Assembly (NCBI GenBank): GCA_963812015.1
Contig: CAWETI010000002.1
Coordinates: forward strand, 928,001 to 992,000
Source of the DNA: an uncultured delta proteobacterium
Lineage (GTDB): Bacteria > Desulfobacterota > Desulfobaccia > Desulfobaccales > 0-14-0-80-60-11
DNA length: 64,000 nt
Direction: 5' to 3'
Part shown: one piece after another, positions 1 to 64,000 of the stretch
Numbering within the stretch: position 1 is the first letter of the stretch
Layout of the letters: each line of letters starts with the position of its first letter
Made by a program: the position numbers and the translations under genes
Notes under the pieces: generated by a model
Told to the model about the DNA's origin: nothing
Databases searched by the model: none
The model's input: the letters and a program-made list of their open reading frames with translations, nothing else

Positions 1-792
1 GACGTCGAAGGCCCGGACCGTGTAATCCCACGCCTGGGCCAGGTCCCCCCGGGTTTGATACACCTCTCCCAGGAAAAACAGGTCCCCGGCCATGGCGGCC
101 CGGTCCAGGATGGACCGATCGGTCTTGAGGGCCAGGGTAAACATGGCCAAGGCCTGGCCGGTGTCCCCCCGGGCCAGGGCCAGCCTGCCTAAATGATGGC
201 AGAGGGTGCCCTTGAGTTCCGGCGTGGTGGCCAGGGGCTGGGCCCGGGTCAGGTAGTCCTGGGCTGCGGCCGGATCATTCTGGTCCAGGCAGAAACTGGC
301 CCACTGGAGGTAGACCCGTCCCAGGGCCGGGAAGGAACGGGATGAGCGGGCGGCGTCCTGGGCCGCCAGCAGGCATCGGGAGGCCTCCCCGGGATTGCCT
401 GCCTTCTGGGCCACGGTGGCCAGGTTGGCCTGGTTGATGCTGGCCGCCACCCATTGCTGCTGGTCCAGGTTAAGGTTGTACGCCTGGGTGAAGAGGTCCC
501 GGGCCTTCTTCAAATCCCCCTCTTCCAGGGCCACGGCCCCCAGGTTGTTCAGTTGCTGGGCCGCCCCCTGGGGGTAATCCACGGACCGGCTCATGGTCAG
601 GGCCCGGGTGAAGCTCCGGGAGGCCCGCTGCATATCCCCTCGGGAATATAATTCCTCCCCCTGGATCGAGACCTCATCGATGCGCTGCACCTGCTGGGCG
701 AACGGGTCCGCTTTGGCGGCGCAGCCGCTCAACACCAGGGCCGCCAGCCCGAGCCGGGCCCAACGGCTAAGGAAGGGTGCGCGGTTCCACAT
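1..792 (-). CDS. TPR-repeat lipoprotein (3' end runs off the window)
   Basis: Not in the ORF track. Manual translation from ATG at 792 gives MWNRAPFLSRWARLGLAALVLSGC (lipobox LSGC), then TPR-like helices (AAQQLNNLGAVALEEGDLKKARDLFTQA). Overlaps the end of the mlaD-like gene. Confidence 0.75.
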   Translation of the reverse strand, partial: MWNRAPFLSRWARLGLAALVLSGCAAKADPFAQQVQRIDEVSIQGEELYSRGDMQRASRSFTRALTMSRSVDYPQGAAQQLNNLGAVALEEGDLKKARDLFTQAYNLNLDQQQWVAASINQANLATVAQKAGNPGEASRCLLAAQDAARSSRSFPALGRVYLQWASFCLDQNDPAAAQDYLTRAQPLATTPELKGTLCHHLGRLALARGDTGQALAMFTLALKTDRSILDRAAMAGDLFFLGEVYQTRGDLAQAWDYTVRAFDV

Positions 793-1720
793 GGATGGTC
801 TGGCTCTTGGCCCCCTTGGGGGCGGTCATGCGGATCAAAGGATTGGCCTTAATGGCGTCCATCGTATCCTTGGCGCTCCGGGCCGTGCCGGTGGCCGCCT
901 CCATCAAGTCGGGCAAGTCCTCGCTGCCGCTCTTGATATTCGCCACGATGGCTTTCAGGGGCTCGATATCCTGGGTGATGGACTTGGTGAACACTTGCAG
1001 GTTCAGGGCCGTGGGCTTGAAATCTACCATAAGGCCTTGGGCCTCGGCCAGGAACTTGTCCATGCGGTCCAGCCCTTGAATCAATCGGGCATATAAATCC
1101 TTTTGCATAAGCAGCATCCCCATGGTCCCTCGACCCTCGGTGAGGCTCACCAGCACCTCGTTGGCATGGTTTATCGCCGCCAAGAAGGCCTTTTCATCGT
1201 TTTTCAACTGTTCGCTCAACTGGGCGATGTTGGTCACGGTGAGCTTAACTTTCTGGACGGTTTCCTGGGTGACCAGTTCCGCCATATATTCCGTCACCGA
1301 CTTGCGTTCCCGGGAGGAAATAGTGCCATAGGCTTCAATCTTGGGATAGCCGGATGATCCGGGGCTGATTTCGAGATATTCGCTGCCGATGAGGGTGGGG
1401 CTGACCACTTCCGCCACGGAATCCTGGCGGATGAGATCGGCGTATTCCTTGTAGACCTTGATGGTGACCTCCACCTGGGGCTGTCCCATGGTCTGGGTGA
1501 TGCCCAGGTTGGAAACCTTGCCGATCTCGGCGTTGAACATCTTGACCAGGGAGCCCTGGCGCAGGTTGTAGCCTTGCTTGAATTTGGCGAAGTAGGTATT
1601 CTGGGGTTGGAACCAGCCTTTGCCCTGGGCGATCACCAGCAAGGTCACCATGGTGAAGATGATCAACACCAGGAGAAACCCCCCCACCAGTTGTTCCTTG
1701 CGGGTAAAGCCCTCTTGCAT
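767..1720 (-). CDS. MlaD/MCE-family ABC transporter substrate-binding protein
   Basis: N-terminal TM helix, MCE motifs (GSLVKMFNAEIGKV, LIGSEYLEISPG), helical C-terminus. Confidence 0.85.
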   Translation of the reverse strand: MQEGFTRKEQLVGGFLLVLIIFTMVTLLVIAQGKGWFQPQNTYFAKFKQGYNLRQGSLVKMFNAEIGKVSNLGITQTMGQPQVEVTIKVYKEYADLIRQDSVAEVVSPTLIGSEYLEISPGSSGYPKIEAYGTISSRERKSVTEYMAELVTQETVQKVKLTVTNIAQLSEQLKNDEKAFLAAINHANEVLVSLTEGRGTMGMLLMQKDLYARLIQGLDRMDKFLAEAQGLMVDFKPTALNLQVFTKSITQDIEPLKAIVANIKSGSEDLPDLMEAATGTARSAKDTMDAIKANPLIRMTAPKGAKSQTIHVEPRTLP

Positions 1721-1726
1721 GGGCCT

Positions 1727-1735
1727 ATGATACCA
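1727..1735 (-). promoter_or_regulatory. Extended -10 box (TGgTATCAT) 6 nt upstream of the ATG; probable leaderless transcript
   Basis: Minus strand reads gaaTGGTATCATaggcccATG, with no Shine-Dalgarno sequence. Confidence 0.5.
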
Positions 1736-2083
1736 TTCTCCCCCGCCTTTTTACAAGCCTTCTGCCGCCGGCCGGGAATCAGCGGTGCAGGTGGGTTGCA
1801 GCCATGGCTTCATTTCTCTGAAAAAGCCCTCACCAGCAGCGCTCAGCCTTAAAAAAGATTGGTGGGACAGGCTTACAGCTTGTGCGCCCGCGCCGGCAAG
1901 ATACCGGCGCCACCAGGAACTCTTCAGGACCGAGCTTGGCGCCAGGCGACGTATCGCCGGGCCCGGCCACCTGGAGGGCTACAGAAAATATTGGAGGAAT
2001 CGCCGATTGTGCCGATAAACCATAAGGAGAGGCCGGGCAAGCGGGAGCCAGGAGTCGACCCCTGCCCCAGGGAGGCCATGGCA

Positions 2084-2578
2084 ATGTTCCTCAGGCTACG
2101 TCAGAGGCTGAAAGGCAATCGCCGGGAAGAAGGAGCCGCGTCAGTGGAGTTCGCCCTCTGTCTCATCCCCTTGCTGTTGATCGTGGCCGGCATCGTCGAT
2201 TACGGCGAATCCTGGTATATCCAATCGGTCCTCGCCACCGCCAGCCGGGAAGGGGCCCGCTATGCCACCCGGTACCAAACCGACAGCACCGGGGCGCGGC
2301 TTATCCCCAATAACCTGAATCCCACCATCCAAAACTATGTGCTCAACACCCCCGCGCAAAATGGCGGCAACGGCGGCTACGGCCTGCTGACTATCCTGCC
2401 CAGTAACGCCACCCCCACGGTGACTCCGGGAGGCGCCGGACTTACCACGGGGACCACCGGCGCGGTGGTCAGTGTGACGGTGTCGGCGCAGAAGTACTGG
2501 CTTTTTCTCAATCGGCTCATGCCCGGTTTGTCAAATCCCCAGGTGCTGACGTCCACCACGACGATGTCTTGCGAGTAA
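2084..2578 (+). CDS. tadE: TadE/TadG-family minor pilin (pseudopilin)
   Basis: Prepilin motif EEG/AASVEFAL, hydrophobic helix, ASREGARYA motif. GGAGG at 2071-2075 supports ATG 2084 (alternative 2078). Confidence 0.85.
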   Translation: MFLRLRQRLKGNRREEGAASVEFALCLIPLLLIVAGIVDYGESWYIQSVLATASREGARYATRYQTDSTGARLIPNNLNPTIQNYVLNTPAQNGGNGGYGLLTILPSNATPTVTPGGAGLTTGTTGAVVSVTVSAQKYWLFLNRLMPGLSNPQVLTSTTTMSCE

Positions 2579-2595
2579 AAGGAGGTGGCCGAGTC

Positions 2596-3807
2596 ATGCC
2601 TAAGCGCGTGAAGGGTTTCGTTGCCGACCAGTCCGGGGCCATGAGCCTGATGATCGCTTTCATCCTGGTGGTCCTTTTGGCCCTCGCCGCCCTGGCCGTC
2701 GATTACGGCTATATGTCCATGGTCCAGGGCGAATTGCAAAAAGCCGCCGACGCCGGGGCTTTGGCCGGGGCCAGTGCTTTAGGATCAGCCAACAATCCGG
2801 CTTGGTCCTCGGGGACGGCCCAGGCGACCTCACTCGTCCAACAAAATAATGCGGCGGGACAACTGCTGGCCGATTGCCAGGTGGATTACGGGTACTGGAG
2901 TAAGGTAAGCCACATCTTGCAGGCCTCCACGATTACACCCCAGCAAACCGATGTCCCGGCTATTCAAGTGACGATAGTTAAATCTTCCGGAAAAAACGGT
3001 GGTCCTGTCCAGCTGCTGTTCGCTCCGATCTTTGGGGTCAATACCTTTGACCTGAGTGCCCGGGCCGTGGCGATGCTGAAACCCGCCGCCAACTGGTCTA
3101 TCCTGGAGACCGGCAACGGCAACGTTACATTAAACAGCAATATCAACGTGAATCGGGATGTGGGCGATAACGGCTCCGGCTGGTTCACGATGAACAGTAA
3201 CGTGACGGTGCAAGGCAAGGTCTATCTCAACACCAAAACCGGCCTGACCAACAACGGCGGAGTAGCTCAGGGGGGAATAGAGCAGGATGCGGGATCAAAC
3301 GGCATCCTGGCGCAAGCCGTCCAAGATGCCCAGACGGCCTACAGCCAACTCACCGGCCTGGCCAACAACTTTGGGTCTTATCCAAATATTAATTCAAACA
3401 CGACCATTATTGGTACAAATACGGTGAACGTCGTGGACGTCACCAATTTGCTCCTGAACTCTAACAAAACCCTTACCTTAAGCGGAACCTCCAGCATGTC
3501 GTTTGTCGTCATGGTTTCCGGCACTTTTATCCTGAATTCCAACAGTAATGTAATTCTGAGCGGCGGGTTAACGCCGGGTAACGTAACTTTCGTGGATACG
3601 GGCACCGGTGGTGTCATCATCAATAGTAATTGCACCATGAATGGCAGCATCTTGAGTCCCAATTCTTCCGTCACCCTGAACAGCAATGCTGCCTTAAATG
3701 GCGCCCTGGTCAGCGGCAAGGATATTATTTTGAACAGCAACATCGTGGTGACGCCTCCCCAAACCTTCTTGCCATCCACCGGGCACGGCACGGCTCTGGT
3801 CAATTAA
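2596..3807 (+). CDS. tadG: TadG-like pilus protein with a C-terminal beta-solenoid (ice-binding/DUF3494-like) domain
   Basis: DQSG/AMS prepilin site and LQKAADAGALAGA Tad motif. C-terminal part has eight [LIM]NSN repeats. SD AAGGAGG upstream. Confidence 0.8.
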   Translation: MPKRVKGFVADQSGAMSLMIAFILVVLLALAALAVDYGYMSMVQGELQKAADAGALAGASALGSANNPAWSSGTAQATSLVQQNNAAGQLLADCQVDYGYWSKVSHILQASTITPQQTDVPAIQVTIVKSSGKNGGPVQLLFAPIFGVNTFDLSARAVAMLKPAANWSILETGNGNVTLNSNINVNRDVGDNGSGWFTMNSNVTVQGKVYLNTKTGLTNNGGVAQGGIEQDAGSNGILAQAVQDAQTAYSQLTGLANNFGSYPNINSNTTIIGTNTVNVVDVTNLLLNSNKTLTLSGTSSMSFVVMVSGTFILNSNSNVILSGGLTPGNVTFVDTGTGGVIINSNCTMNGSILSPNSSVTLNSNAALNGALVSGKDIILNSNIVVTPPQTFLPSTGHGTALVN

Positions 3808-3999
3808 GCCCCGTACCGAGACGGTCCGCCACAAAACGACCGGCCTCCGAGCCCTTCTCGACCCCAGCTGAGGAGGGGGGATTCTCTACGAAACGAATTT
3901 TTGAAATAGCTGGAAATATTATAGTGAAATATATGACGTACTGATGGCGTCTTGTCATATCAGTCAAAAAAATGACTCAATTTACTTAATCGAAATTTG

Positions 4000-4824
4000 T
4001 CAAAGACGTTTGCTGTCTTTATTTTTGGCGATAATTGCCAAAACACCAAACATTAAACATAATCCTGCTGAAATATAAAACAATAACATGCGGGGCCGGT
4101 GATATAATTTCGGTGATTCTAATTTGTCAAAAGATTCAACCCCTAAAGTAAATTTGATTATCTTAGGGATAAAGTGAGGAAAATCTTCGAATGAGATGTT
4201 TTTGTAGTTATCCAATAAATAATCATAATTTGGTCTGATCTCATATATTTGCTTGAAAATTTCAGGATCTTGCTTAATCTCTGCCGCAGTCGCGATCTCC
4301 CCTCGCCTATTTTTCCAGATATGCGCCGTATCGGCAGGGGAAATCACCAACCATCGGCCCCCATCAAAGAACTCAACCATGACATGGCCCCCGCCTTTCC
4401 CCTGGGCATTATTCAATAAGAGGAGTTCTCGGGCGGGAATGTCCAATCTCCATAAGGCATTCAAGAGAACCCGGGACATGGTGGCACACGGCCCCAGGTT
4501 TTGTTGGCCTGCTACCCCATAGCCCTGATATTTTAGGCTAACCCCTGCAGTTAGATGCACTAATGATGCAGGAAGTAAGTATTTGGTTTCCAATGTATCG
4601 TACCAATCAAGTTCGTCGCCGGAGATTACTTTTTTGGTTCCATAATAGATGGCGGTTGCAAGAGATATCGCAATATTTTGCGTGTCAGTGGCAAATTGTT
4701 TGTCAACGGATTCAATGATAAAATTATCAATTAGTTGATTTTCTTCATAAACTTTATAATAAAAAAATAATGATAAACAGAACAGTACAATGCAGATCGA
4801 GATAAATAGCCGATATATTTTCAT
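4000..4824 (-). CDS. Membrane-anchored transglutaminase-like protein
   Basis: TM helices at both ends. Putative Cys-His-Asp triad: GPCATMSR, GHVMVEFF, WLVISPAD. AT-rich gene. Confidence 0.55.
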   Translation of the reverse strand: MKIYRLFISICIVLFCLSLFFYYKVYEENQLIDNFIIESVDKQFATDTQNIAISLATAIYYGTKKVISGDELDWYDTLETKYLLPASLVHLTAGVSLKYQGYGVAGQQNLGPCATMSRVLLNALWRLDIPARELLLLNNAQGKGGGHVMVEFFDGGRWLVISPADTAHIWKNRRGEIATAAEIKQDPEIFKQIYEIRPNYDYLLDNYKNISFEDFPHFIPKIIKFTLGVESFDKLESPKLYHRPRMLLFYISAGLCLMFGVLAIIAKNKDSKRL

Positions 4825-4978
4825 ATTCAGTGTTTTGATCTTAATTAAAATTAATTATTTAGTCATGTTATATGAATACGTTAGGGATCAAGCCCGTGGT
4901 TTAGGATGACCCAAAGACCAATTTTAGCAGCCTGCTAAAACTTCCTGGGCGTTCTGCACAAGGGGAGGATTGGTCTCG

Positions 4979-6523
4979 TTATTTGAACCCATCACCTCGG
5001 ATGACCACAATAATCGTTTTCGCCAGGATGAACAAGTCCAGCCAGAAACCCTGATGCTTGAGATAATAGAGATCATAAGCGATGCGTTTTTCCAGCGACG
5101 GGTGCCCCCGGCCCATTACTTGCTGGTAGCCGGTGATTCCCGGCTTGGCTTTAAGACGCCGGCGCTGCCAGAGATTGTAGTTGGCCACCAGTTCCACCCG
5201 TTCCGGTCTGGGTCCCACCAGGCTCATATTCCCCAACAAGGCGTTGAAAAATTGCGGAACCTCATCCAGGCTCGAGTGGCGCAAGATCTTGCCCAAGGGC
5301 GTCACCCGGGGGTCTTGCTTGATATTAAAAACGGGCTCCGGAAGATTTTCAAAGTCAATCATCTCTTTGAGTTGGGCGTCGGCATTCTCAACCATGCTGC
5401 GGAATTTATACATTTTAAACGGCTGCCCTTCCAAGCCAACCCGTTCCTGGATATAGATAACCGGTCCTTTGCTGGTGAGCTTGATCAACAGGGCGATGAG
5501 CAACCACAAGGGCAGACCCAACCCCAGAACCGTTAAAGATACCACGATATCCATCAGACGCTTCACGAGTTTATAGCCGAAATGCAAGGAGGCATCCCGG
5601 AGCTCGATAACCGGATAGTCCTGGCAAACGCTCACTTCCCGGGTCGTGACCGCTACTCCTAACGCATCTGGCACCATATAAAAAGGGATATGGTGCGACT
5701 CGCAGAAATTAACTGCCAACATCATCAGTTCCCGGTCCAGATACCCTTGGGAAACGCCCTCCTCCTCAGCAATGAACAGCAAGCTGTCAAAGGGCAGGCG
5801 CTGGAAAACCGCGGCGATCTCCCGCAATCCGCCCAGGATCGGAAGGTCGGGTTCCGAGTTGACCGGCGCTGAAGCCCCGTTGGCCTCCAACCTGCCGGCG
5901 ATGATGATTGACGGGTTACGGGACTTCAAATGGCCCAGAAATTCGGAAACCCTTTGTCCTCCGCCAATAACCACCAATCTTTCCTTAAGAACGTCATGGC
6001 CGGCAAGATAGTTTTCCAACCATTTGAACAGAAGACGGGTGCCGATGCCGGTAATCATGGCCATAATAAAGGCGAGCAAATAAACCACGCGAGAAACCAG
6101 CATGCCATGGTAGAGAACGCCGAACATCATGAGCAGCCCAAAGGCGTAAAGACCCGAACTGATCAGTCCCCGGATTTGCCAACCGATGGAGCGGACCAGC
6201 TGAGGGGCGCCTCGATACGCATCGCTTCTGGCCAAGAGGAAGATCCAGGCGGTCGTCAAGAGGGTGGCGGCTTTGAGAAAAGGGATAACGCTATACAGGT
6301 CCGGATCCGTGGGAGGAATGAGCCTGACGATACTCTCTGAATAGCGCACGTAATAAGCCAGAATTATCGAAGCGAAAAACACCAGGAGATCGAGCAGGAA
6401 GAGCAGGGAGCCGCGCACCCCCCAGACATGGAGCAAAAGCTTATCCCAGAAAAATCCTTGCCGGCCTTTATGGAAACCGTTGCACCGGCCCGTGCCTTCA
6501 TGAAGGGGGTGATTCACCGACAT
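4979..6523 (-). CDS. Polyprenyl-phosphate glycosylphosphotransferase (initiating sugar transferase, WcaJ/WbaP type)
   Basis: Motifs KRLMDI, FKMYKFRSM, DPRVT, SLDEVPQ, MSLVGPRPE and KPGITG, plus N-terminal TM helices. Confidence 0.92.
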   Translation of the reverse strand: MSVNHPLHEGTGRCNGFHKGRQGFFWDKLLLHVWGVRGSLLFLLDLLVFFASIILAYYVRYSESIVRLIPPTDPDLYSVIPFLKAATLLTTAWIFLLARSDAYRGAPQLVRSIGWQIRGLISSGLYAFGLLMMFGVLYHGMLVSRVVYLLAFIMAMITGIGTRLLFKWLENYLAGHDVLKERLVVIGGGQRVSEFLGHLKSRNPSIIIAGRLEANGASAPVNSEPDLPILGGLREIAAVFQRLPFDSLLFIAEEEGVSQGYLDRELMMLAVNFCESHHIPFYMVPDALGVAVTTREVSVCQDYPVIELRDASLHFGYKLVKRLMDIVVSLTVLGLGLPLWLLIALLIKLTSKGPVIYIQERVGLEGQPFKMYKFRSMVENADAQLKEMIDFENLPEPVFNIKQDPRVTPLGKILRHSSLDEVPQFFNALLGNMSLVGPRPERVELVANYNLWQRRRLKAKPGITGYQQVMGRGHPSLEKRIAYDLYYLKHQGFWLDLFILAKTIIVVIRGDGFK

Positions 6524-6601
6524 GGCGTTACTTTTTCCCTGGGCTCTGAGGGCCTTGGACCCGCAAAAGATCAGCCCTACGCCCGGAGTTCCTGTTGCGG
6601 C

Positions 6602-8329
6602 TCATCCGGGTGCAGGTTCGGGTTTAAGGGGTTGTAACAGGTGAATGGCCCCGGGGGGATTGCAATACCTCTGAAAAGGAAATACCCGGAGGACCCGGTA
6701 CCCTGGCAGGGGCCCCAGGGTGATTAGGTAATCTTCCCGGGTTACCCACCACCAACTCAATCCCGCGCCTGGCCTAAAATTATTACGATAGCAGTAGTAA
6801 CCGTTAAATTCAAATCCCCCATCAAGGTTGCAGGGATTGACTCGCATCTCCTGGAGCACGTAATCATGGGCTTTTTTCAGGCTGCGCTTCATCTCCATAA
6901 AATCGTGTACGTTACAGGTAGACCATAAACCCATGAGGATTACCAGAACAAAACCGGGAATTATTTTCCAGTCGGCATCGGCGGCTTGGCCCCCCGGGGA
7001 ATGGTCTATCACCAACCAGATGACCAGGAAGATGATGGGGGGGATCAGATAGCGATCGTGAAAGCTCGTCAACGTAATGATGCCCAAATAGAAAAGCACC
7101 GACAGGAGGGCCAGGCAAACCAGGAAGGAGTTCTCCGGCATTTCCGGGGGAAACCCGGTGCGAAGCCGGTGCCGCACGTAGCCAATAAACCGGGAGAGGA
7201 TTACCAGCACCGCTAATACGGCCCAGGCCACCAGCAGATAGTAGGCGCCCCGTGAGATCACCCCAAGCCTCGGAATGCCCAAGATATACGTGTCCTTCAA
7301 TAAAATCGGCCCGATGCCGAAATTAAAGATGACATTGCCCAGGAAGTTTACCGGAGGATGAATCAGTTCGGTAACAATAGCTCCCTCCCATAAAGCGGTC
7401 AAAATCATCCAGACTATGAGGAGGAAGTGAAAATTCCGACGTCTCAGGGAGGATACATATCCTCTTAATAAAAGTGGGGAAATGAAAAACCCCAGGTAGA
7501 CCAAAGCATTGTGGAAGAGATCGCAATAGAGAAATACCAGGTAGCCGAGAAAGCCTTTTTCTCTCGGCAGGGCGAAAATATTAGAGATTACCTGGTGCTG
7601 AGTCAGAGGAGAACTCCCACCCCATGCCAACAGAAACTCATATAAGATCCAGGGGAACAGAACCAGCCCCAGTCCCAAGAAAAGCATTTTCCGTCTTCCC
7701 AGGGCGGCGCCGGCGGGATGGACCCAGCAGGTAAGCATAAAGGCTAGGAGGATGACCACCCCGATTTGCCGGGTCAGAATTGACCCCAGGGTCAGGACCA
7801 GACCGGCGATGATCCAGGCGAGGCTAGACTTCTTCACCCCCAGAAACAGGCCGAGTAAGGCGAATATCGCCAGAGAGGCAAAGGTGATATCGGTCATGTA
7901 GGTAAAGGATTCTGCCAGGAAGAGGGGATTGGCCACAACGGTCAGGGTTCCCAGCAGCGCCAGCCACGGGGATATGCCGGCGGTCTGGAAGAGCAGCAGG
8001 AGGCCGAAGGAACCCAAGATTCCCATGGTGAGCACGGCCAGCCGCAGGGTGGTAAGAGAAAACCCCAAGAGGTGGCAAAAGAGATCGCCCCAGAGGAGGT
8101 GGACCAGCAGAGACGGCCCCCCCGGAGAGCCAGGGGGCCCCCAGCCGGTGGTAATGATTTTTCCCGTGGCGCGCAGGGCCTCGAGACTTTTGACAAAGGC
8201 CCAATCGTCGTTCACCATGAATTCGCCCGAGGGATTTACCACAATGATTATGAAGGTCCAGACCACCAGCAGGGCGAGCCAGGGGAACCAGTTTTTCACC
8301 GCGCCATTGTCAGTGTCTATCGTGGCCAT
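6602..8329 (-). CDS. GT-C fold membrane glycosyltransferase (ArnT/PMT-like)
   Basis: Many TM helices, with NDDW acidic motif in the first loop and YMTD motif. Start uncertain (8329 or 8383). Confidence 0.7.
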   Translation of the reverse strand: MATIDTDNGAVKNWFPWLALLVVWTFIIIVVNPSGEFMVNDDWAFVKSLEALRATGKIITTGWGPPGSPGGPSLLVHLLWGDLFCHLLGFSLTTLRLAVLTMGILGSFGLLLLFQTAGISPWLALLGTLTVVANPLFLAESFTYMTDITFASLAIFALLGLFLGVKKSSLAWIIAGLVLTLGSILTRQIGVVILLAFMLTCWVHPAGAALGRRKMLFLGLGLVLFPWILYEFLLAWGGSSPLTQHQVISNIFALPREKGFLGYLVFLYCDLFHNALVYLGFFISPLLLRGYVSSLRRRNFHFLLIVWMILTALWEGAIVTELIHPPVNFLGNVIFNFGIGPILLKDTYILGIPRLGVISRGAYYLLVAWAVLAVLVILSRFIGYVRHRLRTGFPPEMPENSFLVCLALLSVLFYLGIITLTSFHDRYLIPPIIFLVIWLVIDHSPGGQAADADWKIIPGFVLVILMGLWSTCNVHDFMEMKRSLKKAHDYVLQEMRVNPCNLDGGFEFNGYYCYRNNFRPGAGLSWWWVTREDYLITLGPLPGYRVLRVFPFQRYCNPPGAIHLLQPLKPEPAPG

Positions 8330-8411
8330 CGCTGGCAACTCTTCGGTCAGTCGGTTATGCTTGAGACCCCAAGGAATTCCCATTCCAGCCTTTGAGGTTA
8401 GCTTGAAACGA

Positions 8412-10289
8412 TTAATGAACCGGGAATTTCGCCACCAGTCGTTCAAACTTGGCAATTACTTCTTCCGGCGTAATGATCATGCGACAGGGATCGCTTTTCC
8501 AGCGGACCGATAAATCCTTGCAACCCTCATCCCAGCACGGATAACAGGTAAGACTGGCCGGCGGTTCGACTACTTCGTAATTCGTATAGAAATTCAATCT
8601 CGCTTCCGGTTTCACGCCTCCGGTGAAAATGGCCAAAAAGGGAATGCCGGCCAGGGCGGCGATGTGATAGGCGCTGCTGTCCGTACTGATTACATAGGCC
8701 CCCAATTTTACTGCCTCAATATACTCCGTGATATCGGCGGTTTTTCCCACCAGGTTGGTGATGCCGGGGCCCTGCAGGTATCTACTCTGGCTGGTTCCCA
8801 CCACCAAAGGGGAGAACCCCATTGCCTTAACAGCCCCAAGCAGGCGTGGATAATACGGTTCCCACCAACTCCTGGCGGGATTGGTGGATGTCAGGGCGAG
8901 AACCACGAATTTCTTGCTTAAATCGATTTTCCTATCGTGTAACAATTGCCGAACTCTCTGCTTGGCGGCGGGGTAGTCCGGCATTGGCAACGCGGCAAAG
9001 TCCTGGTCTAAGCCTAAATTCCGCGTATACACCAGATGCCGGTTAACTTTATTGTCCTCGTTGGGGATCCCACAAATTGAGCCAGACTCTATCTCCATGT
9101 TAATAAAATTAAAGACTTGTGATGCCTGGGGGATCGGTAAGGGAGAAAGTTTGCGGCCATCGGGAATCGGAATGAATTCATCAAAGATCTTAAACCCGGC
9201 CATCATGGGGATGTTGCGTTGGTAAGTGGCCAAAATGAGCTTTTTTCCCGGATACCGTTCTTTGAGTTTCTTGAAGGCGCAGGTCCCCATCAACAAATCC
9301 CCGATACCATCGTCACGCATAATGGTGATGGCATTGCTATATTCACGCCCATCAAACCTCAGGCGTTGCCTTTCCTGGGCCACGAGTCTTTTAATGGTCG
9401 GAGCCCACATCTTCTGTAACCTGACTCTGTCGAGAATCCCTTGGCGCCAGTCCCGGGAAGCGCATTCCAAATGGTAAACCTCGACGACCGGGTTATAGAG
9501 CACCTTAAACCCCGCCGCCGCCAGCCGCAGACAGAAATCGGTATCCTGAGCTTCGTGCTTAAAATGCTCATTCAGTTGAAACCGGTCAAAGACATCATGC
9601 CGGAGGGCAACGCAGGCAAAGGTCACTCCCGGAACCAGGGCGGGAAAATTGGCTTCGGGAAGATTTTTCGGCTGCTTACAATAGACATGGTAGGCATTTC
9701 TCTGTTCATTAAATTCAAGGCCGGCATGTTGAATGGTGTTATCAGGGTAGAGGAGTTTGGCGCCGACAATGCCGATGTTTTTATCTGCCAGAGGATCGAC
9801 AAGATTATCCAGCCAATTTTCGGTTGCCAGGGTGTCATTATTGAGTAAGATGAGATATTGACCCTGGGCATGGTCTCGAATTAATTGATTGTAGTTCTTA
9901 GAGAAATAATAGTTACCAAGTAAAATTAACTTTATATTTTTATATCGATCAGAAGCATTGCGATAGAACTGAAGAACTTCCGTCTCGTTGGTGCCGGTAT
10001 CCCCAATCAATATTTCAATTTCATACTTACTACTGGGATACTTACAAATCGATTCAAGGCACGGTTGGATCAGATCTAATCGGTTTTTGGTGAGGATGGC
10101 CACCGACACCAGGCCTGGGGTATAATCTTGGGTGCGTGGATAATCATCGGGCGCCTGCTTTCTGATAATCCTCTTAAAGAACCTCTCAAAGCCGAGGAAG
10201 AGGCCCCTTACCCCCTGGGCCCGCCAAATTGTCAAAGACTTGCGGAGATAATGAGGGACATAATTGATGATGGCGTTGACCTTGGGCAT
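8412..10289 (-). CDS. Fused GT2 + GT9 glycosyltransferase
   Basis: GT2 half: LLNNDT, IQHAG, DTDFCLR. GT9 half: DGIGDLL, STDSSAYHIA, CYPC..C..C. Confidence 0.85.
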   Translation of the reverse strand: MPKVNAIINYVPHYLRKSLTIWRAQGVRGLFLGFERFFKRIIRKQAPDDYPRTQDYTPGLVSVAILTKNRLDLIQPCLESICKYPSSKYEIEILIGDTGTNETEVLQFYRNASDRYKNIKLILLGNYYFSKNYNQLIRDHAQGQYLILLNNDTLATENWLDNLVDPLADKNIGIVGAKLLYPDNTIQHAGLEFNEQRNAYHVYCKQPKNLPEANFPALVPGVTFACVALRHDVFDRFQLNEHFKHEAQDTDFCLRLAAAGFKVLYNPVVEVYHLECASRDWRQGILDRVRLQKMWAPTIKRLVAQERQRLRFDGREYSNAITIMRDDGIGDLLMGTCAFKKLKERYPGKKLILATYQRNIPMMAGFKIFDEFIPIPDGRKLSPLPIPQASQVFNFINMEIESGSICGIPNEDNKVNRHLVYTRNLGLDQDFAALPMPDYPAAKQRVRQLLHDRKIDLSKKFVVLALTSTNPARSWWEPYYPRLLGAVKAMGFSPLVVGTSQSRYLQGPGITNLVGKTADITEYIEAVKLGAYVISTDSSAYHIAALAGIPFLAIFTGGVKPEARLNFYTNYEVVEPPASLTCYPCWDEGCKDLSVRWKSDPCRMIITPEEVIAKFERLVAKFPVH

Positions 10290-10348
10290 ATGTATGGCCC
10301 CCTTTGGATTTCACTGCCCAAGTGGGCTGGACGAACCAGGGGCGTGAC

Positions 10349-11098
10349 TTACGAAGCTGCAACCGACTCGGAAAAATCCTTATACTGTTGGACTACCGCC
10401 TCGGTGGCCCCCAAACTCCGGAGTTCTCCCTTTTCTAACCAGAGGGCCCGGTCGCAATATTGCAGAATGGGCTCGAGGGCATGGGAGACATAGAGGATGG
10501 TGCCGCCAGCTTGGCGAAAATGAGCAATGTGAGCATGGCATTTTTGTTGAAAAGCCGTATCTCCCACCGCGAGAATTTCATCCAAGATCATGATATCCGG
10601 GTCCACCGCGGTGACCACGGCAAATCCTAACCGGGTGATCATACCGGAAGAGTAGGCCCGCATCGGGGCTTCCATAAAATCATCTAGCTCGGCAAATTTG
10701 GCGATGGCCTCAAACTTCTCATCCATCGCCCGGCGGCTGATGCCCAGGATAGAGCCGAATAAATAGACGTTCTCCCGGCCGGTCAGTTCGTGGTCGAAGC
10801 CACCTCCCAATTCGATCATGGGGGCCACCTTGCCCGTAACCCAGACCCGGCCGGACACCGGCTTCATTACCCGGGCGATCAGTTTCAGCAGGGTGCTCTT
10901 ACCGGCGCCGTTCCTGCCGATAATGCCCAGCATCTCCCCCGGCAACACCTGAAAATTGATATGTTTCAAAGCCCAGAACTCTTCATATTCAATCCGGCCT
11001 TTGATGGATTTGATCATAAATTCCTTAAAGGAACGGATGCGCTCTTTAGGTAATCGGTAACGCACTGAAACATCTTCTAAGATGATGGGAAATTCCAT
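10349..11098 (-). CDS. wzt: Polysaccharide ABC exporter ATP-binding subunit
   Basis: Walker A GRNGAGKST, signature YSSGM, Walker B ILDE, VGD motif. No C-terminal carbohydrate-binding domain. Confidence 0.92.
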   Translation of the reverse strand: MEFPIILEDVSVRYRLPKERIRSFKEFMIKSIKGRIEYEEFWALKHINFQVLPGEMLGIIGRNGAGKSTLLKLIARVMKPVSGRVWVTGKVAPMIELGGGFDHELTGRENVYLFGSILGISRRAMDEKFEAIAKFAELDDFMEAPMRAYSSGMITRLGFAVVTAVDPDIMILDEILAVGDTAFQQKCHAHIAHFRQAGGTILYVSHALEPILQYCDRALWLEKGELRSLGATEAVVQQYKDFSESVAAS

Positions 11099-11118
11099 GG
11101 ATCACCGGCACCTGTCAG

Positions 11119-11898
11119 TTAAACATAATAAACAAAGGCGTCCGCCAAGTTGGTGAACACCCGGTATCCGATCCAGAGGGCCGCCACGGCCACCAGAAAG
11201 GCCAAACAGATCGTCTGGAGATCCGGAATCTCTCCCAGATAAATCGGCAGACGAAAACATTCGACCAGGTAATAAAAAGGGTTAAGTTTAAGGAATGGGA
11301 TATATTTTTTGGGAATAATGTCGATTGGATAGATGATCGGAGTAAGATACATCCATGGCATAAGAAAAACTTGATGCATATCTATTATATCACTGAAGAA
11401 TACTGCAGTTGCTGATAATATAAAAGATATTCCGATGGTAAACATCACTACGAAAATGATTGGTATCGGTAAAAATAATAAAGATAGGTGAAAACCTTTC
11501 CCTAAAATAGGTAAAAGTATGAAGAGGGGAATCAGTGCGAATCCAAGATTTACTAAGTTAGACAAAACAACAGATATTACAAATATTGGTTTTGGGACAT
11601 AGATTTTTTTAAAGAGCGGTCCGTTCAATAGCAGGCAACGCGATGCCACTTGGGTGCTCTGGGCAAAGAAATTCCAGAGTTGATATCCAGAAAGAAAATA
11701 AATAATAAAATTTTTAATTTCAAAGCGGAAGACCGTTGAGAAGACGATGGTGAAAACAATGGTATTTAAAAGCGGATTAAGCCAGCTCCAGCAAAAGCCT
11801 AATACCGAACGTTTGTACCGCACGGTAAGATCGCGGATCACCAGGTTATAGAGCAGATCCTTGTAGAGAATTAATTCTCTTAAATCTTCTTTAAACAC
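11119..11898 (-). CDS. wzm: Polysaccharide ABC exporter permease
   Basis: RYKRSVLGFCW, YLTPIIYP and LNP motifs; about six TM helices. Confidence 0.92.
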   Translation of the reverse strand: MFKEDLRELILYKDLLYNLVIRDLTVRYKRSVLGFCWSWLNPLLNTIVFTIVFSTVFRFEIKNFIIYFLSGYQLWNFFAQSTQVASRCLLLNGPLFKKIYVPKPIFVISVVLSNLVNLGFALIPLFILLPILGKGFHLSLLFLPIPIIFVVMFTIGISFILSATAVFFSDIIDMHQVFLMPWMYLTPIIYPIDIIPKKYIPFLKLNPFYYLVECFRLPIYLGEIPDLQTICLAFLVAVAALWIGYRVFTNLADAFVYYV

Positions 11899-12426
11899 GG
11901 GTTGATTTTTATCTCGTGTTGCCTAAGCTAGATTGCAGTATTAATTGGAGGAGGTCGATTCTCTCACTTAATAAATCTCGGGCGAAATTGAGGCTCGCCA
12001 TACGAATTTCTCCTCACCGCTATCTTTCACTCCAAGATTGCCCTCACCCGCATTGGTGATATTGCCTTATATTCACCGGGGAACCGGGGGCCGGAGCTGG
12101 TGGAAGAGCAACCCTCCATCTATCGGTGCCGGCGCTCTCCCGTTATTTTCCGCCGCCTCCCCACGACCCGGTAGACTGCCCTGCTCTTACCGCTCCCGGG
12201 GGCCTGGCCATACGAGCCAAGAGCACGGCCTACCGAACCAACCTTATCACTTTCCAGCCCGCCAGTCACGAGCTATTCCGCTCTCCCGCCCCTGTGAGCC
12301 CGGGAACCTGCATTTCTTTTATGTATGGTTTGAAATCTTCCCCAAATTTAGGGTATACTTTCCTGCGAAGGTCTGAAAAAGCCAATGGCCTTAGGGCACT
12401 CCTGGGGCTGAGAATAGGTTTGGTCA

Positions 12427-13539
12427 ATGAAGCCCCGACCCCCCCGTTTACGGGGAAGCCCGGCCCGGCTCGTGTTCCTCCTCCAGGATTTGGAATTTGG
12501 CGGGACGCAGCGGCATATTTTAGAATTGGCCCACCGCCTGGACTCAGCGCAGTTCCAGGTAGAGGTCTGGCTCATGATTGCCCGGGACGACATGGTCCCC
12601 ATCGCCCGGGCCCGGGGCATACCGCTGGTCTGGCTGTCCCGGGGGCAACACGTCGGGCCGGCCAGCATCATCAACCTGTGGCGTAGATTACAAACCACCC
12701 GAGTGGATCTCTTAGTGGCCCTAACCGTTATCCCCAATATCTGGGGACGGATTCTTGGACGTCTGCACCGGGTTCCTCTGATTGTGGGCAACTGCCGCGG
12801 CGGTACCGACCCTCAGCTACAGGCTGAGCGCTGGCTGTGGCCCCTGGCCCACCATATCGTGTGCAACAGCCGCGCCTTGAAGGACGCTTTGACCAGGGGT
12901 TACGGAGTTCCTGCCGATCATCTCACCGTGATCCCCAACGGCGTGGATACCGGGTTTTTCCAACCGCCGTCTTCGGCCGCCAAGAACGGCGGGCCGCTTA
13001 TAGTATTGTCAATCGCCCGTATGGTGGAGGATAAGGATCACGATACCTTGATCCGGGCTTTCCAGCTGGTAATCCAATCGCATCCCCGGGCTGAACTATG
13101 GCTGGTGGGGAACGGCCCCCGGCAACCGGTCGTCGAGCTTAAGGCTTCTCGCTGCCTGCCACCTGAACGGGTGCGGTTCATCCCCGGTCAATCGGATTTA
13201 CGCCCGCTGCTGCACCAGGCCAGTCTCCTGGTCCTGAGTTCCCGGGACGAGAGCCTCCCCAATGTCCTCCTGGAGGCCATGGCCGCCGGTCTGCCGGTGG
13301 TGGCAACGCGCGTGGGGGGGGTGCCGGAGGTCGTGATGCCGGGGAAGACCGGCTGGCTGGCCCCGCCCGGGGACCCCGCCGCCCTGGCGGCTGCCATCTC
13401 TCACTTATTGGATAATCCCGAAACCAGGCTGACTTTCGGCCGGGCGGGGCGGCGGCGGGTGGAACGGGATTTCTCCCTCGCCGCCATGATAAATCGCCAT
13501 CAGCAGGTGTTGGCGCGCCTTACCGCACAGACCCGGTAA
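12427..13539 (+). CDS. GT4 glycosyltransferase
   Basis: GGTQ, IPNGVD and ESLPNVLLEAMA (EX7E) motifs. Confidence 0.9.
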   Translation: MKPRPPRLRGSPARLVFLLQDLEFGGTQRHILELAHRLDSAQFQVEVWLMIARDDMVPIARARGIPLVWLSRGQHVGPASIINLWRRLQTTRVDLLVALTVIPNIWGRILGRLHRVPLIVGNCRGGTDPQLQAERWLWPLAHHIVCNSRALKDALTRGYGVPADHLTVIPNGVDTGFFQPPSSAAKNGGPLIVLSIARMVEDKDHDTLIRAFQLVIQSHPRAELWLVGNGPRQPVVELKASRCLPPERVRFIPGQSDLRPLLHQASLLVLSSRDESLPNVLLEAMAAGLPVVATRVGGVPEVVMPGKTGWLAPPGDPAALAAAISHLLDNPETRLTFGRAGRRRVERDFSLAAMINRHQQVLARLTAQTR

Positions 13540-13755
13540 AGCTGGCCATATCCGAGTTATTAGGTATGGCCATGGATGCTTTTCTCTTGAGTTAACTAGA
13601 TTTTCGTGACTACGTGTCCATAAGGTTGTTAAGAAAATAAATCGTCAGGGTCAAGGCAAGAAGCTGACCGGCCATGGCGTCGGCCTTTCCGGGTGCGCCA
13701 CTCTTTTTCCACGGTCGCTGGATTTTATCCGGGGCTCTAGAACGGAAAGCAGACT

Positions 13756-15660
13756 ATGTGCGGCATAGCTGGTTTGGTTAACGCCCCGGGCGTCGAGGCC
13801 CAATGTCGGGAGTGGCTGCAAGGCATGCTCGACGCCTTGGCCCATCGTGGACCGGATGGCCAGGGCATGTGGTTCGAACCATCCGTAGTTTTGGGAACTC
13901 GCCGCCTGAGCATTATCGACCAGGTAGGTGGCGCTCAGCCCGTAGTTGATGATTTCAAGCGGGCCGTGGTGGTTTTCAATGGAGAGATTTATAATTTTCC
14001 GGAACTCCGTCAACGCCTCCAGAGCAAAGGATTCCGGTTTAAGACCCGGTCCGATACCGAAGTGCTGCTCTGCGCCTATCTGGACCAGGGATATGATTGC
14101 CTCCACTCCCTGGAGGGGATGTTCGCCCTGGCCATCTGGGACCGGGAGCGGCGCACCCTCTTTGCCGCCCGGGATCGGATAGGCAAGAAACCTTTCTATT
14201 ATACCCTCCAGAACGGCGTCTTTGCCTTTGCTTCGGAGCTCTCAGCCTTTAAGAGGTTGCCATTCCTGGACCTGGAGGTTGATCGCCGGCAACTCATGCA
14301 GTTCCTGGCCTATGAATATGTTCCCACCCCCACATCCATCTATCGTCAGGTGGAAAAACTCAGGCCGGGACATTTTCTCACCTTCTCGGAGGGGCTTCTT
14401 AAAACCGTGCGGTATTGGGATCTGCCGGTGCCGGAGTCCGAGACCGGCCTGTCCTCAAGGGAATGCAGTGAAAAAATCCGCCGGCTCCTCGAGGCGGCTA
14501 TTGACAGGCGCTTGACCAGTGATGTGCCTCTGGGGGTTTTCCTGAGCGGGGGGCTCGACTCTTCGGCCATTGTGGCCCTGATGGCCGCCAGGAATTCCGG
14601 AACCCCCATCAAGACCTTCAGTCTGAGCGTCGCGGCCCCGACCTACGATGAATCGGACTACGCCCGATTTATGGCCAAAACTTTTGCAACCGACCACCAC
14701 GAGATCACCTTAGACGACACCACGGCTGCTGATTTACTGCCCCACCTCGTTTCCCGCCTGGACGAACCCATGGCCGACCCTTCCCTGGTGCCCACCTACC
14801 TGCTGTGTGAGAAAAGCCGCGACACCATTACGGTGGCCTTGGGCGGCGATGGCGCCGACGAGCTGTTCGTGGGTTATGAATATTTAATGGGCTTCAAGGT
14901 CGCGGAAACTTACTTACGTTTTCCCCGGTTTCTGCGGCGCCACATCCTGGAACCGCTCTTGCGTCGACTCCCTTTTTCCACGAATTATACGAGCCCCCGC
15001 CAGGCGGTGGAAAAATTTTTTTCGGGGCTGGATATGCCTCCGGCTCTCCGCACCCAGACCTGGCTGGAGGCGATTTCGCCCCGAGAGCAGCAGTCGCTCT
15101 GGCTCAACCCTCCGGCCGACGCCCTGACCAGCCAAACGATTTATGCCGAGACCCTGGCGTTATTTAACCGCTTCCCCGCCCCCGATCCCCTGGATCGCAC
15201 CTTCTATCTTTTTTTCCGTCAATATCTGCTCGATTATATCCTGGTCAAAGTCGACCGTTGTTCCATGATGCATGGCTTGGAGGTCCGCTCCCCTTACCTG
15301 GACACCAGCCTCATTGAATTTGCCTTTCCTTTGCCAAATCGGACCAAAATCCCGGTGCCCATGAGAAAGTATCTCCTTCGGCAGGCGGTGAAATCCTCCC
15401 TGCCGAGGCAAATTTTCTGGCGCAAGAAACGCGGCTTCTTAATCCCTACTTCCCTTTGGCTCAAAACCACCCTGCGCCCTCTGTTGGAGGACATGCTGGG
15501 GGAAGATCGCCTTAAACAGCAGGGATTATTTCAGCCCCGGTATGTCAGGCGCTTGTTGCAAGAGCACTACGCCGGGACCCGTGACCATCGCCAGGCGCTG
15601 TGGACCTTGTTAACCCTGCAGTTATGGTTGCATTCCCACAATCCCCGTATCGTTGACTGA
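13756..15660 (+). CDS. asnB: Asparagine synthase (glutamine-hydrolysing)-family amidotransferase
   Basis: MCGIAG N-terminus, HRGPD, FNGEIYN, LSGGLDSS, GDGADE. Position among glycosyltransferase genes suggests glycan amidation. Confidence 0.92.
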   Translation: MCGIAGLVNAPGVEAQCREWLQGMLDALAHRGPDGQGMWFEPSVVLGTRRLSIIDQVGGAQPVVDDFKRAVVVFNGEIYNFPELRQRLQSKGFRFKTRSDTEVLLCAYLDQGYDCLHSLEGMFALAIWDRERRTLFAARDRIGKKPFYYTLQNGVFAFASELSAFKRLPFLDLEVDRRQLMQFLAYEYVPTPTSIYRQVEKLRPGHFLTFSEGLLKTVRYWDLPVPESETGLSSRECSEKIRRLLEAAIDRRLTSDVPLGVFLSGGLDSSAIVALMAARNSGTPIKTFSLSVAAPTYDESDYARFMAKTFATDHHEITLDDTTAADLLPHLVSRLDEPMADPSLVPTYLLCEKSRDTITVALGGDGADELFVGYEYLMGFKVAETYLRFPRFLRRHILEPLLRRLPFSTNYTSPRQAVEKFFSGLDMPPALRTQTWLEAISPREQQSLWLNPPADALTSQTIYAETLALFNRFPAPDPLDRTFYLFFRQYLLDYILVKVDRCSMMHGLEVRSPYLDTSLIEFAFPLPNRTKIPVPMRKYLLRQAVKSSLPRQIFWRKKRGFLIPTSLWLKTTLRPLLEDMLGEDRLKQQGLFQPRYVRRLLQEHYAGTRDHRQALWTLLTLQLWLHSHNPRIVD

Positions 15661-15678
15661 TACCAATTGGCGATTTTT

Positions 15679-15736
15679 GTGGGAGTGGGACCTGCCTGTC
15701 CCCCCCGAAAGGGCGCACCCACAGGTGCGCCCCGAC
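15679..15736. repeat. Degenerate GTAG-family REP doublet (REPIN-like)
   Basis: Two GC-rich hairpins homologous to 30206-30266, lying between convergent genes. Confidence 0.6.
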
Positions 15737-15870
15737 AAGAAAATGGTATAAGGCCGGTCATCCTCCAACCGGGATGAGTGGCGTCTCCGCTCCTTGACCG
15801 GTGAGACCGGGTTCTTGGGTGAGTTGAGGGGGTGGGAGGCGGCCAGGGCTCCGGGGCGGCCAAGCCCGGT

Positions 15871-17091
15871 TCAAGCCCCGAAGCGTTGGAAGAGTTGAGA
15901 GACCTGGTCGTGACACCGTACCGGGTCGAACTGCTCTTTGACGAGCGCCTGGCCTCTCGCCGCCATTTCCAGGGCCGATCGACGGTCCCGGGTCATCTTC
16001 AGGATGGCTTCGGCCAGGGCCTCGGGATTTTTTTGGGGCACCAGGTAACCGGTCTCCCCATCACGGATCACTTCCCCGATACCCGCCACATCGGTGGCCA
16101 CGGTGGGCAACCGGTGCAACAGAGCTTCCAAAATGACATTCGGAATCCCGTCCCGATCACTGGAGGCGGCGATGATACTTGGCATCACAAAGACATCCGC
16201 GGCGCAAAACCACGGGGAAACTCGATCATGGGGGATGAATCCCGGAAAGGACACGCGGTTCTCCAGCCCTAACCACCGACTGAGCCACCGCAGATACGGG
16301 CCCAGGTAACCCGACCCGGCCAGGGTGAGATGGAAGTCGACGCCCTTATCGGCCAAGATTCGGGCGGCCCGCAGTAAGAGGGGAAAGCCTTTGACTTTGA
16401 CCAGACGGCCCATGGCCAAAATCTGATACGGGGCTCTCATGGCAACCGGGGCGTCTTGATAGGTTTCCAGGGGATAACCGTCGTAGGTCAGGAAAACCTT
16501 TTCCGGGCTCGCGCCGCTCAGTTTCAGGAGGTATGCCACATTAGCCTTGGGATTAGTCCTGACAAACACCGAGTCACGGATCTTCTCCGGCAAGGCGCCG
16601 TCCGGAGGATAGATATCCCCGGCCCGGGCCATAAAACTGAACGGTATCCCCGTCAAGCGGGAAGCCACCCACGCCGCGGTGGCCGGCCCGTTGGCCCAGG
16701 GGGCGTGGATATGCTGAATACCTTCCCGTTGAAAACATCTTGCCAGGGAAAACCCACAGAGAAAGGCCCAGACGTTTTCGCCCCCAATTTCCAGAGAACT
16801 CCATCGCCTGACGGGAATAGTCCGAATTAATTCCTGGGTCAAGGCCGGCTGGCGATGCCACCAATAGAGCAGGTCAGCGGGAATTTGCGTGATATGCGGG
16901 ATCCCCAACCGATCCACTTCATCGGCATTGAAGGCCATTTCGGCGGAAAGGCACTTCTTCCATTCCCCATAGAGAGAAACCACCGTGAGGCTGAGTCCCA
17001 TTTTCCGAAGATTGATGATTTCCCGGAAGATAAAGGTTTCGGATGGCTTGGGAAACCAGTGCAGGATATACGCAATTTTCCTCAGACCCAC
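15871..17091 (-). CDS. GT4 glycosyltransferase (WcaL-like)
   Basis: FPKPSETFIFREI, HIHA and DGIPNVILEA motifs. Confidence 0.88.
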   Translation of the reverse strand: MGLRKIAYILHWFPKPSETFIFREIINLRKMGLSLTVVSLYGEWKKCLSAEMAFNADEVDRLGIPHITQIPADLLYWWHRQPALTQELIRTIPVRRWSSLEIGGENVWAFLCGFSLARCFQREGIQHIHAPWANGPATAAWVASRLTGIPFSFMARAGDIYPPDGALPEKIRDSVFVRTNPKANVAYLLKLSGASPEKVFLTYDGYPLETYQDAPVAMRAPYQILAMGRLVKVKGFPLLLRAARILADKGVDFHLTLAGSGYLGPYLRWLSRWLGLENRVSFPGFIPHDRVSPWFCAADVFVMPSIIAASSDRDGIPNVILEALLHRLPTVATDVAGIGEVIRDGETGYLVPQKNPEALAEAILKMTRDRRSALEMAARGQALVKEQFDPVRCHDQVSQLFQRFGA

Positions 17092-17371
17092 AGCTTAATT
17101 CCTTTGGTGTCGCTCTCAGCCTCGGTTACCCGGAATGACGGCGCGGGCCGGCAAGCCCGATTCGTACCTCGATAATGGCGGGACCGTGCCGCCCTTGGTA
17201 AAGTTCTGAGCCATAGAGGCGCCAATTATTGCGGTGGGGCTCCCGGGGCGTACGCTGGAATTTATAACACAACGGGTTCCTTTGGAGCAATCAAAGCTTG
17301 GGCGTCGTCAAACCTGAAAGGGGTTTTTTTGTCAGCGCGATAAATATTCCCATCCCGGAGCGGCCCGGCGA

Positions 17372-18994
17372 TCAAATTCCCGAAGACGCCGCCCGGCGCT
17401 GAGTTTCCCCGGCAACCTCGAGGCCCCGCTCCTTCATGATCGCGGTGATTTTTTCCCGCACGATTTTTCTCAGGCAGAAGAGGTCCTCACCAATGATGCA
17501 GGCCGTCAGATAATCGACGAATCGGCTCGGGTTTTGTTTCCACATGCCGATCAACTGGGTCCAAAACTGACGCCGGTACGACGGGCGTATCCCTTGCCGC
17601 CACAGAGTCGTCAGCAAGGCCCGGATTTCATAGAAACTTGTGCGCCAAGTCTTCTTGTAGGCGGGGAGGGAGTCGGGCGGCCGGGGGGCCCCTTTGGCCA
17701 TAGCCATGGCCAGGCGCGTGGGCCGCATGGCCAGGTAGTAGCGATAGGTCCTGGCCAGATAACGGGACGGCTCATAAAGATAATCCCAGGCATCGATGTA
17801 CTCCTGCATAATCTCGGCTTCCGGTCGATCCGGGTCATAATTCAGCGGCGCGAAGGTGCCCCCGTCGTGACCGATGTCCGGCCGCAGCCGCCCTTCCCGT
17901 TCCAGGCGTTGCCACAGGCGGGTATGCGTCGGGGCCTGCAAGAGCCCCAGCACATTTATCGGTATGTCAGTCTGTTCGATGAAAGAGCAGATTCGTTTGC
18001 CGGCCCCTGGCTTTTCCCCGTCAAGGCCGAGAATGAAGCCGCCCATCACCGTCATCCCATTCTTCTTGAGGTTGTTGACCGATTCTACTAAGGGATTCTT
18101 AATGTTGTGATATTTACGGCTGGTTTCGAGCACCTTTTCATCCGGAGACTCGATCCCGATAAAGACTAGCCCCAGATTGTTTGCGGTCATGCGATCGACC
18201 AAAGCCAAATCCTGCCCCAGATTCACCGATACTTGCGTATAAAAGGTGAAGGGAGCGCCTCGACTCTTCATCCAGGGGGTGAGTTCTTGCAGGATGGCCC
18301 GGGCATGCTTCTTACTGCCGATGAAGTTGTCATCGCAGATAAACACTGTACCACTGACCCCGAGCCGGTGGAGAGTCTCCAGTTCGGCGACGACCTGCTT
18401 GGGGGTCTTGTAACGGGGTATGCGTCCGAAAAGATTCACCACATCGCAAAATTCGCAGTCAAACGGGCATCCCCGGGAAGTCTGAATCGTTAAGTTGACG
18501 TAATCGTTCAATCGCAACAGATCAAACCGCGGGATTGGCGAGGTCGTCAGATCCGGCTTCTCGTCATTTTCGATTATTCCGGTCTTGCCGTTGCGCATCG
18601 CCTCCAGAAGCAAAGGAATCGTATTTTCGCCCTCACCCCGCACCACAAAATCACAACCGGCCTCCAGGACGGCCTCAGGGAGTGCAGTGGGGTGGGGTCC
18701 CCCGGCTACGACGGTTTTTCCACGGAGCTTGGCTTCTCTCACCAAGGCCAACAAACCCGCCCTTTGAATGTACATGGCCGATATCAAAACCAGATCGGCC
18801 CACTGCCAATCTTGCTCAGTCAGCCTTATGGTGTTGAGATCGGCCAAACGCAGTTCCCATTCAGTGGGCAACAAGGCTGCCACCGTCAGCAGACCCAAAG
18901 GTGGATTAGCAATTTTGCTCCCCTGGAGCCGCACAGCATTTCGGAAACTCCAGAAGGACAGGGGAACTTCGGGAAATATTAACAAAGCCCGCAT
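17372..18994 (-). CDS. B12-binding radical SAM protein (DUF4070-type C-terminus)
   Basis: PPLGLLTVAA and GGPH in the B12 domain; SRGCPFDCEFC (CX3CX2C). Confidence 0.9.
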   Translation of the reverse strand: MRALLIFPEVPLSFWSFRNAVRLQGSKIANPPLGLLTVAALLPTEWELRLADLNTIRLTEQDWQWADLVLISAMYIQRAGLLALVREAKLRGKTVVAGGPHPTALPEAVLEAGCDFVVRGEGENTIPLLLEAMRNGKTGIIENDEKPDLTTSPIPRFDLLRLNDYVNLTIQTSRGCPFDCEFCDVVNLFGRIPRYKTPKQVVAELETLHRLGVSGTVFICDDNFIGSKKHARAILQELTPWMKSRGAPFTFYTQVSVNLGQDLALVDRMTANNLGLVFIGIESPDEKVLETSRKYHNIKNPLVESVNNLKKNGMTVMGGFILGLDGEKPGAGKRICSFIEQTDIPINVLGLLQAPTHTRLWQRLEREGRLRPDIGHDGGTFAPLNYDPDRPEAEIMQEYIDAWDYLYEPSRYLARTYRYYLAMRPTRLAMAMAKGAPRPPDSLPAYKKTWRTSFYEIRALLTTLWRQGIRPSYRRQFWTQLIGMWKQNPSRFVDYLTACIIGEDLFCLRKIVREKITAIMKERGLEVAGETQRRAASSGI

Positions 18995-19396
18995 GGTTGA
19001 ACAGCTCCTACGAATGCCAGTGAGATGGCGTCACCGATTACCCTGCCTATTTTTTGGTCAACTTTCAAGGGAAAATCGCGGAGTCGGGTCGGCCTTATGC
19101 TTCAGGATGGATTCCATCATGCAGGAGCTTCAGGTTTGCCGCGCAAATTTGAAGATGCCGGAAGGATTCAGGAAACCGCAAAAGTTCGTCCGAAAAAACC
19201 TGTCTGGTTTACTCAAGCAAGCACCGTGTGGTTTGTTAAGGGGTGGTTCCTAGATAATCTGGAGACTATTTATTCAGATATGAGGTGAATAACAACGCAC
19301 CTCAACCCTTTTAGAAGAATACCTCAATGGCGGCTATCGTCAGTTTTAATCTGAAAATCAAAACTAGTTAATAAAAACTTATACGTAGATATCCTC

Positions 19397-19705
19397 TTAG
19401 TACCAAGAGTAGAGCCTTGGCCATTTATTTACCACAACTCCCTGACAGATTTGTAGTTGCAGTGAATTTACTTCAGTTTCCAGAAAAAAAGGGTCTCTAT
19501 ATCCATAAGCATAAGTGTAGAGTTCACTGCCATTACTCATTTTTTCTTTCGAAAATGGCACTCCTAACATAGAAATAACGTCACTTTCCGTCGTCGTGCC
19601 AGGTTTAATATTGTTCGTCGCTGCAACGTTGAATTGACGTCCGGCTGTCGTGGAACACCCCAGAAATAGACCCACAAATAGTAAAAGTAACAGGTTTTTT
19701 GCCAT
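19397..19705 (-). CDS. Small lipoprotein, SmpA/BamE-like fold
   Basis: Lipobox FLGC; IKPGTTTESDVISMLGVP motif; SD GGAGGAGG. AT-rich. Confidence 0.7.
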   Translation of the reverse strand: MAKNLLLLLFVGLFLGCSTTAGRQFNVAATNNIKPGTTTESDVISMLGVPFSKEKMSNGSELYTYAYGYRDPFFLETEVNSLQLQICQGVVVNKWPRLYSWY

Positions 19706-20203
19706 GATCCCCTCCTCCTGCTTCGAAAGATTTCTCCTCGTGGGCGATCCATCAGGCTTTCTGCCTGAAAACTTTTTCAATAATAATCATTCTCACAGAA
19801 AAATCAAGTGCCTAACTCCGTGAGAAGTTCCAGCCGGGGCTATTTCTGCCGGGGTTCCAACCTTCCCCCCTCAAGAGTTGGAGAGAGGCTCGCCCTTTCA
19901 CCACGGAGGATACGGTCAGGCCCAGATAGTCACCGCGTCAGGCCCTCCCAAGCTCACCCCGGAGCACGCATCACCGGGGCCCATTGCCAGGAGCGCCTGC
20001 CTGGCCGGAGTTCTGTCGGCCAGGGTCCCCGGGCCTTTCAGCACTAGCTTTACAAATTCTCCAAATCCTGCGATTAATGATAAAATTTGTTGAGATCAAG
20101 GTCATGTCTCTGAATTTCCCGTCGTCCTTAAGATAACGCCATGTGCGCTTCCGGAGCCGGACCCCCGGCGGACCGGAGTGGGAGGGTAGCACCCCTGGAT
20201 GAG

Positions 20204-22189
20204 ATGAGTGAACCATCCGGCCGTCCCGGCGCATACACGCACTTTTTCATTTGGGCCCTGGTGGTCGCCGGGTTATATCTCACCAGCCGCTACAGCTTAC
20301 TCTTGTTCCACGATATCGCCGGGCTCTTCAGCGTCGTCATTGCCGTGGGCGTCTTTGCCGTCGCCTGGAATTCCCGGGACTTCCTGGAAAATAATTACGT
20401 GCTCTTCCTGGGAATTGCCTACCTGTGCGTGGGCGCCCTGGACCTGCTCCACATCCTGGCCTACGGGGGGGTGCGGGTTTTCCCCGGCTTCGCGGTCAAT
20501 CTGCCCTCCCAGCTGGGATTTGCAGCGCGGGGCGTGGAGAGCCTCTCCCTGTGTCTGGCCCCCTTGTGCCTGGGCCGCCGCCTACAGCCGGCGGCGGTAT
20601 TTGCCGGTTATCTGGCGGCCTTTGCCGGCATTATCCTGGCGATCTTTGTCTGGCGGCTCTTTCCCGTCAGCATCGGGACGGCGGGGCCGGGGCTGACGGC
20701 CCTTAAGCAGACCGGCGACTATCTCACCAGTGTCATCCTGATGGGGGCCATGGCCCTGCTGTGGCGCCGGCGGGAGGAGTTCAACCCGGAGGTGCTGCGC
20801 CTGTTGCTGGGGGCTATCGCCCTGGCCGTCGGCTCGGAATTGGCCCTTACCTTTTTTGCCCAAGTGTCCCACCAGGCGGATGTGGTGGGCCACCTGCTCA
20901 AGATATTTTCCCTCTACCTGATTTACAAAGCCCTGATCGAAACGGAGCTGAGGCGGCCCTACCACCTTTTGTTCCGCAACCTCAGGCTCAGTGAGGCCAT
21001 GGTGCGGCAAGAACGGGAGTTTGCCGACAGCCTCATGGAAACGGCCCAGGTTATCGTGCTGGTCCTGGACCGCCAGGGACGCATCGTCCGCCTGAACCAC
21101 GCCTGCGAGAGGCTCACCGGTTATGGCCTGGCCCAGGTGCAAGGCCGGCTTTTCTGGGAGGTTTTCCCGGCTCCCGAAGAGGTTGAGGAAGTGAAGGAGG
21201 CCTTCGCGCATCTCACTTCCGGGGACTTTCCCCAGGCCTATGAGCGTGCTTGGCTGGCCAAAGACGGCCGCCGCCACCTGATCGCCTGGTCCAGCACCGC
21301 CCTCTCCGGGGAAGACGGCACGGTGGAGCGCGTGATCGGGACCGGCATCGACATCACTGACCGGCGGGAAGCGGAAAATCGCCTCCACCGGCTCAATGCC
21401 GCCCTGGGAAGTCAGATTCAGGCCGCGCCGGAGCAGATTCGGGAACCGGAGGTCATCAAGGGGGAACTGGACCGGTTCACCTACGCGGTATCCCATGAGT
21501 TGGGTTCATTGCTCCGCTGGATCAGCGGCTACTGCCGGGCCCTGGAGGAAAACTGCGCCCTCCGGCTGGATTTTCGGGGACGCCGGTATCTCCGGCGGCT
21601 GCACGAGGCGATTCGGCAGACGCGGGAGCTCATCGATGCGTTGGTGCACCACTCCCGGATGGCCACGGCCGCAATCCGTCGCCAAGAGATTGATCTCAGC
21701 GTCCAGGCCCGGGCCATCGTCGAAGATCTCCAGCGGGCGGCGCCGGCGCGCCGGGTGGAGTTCAGCATCGAACCCGGACTGACCGCCGCGGGTGACCCCG
21801 CCATGCTCCGTGCGGTCCTTGCGAACCTCCTGGGTAATGCCTGGAAATTTACCGAGAAGGTCTCCCTGGGCAAGATTGAGTTCGGGGCCCTCCCCGCCAC
21901 GGATGATTGCTGGGGTTTTCTGATTCGGGACAATCGGGCCGGCTGCACCCTGAACGGGGGACGGCATCGGTTGAGAGCTTTTGAACGGCAGCAGACGATC
22001 AGAGACTTTTCCGGCGCCGGCGTCGGCCTGGCCATGGTGCAGCGCATCATTCAGCGGCATGGCGGCCGGGTCTGGGCCGAAATCGACCACACGCAGGGGA
22101 CCACGGTTTATTTCACCTTGCCCAAGGGCGGCCAGGCATCGGCCGCAGAACCGGCCGGGGAAGATCAGCCGAACTCGTCGACAGGTTAG
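20204..22189 (+). CDS. MASE3-PAS sensor histidine kinase (degenerate G1/F boxes)
   Basis: MASE3 signature (LLFH..GLFS, DLLH.LAY.G), one PAS/PAC domain, H box SHEL, N box NLLGNAWKF. Confidence 0.85.
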   Translation: MSEPSGRPGAYTHFFIWALVVAGLYLTSRYSLLLFHDIAGLFSVVIAVGVFAVAWNSRDFLENNYVLFLGIAYLCVGALDLLHILAYGGVRVFPGFAVNLPSQLGFAARGVESLSLCLAPLCLGRRLQPAAVFAGYLAAFAGIILAIFVWRLFPVSIGTAGPGLTALKQTGDYLTSVILMGAMALLWRRREEFNPEVLRLLLGAIALAVGSELALTFFAQVSHQADVVGHLLKIFSLYLIYKALIETELRRPYHLLFRNLRLSEAMVRQEREFADSLMETAQVIVLVLDRQGRIVRLNHACERLTGYGLAQVQGRLFWEVFPAPEEVEEVKEAFAHLTSGDFPQAYERAWLAKDGRRHLIAWSSTALSGEDGTVERVIGTGIDITDRREAENRLHRLNAALGSQIQAAPEQIREPEVIKGELDRFTYAVSHELGSLLRWISGYCRALEENCALRLDFRGRRYLRRLHEAIRQTRELIDALVHHSRMATAAIRRQEIDLSVQARAIVEDLQRAAPARRVEFSIEPGLTAAGDPAMLRAVLANLLGNAWKFTEKVSLGKIEFGALPATDDCWGFLIRDNRAGCTLNGGRHRLRAFERQQTIRDFSGAGVGLAMVQRIIQRHGGRVWAEIDHTQGTTVYFTLPKGGQASAAEPAGEDQPNSSTG

Positions 22190-22250
22190 CTTGTGTCCTT
22201 CCGGAAATTAAGGAAAAGGTCGCCGCAGGCTTTACCGTGAAGGTCAACCC

Positions 22251-22302
22251 GTAGGGGCGGTTCGCGGCGCGCCCCGTCGTCCGCTGCAACCGATTGTTAT
22301 GT
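22251..22302 (-). other. Integron attC-like site whose right end is replaced by half of a GTAG REP
   Basis: Minus strand reads ACATAAC-AATCG-GTTGCAGC-GGACGACGGGGCGCGCC-GCGAAC-CGCCCCTAC. Confidence 0.6.
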
Positions 22303-22334
22303 AGTCATCTGGGCGCAACTTGAATGGCATTCCC

Positions 22335-23672
22335 TTATTCCAGTTTGGTCACTGTGGCCGCGTCTTCCAACGCAGTGTCTTCTCCCTCATCTTCCTCGCC
22401 TAAGGGGGGCAAGGCAAGAATCTCCAAGGCTTCCGGCTCGGTCAATTTCTCCACGGAACGCAGCTTGCGCTCTATGGCCCGGCTCCGCACCCCGGTCTTT
22501 TCAATGGTCTGGCCGGCGAGGTCGATATGGCGCTTGACCTTGTCCAGGACATCGCCGAACTTGCCGAATTCTGTCTTGATCGCCCCCAAGACCCGCCACA
22601 CCTCTACGGCCCGCTGCTCTATGGCGAGGGTCTGGAAGCCCATGCGCAGGCTGCTCAAAATCGCCGCCAAGGTGGTGGGACCGGCCACCACCACGCGATA
22701 GCGGTGCTGCAGGTCTTCGACAAAGGCCGGCTGCCGCAGCACCTCCGCATAGAGCCCTTCCGTAGCCATGAACATAATGGCAAAATCGGTGGTGTTGGGT
22801 GGGCTGATGTATTTATCGTGGATGTCCTTGGCCGCCGACCGAACGGTCCGCGCCAGGGAGTCTGTGGCCGCCTGAACTGCCCGCGGATCGGCTTTCTCCG
22901 CGGCTTCTTGCAGGCGCAGGTAGTCCTCTTGGGGAAACTTCGAGTCAATGGGAAGCCAGACGCAAGCCCCGGGGTCGTCCTTTGGGCCCGGCAGCCGCAC
23001 GGCAAACTCCACACTGTCCGATGAGTCGGGTTTCACCCGGACGTTCCGCTCGAACTGGTCCGGGTTGAGGATTTGCTCCAGGATCGCTCCGAGCTGAACC
23101 TCGGCCCACGTGCCGCGCACTTTCACGTTGGTCAGAACGCGTTTGAGGTCTCCCACGCCCGTGGCCAGATGCTGCATCTCCCCGAGACCCTTGTGTACTG
23201 CCTCCAACCTGTCGCTTACGAGTTTGAACGACTCACCGAGCCGCTTTTCCAAGGTGTCGTGGAGCTTCTCGTCCACCGTTTTGCGCATTTCGTCAAGTTT
23301 CTTCTCGTTGCCCTCCTGAAGCTCCTTGACCCGAGAGTCAAAGGTAAGGCGAATGCGGTCCAGAGCGCCCTGGTTTGATTCGGTCAGTTCCCGCAACTGC
23401 TTCGTCATGCCTTCCAGCTGCGCCTGCTGGAGCTTGCCCATGCCCTCCAGAGTCTTGGCCAGCACCTCGTTGGTCGATTTCAGGCTGCCCGACACTTCTT
23501 CACGAAGCTCCCGTCCGGCGCTGCGGGCTTCTTCCCGGCTCATCCGCAGCTCGTCGCGCACCTCCCTCCCGGCGCGGTCGGAAGCCTTGGTTGCACGGAT
23601 CAGCAGGATGACGACCAGGACCGCGATCACGGCGGTAACAGACAGTATTGCCCAAAGGAGAGCTTCATTCAT
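22335..23672 (-). CDS. rmuC: DNA recombination protein RmuC
   Basis: TM anchor, coiled coil, RGTWAEVQL, LPIDSKFP, TTDFAIMF and GPTTL motifs. SD GGAG before ATG 23672. Confidence 0.93.
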   Translation of the reverse strand: MNEALLWAILSVTAVIAVLVVILLIRATKASDRAGREVRDELRMSREEARSAGRELREEVSGSLKSTNEVLAKTLEGMGKLQQAQLEGMTKQLRELTESNQGALDRIRLTFDSRVKELQEGNEKKLDEMRKTVDEKLHDTLEKRLGESFKLVSDRLEAVHKGLGEMQHLATGVGDLKRVLTNVKVRGTWAEVQLGAILEQILNPDQFERNVRVKPDSSDSVEFAVRLPGPKDDPGACVWLPIDSKFPQEDYLRLQEAAEKADPRAVQAATDSLARTVRSAAKDIHDKYISPPNTTDFAIMFMATEGLYAEVLRQPAFVEDLQHRYRVVVAGPTTLAAILSSLRMGFQTLAIEQRAVEVWRVLGAIKTEFGKFGDVLDKVKRHIDLAGQTIEKTGVRSRAIERKLRSVEKLTEPEALEILALPPLGEEDEGEDTALEDAATVTKLE

Positions 23673-23687
23673 GGTTCGCTCCAAGCC

Positions 23688-23694
23688 ACATAAC
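23688..23694 (-). other. Cassette core site GTTATGT just upstream of the rmuC RBS
   Basis: Exact reverse complement of the ACATAAC inverse core downstream of rmuC. Confidence 0.5.
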
Positions 23695-24116
23695 AAATTA
23701 GATTGATCCGCATAAGATGCGGAACGTCCGATTGTCTCGTGGGAGGCATGTTAGTACAAAATTCATAATCTGGAAAGAAGTCCGAGCATACCCGGCACTG
23801 AGAACCCGGATACCTCGCTGCTGTGATCTCAAAACCCGAGGTCAACACCGCCAGTAGTGCGCCATTATACCAGTTTTTAGGTTGAAATTCCTGTATTTGC
23901 CTCCTTTGGGAACCATTTTGAGTCAGAACCCAGCCTCGCGTGAAACACGTTCAACCACAACGCGGCGGGCTCCCGTGGCCATAACGGGTGAGACCTGCTC
24001 TCCGGAATTTTTCCCGATAAAATGGCCCCAAAAGTCCAAAAGGCTCTGGCGCAGGGGAGACTAAATCATTATTGTTATAGCGATTGCTAAAACTTTTTCG
24101 GATTGCCGGTCAATTC

Positions 24117-24201
24117 CGTCCCCAAGCTGGGCTTGGGAACGGGTTTGACAGCCAGGCTTGGCTTGGCGCCTATGGTCGTTTCCAAGTGCAACTTGGGAAC
24201 G
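24117..24201. repeat. Pair of palindromic units CGT(T/C)(T/C)CCAAG-N5-CTTGGGAACG
   Basis: Units at 24117-24141 and 24177-24201, with a degenerate unit between them. Confidence 0.6.
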
Positions 24202-24290
24202 AGAAACATGTCAAGGCTGGAGACTCCTCTTTTCTTCCTGGAATTTTTCCGATAAGAAGATAACCAAAATTCAGAGGCAACGGTTAGGCT

Positions 24291-26513
24291 ATGGCCGGGA
24301 AGGACATCTCTCAAAAAATTGCGGCCCTGGGCTGCCTGTGCGGCATCACCTCGCAGTATTGGGACAACTTTGGCCGCCGCCACCGCACCTCCCAGGCCAC
24401 GTACCGGGACTTGCTCCGGGCCATGGGGGTGCCCTGGGAGGACCCGGAGACCCTGGACCGGGAGATCGCCCGGCGGCGGTTGGGGCCCTGGGGCGCTATG
24501 CTTTCGCCGGTGCAGCTCCTCAAACCGGCCCCGGCTCCGGCCCGAGCGACGGTACGGGGCTGGTCCCCCGGGCCTGAGCCCCCGGCCGCGGTGGACGTCG
24601 TCGGGGAGATGGTCAGCGAATCAGGTGAGCGCTCCCACTGGGAGACCCGCCTCCAACCTGGCGGTCGGCCCAAGAGCCAGGCGGTCCCGGGAGGTTTTCG
24701 GGTCGCCCTGAAGCTTTCCCTGCCCGCCCCCCTGGAGTTGGGGTATTACGACCTGACCCTGAGGGTGCGGAGCGGCGGCCGGGTGGAAACCGGCCGGACC
24801 CGGTTGATCGCGGCGCCGTCCCGGGTATATACGCCGGCCTGGCTGGAGGAGGGTCACCGGGCCTGGGGCTTCAACCTGCCGCTCTATGCTTTGAAGAGCC
24901 GGGGGAACTGGGGCGTAGGAGATTTTGCCGACCTGATGGCGGTTATCCGCTGGGCCGGGCCCCTGGGGGCGGCCTTTGTGGGGGTCAATCCCCTCCATGC
25001 CCCGGGGGGGCGAGCCGGTGCCGACCCCAGCCCCTATTCCCCCACCAGCCGGATTTTTCTCAATGTTCTCTACCTGAACCTGGAGATGGCCCCGGAGATG
25101 GAGTCCTGCCGGCAGGCCCAGGATCTCCTGGCCAGCCCGGAATTTCAGGCCGCCAAAGCCCGCCTGGCCGAAGCCGCCCTGGTGTCCTACGGGGAAGTCC
25201 ATCGTTTAAAGCGCCGGGTCCTGGAACTCCTCTACCAGACGTTCTGCGAGGTGAACGGCCTTCCGGAGAGTCCCCGCACGGCCCGGGGCCGGGAGTTCAC
25301 CCGGTTTGTGGCGGATGGGGGCGAGTCCCTGGCCAGGTTCGGCCAGTTTTTCGCCCTGGCGGATCATTGCCAAAAAAACGACTGGCGCCGCTGGCCCGGA
25401 CCCTATCGCGATCCCGAGAGCCCGGCCGTGGCCGAGTTCGCCCGGGAGCACGCCGGTGAGATCGGATTTTTCCAGTATGGGCAATGGCTGGCCGTAACCC
25501 AATTGGGCCAGGTGTGCCAGGAGGCCCAACGGCAGGGCCTGCCGTTCACCCTCTACGAGGACCTGGCCCTGGGGGCGAGCCCCGGGGGCTTCGACACCTG
25601 GGCCCATCAAGACCTGTTTGCCCGGGGTCCGGCCATCGGCGCCCCTGCCGACGCCTTCAACCCTAAGGGGCAGAACTGGGGCTTGCCGCCCCTGATCCCG
25701 GAACGCCTGCGGGCCTCGGGATACCAGTTGTTCATCGACACCCTCCGGGCCAACCTCCCCCCCGGCGGCATGCTCCGGATGGACCACGTCATGGGCCTGT
25801 TTCGCCTGTTGTGGATTCCCCGGGGAATGGACGCGGCCCAGGGCGCCTATGTCATCTACCCGGCCCGGGAGCTTTTAGCCATCCTGGCCCTGGAGAGCGT
25901 CCGCCGGCGCGCCCTGATCATCGGGGAGGACCTGGGTACCGTGCCCCCCCGCATCCGCCGGGATCTAAGCAAGGCCGGGGTCTTTTCCTACCGGGTTTTT
26001 TATTTTGAACGGGACGGTAACCATAACTTCCTGCCCCCGGAGGCGTACCCGCCCCGGGCCGTGGCCGCTGTAACCACCCACGACTTGCCCACCCTGACAG
26101 GATTCTGCCAGGGGCATGACCTGGCCCTCAAACGGACCCTGGACCTTTATCCCGATGCGCGGCTGGCGGAGGCCGACGCCGCCGACCGGGAACGGGACCG
26201 CCGCCTCCTCATGGAGACCCTGCGGGGCCGGGGGTTGCTGCCGGACGGCGCGCCGGTCGAGCCTGGGGCCGGCGACGCCTGTCCCCAGGAATTGCGGGGC
26301 GCGGTTCTGGAATATCTGGCCCAGAGTGAGTCCGCCCTCATGGAGGTCCGCCTGGAGGAGATCTTCGGAATGCCGGAGCAGCAAAACCTCCCGGGCACCC
26401 TGAAGGAACACCCCAACTGGCGGATCAAGCTGCCCTTGAGCCTGGACCAAATGGAGCAGAGCCCGGCGCCCGCCCGGATGGCGGCCCGGCTGAATAAGGC
26501 CCGGGGAAGATAA
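24291..26513 (+). CDS. malQ: 4-alpha-glucanotransferase (amylomaltase, GH77)
   Basis: WGVGDFADL, SPYSP, GQNWGLPP, LRMDHVMG, IGEDLG, THDLPT and NLPGT motifs. Confidence 0.95.
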   Translation: MAGKDISQKIAALGCLCGITSQYWDNFGRRHRTSQATYRDLLRAMGVPWEDPETLDREIARRRLGPWGAMLSPVQLLKPAPAPARATVRGWSPGPEPPAAVDVVGEMVSESGERSHWETRLQPGGRPKSQAVPGGFRVALKLSLPAPLELGYYDLTLRVRSGGRVETGRTRLIAAPSRVYTPAWLEEGHRAWGFNLPLYALKSRGNWGVGDFADLMAVIRWAGPLGAAFVGVNPLHAPGGRAGADPSPYSPTSRIFLNVLYLNLEMAPEMESCRQAQDLLASPEFQAAKARLAEAALVSYGEVHRLKRRVLELLYQTFCEVNGLPESPRTARGREFTRFVADGGESLARFGQFFALADHCQKNDWRRWPGPYRDPESPAVAEFAREHAGEIGFFQYGQWLAVTQLGQVCQEAQRQGLPFTLYEDLALGASPGGFDTWAHQDLFARGPAIGAPADAFNPKGQNWGLPPLIPERLRASGYQLFIDTLRANLPPGGMLRMDHVMGLFRLLWIPRGMDAAQGAYVIYPARELLAILALESVRRRALIIGEDLGTVPPRIRRDLSKAGVFSYRVFYFERDGNHNFLPPEAYPPRAVAAVTTHDLPTLTGFCQGHDLALKRTLDLYPDARLAEADAADRERDRRLLMETLRGRGLLPDGAPVEPGAGDACPQELRGAVLEYLAQSESALMEVRLEEIFGMPEQQNLPGTLKEHPNWRIKLPLSLDQMEQSPAPARMAARLNKARGR

Positions 26514-26559
26514 CCACTGAGAACTGACTACTGGCTACTGTTTTTAATAGAGGTGATCC

Positions 26560-27888
26560 ATGTCTGAACCAGCCTTGATCTATAATCTCTTTCCGCCCCT
26601 GGCCGGGTCCATCCCCCAATGGGAGAAGCACCTGGACCGCATCGCGGCCATGGGTTTCACCTGGATTTTTCTCAACCCCATCAACACCCCCGGCCTGTCC
26701 GGCAGCTTATATGCCGTCAAGGATTATTACGGGATCAACCCCCGCTTTTATCCCGAATCCGGCCGGGACCCGGAGGCGGCCCTGGCGCACTTTCTGAAAG
26801 AGGCCGGGCGCCGGGGCCTTAAGGTGATGCTGGACCTGGTGATCAACCACACGGCCATCGACTCGCCCCTGGTCACCCAACACCCCGAGTGGTACGCCAA
26901 GGACGACGCCGGCCGGATCAAGCACCCCGGCGCCATCGACCCCGCGGATGCCACTAAGGTGACGGTGTGGGGCGATCTGGCGGAACTGGAGTACTGGCCG
27001 CCCCCCGACCCCGAAGGGCTGCTGCACTACTTTGACGGCGTGGTGGCCAAGTACCTGCGCCTGGGCTTCATGGGGTTTAGGGCCGATGCCGCTTACAAGA
27101 TCCCCGGCGATTTCTGGGGCCGCCTCATCGGCGAGGCCAAGAACCTGGAGCCCCAGGTCCGGTTCTTCGCCGAGACCCTGGGGTGTCGCCTGGCGGAGTG
27201 CGCCCAACTGTCCTCCTCCGGGTTCGACTTCCTCTACAACAGTTCCAAGTGGTGGGATTTTCAGGAAGATTGGTGCCTTTCGCAGTATAACGACTTTCGC
27301 CCCATCGCCCCCTCCGTCAGCTTCCCGGAAAGCCACGACACCGAGCGGCTGGCGTCGGAAAGCGGCGGCGCCCCGGAAGTGGCCCGGCAGCGCTACCTCT
27401 TCGCGGCCTACTTTTCCACCGGGGTGATGATCCCCATGGGCTATGAGTACGGCTTCAAAAAGCGGCTTAACGTGGTTAAGACCCGGCCCCAGGATTGGGA
27501 GACGCCCACCTACGACCTGACCCCCTTTATCAAAGGGGTGAACCGCATGAAAAAGAAATGCCCGGTGCTCCTGGAGGAAGGACCCCAGACCCGGGTCAAC
27601 CCCAAGGGGGAGCCGGTGGCGCTCCTGCTCAAGTCCCGGGAGAGCCGCAAGGGGCGCGTCCTGGCGGTGATCAACGCCACCTTGGAACCCCAGGCGGTTG
27701 CCATCCCCGACCTGGCCGAGCTCCTGGGGAAGCCCTCCCGGGGCTGGAAAGACCTGACCCCGGATACCGTGCCGCTCAAGCTCGGGTCACCTCTGGAATT
27801 CACCTTGCCGCCGGCCCGGATGCGGATTTTCTATAATCCCGACGGTGCGCCGTTACAGCAGATTAAGAATTTTGAAAAAGTATTTTGA
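26560..27888 (+). CDS. GH13 alpha-amylase family glycoside hydrolase
   Basis: DLVINH; catalytic residues in GFRADAA (Asp), AETLG (Glu) and ESHD (Asp). Confidence 0.88.
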   Translation: MSEPALIYNLFPPLAGSIPQWEKHLDRIAAMGFTWIFLNPINTPGLSGSLYAVKDYYGINPRFYPESGRDPEAALAHFLKEAGRRGLKVMLDLVINHTAIDSPLVTQHPEWYAKDDAGRIKHPGAIDPADATKVTVWGDLAELEYWPPPDPEGLLHYFDGVVAKYLRLGFMGFRADAAYKIPGDFWGRLIGEAKNLEPQVRFFAETLGCRLAECAQLSSSGFDFLYNSSKWWDFQEDWCLSQYNDFRPIAPSVSFPESHDTERLASESGGAPEVARQRYLFAAYFSTGVMIPMGYEYGFKKRLNVVKTRPQDWETPTYDLTPFIKGVNRMKKKCPVLLEEGPQTRVNPKGEPVALLLKSRESRKGRVLAVINATLEPQAVAIPDLAELLGKPSRGWKDLTPDTVPLKLGSPLEFTLPPARMRIFYNPDGAPLQQIKNFEKVF

Positions 27889-28018
27889 GGGGAGGGCCGG
27901 GGGAGGACAACTCCCCCGCCCTCCTCTCAAACTTCCCTCCCAGCCCCCTGTATGGGGGTTGGGGGAGAGGGTTTGGGAGAGGGGGGAGGGGCCGTCGGCC
28001 CATCGCCCCCTCTCCCAA
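27884..28018. repeat. G/C-skewed multi-hairpin intergenic repeat (family B)
   Basis: TTTGAGGGGAGGGCCGGGGG...CCCCCGCCCTCCTCTCAAA plus two further hairpins. Related copies at about 29993, 31589, 36571 and 41373. Confidence 0.75.
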
Positions 28019-28041
28019 GCAAACAACCCAAGGACCCTCCC

Positions 28042-28668
28042 ATGACCCAGGCCCTCGCAGGATTCAACGAGCACGGCATTGTGTTGGCCACGGACAGCCG
28101 GGCCACCCGGTTCGATGCCGCTGGGCAGCCGGAGATTTTTAACGTCAACAAGCTCTTTGCCCTGGACCGGCGCTCGGCCATCCTGAGTGGCGGCGCCGGG
28201 GTGAGCGTGTCCCTGTCCTTCGCCTTACGCCGGCAGATCGCCCGCCATCCCGGCCCCCTGGAACTGGAGGAGATGGTGGAGTTCGCCGTGCCCTTCCTCT
28301 CCCGGGGGTATCAGCGCCACCTGGAAGCCCACGGCCCGGAGACCGAAGGCTTTCGTCGCGTCTATTTCATCCTGGCCGGTTATGTGCCGGACAGCCCTCC
28401 GCCCCACTTCCAGATGGTCCTCCTGGGCAGCGAAGAAAACGAGCTCCCCTTAAGAAGGATCCAGACCGGCAATGTGGTGGTCATGCCCCGGAACCTGGGG
28501 ATGGAGATGCGCCTGTTCAAGGCCCTCAACCAGGGGGCGGACCTTATCGAAGCCCTGAGCCTGAGCAAAGACTTCCTGGAACGAATGGCCGCGGTCAAAG
28601 AAGAGGTGGGCCCGCCCTACCACTTTGCCACCATCACCTCCCAGGGGTACCAGCCCATAATTTTGTGA
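28042..28668 (+). CDS. Proteasome-beta/HslV-like Ntn-hydrolase fold protein
   Basis: M-T1 start, GIVLATD17SR19AT21, K36, SGG50 and C-terminal VGPPYHFATITSQG. AAGGA SD before ATG 28042. Confidence 0.65.
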   Translation: MTQALAGFNEHGIVLATDSRATRFDAAGQPEIFNVNKLFALDRRSAILSGGAGVSVSLSFALRRQIARHPGPLELEEMVEFAVPFLSRGYQRHLEAHGPETEGFRRVYFILAGYVPDSPPPHFQMVLLGSEENELPLRRIQTGNVVVMPRNLGMEMRLFKALNQGADLIEALSLSKDFLERMAAVKEEVGPPYHFATITSQGYQPIIL

Positions 28669-28762
28669 TGCCGGTCTATGCTTTTGGCGGTTTCTGAGTA
28701 ATAATCTCATCACTTCGCGTCAGACAAACGCAGCCTTAACGATCCCTGCAAGGAGTATCCGC

Positions 28763-29986
28763 ATGAATAAAGCCATGCTCGTGGTCATGGACGGTCTGGG
28801 AGATCGGCCCCTCAAGGAACTGGGTGGTCTCACTCCCCTGGAGGCGGCCCACACCCCTAACCTGGATGCTTTGGCCGCCCGGGGCATCACCGGCCTCATG
28901 AACTCCCTGGGCGTGGGGTTGCGCCCCGGCAGCGACACCAGCCATCTGGCCATTCTGGGCTACGACATCGAGCGCTACTACACCGGGCGGGGGACCATCG
29001 AAGTGGCAGGGCTGGGCATGGACCTGGAGGCGGGGGATGTGGCCCTCCGGGGCAACCTGGGCACGGTGGACGATCAATTGGTGGTGGTGGACCGGCGGGC
29101 CGGCCGCATCACCGACACCGGCCCCTTCGTGAAAGACCTGGATGGCCTGACCTATGAGGGCGTCACCCTGAGGGTCCGCCCCGGCACCGGGCACCGGGCC
29201 GGCATCATCCTCCGGGGGCCGAATCTGAGCTTCCGCATCAGCGATAACGATCCCCACGAGGTGGGGGTCAAGGTCCACGAAGTCCGCCCCCTGGACGACT
29301 CCCAGGAAGCCGCCTTCACCGCCAAGGTATTGAATCACTTCCTGGCGGAAGCCCACCGCATCCTGAGCCAAAATCCCCTCAACCAGGAACGGGTGGCGAC
29401 GGGCTTGCCCCCGGCCAATTATTTGTTAGGCCGGGGAGCCGGCTATTATAAGAAGATTGAGCCGTTCCAGGCGCGCTACGGCCTCAAGGCCTGCACCATC
29501 GCCGGCGGCGGCTTATATAAGGGCATCGGCTCCTTCACCGGCATGGACGTGATCCCGGTCCCCGGGGCCACCGGGCTCCCCAACACCGACATCGAGGCCA
29601 AGTTCAGGGCGGGCCTTGACGCCCTGGCCGGGGCTTACGACTTCGCCTTTGTCCACGTCAAGGCCGCGGATACCTTCGGGGAGGACGGCGACTACCTGGG
29701 CAAGATGAATTTCATCAACAAGATCGACTTGGCCTTCCGGCTCCTAAAGGACGCGCCCTGCCTCCTGGCGGTGACCGCGGACCACTCCACCCCCTGCATC
29801 TTGAAGAAACACTCCGGGGACCCGGTGCCCATCATGATGGTGGGGGACGGCGCCGTGCGCCCCGATGACGTCACCGCCTTTAACGAGCGGGCCTGCGGCC
29901 GGGGCGCCATGGGCCGGCTCACCGGCCTCATGGTCATGCCGGAGATCATCAATCTGCTGGGATTGGCGAAGTTGATCGGGGATTGA
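28763..29986 (+). CDS. apgM: 2,3-bisphosphoglycerate-independent phosphoglycerate mutase (ApgM type)
   Basis: DGLGDRP, TPLEAAHTPNLD, PGSDTSHL, HVKAAD, TADHSTP and HSGDPVP motifs. Confidence 0.92.
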   Translation: MNKAMLVVMDGLGDRPLKELGGLTPLEAAHTPNLDALAARGITGLMNSLGVGLRPGSDTSHLAILGYDIERYYTGRGTIEVAGLGMDLEAGDVALRGNLGTVDDQLVVVDRRAGRITDTGPFVKDLDGLTYEGVTLRVRPGTGHRAGIILRGPNLSFRISDNDPHEVGVKVHEVRPLDDSQEAAFTAKVLNHFLAEAHRILSQNPLNQERVATGLPPANYLLGRGAGYYKKIEPFQARYGLKACTIAGGGLYKGIGSFTGMDVIPVPGATGLPNTDIEAKFRAGLDALAGAYDFAFVHVKAADTFGEDGDYLGKMNFINKIDLAFRLLKDAPCLLAVTADHSTPCILKKHSGDPVPIMMVGDGAVRPDDVTAFNERACGRGAMGRLTGLMVMPEIINLLGLAKLIGD

Positions 29987-29992
29987 TTTTCT

Positions 29993-30070
29993 CGAGGGGA
30001 GGACCGGGGGACGCCCTTACGAAAAATTCCCCCGCCCTCCCCTCAAACTCCCCACCCCACCCCCTGTATG
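29993..30070. repeat. Family B hairpin repeat with CTTACGAAAAA in the loop
   Basis: GAGGGGAGGACCGGGGG-acgccCTTACGAAAAAtt-CCCCCGCCCTCCCCTCAAACTCCCC. Confidence 0.7.
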
Positions 30071-30205
30071 AGAAGCAAGGAATCCGGGACCGCTGGCCCC
30101 GACTTTTTGAGGCTAACGCAACTGCCCTCCGAGGTGTAGGTCTTAGTCACCGAGGCGCTGGTATTGATTGCAAAATATCCATTTCGCCATAAGTCAATTT
30201 TTTCC

Positions 30206-30266
30206 GTAGGGGCGGACCCATGTATCCGCCCTGTTCGGGTGGCGCACACGTAAGGGGCGCCCCGAC
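30206..30266. repeat. GTAG-family REP doublet
   Basis: GTAGGGGCGGACCCATGTATCCGCCC ... GGCGCACACGTAAGGGGCGCCCCGAC. Confidence 0.65.
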
Positions 30267-30308
30267 CAAGCTAGGTCCAGAGATATCCGGTAACCAGGGA
30301 GACGCCTC

Positions 30309-30602
30309 ATGCCTGTCTATCTCATCATCGATATCAACATTATCGACCAGGAAGTGTATGCCGAATACGTGGAGCAAGTGCCGGCGGTGGTGGAGAAATA
30401 CGGCGGGACCTATCTGGTGCGGGGCGGCGAGGTGTTCACCCTGGCAGGCGGCTGGAAGCCCGAACGGATCGTCCTAGTGGAATTCGATGCCATCGACCAG
30501 GTCCAGGAATTTTTTACCTCGTCGGAGTACCTGGCCCTGGCCCCTCTCCGGGAGCAGTCCTCTACTTCCCGGGCCATCGTCGTCGAAAGTTATGAGGCGT
30601 GA
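30309..30602 (+). CDS. DUF1330 family protein
   Basis: KYGGTYLVRGG, RIVLVEF and SSEY pattern; SD GGAG. Confidence 0.85.
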   Translation: MPVYLIIDINIIDQEVYAEYVEQVPAVVEKYGGTYLVRGGEVFTLAGGWKPERIVLVEFDAIDQVQEFFTSSEYLALAPLREQSSTSRAIVVESYEA

Positions 30603-30676
30603 ACCACCTCTGGCCGCTCATTGAGGAACCTCAGCTTTCCTTTGACCTTTTCCCGTGCCCCCGGAGCGTTTTTTAG

Positions 30677-30682
30677 TATAAT
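30677..30682 (+). promoter_or_regulatory. TATAAT -10 box 6 nt upstream of the livH GTG; probable leaderless transcript
   Basis: tagTATAATacccccGTG, with no SD. Confidence 0.55.
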
Positions 30683-30688
30683 ACCCCC

Positions 30689-31585
30689 GTGGATTTACTC
30701 ACCTTCGTCCAACAGCTCATCAACGGCCTCTCCCTGGGCAGTCTCTATGCCCTCATCGCCATCGGCTACACCATGGTGTACGGCATCCTCCGGCTCATCA
30801 ACTTTGCCCACGGGGACCTGCTGATGGTGGCGGCTTACGTCGCGGTCATGGGGGTGGGGCTGTTTGCCTGGCCCTGGCCCCTGGCCTTCGGCCTGGCCAT
30901 CGGGCTCACCGGCCTCATGGGGGTGCTGCTGGAGCGGGGCGCTTACCGGCCCCTGCGCCGGGCCCCCCGGATTTCCCTGTTGATTTCGGCCATTGCCGCC
31001 TCCTTTCTGCTGGAAAACCTGGCCCTGGTGATCGCCGGGGGCCGGGCCCAGCCCTTCCCCGTGCCCCGGATGTTCGCCGGGGCTTTTGCCTGGGGCGGGC
31101 TCTTCGTACCTCGCCTCAGCCTCCTCATCCCCTTGATCACGGCAGGGCTCCTGGTGGGGCTCTTCATCATCATCTACCGCACTGCCGCCGGCCGAGCCAT
31201 GCGGGCCATCGCCCGGGACCTGGAAACCGTCAGCCTCATGGGCATCGACGTCAACCGGATCATCGCCTTCACCTTTCTCATCGGCTCGCTCCTGGCCGGG
31301 GCCGGGGGGCTCCTGTGGGCCATGAAGTATCCCCAGGTGAACCCGTTTATGGGGATTTTGCCGGGGCTCAAGGCCTTTATCGCCGCGGTCCTGGGAGGGA
31401 TCGGCAACGTCGCCGGCGCGGTCCTGGGGGGGCTGCTCCTGGGCCTCCTGGAAGTCATGATAGTGGCCTTCTTCCCGGCCTGGGCCGGCTACCGGGACGC
31501 GGTGGCCTTCACCCTGCTCATCGTGCTGCTCCTGGTGCGGCCCACGGGCCTGCTGGGAGAGGCGCTGGGCGAGGAAAAGTTATAG
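30689..31585 (+). CDS. livH: Branched-chain amino acid ABC permease
   Basis: NGLSLGSLYALIAIGYTMVYG..LINFAHG and KAFIAAVLGGIG motifs. Confidence 0.92.
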   Translation: MDLLTFVQQLINGLSLGSLYALIAIGYTMVYGILRLINFAHGDLLMVAAYVAVMGVGLFAWPWPLAFGLAIGLTGLMGVLLERGAYRPLRRAPRISLLISAIAASFLLENLALVIAGGRAQPFPVPRMFAGAFAWGGLFVPRLSLLIPLITAGLLVGLFIIIYRTAAGRAMRAIARDLETVSLMGIDVNRIIAFTFLIGSLLAGAGGLLWAMKYPQVNPFMGILPGLKAFIAAVLGGIGNVAGAVLGGLLLGLLEVMIVAFFPAWAGYRDAVAFTLLIVLLLVRPTGLLGEALGEEKL

Positions 31586-31588
31586 AAC

Positions 31589-31786
31589 TTTGAGGGGAGG
31601 GCCGGGGGAAGTAAATTCCCCCGCCCTCCCCTCAAACTCCCCTCCCAACCCCCTATAAGGGGACCGGGAGAAGTCGAGGCCAGCCTCGACTTCTCCCGGC
31701 TATGCCACCCCTTAGGGGATTGGGGGTAGGGGTGTGGGGGAGGGGGTAAGGGCACTTACGAAAAAGCCCTTAGCCCCCTTCCCCAC
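31589..31786. repeat. Family B composite repeat with a nested perfect 17-bp hairpin (31664-31699)
   Basis: Same hairpins as 27884-28018, plus CCGGGAGAAGTCGAGGC-CA-GCCTCGACTTCTCCCGG and a CTTACGAAAAA loop. Confidence 0.75.
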
Positions 31787-31812
31787 CACCATCGCTCCGA
31801 AGGAGTAAACCC

Positions 31813-32868
31813 ATTCGCACGCGCTACCTAACCCTGGCCTTCCTGGTCCTGCTGTTTCTGCTCCTGTGGGGGGCAAGCCTTTGGGCCAACGAGTATCAGG
31901 TGCGGCTCCTGAACAACGTTGCCATTTTCATCACCTTGGCGGTGGCCTATAACCTGGTCAACGGGGTCTGCGGCCAGCTCCACCTGGGACCCAACGCCTT
32001 CATCACCCTGGGGGCCTACACCGCGGCGCTCCTGACCATGGCCCCGTCGGAAAAGGCCCTGAATTTCCTGATCACCCCCCTGTACTGGCCCCTGAGCCAA
32101 ATATCCCTGCCGTTTCCCCTGGCCCTGCTGGCGGGTGGCTTGGTGGCGGCGGCTTTCGGTCTGGCCACCGGCTTTCCGGTCTTCCGGGTCCGGGGGGATT
32201 ACCTGGCCATCGTCACCCTGGGCTTCGGCGAGGTGGTGCGGGTCCTGGCCAACAACTTCCAGGGGCTGACCAACGGTCCCCTGGGCCTCAAGGGGCTTTA
32301 CCCCTACACCAACCTCTGGTGGTCCTGGGGGGTGGCCGTGGTGGCGGTGGCGTTGGTCGTCTCCCTGGTCAACTCCAGCTACGGCCGGGCCATGCAGGCC
32401 ATCCGGGAGGACGAGACTGCGGCGAGGGCCTCAGGGGTCAACACCTTTCGCCACCTGCTGGGCGCCTATATCCTCAGCGCCTTTTTCTTCGGGGTGGGTG
32501 GGGGTCTCCTGGCCCACCTCATCACCACGATTTCCCCGTCCCTCTTTACCTTTTTCCTCACCTTCAACCTGCTGATCATCATCGTGGTGGGAGGGCTGGG
32601 CTCCACCACCGGCGCGGTGGCGGCCGCGGCCTTCTTCACCCTGGCGGGGGAGTGGCTCCGGGTGGTGGAGGAGCCGGCCACCATCTGGGGGCGGACCATC
32701 CCCGGCATCCCGGGCATGCGCATGGTGATCCTGTCCCTGGCGCTGCTCCTGGTGATTATCTATTTCCGCCGGGGTCTTATGGGCCGCCGGGAATTTTCCT
32801 GGGCCGGGCTGGGGCGCCTGATACGGCGCGGGTTGGCCGCCCCGGCGGCTGGCTCCGAGGCCAAATAA
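31813..32868 (+). CDS. livM: Branched-chain amino acid ABC permease (probable ATT start)
   Basis: RVRGDYLAIVTLGFGE, AIREDE and VVGGLG motifs. Frame is open upstream of GTG 31900 through a TM helix to ATT 31813, 7 nt after AAGGAG. Confidence 0.88.
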   Translation: MRTRYLTLAFLVLLFLLLWGASLWANEYQVRLLNNVAIFITLAVAYNLVNGVCGQLHLGPNAFITLGAYTAALLTMAPSEKALNFLITPLYWPLSQISLPFPLALLAGGLVAAAFGLATGFPVFRVRGDYLAIVTLGFGEVVRVLANNFQGLTNGPLGLKGLYPYTNLWWSWGVAVVAVALVVSLVNSSYGRAMQAIREDETAARASGVNTFRHLLGAYILSAFFFGVGGGLLAHLITTISPSLFTFFLTFNLLIIIVVGGLGSTTGAVAAAAFFTLAGEWLRVVEEPATIWGRTIPGIPGMRMVILSLALLLVIIYFRRGLMGRREFSWAGLGRLIRRGLAAPAAGSEAK

Positions 32869-32875
32869 GCTCGCT

Positions 32876-33634
32876 ATGGCCTTTTTCCGGACAGAACACC
32901 TGGACATGCGCTTCGGGGGGCTCTCGGCCCTGGAGGACCTGAACCTGACGGTGCCGGCCGGGGGCCTCTACGGCCTCATCGGGCCCAACGGGGCGGGCAA
33001 GACCACGGCCTTCAACCTCATCAGCGGTTTTCTTAAGCCCACCGGCGGCCGGGTTATCTGGGACGGCCGGGACGTCACCGGGGAGCCCCCGCACCGCATC
33101 ACCTATGGGGGGATTGCCCGGACCTTTCAGAACATCCGCCTGTTCGGCGAACTCAGCGTCCTGGACAACGTCCTGGTGGGGTTTCACTGCCGGGGCCGGG
33201 CCACCTGGGGCGAGGCCGTCCTGAGGCTGCCCCGGTACCGCCGGGAAGAACAGCGCCGCCGGTCCCGGGGGCTGGAGCTGCTTGACGAAGTGGGGCTGGC
33301 GGCGGCGGCGGACCAGCCCGCCGGCAAGCTGCCCTACGGCCACCAGCGCCGCCTGGAGATCGCCCGGGCCCTGGCCACGGGGCCCCGCTTCCTCCTCCTG
33401 GATGAGCCCGCCGCCGGCCTCAACCCCCAGGAGACCCTGGACCTGATTGCTTTTATAAGAGGCATTAAGGAACGTTATCATTTGACCATTCTCATCATCG
33501 AGCACAACCTGCGCCTGGTCATGGGCCTGTGCCGGCACCTCACCGTGCTGGACCACGGCCTCACCATCGCCGCCGGCCCCCCGGCGGACATCCGGAAGAA
33601 CCCGGAGGTCATCCGGGCCTATTTGGGAAAATAG
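32876..33634 (+). CDS. livG: Branched-chain amino acid ABC ATP-binding protein
   Basis: GPNGAGKTT, ARTFQNIRLF, LPYGHQR and LDEPAAG motifs. Confidence 0.92.
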   Translation: MAFFRTEHLDMRFGGLSALEDLNLTVPAGGLYGLIGPNGAGKTTAFNLISGFLKPTGGRVIWDGRDVTGEPPHRITYGGIARTFQNIRLFGELSVLDNVLVGFHCRGRATWGEAVLRLPRYRREEQRRRSRGLELLDEVGLAAAADQPAGKLPYGHQRRLEIARALATGPRFLLLDEPAAGLNPQETLDLIAFIRGIKERYHLTILIIEHNLRLVMGLCRHLTVLDHGLTIAAGPPADIRKNPEVIRAYLGK

Positions 33635-33849
33635 CTATCAGTTATCAGATGTCCGCTGTCAGCCAAAGCCAAAGCCAAAGAAAATGGGGCGTTTTCGGCT
33701 GGCGCCAAAGGTATCGGGGGAAAATTTTGATGATGTCCCAACTAACTTAAAAAACAAGGCAGTCTCGCACTTTCTTGATAGCTTTTAAACAATTGTAAAT
33801 CTAACAAAATGGTTTGTGATACTATTTTTATTAAAAGGAGATAATTATT

Positions 33850-34152
33850 ATGGCTGAAAACATTGTAACAATACAATTGAGGGATTATCCAAGGCAACCT
33901 GATGAAACTCTTTATGAAATCATGGCGTATTTTGGTCAAACTTACGACAATTCTGCACATGGATTCGTAGATGTACGGTATAAATATGCTTATGAAATTA
34001 TGCAATTAAGACAGAATAAATACCTTGTTGAACAAACAGCAAGGCTCGTAAATAAGACGATAAAAATTGCAAAATGGACAATGATTGTAGCAATTGGTAC
34101 AGCCGTTTTAGCAGTTGCTGCATTAATAACATTATATTCTTTACCAAAATAA
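33850..34152 (+). CDS. Hypothetical AT-rich protein with a C-terminal TM helix
   Basis: Strong SD AAAGGAG, 100-aa ORF; base composition far more AT-rich than the flanking liv genes. Confidence 0.65.
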   Translation: MAENIVTIQLRDYPRQPDETLYEIMAYFGQTYDNSAHGFVDVRYKYAYEIMQLRQNKYLVEQTARLVNKTIKIAKWTMIVAIGTAVLAVAALITLYSLPK

Positions 34153-34315
34153 TAATATTAGGACATTCTTGAAATAATGAAATTCTCTAAGATATCTAAT
34201 CCTAAGAAGCCCCTGGGGGCATGGTGGCCCCTTGCCAATTGTTGAGCTACCAATTTTGATTTTTGTCTTTTTCACTGACCACTGACCACTGAAAGCTATT
34301 CAAGGAAGCTCCAAA

Positions 34316-35059
34316 GTGCTGGAAGTACTAAATCTCCGGGTCGCCTACGGGGCCATCCAGGCCCTGGACGGGATCAGCTTTGGGGTCCCCCGGGGACGCA
34401 TCGTCACGTTGCTGGGAGCCAACGGCTCGGGCAAGACCACCACGCTCCGGGCCATCACCGGGCTTTCCCCCCCCCGGGGGGGCCGCATCCTCTTTGAGGG
34501 GCGGGAGCTCCAGGGTCTCCCCACCCACGAGATCATCCGGGCCGGGATCGCCCTGGCGCCGGAGGGACGCCGCATCTTCGCCAACCTCACGGTTTACGAG
34601 AACCTGCTCTTGGGGGCCTATTTCAGGCGGGACCAGCCGGCCCTGGAGCGGGACCTGGACCTCCTCTACGACACCTTTCCCCGCCTGGCGGAACGGCGCA
34701 GCCAGGCCGCCGGCACCCTCTCCGGCGGCGAGCAGCAGATGCTGGCCCTGGGGCGAGCCCTGATGTCCCGGCCCCGGCTCTTGCTCCTGGATGAACCCTC
34801 CCTGGGCCTGGCCCCCTTGCTGGTCCAGGAGGTGTTTCACATCATCACCCGCCTCAACCAGCAGGGCGTCACCATCCTGCTGGTGGAGCAAAACGCCGCC
34901 GCGGCTTTAAAAATCTCCCACCACGGCTACGTCCTGGAAACCGGTCGGGTGGTGCTGGAAGGCTCCGGGGCCGAGCTTCTGGCCCATCCCCAACTGCAGC
35001 AGGCCTACCTGGGGGATGGCTCCGAGACGGAGGACGCACCTGGGCTTACCCCCCGGTGA
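34316..35059 (+). CDS. livF: Branched-chain amino acid ABC ATP-binding protein
   Basis: GANGSGKTT, PEGRRIF, LSGGEQQM and LDEPSLGLAP motifs. Confidence 0.92.
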   Translation: MLEVLNLRVAYGAIQALDGISFGVPRGRIVTLLGANGSGKTTTLRAITGLSPPRGGRILFEGRELQGLPTHEIIRAGIALAPEGRRIFANLTVYENLLLGAYFRRDQPALERDLDLLYDTFPRLAERRSQAAGTLSGGEQQMLALGRALMSRPRLLLLDEPSLGLAPLLVQEVFHIITRLNQQGVTILLVEQNAAAALKISHHGYVLETGRVVLEGSGAELLAHPQLQQAYLGDGSETEDAPGLTPR

Positions 35060-35266
35060 GGGGCCCCCTTCGGTGCGGCCATGCCTCAGCGTGGGGCCGG
35101 GGAATTGCGCTGACTCCTGAAAAGCCTCCCGGCACCGGCCGGAGACCGCCCCAGGGGTGACTGTTTTCAAAGCCCAATTTTTCTGATAAAATATTACAGT
35201 TACAAATAAAGACAGAGGCTCCTTTTCCCAGGACACTTATATCGAGGCTAAGCCCAGGAGGTTGCA

Positions 35267-36377
35267 ATGTTACCGGACAGCATGGAAATCAAAACGAAAA
35301 TAAAAGGCTTACAGGACCGGTTAGAAACCCTCCGAGGTCATCTTTGATCTGGTGGGCAAACAGGTCAGGTTGCGTCATTTAGAAGAACTGATGGCCGCCA
35401 CGGAGTTGTGGGACGACCAGGCCCGGGCCGCGGACATCCTCAGAGAACGGGCCTCCCTCATCCAGGCGACGGAAAAATATGACGGCCGGCGCCAACAGCT
35501 GGAAGACCTGGAAGTCCTGCTGGATATGGCCCTGGAGGAAAAGGACCACCAGACCCTGAAAGAAGTGGTCAGGGACCTGACGGCCATGGAGCGCGACTTC
35601 TCCGACTGGGAGCTCAAACTGCTCCTGGGCGGCGAGGACGACGAGAAGAACGCCATCATCACCATCCACGCCGGGGCCGGCGGCACCGAGGCCCAGGACT
35701 GGGCCGAGATCCTGCTGCGCATGTACCTGCGCTTCGCCGAACGCAAGGGTTTCAAGGCCGAGACCATCGACCTGCTCCCCGGGGACGAGGCCGGCGTCAA
35801 GAGCGTCACCTTCACCGCCAGCGGCCCCTATGCCTTCGGTTTCTTGAAGAGCGAAAACGGCATCCATCGGCTGGTGCGCATCTCTCCCTTTGACGCCAGC
35901 GGCCGCCGCCACACCTCCTTCGCCGCGGTGCAGGTGCTGCCGGAGGTGGACGACCGCATCGACATCGATATCCAGGAGAAAGACCTGCGCATCGACACCT
36001 TCCGGGCCAGCGGCCCCGGGGGCCAGCACGTCAACAAGACCTCCTCGGCGGTGCGCCTCACCCACATGCCTTCGGGCATCGTGGTTTCCTCCCAGTCCGA
36101 GCGGAGCCAGCACCGCAACCGGGAATTGGCCATGAAGGTGCTCAGGGCCCGCCTCTATAACCTGGAGAAGCGCAAACGGGCCGCAAAGAAGCACGAGTTG
36201 CAGGATACCCAGAAGGATATCGCCTGGGGCAGCCAGATTCGCTCCTACACGCTCCAGCCCTACCGCATGATCAAAGATCACCGCACCAAGCACGAGGAGG
36301 GCAACGTCGACGCGGTCTTAGACGGCGACCTGGACCGCTTTGTGGAGGCCTATTTGCTCAATCCGGGGGAGGAATAA
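35267..36377 (+). CDS. prfB: Peptide chain release factor 2 (programmed +1 frameshift)
   Basis: ORF0 MLPDSMEIKTKIKGLQDRLETLRGHL ends at CTT TGA (35342-35347), preceded by internal SD GAGGT. The +1 frame contains the SPF and GGQ motifs. Confidence 0.96.
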
Positions 36378-36414
36378 GAACCTTTCTTAAGCGGCGGGTC
36401 GCAACAGAGCATGT

Positions 36415-36515
36415 GTAGGGTGGGCATCGCCCACCAAAAACAATGGCGGGCAGTGCCCGCCCTACATTATTATTGCTTTCAAGGATCGTAGGGGCGGTTC
36501 GTGAACCGCCCCTAC
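36415..36515. repeat. GTAG-family REP cluster (inverted doublet plus single palindrome)
   Basis: GTAGGGTGGGCATCGCCCACC...GGCGGGCAGTGCCCGCCCTAC (36415-36465) and GTAGGGGCGGTTCGTGAACCGCCCCTAC (36488-36515). Confidence 0.8.
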
Positions 36516-36570
36516 GGTTTCCGGCCCAGGCAAAACGCTTGTGGCGCCAATTTCCCTTACAGGGGGTTAA

Positions 36571-36628
36571 GAGGGGAGGGCGGGGGGCCCTTACGAACCC
36601 TTACGAAAAATCCCCAGGCCCTCCCCTC
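36571..36628. repeat. Family B hairpin repeat with duplicated CCCTTACGAA
   Basis: GAGGGGAGGGCGGGGGGCCCTTACGAACCCTTACGAAAAATCCCCAGGCCCTCCCCTC. Confidence 0.7.
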
Positions 36629-36678
36629 ATCTTACTTTTCAGCTTTGCCCCCCGGCCCCGGGCGGGTTATTTTGTCTT

Positions 36679-37521
36679 TCAGGTGCCGCCGGGTTCGCAG
36701 GCCGCCTCTTGCAGGGGTTCCCCTATCTGGTCAGCCTGGGAGGTGATGGTTTCCCGGGCCTGGCCGTCCACTAATTTTTCCCCATAAAATAAGGCCCCTT
36801 CCGTGTAAGGGGAACTCTTGAAGCCGGTGTAGGCCTTTAAAGCCGCCCGGTGGAAGCCGACTTTGAGCATCAGGGCCAGGAAATCCATTCCCGGGATGGC
36901 CCCGCCGATTCACTGGAACCAGTTTTCCACCTTGCCGCCCAAATCCTGGGGCAGCGCCGCCACCAACACCATGTCCGCGACCATAAAGCGGCCGCCGGGT
37001 TTGAGGACCCGGTGCACTTCGCTCAGGGCCCGGGCTTTATCCAGGGCCAGGTTGAAGACGCCGTTACTGATCACTGCGTCAAAGTCGTTATCCGGGAAGG
37101 GCAGGGCCTCGGCGTCCCCCACCTGAAAGGTAACCTGACCCAAACCCAGCCGGGCCTGATGGGCCCGGGCGCGCTCGATCATGGCTAGGGTGACGTCAAG
37201 GCCCACCACCCGGCCGCCTGCCCCCACCAACCGCCCCGCCACCAGGGAGTCCACCCCGACGCCGCAGCCGATATCCAGGACGGCGTCCCCGGGGTTAAGG
37301 GGGCCCAGGCTGAAGGGATTGCCCACGCCGCAGAAAGCGGCCAGGACCTTCGGGGGGAAATCCTCAAGAATCTCATCTGGATAGCCTTGTTGCGCCATGC
37401 CGTCTTTGCCGGTGGGGTACCGGAAGCAGGGCCCGGCGCCGGCCGCGGCCACCCGGTCGTATTTTTCCTTGATGCCTTGCCGCACCTTTAGGATTTCCGG
37501 TTCGGTCATCTCTGGGCTCAT
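36679..37521 (-). CDS. ArsM-like SAM-dependent methyltransferase, selenoprotein (Sec at TGA 36910-36912)
   Basis: VLDIGCGVG SAM motif and FCGVGNP. Track ORFs 36910..37521 and 36679..36888 are in one frame; readthrough gives ENWFQ-U-IGGAIPG, matching the ArsM W..C(I/V/L)(A/G)GA motif. Confidence 0.85.
36871..36903 (-). promoter_or_regulatory. Putative bacterial SECIS hairpin
   Basis: Immediately 3' of the UGA: stem CCGGGAA/UUCCUGG with loop UGGAU; the flanks GGGGCC/GGCCCU can extend it or compete with it. Confidence 0.55.
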
Positions 37522-37573
37522 GGCATTATCCTTATGCAGCTACGGTGGCCCAGGCTTTCCCGCCTGGGTGGCG

Positions 37574-37621
37574 GTAGGGTGCGTTTCACGCGCCATGTAG
37601 GGTGCGTCCAACGCACCCTAC
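37574..37621. repeat. GTAG-family REP pair
   Basis: GTAGGGTGCGTTTCACGCGCC followed by GTAGGGTGCGTCCAACGCACCCTAC. Confidence 0.75.
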
Positions 37622-37646
37622 CTGTCTTATCCGGCTAACCACCCAG

Positions 37647-38216
37647 CTAGCCGATGTCCCGGCCGATGGCGAAGGCCTGGCCCAGAAATTTCCCGATGCC
37701 GTGATAGGTGCGGATTTCGGGGCCGAAGATAATGGGCCGGACTTTCTCGATATCCGGGAAGCCTTTCTCCCCCAGGACGCTGGGATCTGCCTTGACGTCC
37801 AGGATCTCCCCGATAAACAGGGTGTGGAGGCCGATTTCCAGGGTATGGATGACTTTGCACTCCAGGACCAGGGGGAACTCCTCGACGTAGGGGGCGTCCA
37901 CCAGGGTGCTGGCCACCGGGGTGAGGCGGGCGGCGGCGAACTTGTTCACGTCTTTGCCCGTGGCCATCCCCAGGTAGTCGGCCTCCCGGACGTGGGCCTC
38001 GGAAGGCACGCTGATGGTGAAGGCCTGGCGCTGGACGATGTTGCCGTAAGAATACGTGGCCTTGCGCAACGACACGCCGATGGCCGGGGGCTTGGAGCAG
38101 CAGATGGAGGCCCAGGCCGCGGTCATGGCGTTGGGTTTATCGTTGGCGTCATAGGTCCCCACCACCCACACCGGGGTGGGGAAGGCCATGGTCCTGGGGC
38201 CGATGGATTTTCGCAT
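37647..38216 (-). CDS. Flavin reductase / flavoredoxin family protein
   Basis: PTPVWVVGTY, NAMTAAW, APYVEEFP..LECK and HTLFIGEI motifs. Confidence 0.88.
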   Translation of the reverse strand: MRKSIGPRTMAFPTPVWVVGTYDANDKPNAMTAAWASICCSKPPAIGVSLRKATYSYGNIVQRQAFTISVPSEAHVREADYLGMATGKDVNKFAAARLTPVASTLVDAPYVEEFPLVLECKVIHTLEIGLHTLFIGEILDVKADPSVLGEKGFPDIEKVRPIIFGPEIRTYHGIGKFLGQAFAIGRDIG

Positions 38217-38328
38217 AAATATTCCTCCTCACTTTGGAATTTAAATCGCCAGGGCGAAATTGCAATGACAGGCCGGCATTTAAACCCCGAAATACCCTGC
38301 TGAGGAACGAATCTTCCCCCGGGCCGGC

Positions 38329-38369
38329 AAAAAAGACGGGTCCGGTGAACCTCAAGTTCACCGGACCCG
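38329..38369 (-). terminator. Rho-independent terminator
   Basis: Stem CGGGTCCGGTGAAC/GTTCACCGGACCCG followed by a T-run on the minus strand. Confidence 0.8.
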
Positions 38370-38412
38370 CAAAACGGCTAGACAGATTCTGCCCTTAAAT
38401 CAGGCCAGGACT

Positions 38413-39771
38413 TTACTCCTCTTCTTCCAACTCGATCCCGTCCCGCTCAAACTGGGCGTCCCGGGCCGCGTGGGCCTGGTCGATTTCTTCCTGGCTCCAG
38501 GGCTCGTAATCCAGGCACAGGGACACCAGCTCCCAAAGGTATAGGGTCTCTTTGTAGTTGCCCATATCCATTTTGCCCTTCTTAAATTCGCCGCCCAGAC
38601 CCTTCATGATCTGGTCCCGGCAGTTGTGGCATGGGGCTATGACCAGTTCGGCGCCGGTGTCCTTGATCTGGTCGGCCTTCATCTTGCCGTAGGCCAGGCG
38701 CTCGGCGTCGTAGGGCATGGCCCAGGCGCCGCCACCGGCCCCGCAGCACAGGTTGTTCAGCGGGTCCTCGCACATTTCCCGGTAGAGGCTGGGATCGATG
38801 CACTGCTGGGAGATCCAGCGGCTTTTCTCGGCGTTGTTGGGCGAATCATTATAGAGCAAGACGGATTTGCGTACGTAGTTGCAGGGATCGTGGACGGTGT
38901 AGGTTTCGTGAAACTTATGCGTATTGAGTTTGATCCTGCCGGACTTAATGTACTCTTCCAGCAGATCCATGACGCTGACTACTTTAAATTCGTCGAAGAC
39001 TTCGGGGAACCAATTTTTGAACCCGACCCGGGTTGCATAGTAGGCATGCCCTCATTCTGGGTACAAAATGGTTTTGGCCTTGAGTCGTCGGGCGTTCTCG
39101 ATGACCCGGCCCACCTGCTCCTTCCAGGCCGGATCGTCGCCGGAGAACAGGCCCCAGTTGACCCCTTCCCAGTTAGTGGACGATACGGTCCAATCTTCTT
39201 TGGCGGCGTAAAAGATCTTCCACCAGAACTTCATGTCGTCCGGCTCGCCGAAGGGCTCCTTGGAGTTGATGGTGACGATGATGTTGGCCCCTTCCTTGTC
39301 CACCGGCACGTAGAAGCCGGGGCAGGGCTGCTCTTCCTCGGTTTCCATCTCCACGCCCAGTTCCGCCAGCAGGTAGAGGAAGTCATCCCGGGGAATCCCG
39401 AGGTTGTTGCCTCTCTCGAGATTCATCATGGTGCCTTTGTGAATCGGCCCGGGCACCTTGTCCCGCTCCCTCAGTGTCCGGCAGGTGCGGAAAGTCCGCA
39501 TCAGTTGGATACCCATGGGACACTGATACTGACAGCGGCCGCACAGGGTGCAGACCCAGGGCCATTTGGAATCAATGACCTCCTGTTCCAAACCCAGGGC
39601 GATGGCCCGGATGGCCTTCCGGGGGTCCCAGCCGGGGACCAGCCCGGTGGCCGGACAGCCGCCGGCGCAGGTGCCGCAGGTATAGCAGCGATCCGCCAAC
39701 TCGGGGGCGATGTTCCCGATTTTGCGGTGCTTCCTGTCTACCTTGATCTCGCTAATTGCCTCTTCTGGCAT
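38413..39771 (-). CDS. HdrD/DsrK-like Fe-S oxidoreductase (two ferredoxin motifs + CCG domain), selenoprotein (Sec at TGA 39052-39054)
   Basis: CYTCGTCAGGCP, CTLCGRCQYQCP, HDPC, CCGAGGG and PCHNC. The two track ORFs are in frame; readthrough gives YPE-U-GHAY, matching the conserved ECGH motif. Confidence 0.88.
39019..39036 (-). promoter_or_regulatory. Putative bacterial SECIS hairpin
   Basis: AACCCG-GGU-CGGGUU stem-loop starting 17 nt after the UGA. Confidence 0.55.
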
Positions 39772-40163
39772 GTTTCCTCCATGTGCACGCGATGGCGATC
39801 AAATTGCCCCCTCTGAGCAGGCTATTTCTCCATCTTGCCTCGTATTTTTCATTCAAGACTCGTGCATTTTGCACAATATCTCATAACTATGCCTCATTAT
39901 CTATATACAATATTTTGAGAAGAAAATAAAGAATTTTTGAGCCCGGCACAGGATTTCCAGGTCGAGCCGGCTCCGAAGGTCCGACCTCAGGGGGTGAGGC
40001 GGCTCCGGCCGGCCGCACCTGGGGCCCGGCCCTCCCGAATTTATTTCCCGGACTCCACCGGTTATGATATTTTTTCAGCAAGCCTCAGGCAACCCTCACC
40101 CGCTTCGAAGGGCGGCGGGCTTGAGGCGCCGGCCCCCAGGGGAAATGCAGATTCAGGAGAAAG

Positions 40164-41363
40164 GTGGATCAGACGATGGCTCAGGAATTCGCCCCGCGTC
40201 TGGCGGTGCTGCACGAATTGGCCGAGCGGATGATTCGGCGCCGGGCTGACCTGGTGGAGGCGGAAGGGGAGGATATCGGCACCCCCTGCTCCGCCGTCAA
40301 TATGGAAGTGGATATGGCGGTGGAGCATCTCCGCACCATGGCGGAGGAGGTGTCCCAGGTAGAGGGGAAAGCCCCCTATGGCACGGTGGCCGCCATCCTG
40401 CCCTATGACGCCCCCCCCATCATGGTGGCCCGGGTGGGCGGCGCCGCCATCCTGGGGGGAAATAAATTCCGGTTCAGTTGCTCCTCCCAAACCCCCCGCA
40501 CCGCCCGCCTCCTTGCCGAAGTGGTGGCGGGATTGCCGGACTTCGCCGCAGTGGCGGGGATGGACAACCGGGAGTTCGGCCGGGCCTGCGTCGATGACCC
40601 CCAGGTGCGGGTGTTTTTCATCTCGGGCGGCGGCCAAGTGGGGGCCGCCTACGAAAAGCAAGCCCACCACTTCGACAAGCTTTTTTTTGCCGGGCCCAGC
40701 GGCCTGCCCCCGGTAATCCTGTTTAAGGATGCGCCCCTGGAGCAGGCGGTCAGGTTCGTGGTGGGGCGGGCCTTCATCAACGGCGGCCAGTACTGCACCA
40801 CCCTGAAACGGGCCTATATTCATCGGGAGATTTACGAGGCGGCCAAGGCCCTGATCCTGGCCCGTATGCCTGAGGTGCAGGTGGGCGACCCCCGGGACCC
40901 CAAGACCAGGATCGGCCCCATCAAGGTGGAGCGCACCAAGAAGCTCCTGGACCGGGCCCTGGAGTCTCTGCAAGACCCCCACTTCCTGGTGCCGCCCCGC
41001 CGGGACGGCCAGTGGCAGGGGCCGTTCCTCCTGGAGACCCCCGAGCCCCCGGACACCGAGATGTTCGGGCCCTTTCTGGCCCTGGTGAAGGTTACGAGCG
41101 ACCAGGCCGCGGTGGCGCGAGTGCTGCCCAGCCGCTATCCCTTCCTGGTGGGCTGGTTCGGCTCCCCGCCCCCAGGCGCCAAAGATGCCCTTACAAAAAC
41201 CTTCGGCATGACCTACGACAACCCGGATTTTATCTTCACCCCCCTCCGCCTCCCCTTCGGCGGCAAAGGCGAGAGCGGCTGGATTATCGAAAACCATAAC
41301 GGCCGCCTGACCAAACGGGACGGGGCGTTTATCTATAGCGCCGAGCTGGTAAGGGGGGATTGA
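40164..41363 (+). CDS. Short, divergent aldehyde dehydrogenase family protein
   Basis: NGGQYC catalytic Cys, EMFGP, PFGGKGESG. Usual PWN, FTGS and ELGG motifs are altered. Confidence 0.8.
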   Translation: MDQTMAQEFAPRLAVLHELAERMIRRRADLVEAEGEDIGTPCSAVNMEVDMAVEHLRTMAEEVSQVEGKAPYGTVAAILPYDAPPIMVARVGGAAILGGNKFRFSCSSQTPRTARLLAEVVAGLPDFAAVAGMDNREFGRACVDDPQVRVFFISGGGQVGAAYEKQAHHFDKLFFAGPSGLPPVILFKDAPLEQAVRFVVGRAFINGGQYCTTLKRAYIHREIYEAAKALILARMPEVQVGDPRDPKTRIGPIKVERTKKLLDRALESLQDPHFLVPPRRDGQWQGPFLLETPEPPDTEMFGPFLALVKVTSDQAAVARVLPSRYPFLVGWFGSPPPGAKDALTKTFGMTYDNPDFIFTPLRLPFGGKGESGWIIENHNGRLTKRDGAFIYSAELVRGD

Positions 41364-41372
41364 AGGAAAAAT

Positions 41373-41445
41373 TGTGGGGGAAGGGGTGAGAACCCTTACG
41401 AAAAAGACGAATAAGACGAAAAAGGCCCTTAGCCACATCCCCCAA
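41373..41445. repeat. Degenerate family B hairpin (CCCTTACGAAAAA)
   Basis: Similar to 31733-31786: tgtgggggaaggggt...CTTACGAAAAAG...gcccttagcc. Confidence 0.55.
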
Positions 41446-41453
41446 GCACCATT

Positions 41454-42122
41454 ATGCCAAAACCTTATGTAGAGAGCTGGCCCCGGACGTATGTGGAGGC
41501 GGTGGCCCTGCAGGAGAAACTGCGCCATCGTATCCGACTTATTCCTCTCCCGCGGCCGCCCCGGCTGGTGGCCGGGGTCGATGCCATCTGCGACCGGGAG
41601 GATAAGCGCATCTTCGGGGCCGTGGCGGTGTATAGCTATCCGGAAATGGCATTGGTGGAGGAGGCGGGAGTGGCGGGGGAGTGTCCGTTTCCCTACCGTA
41701 CGGGGCTCTTAAGCTTTCGGGAGGTCCCTATTCTCGCCGCGGCGTTAGCGCGACTGAAGGAGCGCCCGGACGTGGTCCTGGTGGACGGCCAGGGGATTGC
41801 TCACCCCCGGGGATTGGGTCTGGCGGCGCATCTGGGCTTGGTGGTGGATATGCCGACGATTGGCGTGGCGAAAAGTCGGCTGGTGGGGGATGAACAGGAA
41901 CCGGACCTGGCGGCCGGTTCATATAAGCCGTTAATTTGGCAGGGAAACCTGGTAGGATTAATCCTGCGGACCCAACCGGGCAGAAAACCCCTTTACCTGT
42001 CCCCCGGGCACCGCATCACCCTGCCGGAATGTCTGGAGATCACTCTGGGTTGCGTCACCAGGTACCGGCTGCCCCTGCCGGTGCGGCAGGCGGATATCCT
42101 GAGCCGGCGCCTGAGGGCCTAA
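41454..42122 (+). CDS. nfi: Endonuclease V
   Basis: VAGVD, FPY..GLLSFRE, VDGQGIAHPR, IGVAKS and SPGH motifs. Confidence 0.93.
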   Translation: MPKPYVESWPRTYVEAVALQEKLRHRIRLIPLPRPPRLVAGVDAICDREDKRIFGAVAVYSYPEMALVEEAGVAGECPFPYRTGLLSFREVPILAAALARLKERPDVVLVDGQGIAHPRGLGLAAHLGLVVDMPTIGVAKSRLVGDEQEPDLAAGSYKPLIWQGNLVGLILRTQPGRKPLYLSPGHRITLPECLEITLGCVTRYRLPLPVRQADILSRRLRA

Positions 42123-42415
42123 ACCCTGGGCCAAGGATTCTGGCGCAACCCGTCGGCGGCGTTCGCGTCGAAGAGCAGGTCCCGGTAAAGCGGGCAGACG
42201 TGATAACCAGAATTACTGCAGCGCTGCTTGCCGGAATCCCACTCCCACCAGAGACAGTTTTCGCAAACCCCCCGCATCTCCCGGTTGAGACAGATTCGTC
42301 CCGCCTCCCCGAAGTTGACCATCAACCGCTTCCCCCCGATTTCCTCTTCTGGAAGCAGGGTAAAGTTACTTCTAGAATCGGAACCCCACAAATATTTGAT
42401 AAACCAAGTGCTCAT
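42119..42415 (-). CDS. Small Cys-rich hypothetical protein
   Basis: CENCLWW...C...HVCPLY. Start uncertain (MSTWF or MVNFG). Confidence 0.5.
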   Translation of the reverse strand: MSTWFIKYLWGSDSRSNFTLLPEEEIGGKRLMVNFGEAGRICLNREMRGVCENCLWWEWDSGKQRCSNSGYHVCPLYRDLLFDANAADGLRQNPWPRV

Positions 42416-42519
42416 GAAAATCAAATTATTTCTTTGATGGCCCGGGGGGAGCCGAAAGGCCAGAGGGCGGAGGCTGGCAAGACGGACCGGCGGCTTCGGC
42501 ATTTCCGGGACTCTTCCCC

Positions 42520-42978
42520 TTAAAAAAAATCGCTTTTGGTAAAGATCAGGGGGTGGCTCTGGGGATGGAGGATTTTGGCTTCCACCGCCTCACCCACGAA
42601 CAGGGTATGGTCGCCCGCGGCGTAGGTGTACACCAGCTTCAGGTCAAGGTAGGCGTACGCCTGGGGCAGGACGGGCGCGCCGCTGGAGGCCGGGACCCAA
42701 TCCAGCCCGGCGAATTTGTCGATTTTGCGGCCGCTTTTGTAACCGAAGCGTTTGGCCAGGTCCACCTGCTCGCTGGTCAGCACGTTGATGGCAAAGATGC
42801 CGCTCTCCTTGATCAGGGTATGGGAATAGCGGGGCGGGGCAATGGATACCATAACCAGCAGGGGGTTGAGGGACACCTGGGACACCCAGGCCGCGGTCAT
42901 GCCGTTGATCTTCTCGCCCAGGTGGGTGGTAACCACGTAAACTCCCTGGACCAGGGCCGTAAAGGCTACATCTTGCAT
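42520..42978 (-). CDS. Flavin reductase family protein
   Basis: GVYVVTT, NGMTAAWVSQVS and GDHTLFVGE motifs. Confidence 0.9.
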   Translation of the reverse strand: MQDVAFTALVQGVYVVTTHLGEKINGMTAAWVSQVSLNPLLVMVSIAPPRYSHTLIKESGIFAINVLTSEQVDLAKRFGYKSGRKIDKFAGLDWVPASSGAPVLPQAYAYLDLKLVYTYAAGDHTLFVGEAVEAKILHPQSHPLIFTKSDFF

Positions 42979-42995
42979 CTTGAGTCTCCTTCGGG

Positions 42996-43190
42996 TTAAG
43001 GGGAAGGCAGGACCGGATCAGTCGCCGGTGCAGCCGGCAAGGAGCGGTCGTCGGGCGCCATCCAGTCTTCGCAAATCCAGAACTTCCCCACCCCCTGGTT
43101 CAGGCGAGTGCACAGCCCCTTGTACCGGTAGACCCAGTAGCGGCAGGTGGAACAGACCTTCAACGGACGTTTCTCTAAGTTGCTACTCAT
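42996..43190 (-). CDS. Small four-Cys protein, possible HiPIP-like Fe-S fold
   Basis: CSTCRYW-x5-GLC-x10-WICEDW; SD GAGG; co-oriented 17 nt upstream of the flavin reductase gene. Confidence 0.6.
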   Translation of the reverse strand: MSSNLEKRPLKVCSTCRYWVYRYKGLCTRLNQGVGKFWICEDWMAPDDRSLPAAPATDPVLPSP

Positions 43191-43290
43191 GGACTGAGGC
43201 CTCTCTGTCGTCAGGCATAATCAGACTAAAAATTCTTGATGGTTGCGGCTGCCCCGGGTCAAGATGGCGCAAGGCATGCTCCAGAGCATG

Positions 43291-44322
43291 TTAAAGGTCT
43301 TCGGCTGCGAGGTCAAGGCGGAAATGGTCGTAGCCCTTGCCTGAGATATCGACCTCGCCCGCCGCGGTTTCCAGGATGACCCGGCCCCCGGGGACGATGC
43401 GCCCCAGCCGGCAGGGCGGCGCCAGTCCGGCCCGGGAGAATGACTGGGACAGGCGCTTCGCCACCTCCGGCGGGGAGGTGAACAGGAGGAGATAATCTTC
43501 CCCGCCGGTGAGGGCTAACTCCTGGGGGGCGCGGCCCAGATGCGGGGCCGCGGCCGTAACCCGGGGCGAGACCGGCAGGGTGGCGGCGGGGATGCGGGCT
43601 CCCACCCCGCTGGCCTGGCAGATATGGAACAGATCGGTGGCGACCCCGTCCGAGGTATCGATGAGGGCGGTGGCCAGGCCCTCTTTGGCCAGGAGGCGGC
43701 CGGCCCGGAGGTGGGGCCGGGGCTGGAGATGGGCCTCCAGTAACGGGGCTTTAAGGTCCGGGGGCAGAGTAAGGCCATGTCGCAAGATTTCCAGGCCGGC
43801 CGCAGCTTCCCCTAACGGCCCGGTGACGAAGACCACATCCCCGGTCTTTGCCCCGGAGCGCCGCAACATCTGGTCGACGGGCACCTGCCCCGTCAGGGTT
43901 ACGGTCACGATCAGGCCCCCGGGAGAGGCGACCGTGTCGCCGCCGATAACGGCTACGCCATACTCCCGGGCGGCTTGGGCCAGGCCGGCGGCAAAATCCA
44001 GGGCCAGACGGTGATCCCGGGCCGGGGGCCAGCCCAGGGACAGCAGGGCCTGGCGGGGTTCGCCGCCCATGGCGGCGATGTCGCTCAGGTTCACCGTCAG
44101 GGACTTCCAGCCCAACTGAAACAGGGAGGTAGAGGCCAGATTGAAGTGGACGCCTTCCACCAGGGTATCTATGGTCCACAGGAGATAATCGGAGCCGTTG
44201 AACTCCAGGGCGGCGCAGTCGTCGCCGATCCCCAGGATGACCGAAGGCGGGGCGGGGCCGAACTCCCGGCTTAGGGCGTTGATAAGGTCCCATTCGCTGG
44301 TGAGGGCATCTTCAGGCGGCAT
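43291..44322 (-). CDS. thiL: Thiamine-monophosphate kinase
   Basis: GIGDDCA, DTLVEGVHF, NLSDIAAMGG, GGDT, DTSDG and GGEDY motifs. Confidence 0.95.
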   Translation of the reverse strand: MPPEDALTSEWDLINALSREFGPAPPSVILGIGDDCAALEFNGSDYLLWTIDTLVEGVHFNLASTSLFQLGWKSLTVNLSDIAAMGGEPRQALLSLGWPPARDHRLALDFAAGLAQAAREYGVAVIGGDTVASPGGLIVTVTLTGQVPVDQMLRRSGAKTGDVVFVTGPLGEAAAGLEILRHGLTLPPDLKAPLLEAHLQPRPHLRAGRLLAKEGLATALIDTSDGVATDLFHICQASGVGARIPAATLPVSPRVTAAAPHLGRAPQELALTGGEDYLLLFTSPPEVAKRLSQSFSRAGLAPPCRLGRIVPGGRVILETAAGEVDISGKGYDHFRLDLAAEDL

Positions 44323-44467
44323 CGGGCTCCGGGACCATGAACCTCAAAAATCGGGTTGAGAAAGCGGCTTTTTACGGGATAGGGGCTTCATAAGCCGAGT
44401 CACAGTCTTTGCTGGCGCAGGCTGAAAGCCAGCGGCCACCGCCGCGGGGAACTCCCGACCGTTCCCC

Positions 44468-45214
44468 CTATTCCCGGCTCCTGAGTTTGGCCAGCAGCCT
44501 CAGCATCTCGAGGTAGAGCCAGATCAGGGTGACCATGAGGCCGAAGGCCCCATACCACTCCATGTATTTTGGGGCTCCTTGGGCGGCCCCCTGTTCGATA
44601 AAATCGAAGTCCAGCACCAGGTTCAAGGCCGCAATGACGACCACAAAAAGGCTGAAGCCGATGCTGACCCAACTGTTTTGATACATGAGGGGCATCCGGA
44701 TGCCGAAAAAGCCCAGGACCAGGGTGAGGAGATAGAACAGGGCGATGCCGCCGGTGGCCGCCACCACTCCCAGTTTAAAATTTTCGGTGGCCCGGATCAT
44801 TCCGGATTTGTAAGCCAGCAGCATGGCCAGGCAGGTGCCTAAGGTCAAGCCCGCGGCCTGGATGACGATGCCGGGGAATTGGGATTCGAACAGGGCGGAG
44901 ATGCCGCCGATAACCAGCCCTTCCAGGAGGGCGTACAGAGGGGCGGTGACGGGCGCCCAGGTCTGCTTGAAGATGGTGACCAGGGCCACGACGAGGCCGC
45001 CGATGGCTCCCACCGCCAGCCAGGGGGCTACCACCTGGGGGTTCATGGCCTGGTAATACTTGCTCCAAATCCAGGAGGCGGTCACCAGGACGCACAGCAG
45101 CAGCAAGATGGCCTTGTTGGCGGTCCCCTGGATGGTCATGGCCGCTTCGCTCCGGGCGAGGCGTCCGACCCCGGTAAAGGTATTGTCGCTGAGGGCTGGA
45201 TTGCCGGTCCTCAT
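44468..45214 (-). CDS. Bax inhibitor-1/YccA family membrane protein
   Basis: MRTGNPAL, LVLDFDFIE and LMVTLIWLYLEMLRLL; about seven TM helices. Confidence 0.88.
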   Translation of the reverse strand: MRTGNPALSDNTFTGVGRLARSEAAMTIQGTANKAILLLLCVLVTASWIWSKYYQAMNPQVVAPWLAVGAIGGLVVALVTIFKQTWAPVTAPLYALLEGLVIGGISALFESQFPGIVIQAAGLTLGTCLAMLLAYKSGMIRATENFKLGVVAATGGIALFYLLTLVLGFFGIRMPLMYQNSWVSIGFSLFVVVIAALNLVLDFDFIEQGAAQGAPKYMEWYGAFGLMVTLIWLYLEMLRLLAKLRSRE

Positions 45215-45504
45215 AGGTTTCCTCCCAACCTTAAATATTCAATCCAGTTTATCAGGATTTCTGCTTCCGGGAAACAAAAAGGCGGCGGGGGTTTTACAGG
45301 GGGGAGGGGCGGTCAATCGCCGCAGGCGCCGTACTCTTGGGCGGCCCCGGCGTCTTGCCGATGACCGCGCCGGCGAAACTTTTCTGTAGTGATGGAGGCG
45401 CACCCTCCTGACGGGGACGGTCGCCCCACCGGGACTAACCTGCGGGGGGGTGCCCTGCCCGCCGGGAAACAGGTTCGGGCTTGGTGGCGGCCGCCAGGCC
45501 CTGG

Positions 45505-46971
45505 TCAGACCATGGACTTGGCTTCGTCGCCAATGGTGTCGTAGTCGGTGACGCCCATGGGTTTGACAAAATAGGTCTGGCAGACGTAATCCAGTTCCTG
45601 GGAGGTGAGTTGGGGAGTCTGCTCCAGGAACCGGGCCCGGTCCATCAGGTTCTCGATCAGGTCCCGGGGGTGGCAGGCGCAAAAGGGCCGGGAGGAAATG
45701 ACATAGTAGCGGGCCATCATGTCCCGGATGACTTCCGGGTCAAAGGCGATTTGGTTCTGGGCGCAGACGCGGCGGAAGATTTCCAGATACTGTTCCGGGG
45801 AGACATAGCCGATAAATATTTTGTGGCGGATACGTCTGAGGAAAGCCTCATCCGCCAGGCTGAAGGGGTTCAGGTTCGTGGAAAAAATGATGAGCTGGTC
45901 GAAAGGCACGCCGAACTGTTGGCCCGTATGGAGGCAACAGAAGTCTTGCCGGGTTTCCAGGGGATATATCCAGCGGTTAAGCAATTGCCGGGGGGTAATC
46001 TTCTGGCGTCCGAAGTCATCGATGATGAACACCCCGTTATTGGCTTTCAACTGATGGGGGGCCTCGTAAAACTTTAGATGGGGATTGAATTTCAGTTCCA
46101 GGGCATCTTCGGTCATCTCCCCCCCGGCGATGACAATGGGCCGCCGGCACAGAGCCCAGCGTTTGTCATGTGGTGGGGTCTCCGGGGTTGGGGGCACCGG
46201 CTGGTGGGTGAGTTCGTCGTACAGCCGGATGACCTGCCCATAAACAAACAGGGCATAAGGGACGTAGACCGCATCCTGGTAGGCATGGCCGATACAATTG
46301 GCCATGATCGTTTTGCCGTTGCCCGAGGGACCGAAGAGAAAAATGGACCGGCCGCTGTTGATGGCTGGACCGAGTTTCGTGAGGAAATGCTCGGGTACGA
46401 CATAATCGGCGAAGACTTCCTTAAGGCGCCCTTTCTCCACCTTGACCTGATTGATGGACTGGGCCTCCACCCAATCCCAGTAATCCTCCAGGGGCACCGG
46501 AGCCGGCCCCACGTACCGGTTTGACTCCAGGCACTGCTCGGCGTGGAGTTTCCCGGCGTCGGTCAAGGTATAGCGCATATCCAGGGCGAGATGGTTTTGT
46601 TGGGTCAGGGAATCCCGGGCTTTAACCTGGACATACCCCTGGCCTTTCAGATACGCGAAGAGATCTTCCACCAAGCGTCGAGAGATCTTTAAATCTTGCG
46701 CCATCTCCTGGGTGGAGATGGCATCCCGAAAAAAGGCATGCTTGAGAAGGAGTTGGGTCAGAAGACTTTTTGGCAGGCCCAGGTCCTCAAAGGTTTCCGG
46801 AATGGGGGGATAGGCGTGGACAAACTTGGCCAGCACCTCAGGTTCCACGAGGTTGAGGTCCAGGAGGTGTTTAGCCAGGAACCCGCGGGATTTTTTTTGC
46901 CGAAACAGGGCCGGAGCTAATTGGTCGGGATCCAGGACTCCGGCTTTAACCAAACGTTGCGCCAGGTTCAT
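45505..46971 (-). CDS. AAA+ ATPase with a degenerate MshEN-like N-terminus
   Basis: Walker A GPSGNGKT, Walker B IIDDFGRQ, STN sensor, DEAFLRR arginine finger; N-terminal LAQRLVKAGVLDPDQLAPALFRQ. Confidence 0.82.
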   Translation of the reverse strand: MNLAQRLVKAGVLDPDQLAPALFRQKKSRGFLAKHLLDLNLVEPEVLAKFVHAYPPIPETFEDLGLPKSLLTQLLLKHAFFRDAISTQEMAQDLKISRRLVEDLFAYLKGQGYVQVKARDSLTQQNHLALDMRYTLTDAGKLHAEQCLESNRYVGPAPVPLEDYWDWVEAQSINQVKVEKGRLKEVFADYVVPEHFLTKLGPAINSGRSIFLFGPSGNGKTIMANCIGHAYQDAVYVPYALFVYGQVIRLYDELTHQPVPPTPETPPHDKRWALCRRPIVIAGGEMTEDALELKFNPHLKFYEAPHQLKANNGVFIIDDFGRQKITPRQLLNRWIYPLETRQDFCCLHTGQQFGVPFDQLIIFSTNLNPFSLADEAFLRRIRHKIFIGYVSPEQYLEIFRRVCAQNQIAFDPEVIRDMMARYYVISSRPFCACHPRDLIENLMDRARFLEQTPQLTSQELDYVCQTYFVKPMGVTDYDTIGDEAKSMV

Positions 46972-47108
46972 TGCAGTACCACCTCAAATAAGGTATTCGT
47001 CGCAAGGGTCTATCAGGCCATATTGACCCTGAGTCATAGCCAGTTTTTTAGGATCATGCGCAGGTGCTTATATGATTGGTCGAACTACGCGTTAAACCAA
47101 GCCCGCCC

Positions 47109-47279
47109 CTAAGAGCCTGAGGGGAACATACCCGCCGCCGAGGTGAAGATTGATAAGAGCTGAGTGCCAAGCGTTCCGACACTGGCGGCAATGGCGCTGG
47201 CTATGAACGCCACCAGCAGGGCATACTCCACTGCGGTAGCCCCGGACTCGTCCCAGGAAAACTTGAGTATCAGGCCCAT
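47109..47279 (-). CDS. flp: Flp/Fap type IVb pilin (56 aa, not in the ORF track)
   Basis: MGLILKFSWDESG/ATAVEYALLVAFIASAIAASVGTLG: canonical G/xxxxEY Flp motif; SD AAGGAGG. Confidence 0.9.
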   Translation of the reverse strand: MGLILKFSWDESGATAVEYALLVAFIASAIAASVGTLGTQLLSIFTSAAGMFPSGS

Positions 47280-47389
47280 GATGGTTTCCTCCTTGCGAAA
47301 GTCTGGTCGACGCGATGGTGATTAGGTTTGACTCCGGACTCAATGGACATGGTGAACCTTGAACTTTCCTTGATTTTAGGGCCTCCGAA

Positions 47390-48397
47390 TCACGATCCGG
47401 ATGGGTGAATGATGATGGAGTCCAGCGGCACGTCTTCTGCTTCTGAAGGCTCCTCGGCCGCTTTCCAGGCCACCCGGGGCAGTCTGGATTCTTTCACGAG
47501 CCGCAGCGCGATCTGGTCCAGCCCCATCATGGCTTTGCTTTTCTTCTGGTGCAGGGGGAAGGGCACCATGTGACTGACGGCCGCTTCCACCCCGGAATCA
47601 AAGGGGACGTGCCCCATAATATCTGGCTGGATACTCAAGAAATCCCGGCACACCGAACTGATAATTTCGGGGGATTTCAGGTCGGCATTGCTCTTGACCA
47701 TATTGACCACCAGGAACATATGGAAATCCCACAAAGTCTGAGTCAGGCGGGCGTGTTTTTCCGGGTTGGTATGCTCAAAGTGGCTTAAAAAGTCCTGCAT
47801 CGAGTGGATGCTCTGTCCGCTCCCGGTTTCGCCGCCCTGGTATAAGAGCTGGAGGACTTCATTATCTTTGGCAAAATCCCGGGATAACTTCCGGTACAAG
47901 GCGCTCTTGATGAAGCCATAGGCATTTTGCAGGGAGGTGGCCTGGGAAGTGAATAAGGTAATTTTCCCCCCGGAGTAGTTGAAAAAATCCAACGTATTGA
48001 AGGAGGTGCCGGCCCCCAGGTCCAGGAGCACATACTGGGCCGGCAGCGCTTCGATCTGATTTAACAGCCTGATTTTTTGCGAATAAGTGGGGTTGGCCGC
48101 GCCCAGCAGATCATCCGCGCCGCAGATGAGGCCGATACCTTCAACGGAGGTTTCAATGATGGTATCTTCCAACCGGGTCACTTTCTTGGTCAGAAACTGC
48201 TCCAGGCTGACGTGAGGGTAACGCACTCCCATCAAGGTATGGAGATTGGCCCCGCCCAGATCGCCATCGATCAGGATGACCTTCTTGCCCATACGGGCCA
48301 GGGAGACCCCCAGTCCCAGGGTGATCAGGCTTTTGCCAATGCCCCCTTTACCGCCGCCTATGCTCCACAGCTTGATCCTGCTTAAGTTAGCCGGCAT
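47390..48397 (-). CDS. MinD/FlhG-like P-loop ATPase
   Basis: Deviant Walker A GKGGIGKS, IDGDLGGANL, LDLGAG and VVNM motifs. Confidence 0.85.
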   Translation of the reverse strand: MPANLSRIKLWSIGGGKGGIGKSLITLGLGVSLARMGKKVILIDGDLGGANLHTLMGVRYPHVSLEQFLTKKVTRLEDTIIETSVEGIGLICGADDLLGAANPTYSQKIRLLNQIEALPAQYVLLDLGAGTSFNTLDFFNYSGGKITLFTSQATSLQNAYGFIKSALYRKLSRDFAKDNEVLQLLYQGGETGSGQSIHSMQDFLSHFEHTNPEKHARLTQTLWDFHMFLVVNMVKSNADLKSPEIISSVCRDFLSIQPDIMGHVPFDSGVEAAVSHMVPFPLHQKKSKAMMGLDQIALRLVKESRLPRVAWKAAEEPSEAEDVPLDSIIIHPSGS

Positions 48398-48409
48398 GAT
48401 CTATTCTCC

Positions 48410-49048
48410 CTATACCTGGCGGGGTTTTTCCCCACCCGGTGACTGGGTAACTCGTTTTTGCCTGAATGACTGCACCACCTTTTGGGCGATCCCCAGGCTG
48501 CCCAGCAACCAGAATACCCACCCTAAGGTCTTGAAAGAGGAGGAACCGGTAAACTGGAGAGCCAAGCCTCCCACGAGCAACGCCATCCCGACGATATAGA
48601 AGTGGTGCACCAGGGGCGAATGCGTTGGCATTTCCTTCACCTGGTCATATCTCTCCCAGAGCCCTTTGATGTCTGGGGGGGTGTGTATCATGTGATCACT
48701 TAACCGTTTGAGCGCCTCCCGGGGCGGGTTGATCAGTTGTACTCCCACTTCCACCGGCGACCGGCCATCGCTGCTGGCCTTGGACCAGGAAAATATCGCT
48801 TTGCTCGTAAAAGGGTGCGGTTCTCCAGGGCTTGCCACGTGGAGGAGGCAATCCCGGCCGCGGTAACGGTCCCAGTCGGCTATGCGCACGGTGGCAGTCA
48901 CTGACACGGTAACCCCTCCCTGGGAGGACAGGTTTTTGATCAGCACGGGTATCAGGAGCGGCGTTTCCTCCCCCTGGCGGACAATCTCCAATATTGGGGC
49001 AGGGGGTTGAGAAGTGGCGGCCTCCGGTTTGGGGTGACCTGCATTCAT
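48410..49048 (-). CDS. PilZ-like beta-barrel protein with two C-terminal TM helices
   Basis: IKNLSSQGG resembles the PilZ (D/N)xSxxG motif; FSW...VGVQL strand pattern; SD AAGGAG before ATG 49048. Confidence 0.55.
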   Translation of the reverse strand: MNAGHPKPEAATSQPPAPILEIVRQGEETPLLIPVLIKNLSSQGGVTVSVTATVRIADWDRYRGRDCLLHVASPGEPHPFTSKAIFSWSKASSDGRSPVEVGVQLINPPREALKRLSDHMIHTPPDIKGLWERYDQVKEMPTHSPLVHHFYIVGMALLVGGLALQFTGSSSFKTLGWVFWLLGSLGIAQKVVQSFRQKRVTQSPGGEKPRQV

Positions 49049-49159
49049 ATCTTCTCCTTTATGTCGTCGTGAACCCGGCAAATGAGCGCCGCAGGGGAGG
49101 GGACGGGGCCCTCCAGCTTTTCCACCAATCCTGCGCCCGGCCTAGGGCGCTTCCCCCGC

Positions 49160-50716
49160 TCATGTGTCGTTTCGAGACCGGAAATACCCCCGGGCCATAA
49201 CGCCGGCCCGCTCCAATTTTTCACGGAAGGGCAGTCCACCATATTCGGGGTTGATGCTGATATAGTTCTTAAGACAAAAGATCACCATCTGGACTTTGTC
49301 TTGGTCATTGGCCAGATCGGGGTTCTGGGTCAAGAAATCACCGGCTGCCGCCTGGATTTCCTGGAGTTGCTGTTTTTTATAGGCATTTTGGTTACCTAAG
49401 GCATCCCAGGTGAATTCTATGGTGTTTTCCGGGGGTTTTGAGCCCGGTTCGGCCGGGTTGGCTGACGAGCCGGTGAAATATTGTTCCCATTGGGCCACCA
49501 GGTTGTCTATTTCCCCAGCCTGGTTCTTGGCGCCCGCCAGCATCGCTTCGTAGCGGCAGCTCTCCATGATGACCTTTTCACCCAGGCCGGCCAGTAACTG
49601 GAAGAACTGCCCCGAAACCGATTTATCAAAGCGCGGGGCGGCTGGCCCCTCCTTGTCCTGAAGGCTGGGCTCGGCCGGTCTAACCCCGGAAAACAAATCC
49701 AGGGTATCCGTAATGGGCTTGGTGGCAAGGGGAGCCGAGTCCGGGCCGGCGCCGGGTTTATCAGGCCATGCCGTCTCTGTCAGCCTGGCCGGCAGCCCCG
49801 GAACCGGGGCGGCCCCTGCCGGTTGACGCCGGGCCTGGTCGATTAATTCTTGGAAAAAACCCTCCTTATCCGGGTTGTTGCGAGCCTCCCCATGGGGAGC
49901 GTGCCACAGCAGACCCAGCAGCAAAGTCGGATCTTTGAGTCCCAGCCCCAGGGCCGTAGTCAAAATCCCCTGATAATATCCATCCTGAGAGGTAGGGGGC
50001 ACTAACAAGGCTTTCAACATGGCCTCGTGAGGGGAGATCATCTGGTAAATTTCCGACCAGGACGGCACTTCGGGTTTTGCCATGGCGGCGGGGATATACT
50101 CTTTGAGAAATTGCCAGACCGCTGGTTTGGGTGGCTGAGGCGGCGATTCCCAGGGGGGTTGGAGCCAGCGCCAGGGTTCTCGGGCTTGGGGCTCCAGAGA
50201 GGGCGGCACCAGCACCAGGCCGCCTTCGCCATAAATCAGCACCTGGGGCGCCAGAAAGTAGGAGGGCGGAATTTTCGCCTCGGCAGGCAGGGCATAAAAG
50301 TGCTGCTCCCGGCTTTCGCCCATGGTGGCGACACAGTCGGCCCGCCATTCTCCCCACTGGTCTAAAGACAGGGCCCCTTCGCCTTTGTTCACTTCCAGCA
50401 CCAGCAAATTGGAGGCCTTGCCCGTGCGGATGCCGATATTGATCTGTGATTGGTCCACCCCCAGGTCGGAAAGCTGCTGGGACCACAGGTCCACCGGCTG
50501 GCTGAGGTCCAATGTCAGCGGGGTGCCTTCCGGCGACTTCATGCCCACCAGGACCCAGCCCAACCGTTGGTAATGCGGCGCGTAGGTTACCAAGAGTTCC
50601 TTGAGATCCAGGTTCTCTTTCAGGTTGAGAATCCGGCCGATTTCCTCCCGGCCGATCCTGACGGAAAAATCCTTGGACGCCAAATCTGAGTCCTTCCAAT
50701 CCTGAGATTGAACCAA
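49160..50716 (-). CDS. Prim-Pol (bifunctional primase/polymerase, AEP) domain protein with a degenerate active site
   Basis: YQRLGW, NIGIRTG..SNLLVLEVN, QHFY and GEGGLVLVPPS..W.W. The DxD motif is replaced by ExN. Confidence 0.72.
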   Translation of the reverse strand: MVQSQDWKDSDLASKDFSVRIGREEIGRILNLKENLDLKELLVTYAPHYQRLGWVLVGMKSPEGTPLTLDLSQPVDLWSQQLSDLGVDQSQINIGIRTGKASNLLVLEVNKGEGALSLDQWGEWRADCVATMGESREQHFYALPAEAKIPPSYFLAPQVLIYGEGGLVLVPPSLEPQAREPWRWLQPPWESPPQPPKPAVWQFLKEYIPAAMAKPEVPSWSEIYQMISPHEAMLKALLVPPTSQDGYYQGILTTALGLGLKDPTLLLGLLWHAPHGEARNNPDKEGFFQELIDQARRQPAGAAPVPGLPARLTETAWPDKPGAGPDSAPLATKPITDTLDLFSGVRPAEPSLQDKEGPAAPRFDKSVSGQFFQLLAGLGEKVIMESCRYEAMLAGAKNQAGEIDNLVAQWEQYFTGSSANPAEPGSKPPENTIEFTWDALGNQNAYKKQQLQEIQAAAGDFLTQNPDLANDQDKVQMVIFCLKNYISINPEYGGLPFREKLERAGVMARGYFRSRNDT

Positions 50717-51048
50717 CCATCGCCCGAGCGCAACTCGGCTGGTCTGTTAAGCGAGCGTCGGACCCGCCCAGCAGCCCTGCTCAGGTGCAAAGTCCGCCGA
50801 GCCTGGCCCTGGAAACGAGCTGTCTTAAGGTTTTGAAGACATTTTTACTGGAGAGGGGATGTTTCAGCAATCGGGGCAACCCTGATAATGGGGTTCTTTT
50901 TCCCCCAATTTCCAGGTAAGGGTTATGCCATAAAATGGGGGCCTAGCCTAAAAAACCGGTTGAAAAAGTCATGGTGGGGATAAACTTCGGGGTGGTGGGC
51001 GCTCCCGGAAGAGCAGATCAACGAGGCTGCGCCAGGTGCACAACGCCA

Positions 51049-51693
51049 CTAAGGTTGTCGGTCCAAATGGTATAAAATAATGGTGATAACAACCGTTCCG
51101 ATCAACATCCAGATTGGTCCAAACAACCACAGAAACAACAGAACACTAAAGTAATAGCCGCGCATCCCCATAGTGTAATGCATCATGCCGCGGTTGAGGA
51201 TATTAGTGATATATTCCGGAGTTATTTTGTGAGCCAAATTAGATGGGACGTTGATCATAAAATTAACGTGGTTTAGATAGCGGATGGCCAGGCAGAAGCT
51301 AAAGAAGATGAAAAAGAAATCGACAATCAGCACCATCAATTTGAATAACCATAAGGCCCGGTGTTCCCTTACCAACTCATTAAGACTAGGGGTGATTTCC
51401 GCCATTTTTTGCGGGCTAACGGCCACGCTGAGCAGCCCCAGACAGATCAGGATGCCCGTGGAAGCCAGGAAACTGGCGGCCATCGTCCAGTTGCGCAGGG
51501 TCTGGACGGCCAGGATATCCCGACGTTCCGCCATGATGGATTCCACCCAGTGAGCCCGTAAGTGATTGGTTATGCCCGTCGCAGTGGCCATGGGTTTCCG
51601 GTATACCAGGTAGAGCCAATGGATATGGTAAGCCACCAGGATGAGAAACGAGGCGCAGGTGTAACAAATTTCCCAATGAGTCGATTCATACAT
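51049..51693 (-). CDS. DUF599 family membrane protein
   Basis: ILAVQTLRN..MAASFLAST, GMRGYYF and WLFGP. Start set at MYEST. Confidence 0.85.
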   Translation of the reverse strand: MYESTHWEICYTCASFLILVAYHIHWLYLVYRKPMATATGITNHLRAHWVESIMAERRDILAVQTLRNWTMAASFLASTGILICLGLLSVAVSPQKMAEITPSLNELVREHRALWLFKLMVLIVDFFFIFFSFCLAIRYLNHVNFMINVPSNLAHKITPEYITNILNRGMMHYTMGMRGYYFSVLLFLWLFGPIWMLIGTVVITIILYHLDRQP

Positions 51694-52073
51694 GGTTGAT
51701 CTTCCCTTGAGGCCCGTACCGGGGGAAGTCTGAATACCGGGGGTTTCCCCTAAGTCCTCCCCCGACCGTATGCCTAACTGCCTAAGAAAAATAAGAAACT
51801 GCCGGTGGTTCCCGGGCCGCGCCTGGGGGGAGGTCTTCTCCGGGACAGGGGGCGAGCCCATGGCCGACCTCCGGGTGGTTCTCCCGTCGCAACCGCATTT
51901 CGCCTGCCGTCCGGGGTTACGGATAAACGCCGGGGTGATTGCAATCTCTTTAATTATTAAGTATATAATGAGCAACTGTTGTTTTGCAAGCGGCGGCCCG
52001 GTCACCAACAACAGTTCTCAGCAACACTTAGCGAAGACAACCATCCTGTGAAGCAACGTGAGGAGCGCTCTCC

Positions 52074-53771
52074 ATGGCCACCCCCGATTCTCCGCCTACA
52101 ACTAACTTTATTCGCCATATTATTGATGAAGATTTGACAGCCCATAAGAATGATGGCCGGGTGATTACCCGCTTTCCCCCGGAGCCCAACGGTTACCTCC
52201 ATATCGGCCACGCCAAATCCATCTGCCTCAATTTCGGCCTGGCCGCCGATTATCACGGCGTCTGCAACCTCCGCTTCGATGACACCAATCCCAGCAAGGA
52301 GGAGGTGGAGTATGTGGAATCCATCCTGGCCGACGTCCGGTGGGTGGGGTTCGACTGGGGGGACCGGCTGTTCTTCGCCTCGGATTACTTTGAGCAGTTG
52401 TACCAATATGCCGTGCATCTGATCAAGACGGGCAAGGCCTATGTGTGCGACTTGAGCGCCGAGGAGATCCGGCAGCATCGGGGCACCCTGACGGCTCCAG
52501 GCATCGACAGCCCCTTCCGCCAGCGCCCCGTGGCGGAGAACCTGGACCTATTCCAGCGGATGCGGGCCGGCGAGTTTGCCGACGGCTCCCGGACCCTCCG
52601 GGCCAAGATTGACATGGCCTCGCCCAACCTCAACCTGCGGGACCCGGTCCTCTATCGCATCAAGCATGAGAGCCATCACCGCACCGGCGACGCCTGGTGT
52701 ATCTATCCCATGTATGATTACGCCCATCCCCTGTCCGATGCCCTGGAGGGGATCACCCACTCCATCTGCACCATGGAGTATGAGGACCACCGGGTGTTGT
52801 ACGACTGGGCCCTGGACTACTGCCCCGTCCCCTGCCATCCCCAGCAGATCGAGTTCGCCCGCCTCAATCTCAGCTATACCGTCATGAGCAAGCGCAAGCT
52901 CCTGCAACTGGTGAATGAGGGCCACGTGGCCGGTTGGGATGATCCCCGCATGCCCACCCTGGCGGGCCTGCGGCGCCGGGGCTACACTCCGGAGGCCATC
53001 CGCACCTTTTGCGAGCGCATCGGGGTGGGGAAACGGGATAACCTGGTGGACTTGGCCTTGCTGGAATTCTGCCTCAGGGAAGATTTGAACTACCGGGCGC
53101 CCCGGGTGATGGGGGTGTTGCGGCCCCTCAAGGTGGTCCTGGTCAACTACCCGGAAGGCCAGGTGGAGGAACTGGAGGCCGTGAACAATCCCGAGGACGC
53201 CAGTCAAGGGACCCGGCAGGTGCCGTTCTCCCGGGAATTGTACCTTGAACAAGAAGACTTCATGGAGGACCCGCCTAAAAAGTTCTACCGCCTGGCCCCC
53301 GGGCGGGAGGTGCGGCTGCGCTACGCCTACTTCATCAAGTGCGAAGAGGTGGTCAAGGACCCCGTCACCGGCGAAGTGGTGGAGTTGCGCTGCACCTATG
53401 ACCCCACCACCCGGGGGGGGTACGCCCCGGACGGCCGCCAGGTCAAGGCCACCCTTCACTGGGTGTCGGCGGCCCAGGCGCTGCCCGCCGAGGTGCGCCT
53501 CTATGACCGCCTCTTCACCAAACCCGTCCCCGGTGAGGATCACGGCGGCGATTTTAAGGCCGATCTCAACCCCGCCTCGTTGGCGGTCCTGACCTCCTGC
53601 CGCCTGGAGCCGAGCCTGGCACAGGCCGCGCCCGGGAGCATCTACCAATTTGAGCGCCAGGGCTACTTCTGCGTGGACGTGAAGGAGAGCGCCCCCGGGG
53701 CCCCGGTCTTCAACCGGACGGTGACCCTGAGGGACGCCTGGGCCAAGCTCCAGCAGGCCCAGAAAACCTAG
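52074..53771 (+). CDS. glnS: Glutamine--tRNA ligase
   Basis: [28 protein letters not shown] and QFERQGYF motifs. Confidence 0.96.
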
Positions 53772-54059
53772 GGGAGCTGGCGACGGGGAGGAAAGACCTC
53801 CTCGGAACCCGGGACCGGTTGCCTCCCATCTTAACCCCAGCGCCGTCGTCTCGTTTTATCCCTGGTTGCGGTCAGTCGCCGTGAAGTTGTGGCCGGAGGG
53901 GCTCGGCCCGGAAAAAGCCTTAAATTTCTCATCCATGGCTAAGGCTTTTTGTGGTATGATGCGCCACTTGACCCGGGAGACGGGTCTTGATTCTCCACAA
54001 CTGCCTCGCCGGGGTCTGGGTAAGAGTGCCCCAGGCGTTGGGGTTGAGGCACCAGTGAG

Positions 54060-57000
54060 ATGACAAGGAAGTTAGGCGATCAGCCCCTGGATCTCCTGGA
54101 GCAGCGGTTTCAGGCGCTCCGGGACCAGGCCGGCGGCTTGTCCGGGAATTGCCGGCCAGAGTTGGAAACCGCTCTCCTGGAGGTTTCCCAGGCCATCGCT
54201 GCGGTCCGGGAGGCCAGGCAGGCAGAGACCGGTCCCCAGCAGGACCCCCCTGACGCCCCGGAGCCCCCCGCCAGCCCGGCGTCTAGAGACCTGACCGTAC
54301 TGATCCCCCCGGAGTCCCCGGACCGGATGCCTCCAGGTTACCAGCCGGAAGACACCTCCTACTGCTGCGACACCATTCTGCGCCACGTCTTCAGCGCCAT
54401 TCCCGATCTGCTCACCGTCATCGACCGGGACTTCAACATCATCATGACCAACTGGCATGATTCCGGCGTGGTCCCGGAAGAGGCCCGGCGCGGCCGGCCC
54501 AAGTGCTACCGGGTTTATCATCACCGGGACCGCCCCTGCCAGAACTGCCATGTCCAAAAGGTCTTCGCCACCGGTCAACCTCAGAAGGCAGAAAAGATCA
54601 ATGTCCTTGACGGGCGGACCCGGGAATTCAGCGCTTTTCCTGTCCTGAGTGAATCCGGGCAGGTTATCCTGGGGGCGGAGCACGTGCGGGATGTCACCGA
54701 GCCCCGGCTGGCCGAGGAGGCCCTGAAGGAGAGTGAAGCAACCCTGCGGACTCTCATCGCGGCCAACCCGGAGTCTTTGATCCTGATGGATACCCGGGGT
54801 ATGGTCCTGGCGGCCAGCAAAGTGGCGGCCCAGAGGTTCGAGACCAGCCTGGAAGAGATCATCGGGGCCGATGCGTTTGCCCTGGTCCCCACCGAGGTAG
54901 GCCGGAAACGTTCCGAAATTTTTCAGCAGGTGGTCGCCAGCGGCGCCCCGGCGCGTTTTGAAGACGTCAGAGGAGATTTTTATCTGGATATCTCCATGAC
55001 CCCCATTTTTGACCAGGACAAGGTGGTCCAGGTCGCGGTTTTGGCAGTAGACATCACCGCCAGGAAACAAGGGGAAAAGGCCCTCAGGGAGAGCGAAGAG
55101 CGCTTCAAATTTCTCTTTGAATATGCCCCGGATGCTTATTTTCTCATGGATTTACAGGGTAATTTCCTGGATGCCAACCGGGCGGCGGAGAGATTGTCCG
55201 GCTATCGCCAGGAAGAATTGATCGGTCAGAATTTTCAGACCTTGCCATTGCTGGATGACCGGCAAAAAACCCTAGTTACCGAACTGCTTGCTTTATCTGT
55301 ATATGGAGAGGTCGTGGGGCCGGTGGACCTTACCCTCAGCCGCAAAGATGGGCGAGAGGTCATCATTGAGGTCAAGGGCCTGCCGTTGGAAATGAAGAGA
55401 CAGAGCCTGGTGCTGGCCGTCGCCCGGGACATTACGGACCGCAAGCAGGCGGAGGAGGCCCTGCGGGAGAGTGAAGAGCGCTATCGCACCCTGTTCGAAA
55501 CCTCGCCCGACGCCCTCATCGTGATGGATCTGGACATGAACATCATCATGGGGAACCAGCGAGCGTTGGAGATGGTCGGGCATGACAGTCTGGAACAGTT
55601 CATGTCCAGGAAAGGCATCAACGACATGGCGTCGGAGGATCGGCCCCGGGTCGCGGCGGCCATCAAGGCATTGCTGGCAACCGGGCGGACGCAAACTTTT
55701 GAGACCACCATGGTAAAGCAAGACGGCGCGCGATTCCCCAGCCTCAACAGCGCCGCCTTGATCCGGGACGCCGCGGGCCGGCCCCGGGCCATCATCGGGA
55801 CTGCCCGGGACATTACTGCACTCAAGCAGGCGGAAGCGGCATTACGGGAAAGCGAGCAAAGGTTCCGGGATATCACCGAGCACGCCGCGGAGTGGGTTTG
55901 GGAGACGGACGCCCAGGGAACTTACACTTATTCCAGCCCGGTGGTGGAGCAATTGTTGGGCTATAAACCTGAGGAAGTCCTGGGCAAATATTTTTATGAT
56001 TTTTTTCTCCCGGGCCAGCGGGAAAAACTGAAGAACGCCGCGCTGACGGTATTCGCGGCCAAACAGCCGTTCGGAGAATTTCTCAGCCCCAACCTGCATA
56101 AAAACGGCCGAATCGTCTGGCTGTCCACCAGCGGCATTCCCATCCTGGATGACCGAGGGGACCTCCTGGGATACCGGGGCGCGAAAATAGATATTACCGA
56201 GCGGAGGGAGGCAGAAGCATTATCCCGTAACCTGATTGCAAATTCGCCGGTGGGTATTTATCTGATTCAGAATAGAAAATTTCAACTGGTGAACCAATGG
56301 TTTTTTACCATTACCGGCTATGGCGAAGGTGAATTTTTAAGCCTGAGGCCCCTTGACTTAGTACATCCGGAGGACCGGGAGGCAACCAAAGAGAATGCCG
56401 TGAAGATGTTGAAAGGGTTGAGCTCCGTCCCTTATGAATACCGGACTATTACTAAGGGTGGGGAGATTAAGTGGATTATGGAAACGCTTGCCGCCATCCG
56501 ATACAAGGGGAAAGGGGCGGTCTTGGGATATTTCATGGACATCACGGAGCGCAAGGCCCTGGAACAGCAGCTCATCCAGGCCCAGAAGATGGAAGCGGTG
56601 GGCCGACTGGCCGGCGGGGTGGCTCACGACTTCAACAATCTCCTGATGGCCATCATGGGATACGGCGAACTCATGCGGTCTAAGGTCCTCAAAGGCGACC
56701 CGCTTTACGACCACCTGGAAAATATTTTAAAGGCCGGCGACCGGGCCGCAGCGCTGACCCAGCAGTTGCTGACCTTCAGCCGCCGGCAGATCGTGAGCCC
56801 CCAGGTGGTTGATCTCAACCGGGTGGTCCTGGATCTGGAGCCGATGTTGCGGCGGCTCATCGGCGAAGACCTCGATCTGGAAATCACTACTGACCCGGGG
56901 CCGGTGGCGGTGAAGGCGGACCCCGGCCAACTGGGCCAGATCATCATGAACCTGGTGGTGAACGCCCGGGATGCCATGCCCCGGGGGGGCCGGCTCACCC

Positions 57001-57719
57001 TGAAAGCCGCGTCGGTTGAGTTTAAGCAGGCCCGTCACACCAGATTCGGCCAGGTGCCGCCGGGAAGTTATGTGCGGCTGGTGGTGCGGGACACCGGGGT
57101 CGGCATGGATGAGGCCACCCAGGCCCATGTCTTCGAGCCGTTCTTTACGACCAAGGAACCGGACAAGGGCACCGGCCTGGGACTGTCCACCGTCTACGGC
57201 ATTGTCAAGCAGAGCGGCGGGTACCTCGATCTGGCCAGCGAGCCCGGGGCTGGCAGCACCTTCACCATCTGGTTGTCGCGCCTTGAGACCTTGGTTGAGC
57301 CACCCAAGACGAGGATTCCCCTCACCGCGAGCTATCGGGGGAAGGAGACGATTTTGCTGGTGGAGGACGAGGACGTGCTCCGGGGCCTGCTGGCCAAGTT
57401 CTTGCGGCTCTATGGCTACACGGTGCTGGAGGCCCGCCATGGCGGCGAGGCCCTGCTGATCTGTGAGCGGCGTCAGGAGCCGATCCACCTGATGGTGACC
57501 GATGTGGTGATGCCCCAAATGAGTGGCCGGGAACTGGCCGACCGCCTCACCCCCCTGCGCCCGGACATGAAAGTCCTCTATATGTCGGGCTATACCGAAG
57601 ACGCCGTGGTCCAACACGGCGTGGAGGATCTATCGGTGGCTTTCCTCCAGAAGCCTTTTAAACCCATAGATCTGGCCCGCAAGGTGTACGCCATCCTCCA
57701 TGCTCCGGTACGCCGCTAG
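54060..57719 (+). CDS. Multi-PAS hybrid sensor histidine kinase with receiver domain
   Basis: About six PAS/PAC domains, AHDFNN H box, NARDAM, DTGVG, GTGLGL, C-terminal REC domain (VEDE, TDVVMP, KPF). Confidence 0.93.
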
Positions 57720-58168
57720 CGGTTCCCGGCGGCCAGTCAAAGATATCCTTCCCGGGCCCCCCGACGTGCTCCTCCGATGGGCCGGCTTGGCCCCGGGCTC
57801 GAGGTCGTGGCATTTTTCCGCGGCCAGGGTTTCTTCCGTTCCGGTGGTCTGATAGGATAACATGGGTGCGGCGGGGTTTCCTCCGCCCCGGCGTCCCATG
57901 ATGGTTAGAGCGATTTCCCAAGGTTTTTCCCGATGGATTTGATTATTTTTATTGGAGGGGCACGGCCCGCCGTGTCACCACAAAAAGAAATTGTTTTTAG
58001 CAACCGCTGACTTAAGAATCTGATGCTGACGGACCCAGGCAAGGTTTTTTATTGACATGAGGACCAGATAACCTCTCAATTGAAATAACGGCCCGGCACA
58101 TGAGGTCCGGCGAACCGGCAGAAAAGACGGGAACGGTTGGGGATCAACCTGGGGGGTAATGAGTAGTC

Positions 58169-59620
58169 ATGGTAGACAAGCGGGAATTTAGCAAGGTCCT
58201 GGTGGCCAACCGGGGCGAGATCGCGGTGCGGATCATGCGGTCGGCCCAGGAACTGGGCCTCAAGGTGGTGGCCATCTACGAGGAGACCGACAAGGACGCC
58301 TTCCATATCATGCGGGCCGATGAGGCGGTCTGCATCGGGCCCGGCCCCCGGAAGGACTACCTCAATATCGACAAGATTATCGCGGCAGCCCAGAAGACCG
58401 GGGCCCAGGCCATTCATCCCGGTTACGGCTTTCTGGCGGAAAACCCCGATTTCCCCGAGGCTTGCACCAGTGCGGGCCTGGTGTTTATCGGGCCGCCGCC
58501 TGAGGTCATCCGGAACCTGGGAAGCAAAGTCATCGCCCGGAAAATCGCTCAGGCCACCGGGGTCCGGGTCATTCCGGCCACCGCCATGCTTCCTGCGGGA
58601 GCCCCGGGCGACGCGGCCGCCCAGGACTTTGCGGCTCAACACGGCTACCCCATCATGATCAAGGCGGTATCGGGCGGCGGCGGCCGGGGCATCCGCCAGG
58701 TCGAGGATCGCGCCGGCTTGCTGGATGGGCTCATGCGCTCCCGGGCCGAGGCCCTCATGTCCTTTGGGGATGACAGCATCTACCTGGAAAAATGTGTGCG
58801 CCGGCCCCGGCACGTGGAGGTCCAGATCCTGGCCGATTCCTATGGCAACGTGGTGCACCTGGGAACCCGGAACTGCTCCATTCAGCGCCGCCACCAGAAA
58901 CTCATTGAGATCGCCCCCGCCGGCCTGGACCCGGCCTTGACCAAGGAGATCTGCGACGCCGCGGTGCGGGTGGTGCGGGCCGCCAAGTATCTCAGCGCCG
59001 GCACGGTGGAATTTTTGGTGGAGGCCGACGGCACCTATTACTTCCTCGAAGTGAATACTCGCCTGCAGGTGGAGCATACGGTCACCGAGGTGGTGACCGG
59101 CATCGATATCGTCCGGGAGCAGGTCTTAATCGCCATGGGCGAACCCGTCAGCTTCTCCCAGGATCAGGTGGCCGAGCGCGGCTACGCCATCGAGCTCCGG
59201 ATCAATGCCGAAGACCCCAAAAACGACTTTCTGGCCAGCCCCGGGGTGGTGCAGGTCTACCGGTCTTCCGCCGGCCACGGGGTCCGGCTGGACGGGACCA
59301 TCTACCAGGGGTACAAGATCCCCCCGTATTACGACTCCTTGATCGTGAAACTCACGGTGTACGGCTTCACCTGGCGTGAGGCGGTGGACCGCATGGCCCG
59401 GGCCCTCAACGGCTTTCTCATCATCGGGGTGAAGACCACCATTCCCTACTTCCAGCAAATTGTCACGGAGCCGGATTTTATTCAAATGAAGCTCGACACC
59501 GCCTATATTGATGACCACCCTCAACTCATGGATTACCGGGAGCAGGAACAAGAGGTGGAGAAGCTGGCCCGCCTCATTGCCGCAATCAATGCCCATGGAA
59601 AGAATCCTTATACGCAATGA
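58169..59620 (+). CDS. Biotin carboxylase subunit (pyruvate carboxylase A type)
   Basis: ANRGEIA, HPGYGFLAEN, GGGGRG, CSIQRRHQK, EVNTRLQVEH and YYDS motifs. Confidence 0.93.
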   Translation: MVDKREFSKVLVANRGEIAVRIMRSAQELGLKVVAIYEETDKDAFHIMRADEAVCIGPGPRKDYLNIDKIIAAAQKTGAQAIHPGYGFLAENPDFPEACTSAGLVFIGPPPEVIRNLGSKVIARKIAQATGVRVIPATAMLPAGAPGDAAAQDFAAQHGYPIMIKAVSGGGGRGIRQVEDRAGLLDGLMRSRAEALMSFGDDSIYLEKCVRRPRHVEVQILADSYGNVVHLGTRNCSIQRRHQKLIEIAPAGLDPALTKEICDAAVRVVRAAKYLSAGTVEFLVEADGTYYFLEVNTRLQVEHTVTEVVTGIDIVREQVLIAMGEPVSFSQDQVAERGYAIELRINAEDPKNDFLASPGVVQVYRSSAGHGVRLDGTIYQGYKIPPYYDSLIVKLTVYGFTWREAVDRMARALNGFLIIGVKTTIPYFQQIVTEPDFIQMKLDTAYIDDHPQLMDYREQEQEVEKLARLIAAINAHGKNPYTQ

Positions 59621-59692
59621 GGCGCCGCCTCAGGCCCGGGCCGGGAGGGTGCCGGCCGGCCGGGGCCTTTCAGTTTGTGGGGGGAAAGAACC

Positions 59693-61354
59693 ATGCAGGG
59701 ACGAATAACCCGGGGAATGAGCCCCACCGAGATTCTCCGCGTGCTGCGGGAGTCTGACGGGTACTACCTGTGCAACAACGAACGGGATGTGTCGCAATCC
59801 GACTTCAAAAATCGGCTCCTGCCCATGACCACGGTAAGGGTGGCGCCGTACCGGGAAGCGGCGGGGTTCTTTTCCCTGGAGGTCAGCGGCGGCGCGTCCG
59901 TGCACGTGGACCTGATGCGCAAACAGGTGGACCCCTTCGAACGGCTGCGCATCACCCAAAAGGCCATGCCCCTGACCCTGCTCCAAACCGTGTGCCGGGG
60001 CTCCTGCCTGTTCGGCTACCGCCATTATCCTGAAAACGTCATCCGGTTGACGGTGCGGGCGTTCGCCCGGTACGTGGATGTCTGGCGGGTCTACGATTTT
60101 CTCAATCACGTGCCTAACATGATTCCGGTGATGGAAGAGGTGCAGAAGGTGGAGCGGCTGCTCATGCCCAGCATCTGCTTTTCCACCGGGCCGGAGCACA
60201 CCGACCGGTATTATGTGGATAAGGTCAAGGAGATTTTGGAGGTCACCGGTCCCGACGTTATCATCTCCATCAAGAATTACGCCGGCCTGGGAACTCCCAA
60301 GCGCATCAGCCATCTGGTGGAATCCATCTGTGCGGCTATCCCCGGTCTGGTGCTCCACTATCACGGTTGCAACACCGACGGCAACGACATCGGGCGCATG
60401 AGCGCCGCGGTCCTGGCCGGAGCCAAGATCTGCGACGTGGCGGATCATGGCTATGGGGCGATCTACGGGCAGGCCCCGGCCCTCACCCTGATCCAGGCCC
60501 TGGACGACTACGGCAAAAAGGCCGTGGGGCTGGACATCCCCTCCCTCATCAAGTCCTCGGATCTGCTGCGCCAGGAACGCAAGGTCTATGAACCCTTCGA
60601 GAGCCCTTTTCGGGGGCATGATCCCACCGTGGCGGCCTACAAGCTCACCGGCGGCGCGGTGGGCAGCACCTTTGAGCAGGCGGACCAAGGGGGCTTTCTC
60701 CACCGCATGCCGGAAATCCTCACGGAAATGGCCCGGGTCCAGGCTGAGTTGGGGAACTGGTGGTCGGTGACCCCGGGTTCCCAAATCATCTGGACCACGG
60801 CGGTGAACAACGTCCTCTATGGCCGCTACGAGCAGCCCTCCCTGGACCTGAAAAACCTCCTGTTGGGACGCTACGGCCCCCTGCCATTTTTTAAGCCCGA
60901 AGCCTGGATCTACGAAAAGGTGCTGGAATATCAGCGCTACGACGGCAAAAAGTGGCAACAGATCCTGGCGGCGGAGGGGGGGATCCAGAAGCCCGGAGAC
61001 GCCGACTTGGCCATGGAGCGCCGCCGGCTGGAAGGCGAGTTGGACCGGCCGGTCACCGACGAAGAGATGGTGCTCTACCTCCAGTTCCCCTTCGACGCCC
61101 TGTCATTTTTCAAGTTCCAGGCCCAGTATGGCAAGGTCTGGATGCTGCCCCCGGAAGTCTGGTTTAGGCAAGGCGGCTTCAAAGACGGCGAGCACCTCAC
61201 CTTCGCGGACGAATATGGCGTGCCCCATTACATTGAGGTGATTTCAACCCGCCGGGAAGGCGCCAACGTCATCACCACCTTGATGGTGGACCATAGCTTT
61301 CGCACCTTCAGCGTCCAGGTGGAAGGCCCCAATAAACCTGCCGCCGCCGGGTGA
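59693..61354 (+). CDS. Pyruvate carboxylase-like carboxyltransferase subunit lacking a biotinyl domain
   Basis: ERDVSQS, EVSGGA, RVYDFLN, IKNYAG and VTPGSQI motifs. No AMKM motif. Confidence 0.82.
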   Translation: MQGRITRGMSPTEILRVLRESDGYYLCNNERDVSQSDFKNRLLPMTTVRVAPYREAAGFFSLEVSGGASVHVDLMRKQVDPFERLRITQKAMPLTLLQTVCRGSCLFGYRHYPENVIRLTVRAFARYVDVWRVYDFLNHVPNMIPVMEEVQKVERLLMPSICFSTGPEHTDRYYVDKVKEILEVTGPDVIISIKNYAGLGTPKRISHLVESICAAIPGLVLHYHGCNTDGNDIGRMSAAVLAGAKICDVADHGYGAIYGQAPALTLIQALDDYGKKAVGLDIPSLIKSSDLLRQERKVYEPFESPFRGHDPTVAAYKLTGGAVGSTFEQADQGGFLHRMPEILTEMARVQAELGNWWSVTPGSQIIWTTAVNNVLYGRYEQPSLDLKNLLLGRYGPLPFFKPEAWIYEKVLEYQRYDGKKWQQILAAEGGIQKPGDADLAMERRRLEGELDRPVTDEEMVLYLQFPFDALSFFKFQAQYGKVWMLPPEVWFRQGGFKDGEHLTFADEYGVPHYIEVISTRREGANVITTLMVDHSFRTFSVQVEGPNKPAAAG

Positions 61355-61445
61355 GGCGCCGGAGTCGACTAAATATCCCATTTCAGGAACACTCCTATAA
61401 ATGAGGAAATTTATTTCCCTTCCCCTTGACGTTTTCCCAATCAGG

Positions 61446-61487
61446 AAAAAGGCAAACCCGACTCACCCTCGGTAACTTGCCTTTTTT
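61446..61487. terminator. Bidirectional terminator-like inverted repeat
   Basis: AAAAAGGCAA...TTGCCTTTTTT, lying 3' of both the carboxylase operon and the tRNA fragment. Confidence 0.6.
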
Positions 61488-61499
61488 ATTGCTAATTTA

Positions 61500-61543
61500 T
61501 GGTCGGGACGAGAGGATTTGAACCTCCGCCCCCCTGAACCCCA
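61500..61543 (-). pseudogene. 3' half of tRNA-Pro(GGG); probable att site
   Basis: Minus strand TGGGGTTCAGGGGGGCGGAGGTTCAAATCCTCTCGTCCCGACCA covers the anticodon loop, T arm and CCA. No 5' half upstream. Confidence 0.85.
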
Positions 61544-62579
61544 GGCGGGTTAAGGGGGTTGGCAGGAAGCTCCATCACCAACACCCTGTGCAGGCTGGGC
61601 AGTGCAGTTACTCGGGGTTTTGACGAATACTGAAGCTGATGGCGGTACCCACATATCTAGTGCGCAGATATGCGTACCCTTGAATCCCAAATCCATGGTA
61701 AAGGAAACTAGTGGACCGGTGAGCTTCTTCTTTTGACTGACTCGTCCCGGGGTCGTCTTCGGACCACCCCATGTCCATGCATTTCTCCAAAAGTACGCGA
61801 AAACCTAAATTAATGAGGAGATAAGGGCCTTGCTCTTAGAAGAAATTTGGTGTAATAGATAGTTAATTGACGGCTCCTTGATCCATCCGGATCCTGGCCG
61901 CCAAGCCTCATTAAGGGATAAAACAGGAAAGGGTTTCGCAGGCCAAAATAAGAGAATTTTCCGTCCTTTATCCATGCAATAGATTCTGGGTGCAATGCCG
62001 TGGTTCTTTCAGCGACGACATTCTGCTGGAAAAATGGCTATCAAAGCCTGAATCCGTTAGCTGAAGTCCGTTTACCCGGCAAGATAAGGCCCATTTCTGG
62101 ATTAATCGATATTCTGAGGGAATTAGCGACTCAAACCTTAATTCACCGCAAAATACCGAACTATCCATCCGCCCCTGCCTCACTGCTTTCAGCACTGAAT
62201 CTTGCCACTCTATGCATTCGTGGTAAGCCGCCTGGGAGGAGCAATCCGCATACTTCGTTTCCCGCAGGGTTTCTGCGAATTCCGGAGCATTCGGGAACTT
62301 TCCCGGACTCCTCAAGATTACCCCTCGTCTCACCGGATCGCTCCCAAACGACATTCAACCACGCCATGTTTCGGCTGCTTCTCAGGAGGGAAATAGCCGG
62401 AGCCTGAAAATAGTTAAGGAAAATGAGGAATTGGTACGGTCTGGTCAGCACGTTCCCTGCGAATCGGCCTCACCCAGGAAAAAGAAGGTTCTTTACGATT
62501 TGGCAAAAATGTTGACAGGCGCACGGTGGAACTCGATGGTTTAATTGAGTTATTCCGGCAGGATGGCCGAATCCACCTC

Positions 62580-62595
62580 TGGTACGGGCATTGCA
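62580..62595 (+). promoter_or_regulatory. Sigma-54 -24/-12 promoter
   Basis: TGGTACGGGCATTGCA (GG-N10-GC), about 78 nt upstream of metF. Confidence 0.65.
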
Positions 62596-62672
62596 GATAA
62601 AAATTCGGATTACCGAAATGATTGTGAGCCAGGGGAAAAGATCTACTGAAATCACTATCCGGAGGTAGGTAT

Positions 62673-63539
62673 ATGAGCTTAAAAGAAAAGCTCGCCTCGC
62701 AAGAGTTCGTCATCCTGGCGGAGATGGAGCCCCCCAAAGGCGTCGACATTTCCGATATGGTAGCGAATGCCATGCGGGTGAAGGGGAAAGTGGATGCCTT
62801 CGTGGTTCCCGAGATGAGCAACGCGGTGATGCGGATGAGTTCTTTAGGGGGCTGCATGGTCCTGGCGAACAAAGGATTCGAGGCGGTGATGCAGACGTGT
62901 TGCCGGGACCGTAATCGTCTGGCTTTGCAAGCGGATTTATTGGCGGCCGCCGCCCTGGGGATTGCTAATGTCATGGCTGTGACCGGCGTGGACCCTAGTT
63001 ATGGCGATCACCATCGGGCCCGGGCCGTGCATGACATTGATCTGGTGGAATTTCTCAGCGCCATCCAGCAATTGCAAAATGGCAAAGATATGGCCGGGGT
63101 GGAACTGAAAGGGACGCCGCATTTTTGTGTGGGGTCAACGGCGAATGCCGGGGCCAGCGGCAGTTTGCTCGACCTGGAATTGGCGGAGATGGATAAAAAA
63201 ATTGCGGCGGGAGCAGAATTTTTTATTACGTCGCCGGTATTTGATCTCCAACCCCTGGCCAGATTTAAAAAACGGACCGCGGAAAAAAATGCCAAGATTC
63301 TGCCCACCGTACTCCTCCTCAAGTCGGTGGGCATGGCCCGTTACATAGATCGACATATGGATAATGTGAGTGTCCCCGATAATCTCATCGCTAGAATTCA
63401 AAAGGCCCCGGATAAAGCACGAGAGTGCGTCAGGGTAGCCTCCGAGTTGGTAGCTGCCATCAAAGATGCCGGCTACCAGGGAGTTCACATTGCCACCATC
63501 GGCTGGGAGGACAAACTTCCTAATATCTTAGGTGAGTGA
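62673..63539 (+). CDS. metF: Methylenetetrahydrofolate reductase family protein
   Basis: EMEPPKG, CRDRNRLALQADL, TGVDP and KIAAGAEFFIT motifs. Confidence 0.85.
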   Translation: MSLKEKLASQEFVILAEMEPPKGVDISDMVANAMRVKGKVDAFVVPEMSNAVMRMSSLGGCMVLANKGFEAVMQTCCRDRNRLALQADLLAAAALGIANVMAVTGVDPSYGDHHRARAVHDIDLVEFLSAIQQLQNGKDMAGVELKGTPHFCVGSTANAGASGSLLDLELAEMDKKIAAGAEFFITSPVFDLQPLARFKKRTAEKNAKILPTVLLLKSVGMARYIDRHMDNVSVPDNLIARIQKAPDKARECVRVASELVAAIKDAGYQGVHIATIGWEDKLPNILGE

Positions 63540-63545
63540 GGAGTT

Positions 63546-64000
63546 ATGGAAAGCCAGAAGATACATGCTGTTGGTTCAGTCATGGTCGTTGGCGGCGGAG
63601 TGGCCGGCATCCAAGCGTCGCTGGACTTGGCAAATTCAGGTTACTCTGTCTACCTGGTGGAAAAAGCCTCGGCCATCGGCGGTACGATGTCCCAACTGGA
63701 CAAGACCTTCCCTACCAATGATTGTGCTATGTGCATCATTTCCCCAAAATTGGTGGAATGCGGTAGTCATCCCAATATCCAACTGCTTACCTTAAGCGAA
63801 CTGACCGCTCTTGAAGGTGAGGCGGGAAACTTCAAAGCCACCGTGTTACAGCATCCCCGCTATATCGACCGGACAAAATGCACCGGTTGCGGGGAGTGTG
63901 CGTCGGCGTGCCCCGTGGTCCTGGCCAACGAATTCGATTGCGGCCTGTCCGCCAAGAAAGCGGCCTATAAACGCTATCCCCAAGCGGTTCCAGGAACTTT
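63546..64000 (+). CDS. hdrA: Heterodisulfide reductase subunit A-like flavoprotein (partial)
   Basis: Not in the ORF track. Translation: MESQKIHAVGSVMVVGGGVAGIQASLDLA..LDKTFPTNDCAMCIISPK..KCTGCGECASACP. Confidence 0.92.
   Translation, partial: MESQKIHAVGSVMVVGGGVAGIQASLDLANSGYSVYLVEKASAIGGTMSQLDKTFPTNDCAMCIISPKLVECGSHPNIQLLTLSELTALEGEAGNFKATVLQHPRYIDRTKCTGCGECASACPVVLANEFDCGLSAKKAAYKRYPQAVPGT

What the first reader, a model, noticed from the sequence alone, without database searches (positions are those of the whole stretch)
45505..50716. Candidate undescribed system: dead Prim-Pol, PilZ-like TM protein, MinD/FlhG ATPase, Flp pilin and MshEN-like AAA ATPase in one co-oriented run
Seen: five consecutive minus-strand genes with gaps of about 12-140 nt, and no integrase, helicase or phage genes around them. 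Known: Prim-Pol domains normally occur in mobile elements with a helicase; Flp pilins normally sit with TadV/RcpA/TadA-C; PilZ and MshEN are c-di-GMP-binding folds; MinD/FlhG ATPases position appendages. Inference: this may be a domesticated module that links nucleic-acid or nucleotide sensing by an inactive AEP fold to the positioning or control of Flp/Tad pili. All three ligand-binding-like folds look degenerate, which would fit a protein-interaction scaffold. I know of no described system with this gene set.
Basis: partly seen in the sequence, partly recalled or inferred. Interest (0 to 1): 0.8.

Follow-up and report, generated by a model that had tools for sequence, protein, structure and literature searches.

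The report
Dead primase in MinD signalling cassette
One group of sulfate-reducer relatives has kept an inactivated DNA-primase protein of mobile-element origin and uses it, together with a PilZ-type membrane protein and a MinD-type ATPase, in a repeatedly duplicated gene cassette tied to cyclic-di-GMP signalling and often to adhesive pili.

Summary
The five minus-strand genes and their folds are real, but the conserved unit is three genes, not five: dead Prim-Pol, PilZ-2TM, MinD-like ATPase. The dead Prim-Pol was found only in Desulfobaccales, in several paralogous cassettes per genome, under purifying selection. None of 60 non-redundant members keeps all three metal-binding acids. The PilZ ends in a D-x3-L-W-x2-W-D helix. 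The same helix lies upstream of this MinD clade in other phyla, on canonical c-di-GMP PilZ proteins, and on a ParA where PilZ is missing, so it probably docks MinD. The dead primase domain is also fused to PAS-GGDEF and PAS-HD-GYP enzymes. Flp and the MshEN-like AAA ATPase are looser, Tad-related add-ons; other copies sit behind full tad clusters. Best reading: a membrane-anchored MinD positioning module in which the pseudo-primase is an adaptor linking c-di-GMP enzymes and Tad-related cargo. It is not FlhG (no FlhF or flagellin found). Binding and function are inferred only; nucleic-acid sensing is not supported. My literature searches found no description.

The parts
49160..50683 (-). Catalytically dead Prim-Pol (AEP) protein: family-specific N-terminal helix, AEP fold (about aa 28-204), helix-bundle/PriCT-like domain (205-290), disordered linker, long helix (356-403), C-terminal helical bundle (430-506). 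Core gene 1.
   Evidence: E97/N99, H128 and L149 at AEP motifs I, II, III; dN/dS 0.19-0.25
48410..49048 (-). PilZ-fold protein without RxxxR, followed by the WxxW helix and a C-terminal pair of hydrophobic helices (two membrane spans inferred). Core gene 2.
48644..48673 (-). D-x3-L-W-x2-[WY]-D helix (aa 126-135), the predicted MinD-docking motif
   Evidence: D126, L130, W131 invariant in 36 aligned rows; shared with canonical PilZ and ParA carriers
47390..48397 (-). Orphan MinD/FlhG-like ATPase with intact deviant Walker A, no DQAxxLR extension, Asn at the helix-7 Asp. Core gene 3.
47109..47279 (-). Flp pilin, fast-evolving; at this position only in genus g1, g11 and L102. Accessory.
45505..46971 (-). 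Tad-associated AAA+ ATPase (annotated 'predicted ATPase with chaperone activity') with a degenerate MshEN-like N-terminus and a weak HTH match. Accessory.

Best explanation
The core is a three-gene MinD-type positioning and regulatory module. (1) The ATPase cycles between monomer and ATP-bound dimer (inferred from the MinD family; Walker A shown intact). (2) The membrane-anchored PilZ-fold protein binds the ATPase through its WxxW helix, as MinE or BcsR helices bind their ATPases, and so recruits or activates it at the membrane (inferred from co-occurrence). In other phyla the same helix sits on PilZ domains that keep both c-di-GMP motifs, so the ancestral pair was probably c-di-GMP-gated; in Desulfobaccales the PilZ lost RxxxR and gained a membrane anchor. 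(3) A mobile-element primase was captured in the Desulfobaccales lineage, lost catalysis, and serves as an adaptor whose interchangeable C-terminal parts (helical bundle, coiled coil, PAS-GGDEF, PAS-HD-GYP) connect the module to c-di-GMP turnover and to cargo (domain facts shown, adaptor role inferred). (4) For the window's copy the likely cargo is the Tad/Flp pilus system, with the Flp pilin and the Tad-associated AAA ATPase recruited into the operon; other paralogous copies may serve other cargo.
For: Core linkage: 58 of 77 dead-Prim-Pol genes have MinD within 5 kb downstream (57 without L197, whose MinD is of another clade); 54 of those 58 have a WxxW motif nearby. Ten genomes lack both Prim-Pol and clade MinD (G015, G021, G038, G039, G041-G046). 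Within-genome paralogous cassettes mostly differ more than cross-genome orthologues (7 and 6 hand-picked pairs; one orthologue pair, L036/L043, is as divergent in Prim-Pol and PilZ). Dead enzyme: 0 of 60 non-redundant members have acids at all three metal positions, against 24-25 of 25 active relatives per position; dN/dS 0.19-0.25 in 6 pairs. WxxW: present on the gene upstream of MinD in 18 loci outside the order, all PilZ-like, and on a ParA N-terminus where PilZ is missing (L044, L054, L191, L192, L200). All 37 WxxW-partnered MinDs fall on one side of a 40-row branch and none among the other 46 rows. Clade-specific MinD residues T150 and Q157 flank the helix-7 Asp position, the MinE/MinC site in E. 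coli MinD (PMC6803595, passages). c-di-GMP link: fusions P0157 and P0183 (PAS-HD) and P0181 (PAS-GGDEF); P0183's cluster has 29 members; one fusion precedes PilZ-MinD (L184) and one precedes a Flp gene (L187); 17 of 77 genes are fused or adjacent to such enzymes. Tad link: 8 of 77 lie directly behind tadB/C/G genes, 22 before the AAA, 14 near Flp. The AAA paralogue lies in tad clusters at 9 of 14 loci fetched and in both alphaproteobacterial plasmid loci opened. No FlhF, MinE or flagellin found in G000.
Against: No interaction, localisation or phenotype is shown. 30 of 77 dead-Prim-Pol genes have neither a Tad-related gene nor a c-di-GMP enzyme nearby. Eight genomes have RcpC but no cassette, and G047 has the cassette but no RcpC hit. 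G000's tad clusters carry their own TadZ. Two g10 loci (L078, L207) have Prim-Pol-MinD-AAA without a WxxW carrier, six loci have Prim-Pol and WxxW without MinD, and four MinD copies lack Prim-Pol (L049, L188-L190). The MinD branch has SH-aLRT 87 in a quick, midpoint-rooted tree. The motif was defined from the same sequences it was counted on. Loci were hand-picked and genus g1 is over-represented.
Confidence: 0.5

Rival explanations
1. The cassette is a general polarity or c-di-GMP module with no specific tie to Tad pili; Flp and the AAA ATPase are co-transcribed passengers in one sub-lineage.
For: Most type-B and ParA-type copies have unrelated neighbours. 30 of 77 genes have no Tad or c-di-GMP neighbour. 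RcpC occurs in 48 of 51 in-order genomes, so co-occurrence says little. Outside the order the PilZ-MinD pair has no tad neighbours among those scanned.
Against: Tad association recurs in different forms: full tad clusters upstream in g2, g3, g4, g14; Flp plus AAA downstream in g1 and g11; Flp beside fusions.
Confidence: 0.22
2. The dead AEP is a ligand sensor (ssDNA, RNA primer or nucleotide) that feeds c-di-GMP enzymes and the MinD module.
For: Both the AEP fold and the helix bundle are kept; in pRN1 the bundle is needed for template binding (PMC2965215, abstract). The motif II His is kept in 56 of 60. The domain occupies the N-terminal input position in GGDEF and HD-GYP fusions.
Against: The DRS motif, the Gly before the His and the Arg after motif III are replaced. 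The AEP region has pI under 6 in 10 of 13 dead members, against 8.8-9.4 in the four nearest active relatives; some more distant active ones are also acidic. The His is Tyr in 4 of 60.
Confidence: 0.15
3. The domain has a new catalytic or metal-binding activity built on E97, E126 and H128.
For: E97 49 of 60, E126 54 of 60, H128 56 of 60 conserved; they lie on core strands of the model.
Against: Position 97 is Lys, Arg or Thr in 11 of 60, mainly ParA-type cassettes that keep the same gene order.
Confidence: 0.07
4. The Prim-Pol gene is a decaying mobile-element remnant.
For: Nearest active relatives are primase-helicase type proteins; a few copies are fragmentary (L045, L073, L079, L197).
Against: Intact frames in most genomes, dN/dS about 0.2 (GlnRS control 0.11-0.19), fixed synteny with housekeeping genes, matches in 41 of 51 in-order genomes.
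Confidence: 0.02

Closest known systems
pRN1-type Prim-Pol primase with helix-bundle (PriCT) domain
   Same: AEP fold plus helix bundle; full-length profile match to an intact relative, P0225, probability 98.5.
   Different: Metal ligands lost, no helicase, chromosomal and vertically kept, fused to or paired with signalling proteins. AEPs in PMC5862659 (passages) are almost all on mobile elements with acids conserved.
E. coli BcsRQ-BcsE-BcsA(PilZ) vestibule
   Same: A MinD-family ATPase contacts a PilZ domain, with a short helical partner at the MinE site (PMC7840130, passages); BcsE as a degenerate-enzyme scaffold is recalled.
   Different: No cellulose synthase genes seen here; the ATPase keeps both Walker A lysines; the pseudo-enzyme is a primase.
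FlhG/FleN and MinD-MinE
   Same: Closest solved sequences are FleN and FlhG; deviant Walker A intact.
   Different: No DQAxxLR extension; no FlhF, flagellin or MinE found in G000; Asn at the helix-7 Asp; an insertion of about 50 residues.
TadZ/CpaE Tad-positioning ATPase
   Same: MinD-like ATPase near tad or flp genes; TadZ positions Tad pili (bioRxiv 10.64898/2026.07.08.737194, passages).
   Different: No receiver domain; the genome has separate TadZ genes in both tad clusters.
PilB-PilZ-FimX of Xanthomonas type IV pili
   Same: A motif-less PilZ acting by protein contact (bioRxiv 10.1101/814665, passages) beside an ATPase with an MshEN-type N-terminus.
   Different: The ATPase here is AAA+, not a PilB traffic ATPase; MinD and pseudo-primase have no counterpart.

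Membership tests
Active Prim-Pol (AEP) primase | AEP fold with helix bundle | tested here: met
Active Prim-Pol (AEP) primase | Acidic motif I (hhhDhD/E) and motif III (hD/E) (PMC5862659) | tested here: not met
   E97-x-N99 and L149; 0 of 60 members keep all three acids
Active Prim-Pol (AEP) primase | Motif II His | tested here: met
   H128, 56 of 60; the small residue before it is Glu
Active Prim-Pol (AEP) primase | Helicase or mobile-element context | tested here: not met
   housekeeping synteny; one weak phage hit only
Canonical c-di-GMP-binding PilZ | PilZ barrel fold | tested here: met
Canonical c-di-GMP-binding PilZ | RxxxR motif | tested here: not met
   absent in the Desulfobaccales alignment; present in most out-of-order carriers
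Canonical c-di-GMP-binding PilZ | c-di-GMP binding | not testable with these tools
   needs a binding assay
FlhG/FleN | N-terminal DQAxxLR FlhF-activating motif (bioRxiv 2022.03.19.484964) | tested here: not met
FlhG/FleN | FlhF and flagellar genes in the genome | tested here: not met
   two SRP GTPases only; flagellin 0 of 17 genomes of the genus
Division MinD | MinE partner in the genome | tested here: not met
   no MinE match in G000, 99.86% complete
TadZ/CpaE | N-terminal receiver domain and position before tadA | tested here: not met
MshEN c-di-GMP receptor | Two (R/K/L)LG...Q motifs (PMC11731258) | tested here: inconclusive
   NLA and FLA/FLG in place of RLG; NF053729 32 bits against cut-off 38; a hydrophobic first residue can still bind per that paper
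Flp/Tad pilus locus | tadV, rcpC, rcpA, tadZ, tadA-C with the pilin | tested here: not met
   absent from this locus; two tad clusters lie elsewhere in G000
MinD-activator pair (MinE/BcsR-like) | Partner helix binds the ATPase dimer and changes its activity | not testable with these tools
   only co-occurrence and residue mapping

The most novel reading that the evidence does not exclude
A mobile-element primase was converted into a nucleic-acid or nucleotide sensor that gates diguanylate cyclases and phosphodiesterases and, through a previously undescribed WxxW-PilZ/MinD switch found in several phyla, sets where and when Tad pili are built. This would be an AEP fold used as a signalling input domain.
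Probability: 0.15. Interest if true: 0.87.

Novelty: new variant of a known kind. Interest (0 to 1): 0.62.

Why it matters
It shows a replication enzyme of mobile-element origin turned into an order-wide pseudo-enzyme and fused to c-di-GMP enzymes, for which my searches found no precedent. It also yields a short, testable partner motif for an orphan MinD clade found in Desulfobacterota, Nitrospirota and Eisenbacteria, suggesting direct c-di-GMP control of a MinD ATPase through canonical PilZ proteins. Limits: the pseudo-primase is confined to one mostly uncultured order, and every functional step is inferred.

Tried and rejected
Complex prediction of MinD, PilZ(12-142) and full Prim-Pol with Prim-Pol as partner: score 0.00, no verdict, no evidence either way; the PilZ-MinD pair was not the scored pair. 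A locus scan with the Prim-Pol alignment had no usable conserved stretch. Search for longer fusions (633-2000 aa) found none but also missed the known 724-aa P0157, so it is uninformative. Sequence search of PDB with the Prim-Pol profile: 0 hits. Atlas search of the C-terminal bundle gave only unnamed clusters; its VIA match to InvH (Z 9.3, rmsd 3.9, 74 aligned) is within the range for helical bundles. No Rfam family in the window. Promoter and terminator scans were at chance level. RNA: 12 runs held 5-8% of the words. Four were laid: contigs of relatives, mostly under 95% identical, cover 30 of 30 bins in three runs and 25 of 30 in the fourth; one contig bridges PilZ and MinD and one joins flp to the AAA start. 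Contigs show no strand or single transcript and no silent control was laid, so co-transcription is untested. A WxxW-like hit at the end of one HD-GYP (L052) is not in five others and is treated as chance. An RxxxR at the Prim-Pol C-terminus as a trans-acting PilZ motif was rejected as not conserved. FlhG and division-MinD readings were rejected. Literature searches with no description of the cassette in the listings; subscription papers are not covered.
Full report
Observation. The five ORFs exist as described, with gaps of 111, 12, 110 and 137 nt. The Prim-Pol-like gene most likely starts at 50683 (507 aa, as in P0001). The run is part of 11 consecutive minus-strand genes. Homologue names place the organism in Desulfobaccales. 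The locus is syntenic with housekeeping genes in relatives.

Folds. The model of the first protein (mean pLDDT 72) matches pRN1 primase-polymerase and its helix bundle. The second protein is a PilZ barrel followed by a helix and a hydrophobic hairpin. The third is closest to FleN/FlhG and MinD. The pilin passes the Pfam cut-off. The AAA ATPase has intact Walker motifs in all 120 homologues listed and a degenerate MshEN-like start.

The primase is dead but conserved. AEP catalysis needs acidic motifs I and III (PMC5862659, passages). Among 60 non-redundant family members, motif I reads Glu (49) then a variable residue, motif III is acidic in 1, and none keeps all three acids; in 25 active relatives 24-25 are acidic at each position. 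The nearest active relatives share the same helix bundle and carry a DRS motif that the family has lost; one is fused to an AAA_25 helicase-type domain. dN/dS for the two domains is 0.19-0.25 in 6 pairs, against 0.11-0.19 for GlnRS in 5. In a phylum sample the profile matched 13 of 14 in-order genomes besides G000 and 0 of 386 others at E 1e-15. In 1.84 billion representatives, 76 proteins scored under 1e-30, and the full-length hits below them that I inspected are active Prim-Pols.

The unit is a three-gene cassette. Across 92 hand-picked loci I counted 77 dead-Prim-Pol genes: 58 with MinD downstream, 54 with PilZ, 22 with the AAA, 14 with Flp (15 with L025, missed by the script but seen), 8 directly behind tad genes, 17 fused or adjacent to HD-GYP or GGDEF, and 30 with neither Tad-related nor c-di-GMP neighbours. 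L197's MinD is of another clade, so 57 is the strict count. By my hand count, 45 of 49 clade-MinD copies in genomes searched in both calls have the Prim-Pol gene upstream, and 10 genomes lack both. Genomes carry up to five MinD copies. Distance matrices of the three proteins correlate at 0.56-0.76 over 33 cassettes, as expected for shared descent.

A portable WxxW helix. The PilZ protein ends its cytoplasmic part in D-x3-L-W-x2-[WY]-D. Of 80 loci fetched with the MinD alignment (the best 80 of at least 530), 18 outside the order have a PilZ-like gene directly upstream with the same helix. They are Nitrospirota, Desulfobacteraceae (TPR-cNMP-PilZ), Eisenbacteria and others, mostly with intact RxxxR and DxSxxG. 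Where PilZ is missing in Desulfobaccales, a ParA upstream carries the helix in most cases (not seen in L193). None of the loci where MinD pairs with DnaJ-HTH_25 or with a downstream PilZ protein has it. The pattern occurs 12 times in six frames of G000, about 2.6 million codons. In a quick tree of 86 MinDs, all 37 WxxW-partnered rows lie in one 40-row branch, SH-aLRT 87 (nine in-order loci duplicated or closely related to rows already used, and loci without a full-length called MinD, were left out). Nine MinD columns separate this clade; T150 and Q157 flank N158, which aligns to the helix-7 Asp of FlhG. Helix 7 is the MinE/MinC site (PMC6803595, passages). Binding is inferred, not shown.

c-di-GMP link. 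The dead domain is fused through a coil to PAS-HD-GYP (P0157, P0183) and PAS-GGDEF (P0181, GGEEF intact). The 617-aa fusion occurs in several assemblies. One fusion is followed by PilZ-MinD and another by a Flp gene. Six other loci, including G000's second copy on C3, have the split order kinase, LuxR regulator, Prim-Pol, PAS-HD-GYP, unknown protein, short WxxW membrane protein.

Tad link. G000 has two tad clusters with their own TadZ and seven Flp genes, and no flagellin, FlhF or MinE match. In g2, g3, g4 and g14 a cassette copy follows a full tad cluster. The AAA family is Tad-associated in its own right: 9 of 14 paralogue loci fetched, MshEN-type copies at L099 and L206 but not L050, L056 or L100, and two of two plasmid loci opened. 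A gene with the same annotation lies in a Vibrio tad cluster (PMC7859628, table passage; homology not tested). Against an obligatory link: RcpC matches in 48 of 51 in-order genomes, 8 of them without the cassette, and G047 has the cassette without an RcpC match.

Mechanism. Most likely (0.5) a membrane-anchored MinD module in which the WxxW helix docks the ATPase and the pseudo-primase is an adaptor to c-di-GMP enzymes and Tad-related cargo. The closest functional analogue is the BcsQ-BcsR-BcsA PilZ assembly (PMC7840130, passages). Rivals: general module unrelated to Tad (0.22), nucleic-acid or nucleotide sensor (0.15), new catalytic site (0.07), remnant (0.02).

Literature and earlier notes. 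Searches listed no paper describing this cassette or a signalling pseudo-primase; I saw listings only for most hits. Passages were read of PMC5862659, PMC11731258, PMC7840130, PMC7859628, PMC6803595 and bioRxiv 814665, 2026.07.08.737194 and 2022.03.19.484964, and the abstract of PMC2965215; no supplements were read. One earlier AI note on another genome (e1-5035481) reports a four-gene version; it is not independent evidence. Labels such as LuxR regulator, TadZ and HD-GYP come from Pfam hits plus motif reading; BcsE as a degenerate enzyme is recalled.

Verdict. A real, undescribed, order-restricted cassette built on an exapted primase, plus a wider PilZ-MinD pairing with a testable motif. Function is inferred. 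Interest 0.62.

Noticed in passing
L061 (G000:C3:1791400-1798500): Second dead Prim-Pol copy in the same genome, after a kinase and LuxR-type regulator; the following PAS-HD-GYP gene is split by a frameshift, then a 396-aa unknown protein and a short WxxW-like membrane protein.
   Followed up: partly
L120, L123, L128-L135, L141, L142, L152-L180: A sister MinD clade is followed by a DnaJ plus HTH_25 gene in Myxococcota, Nitrospirota, Acidobacteriota and Bdellovibrionota (26 of 86 tree rows); a DnaJ-MinD fusion occurs at L195, with similar long MinDs at L196-L198.
   Followed up: partly
L125, L139, L145, L153, L160, L162: A third MinD clade has a C-terminal extra domain and is followed by a two-domain protein ending in PilZ.
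   Followed up: no
L046, L047, L048, L055: Stand-alone small ORFs matching only the C-terminal helical bundle of the dead Prim-Pol in genomes G018 and G020.
   Followed up: no
L069:4703-6097: HD-GYP domain fused to the C-terminal half of the Prim-Pol protein; single case, could be a recent chimera or an assembly error.
   Followed up: no
window 2144-3807: Orphan TadE-like and TadG-like gene pair, away from the two tad clusters.
   Followed up: no
window 42119-42322 and 42996-43190: Two small Cys-rich ORFs conserved in relatives, without a Pfam match for the one tested.
   Followed up: no
L032:3882-4079: The MinD-AAA spacer in G028 is a short-period tandem repeat instead of a Flp gene.
   Followed up: no
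L036:9892-10077: Cobalamin riboswitch downstream of a cassette copy, probably belonging to the next genes.
   Followed up: no
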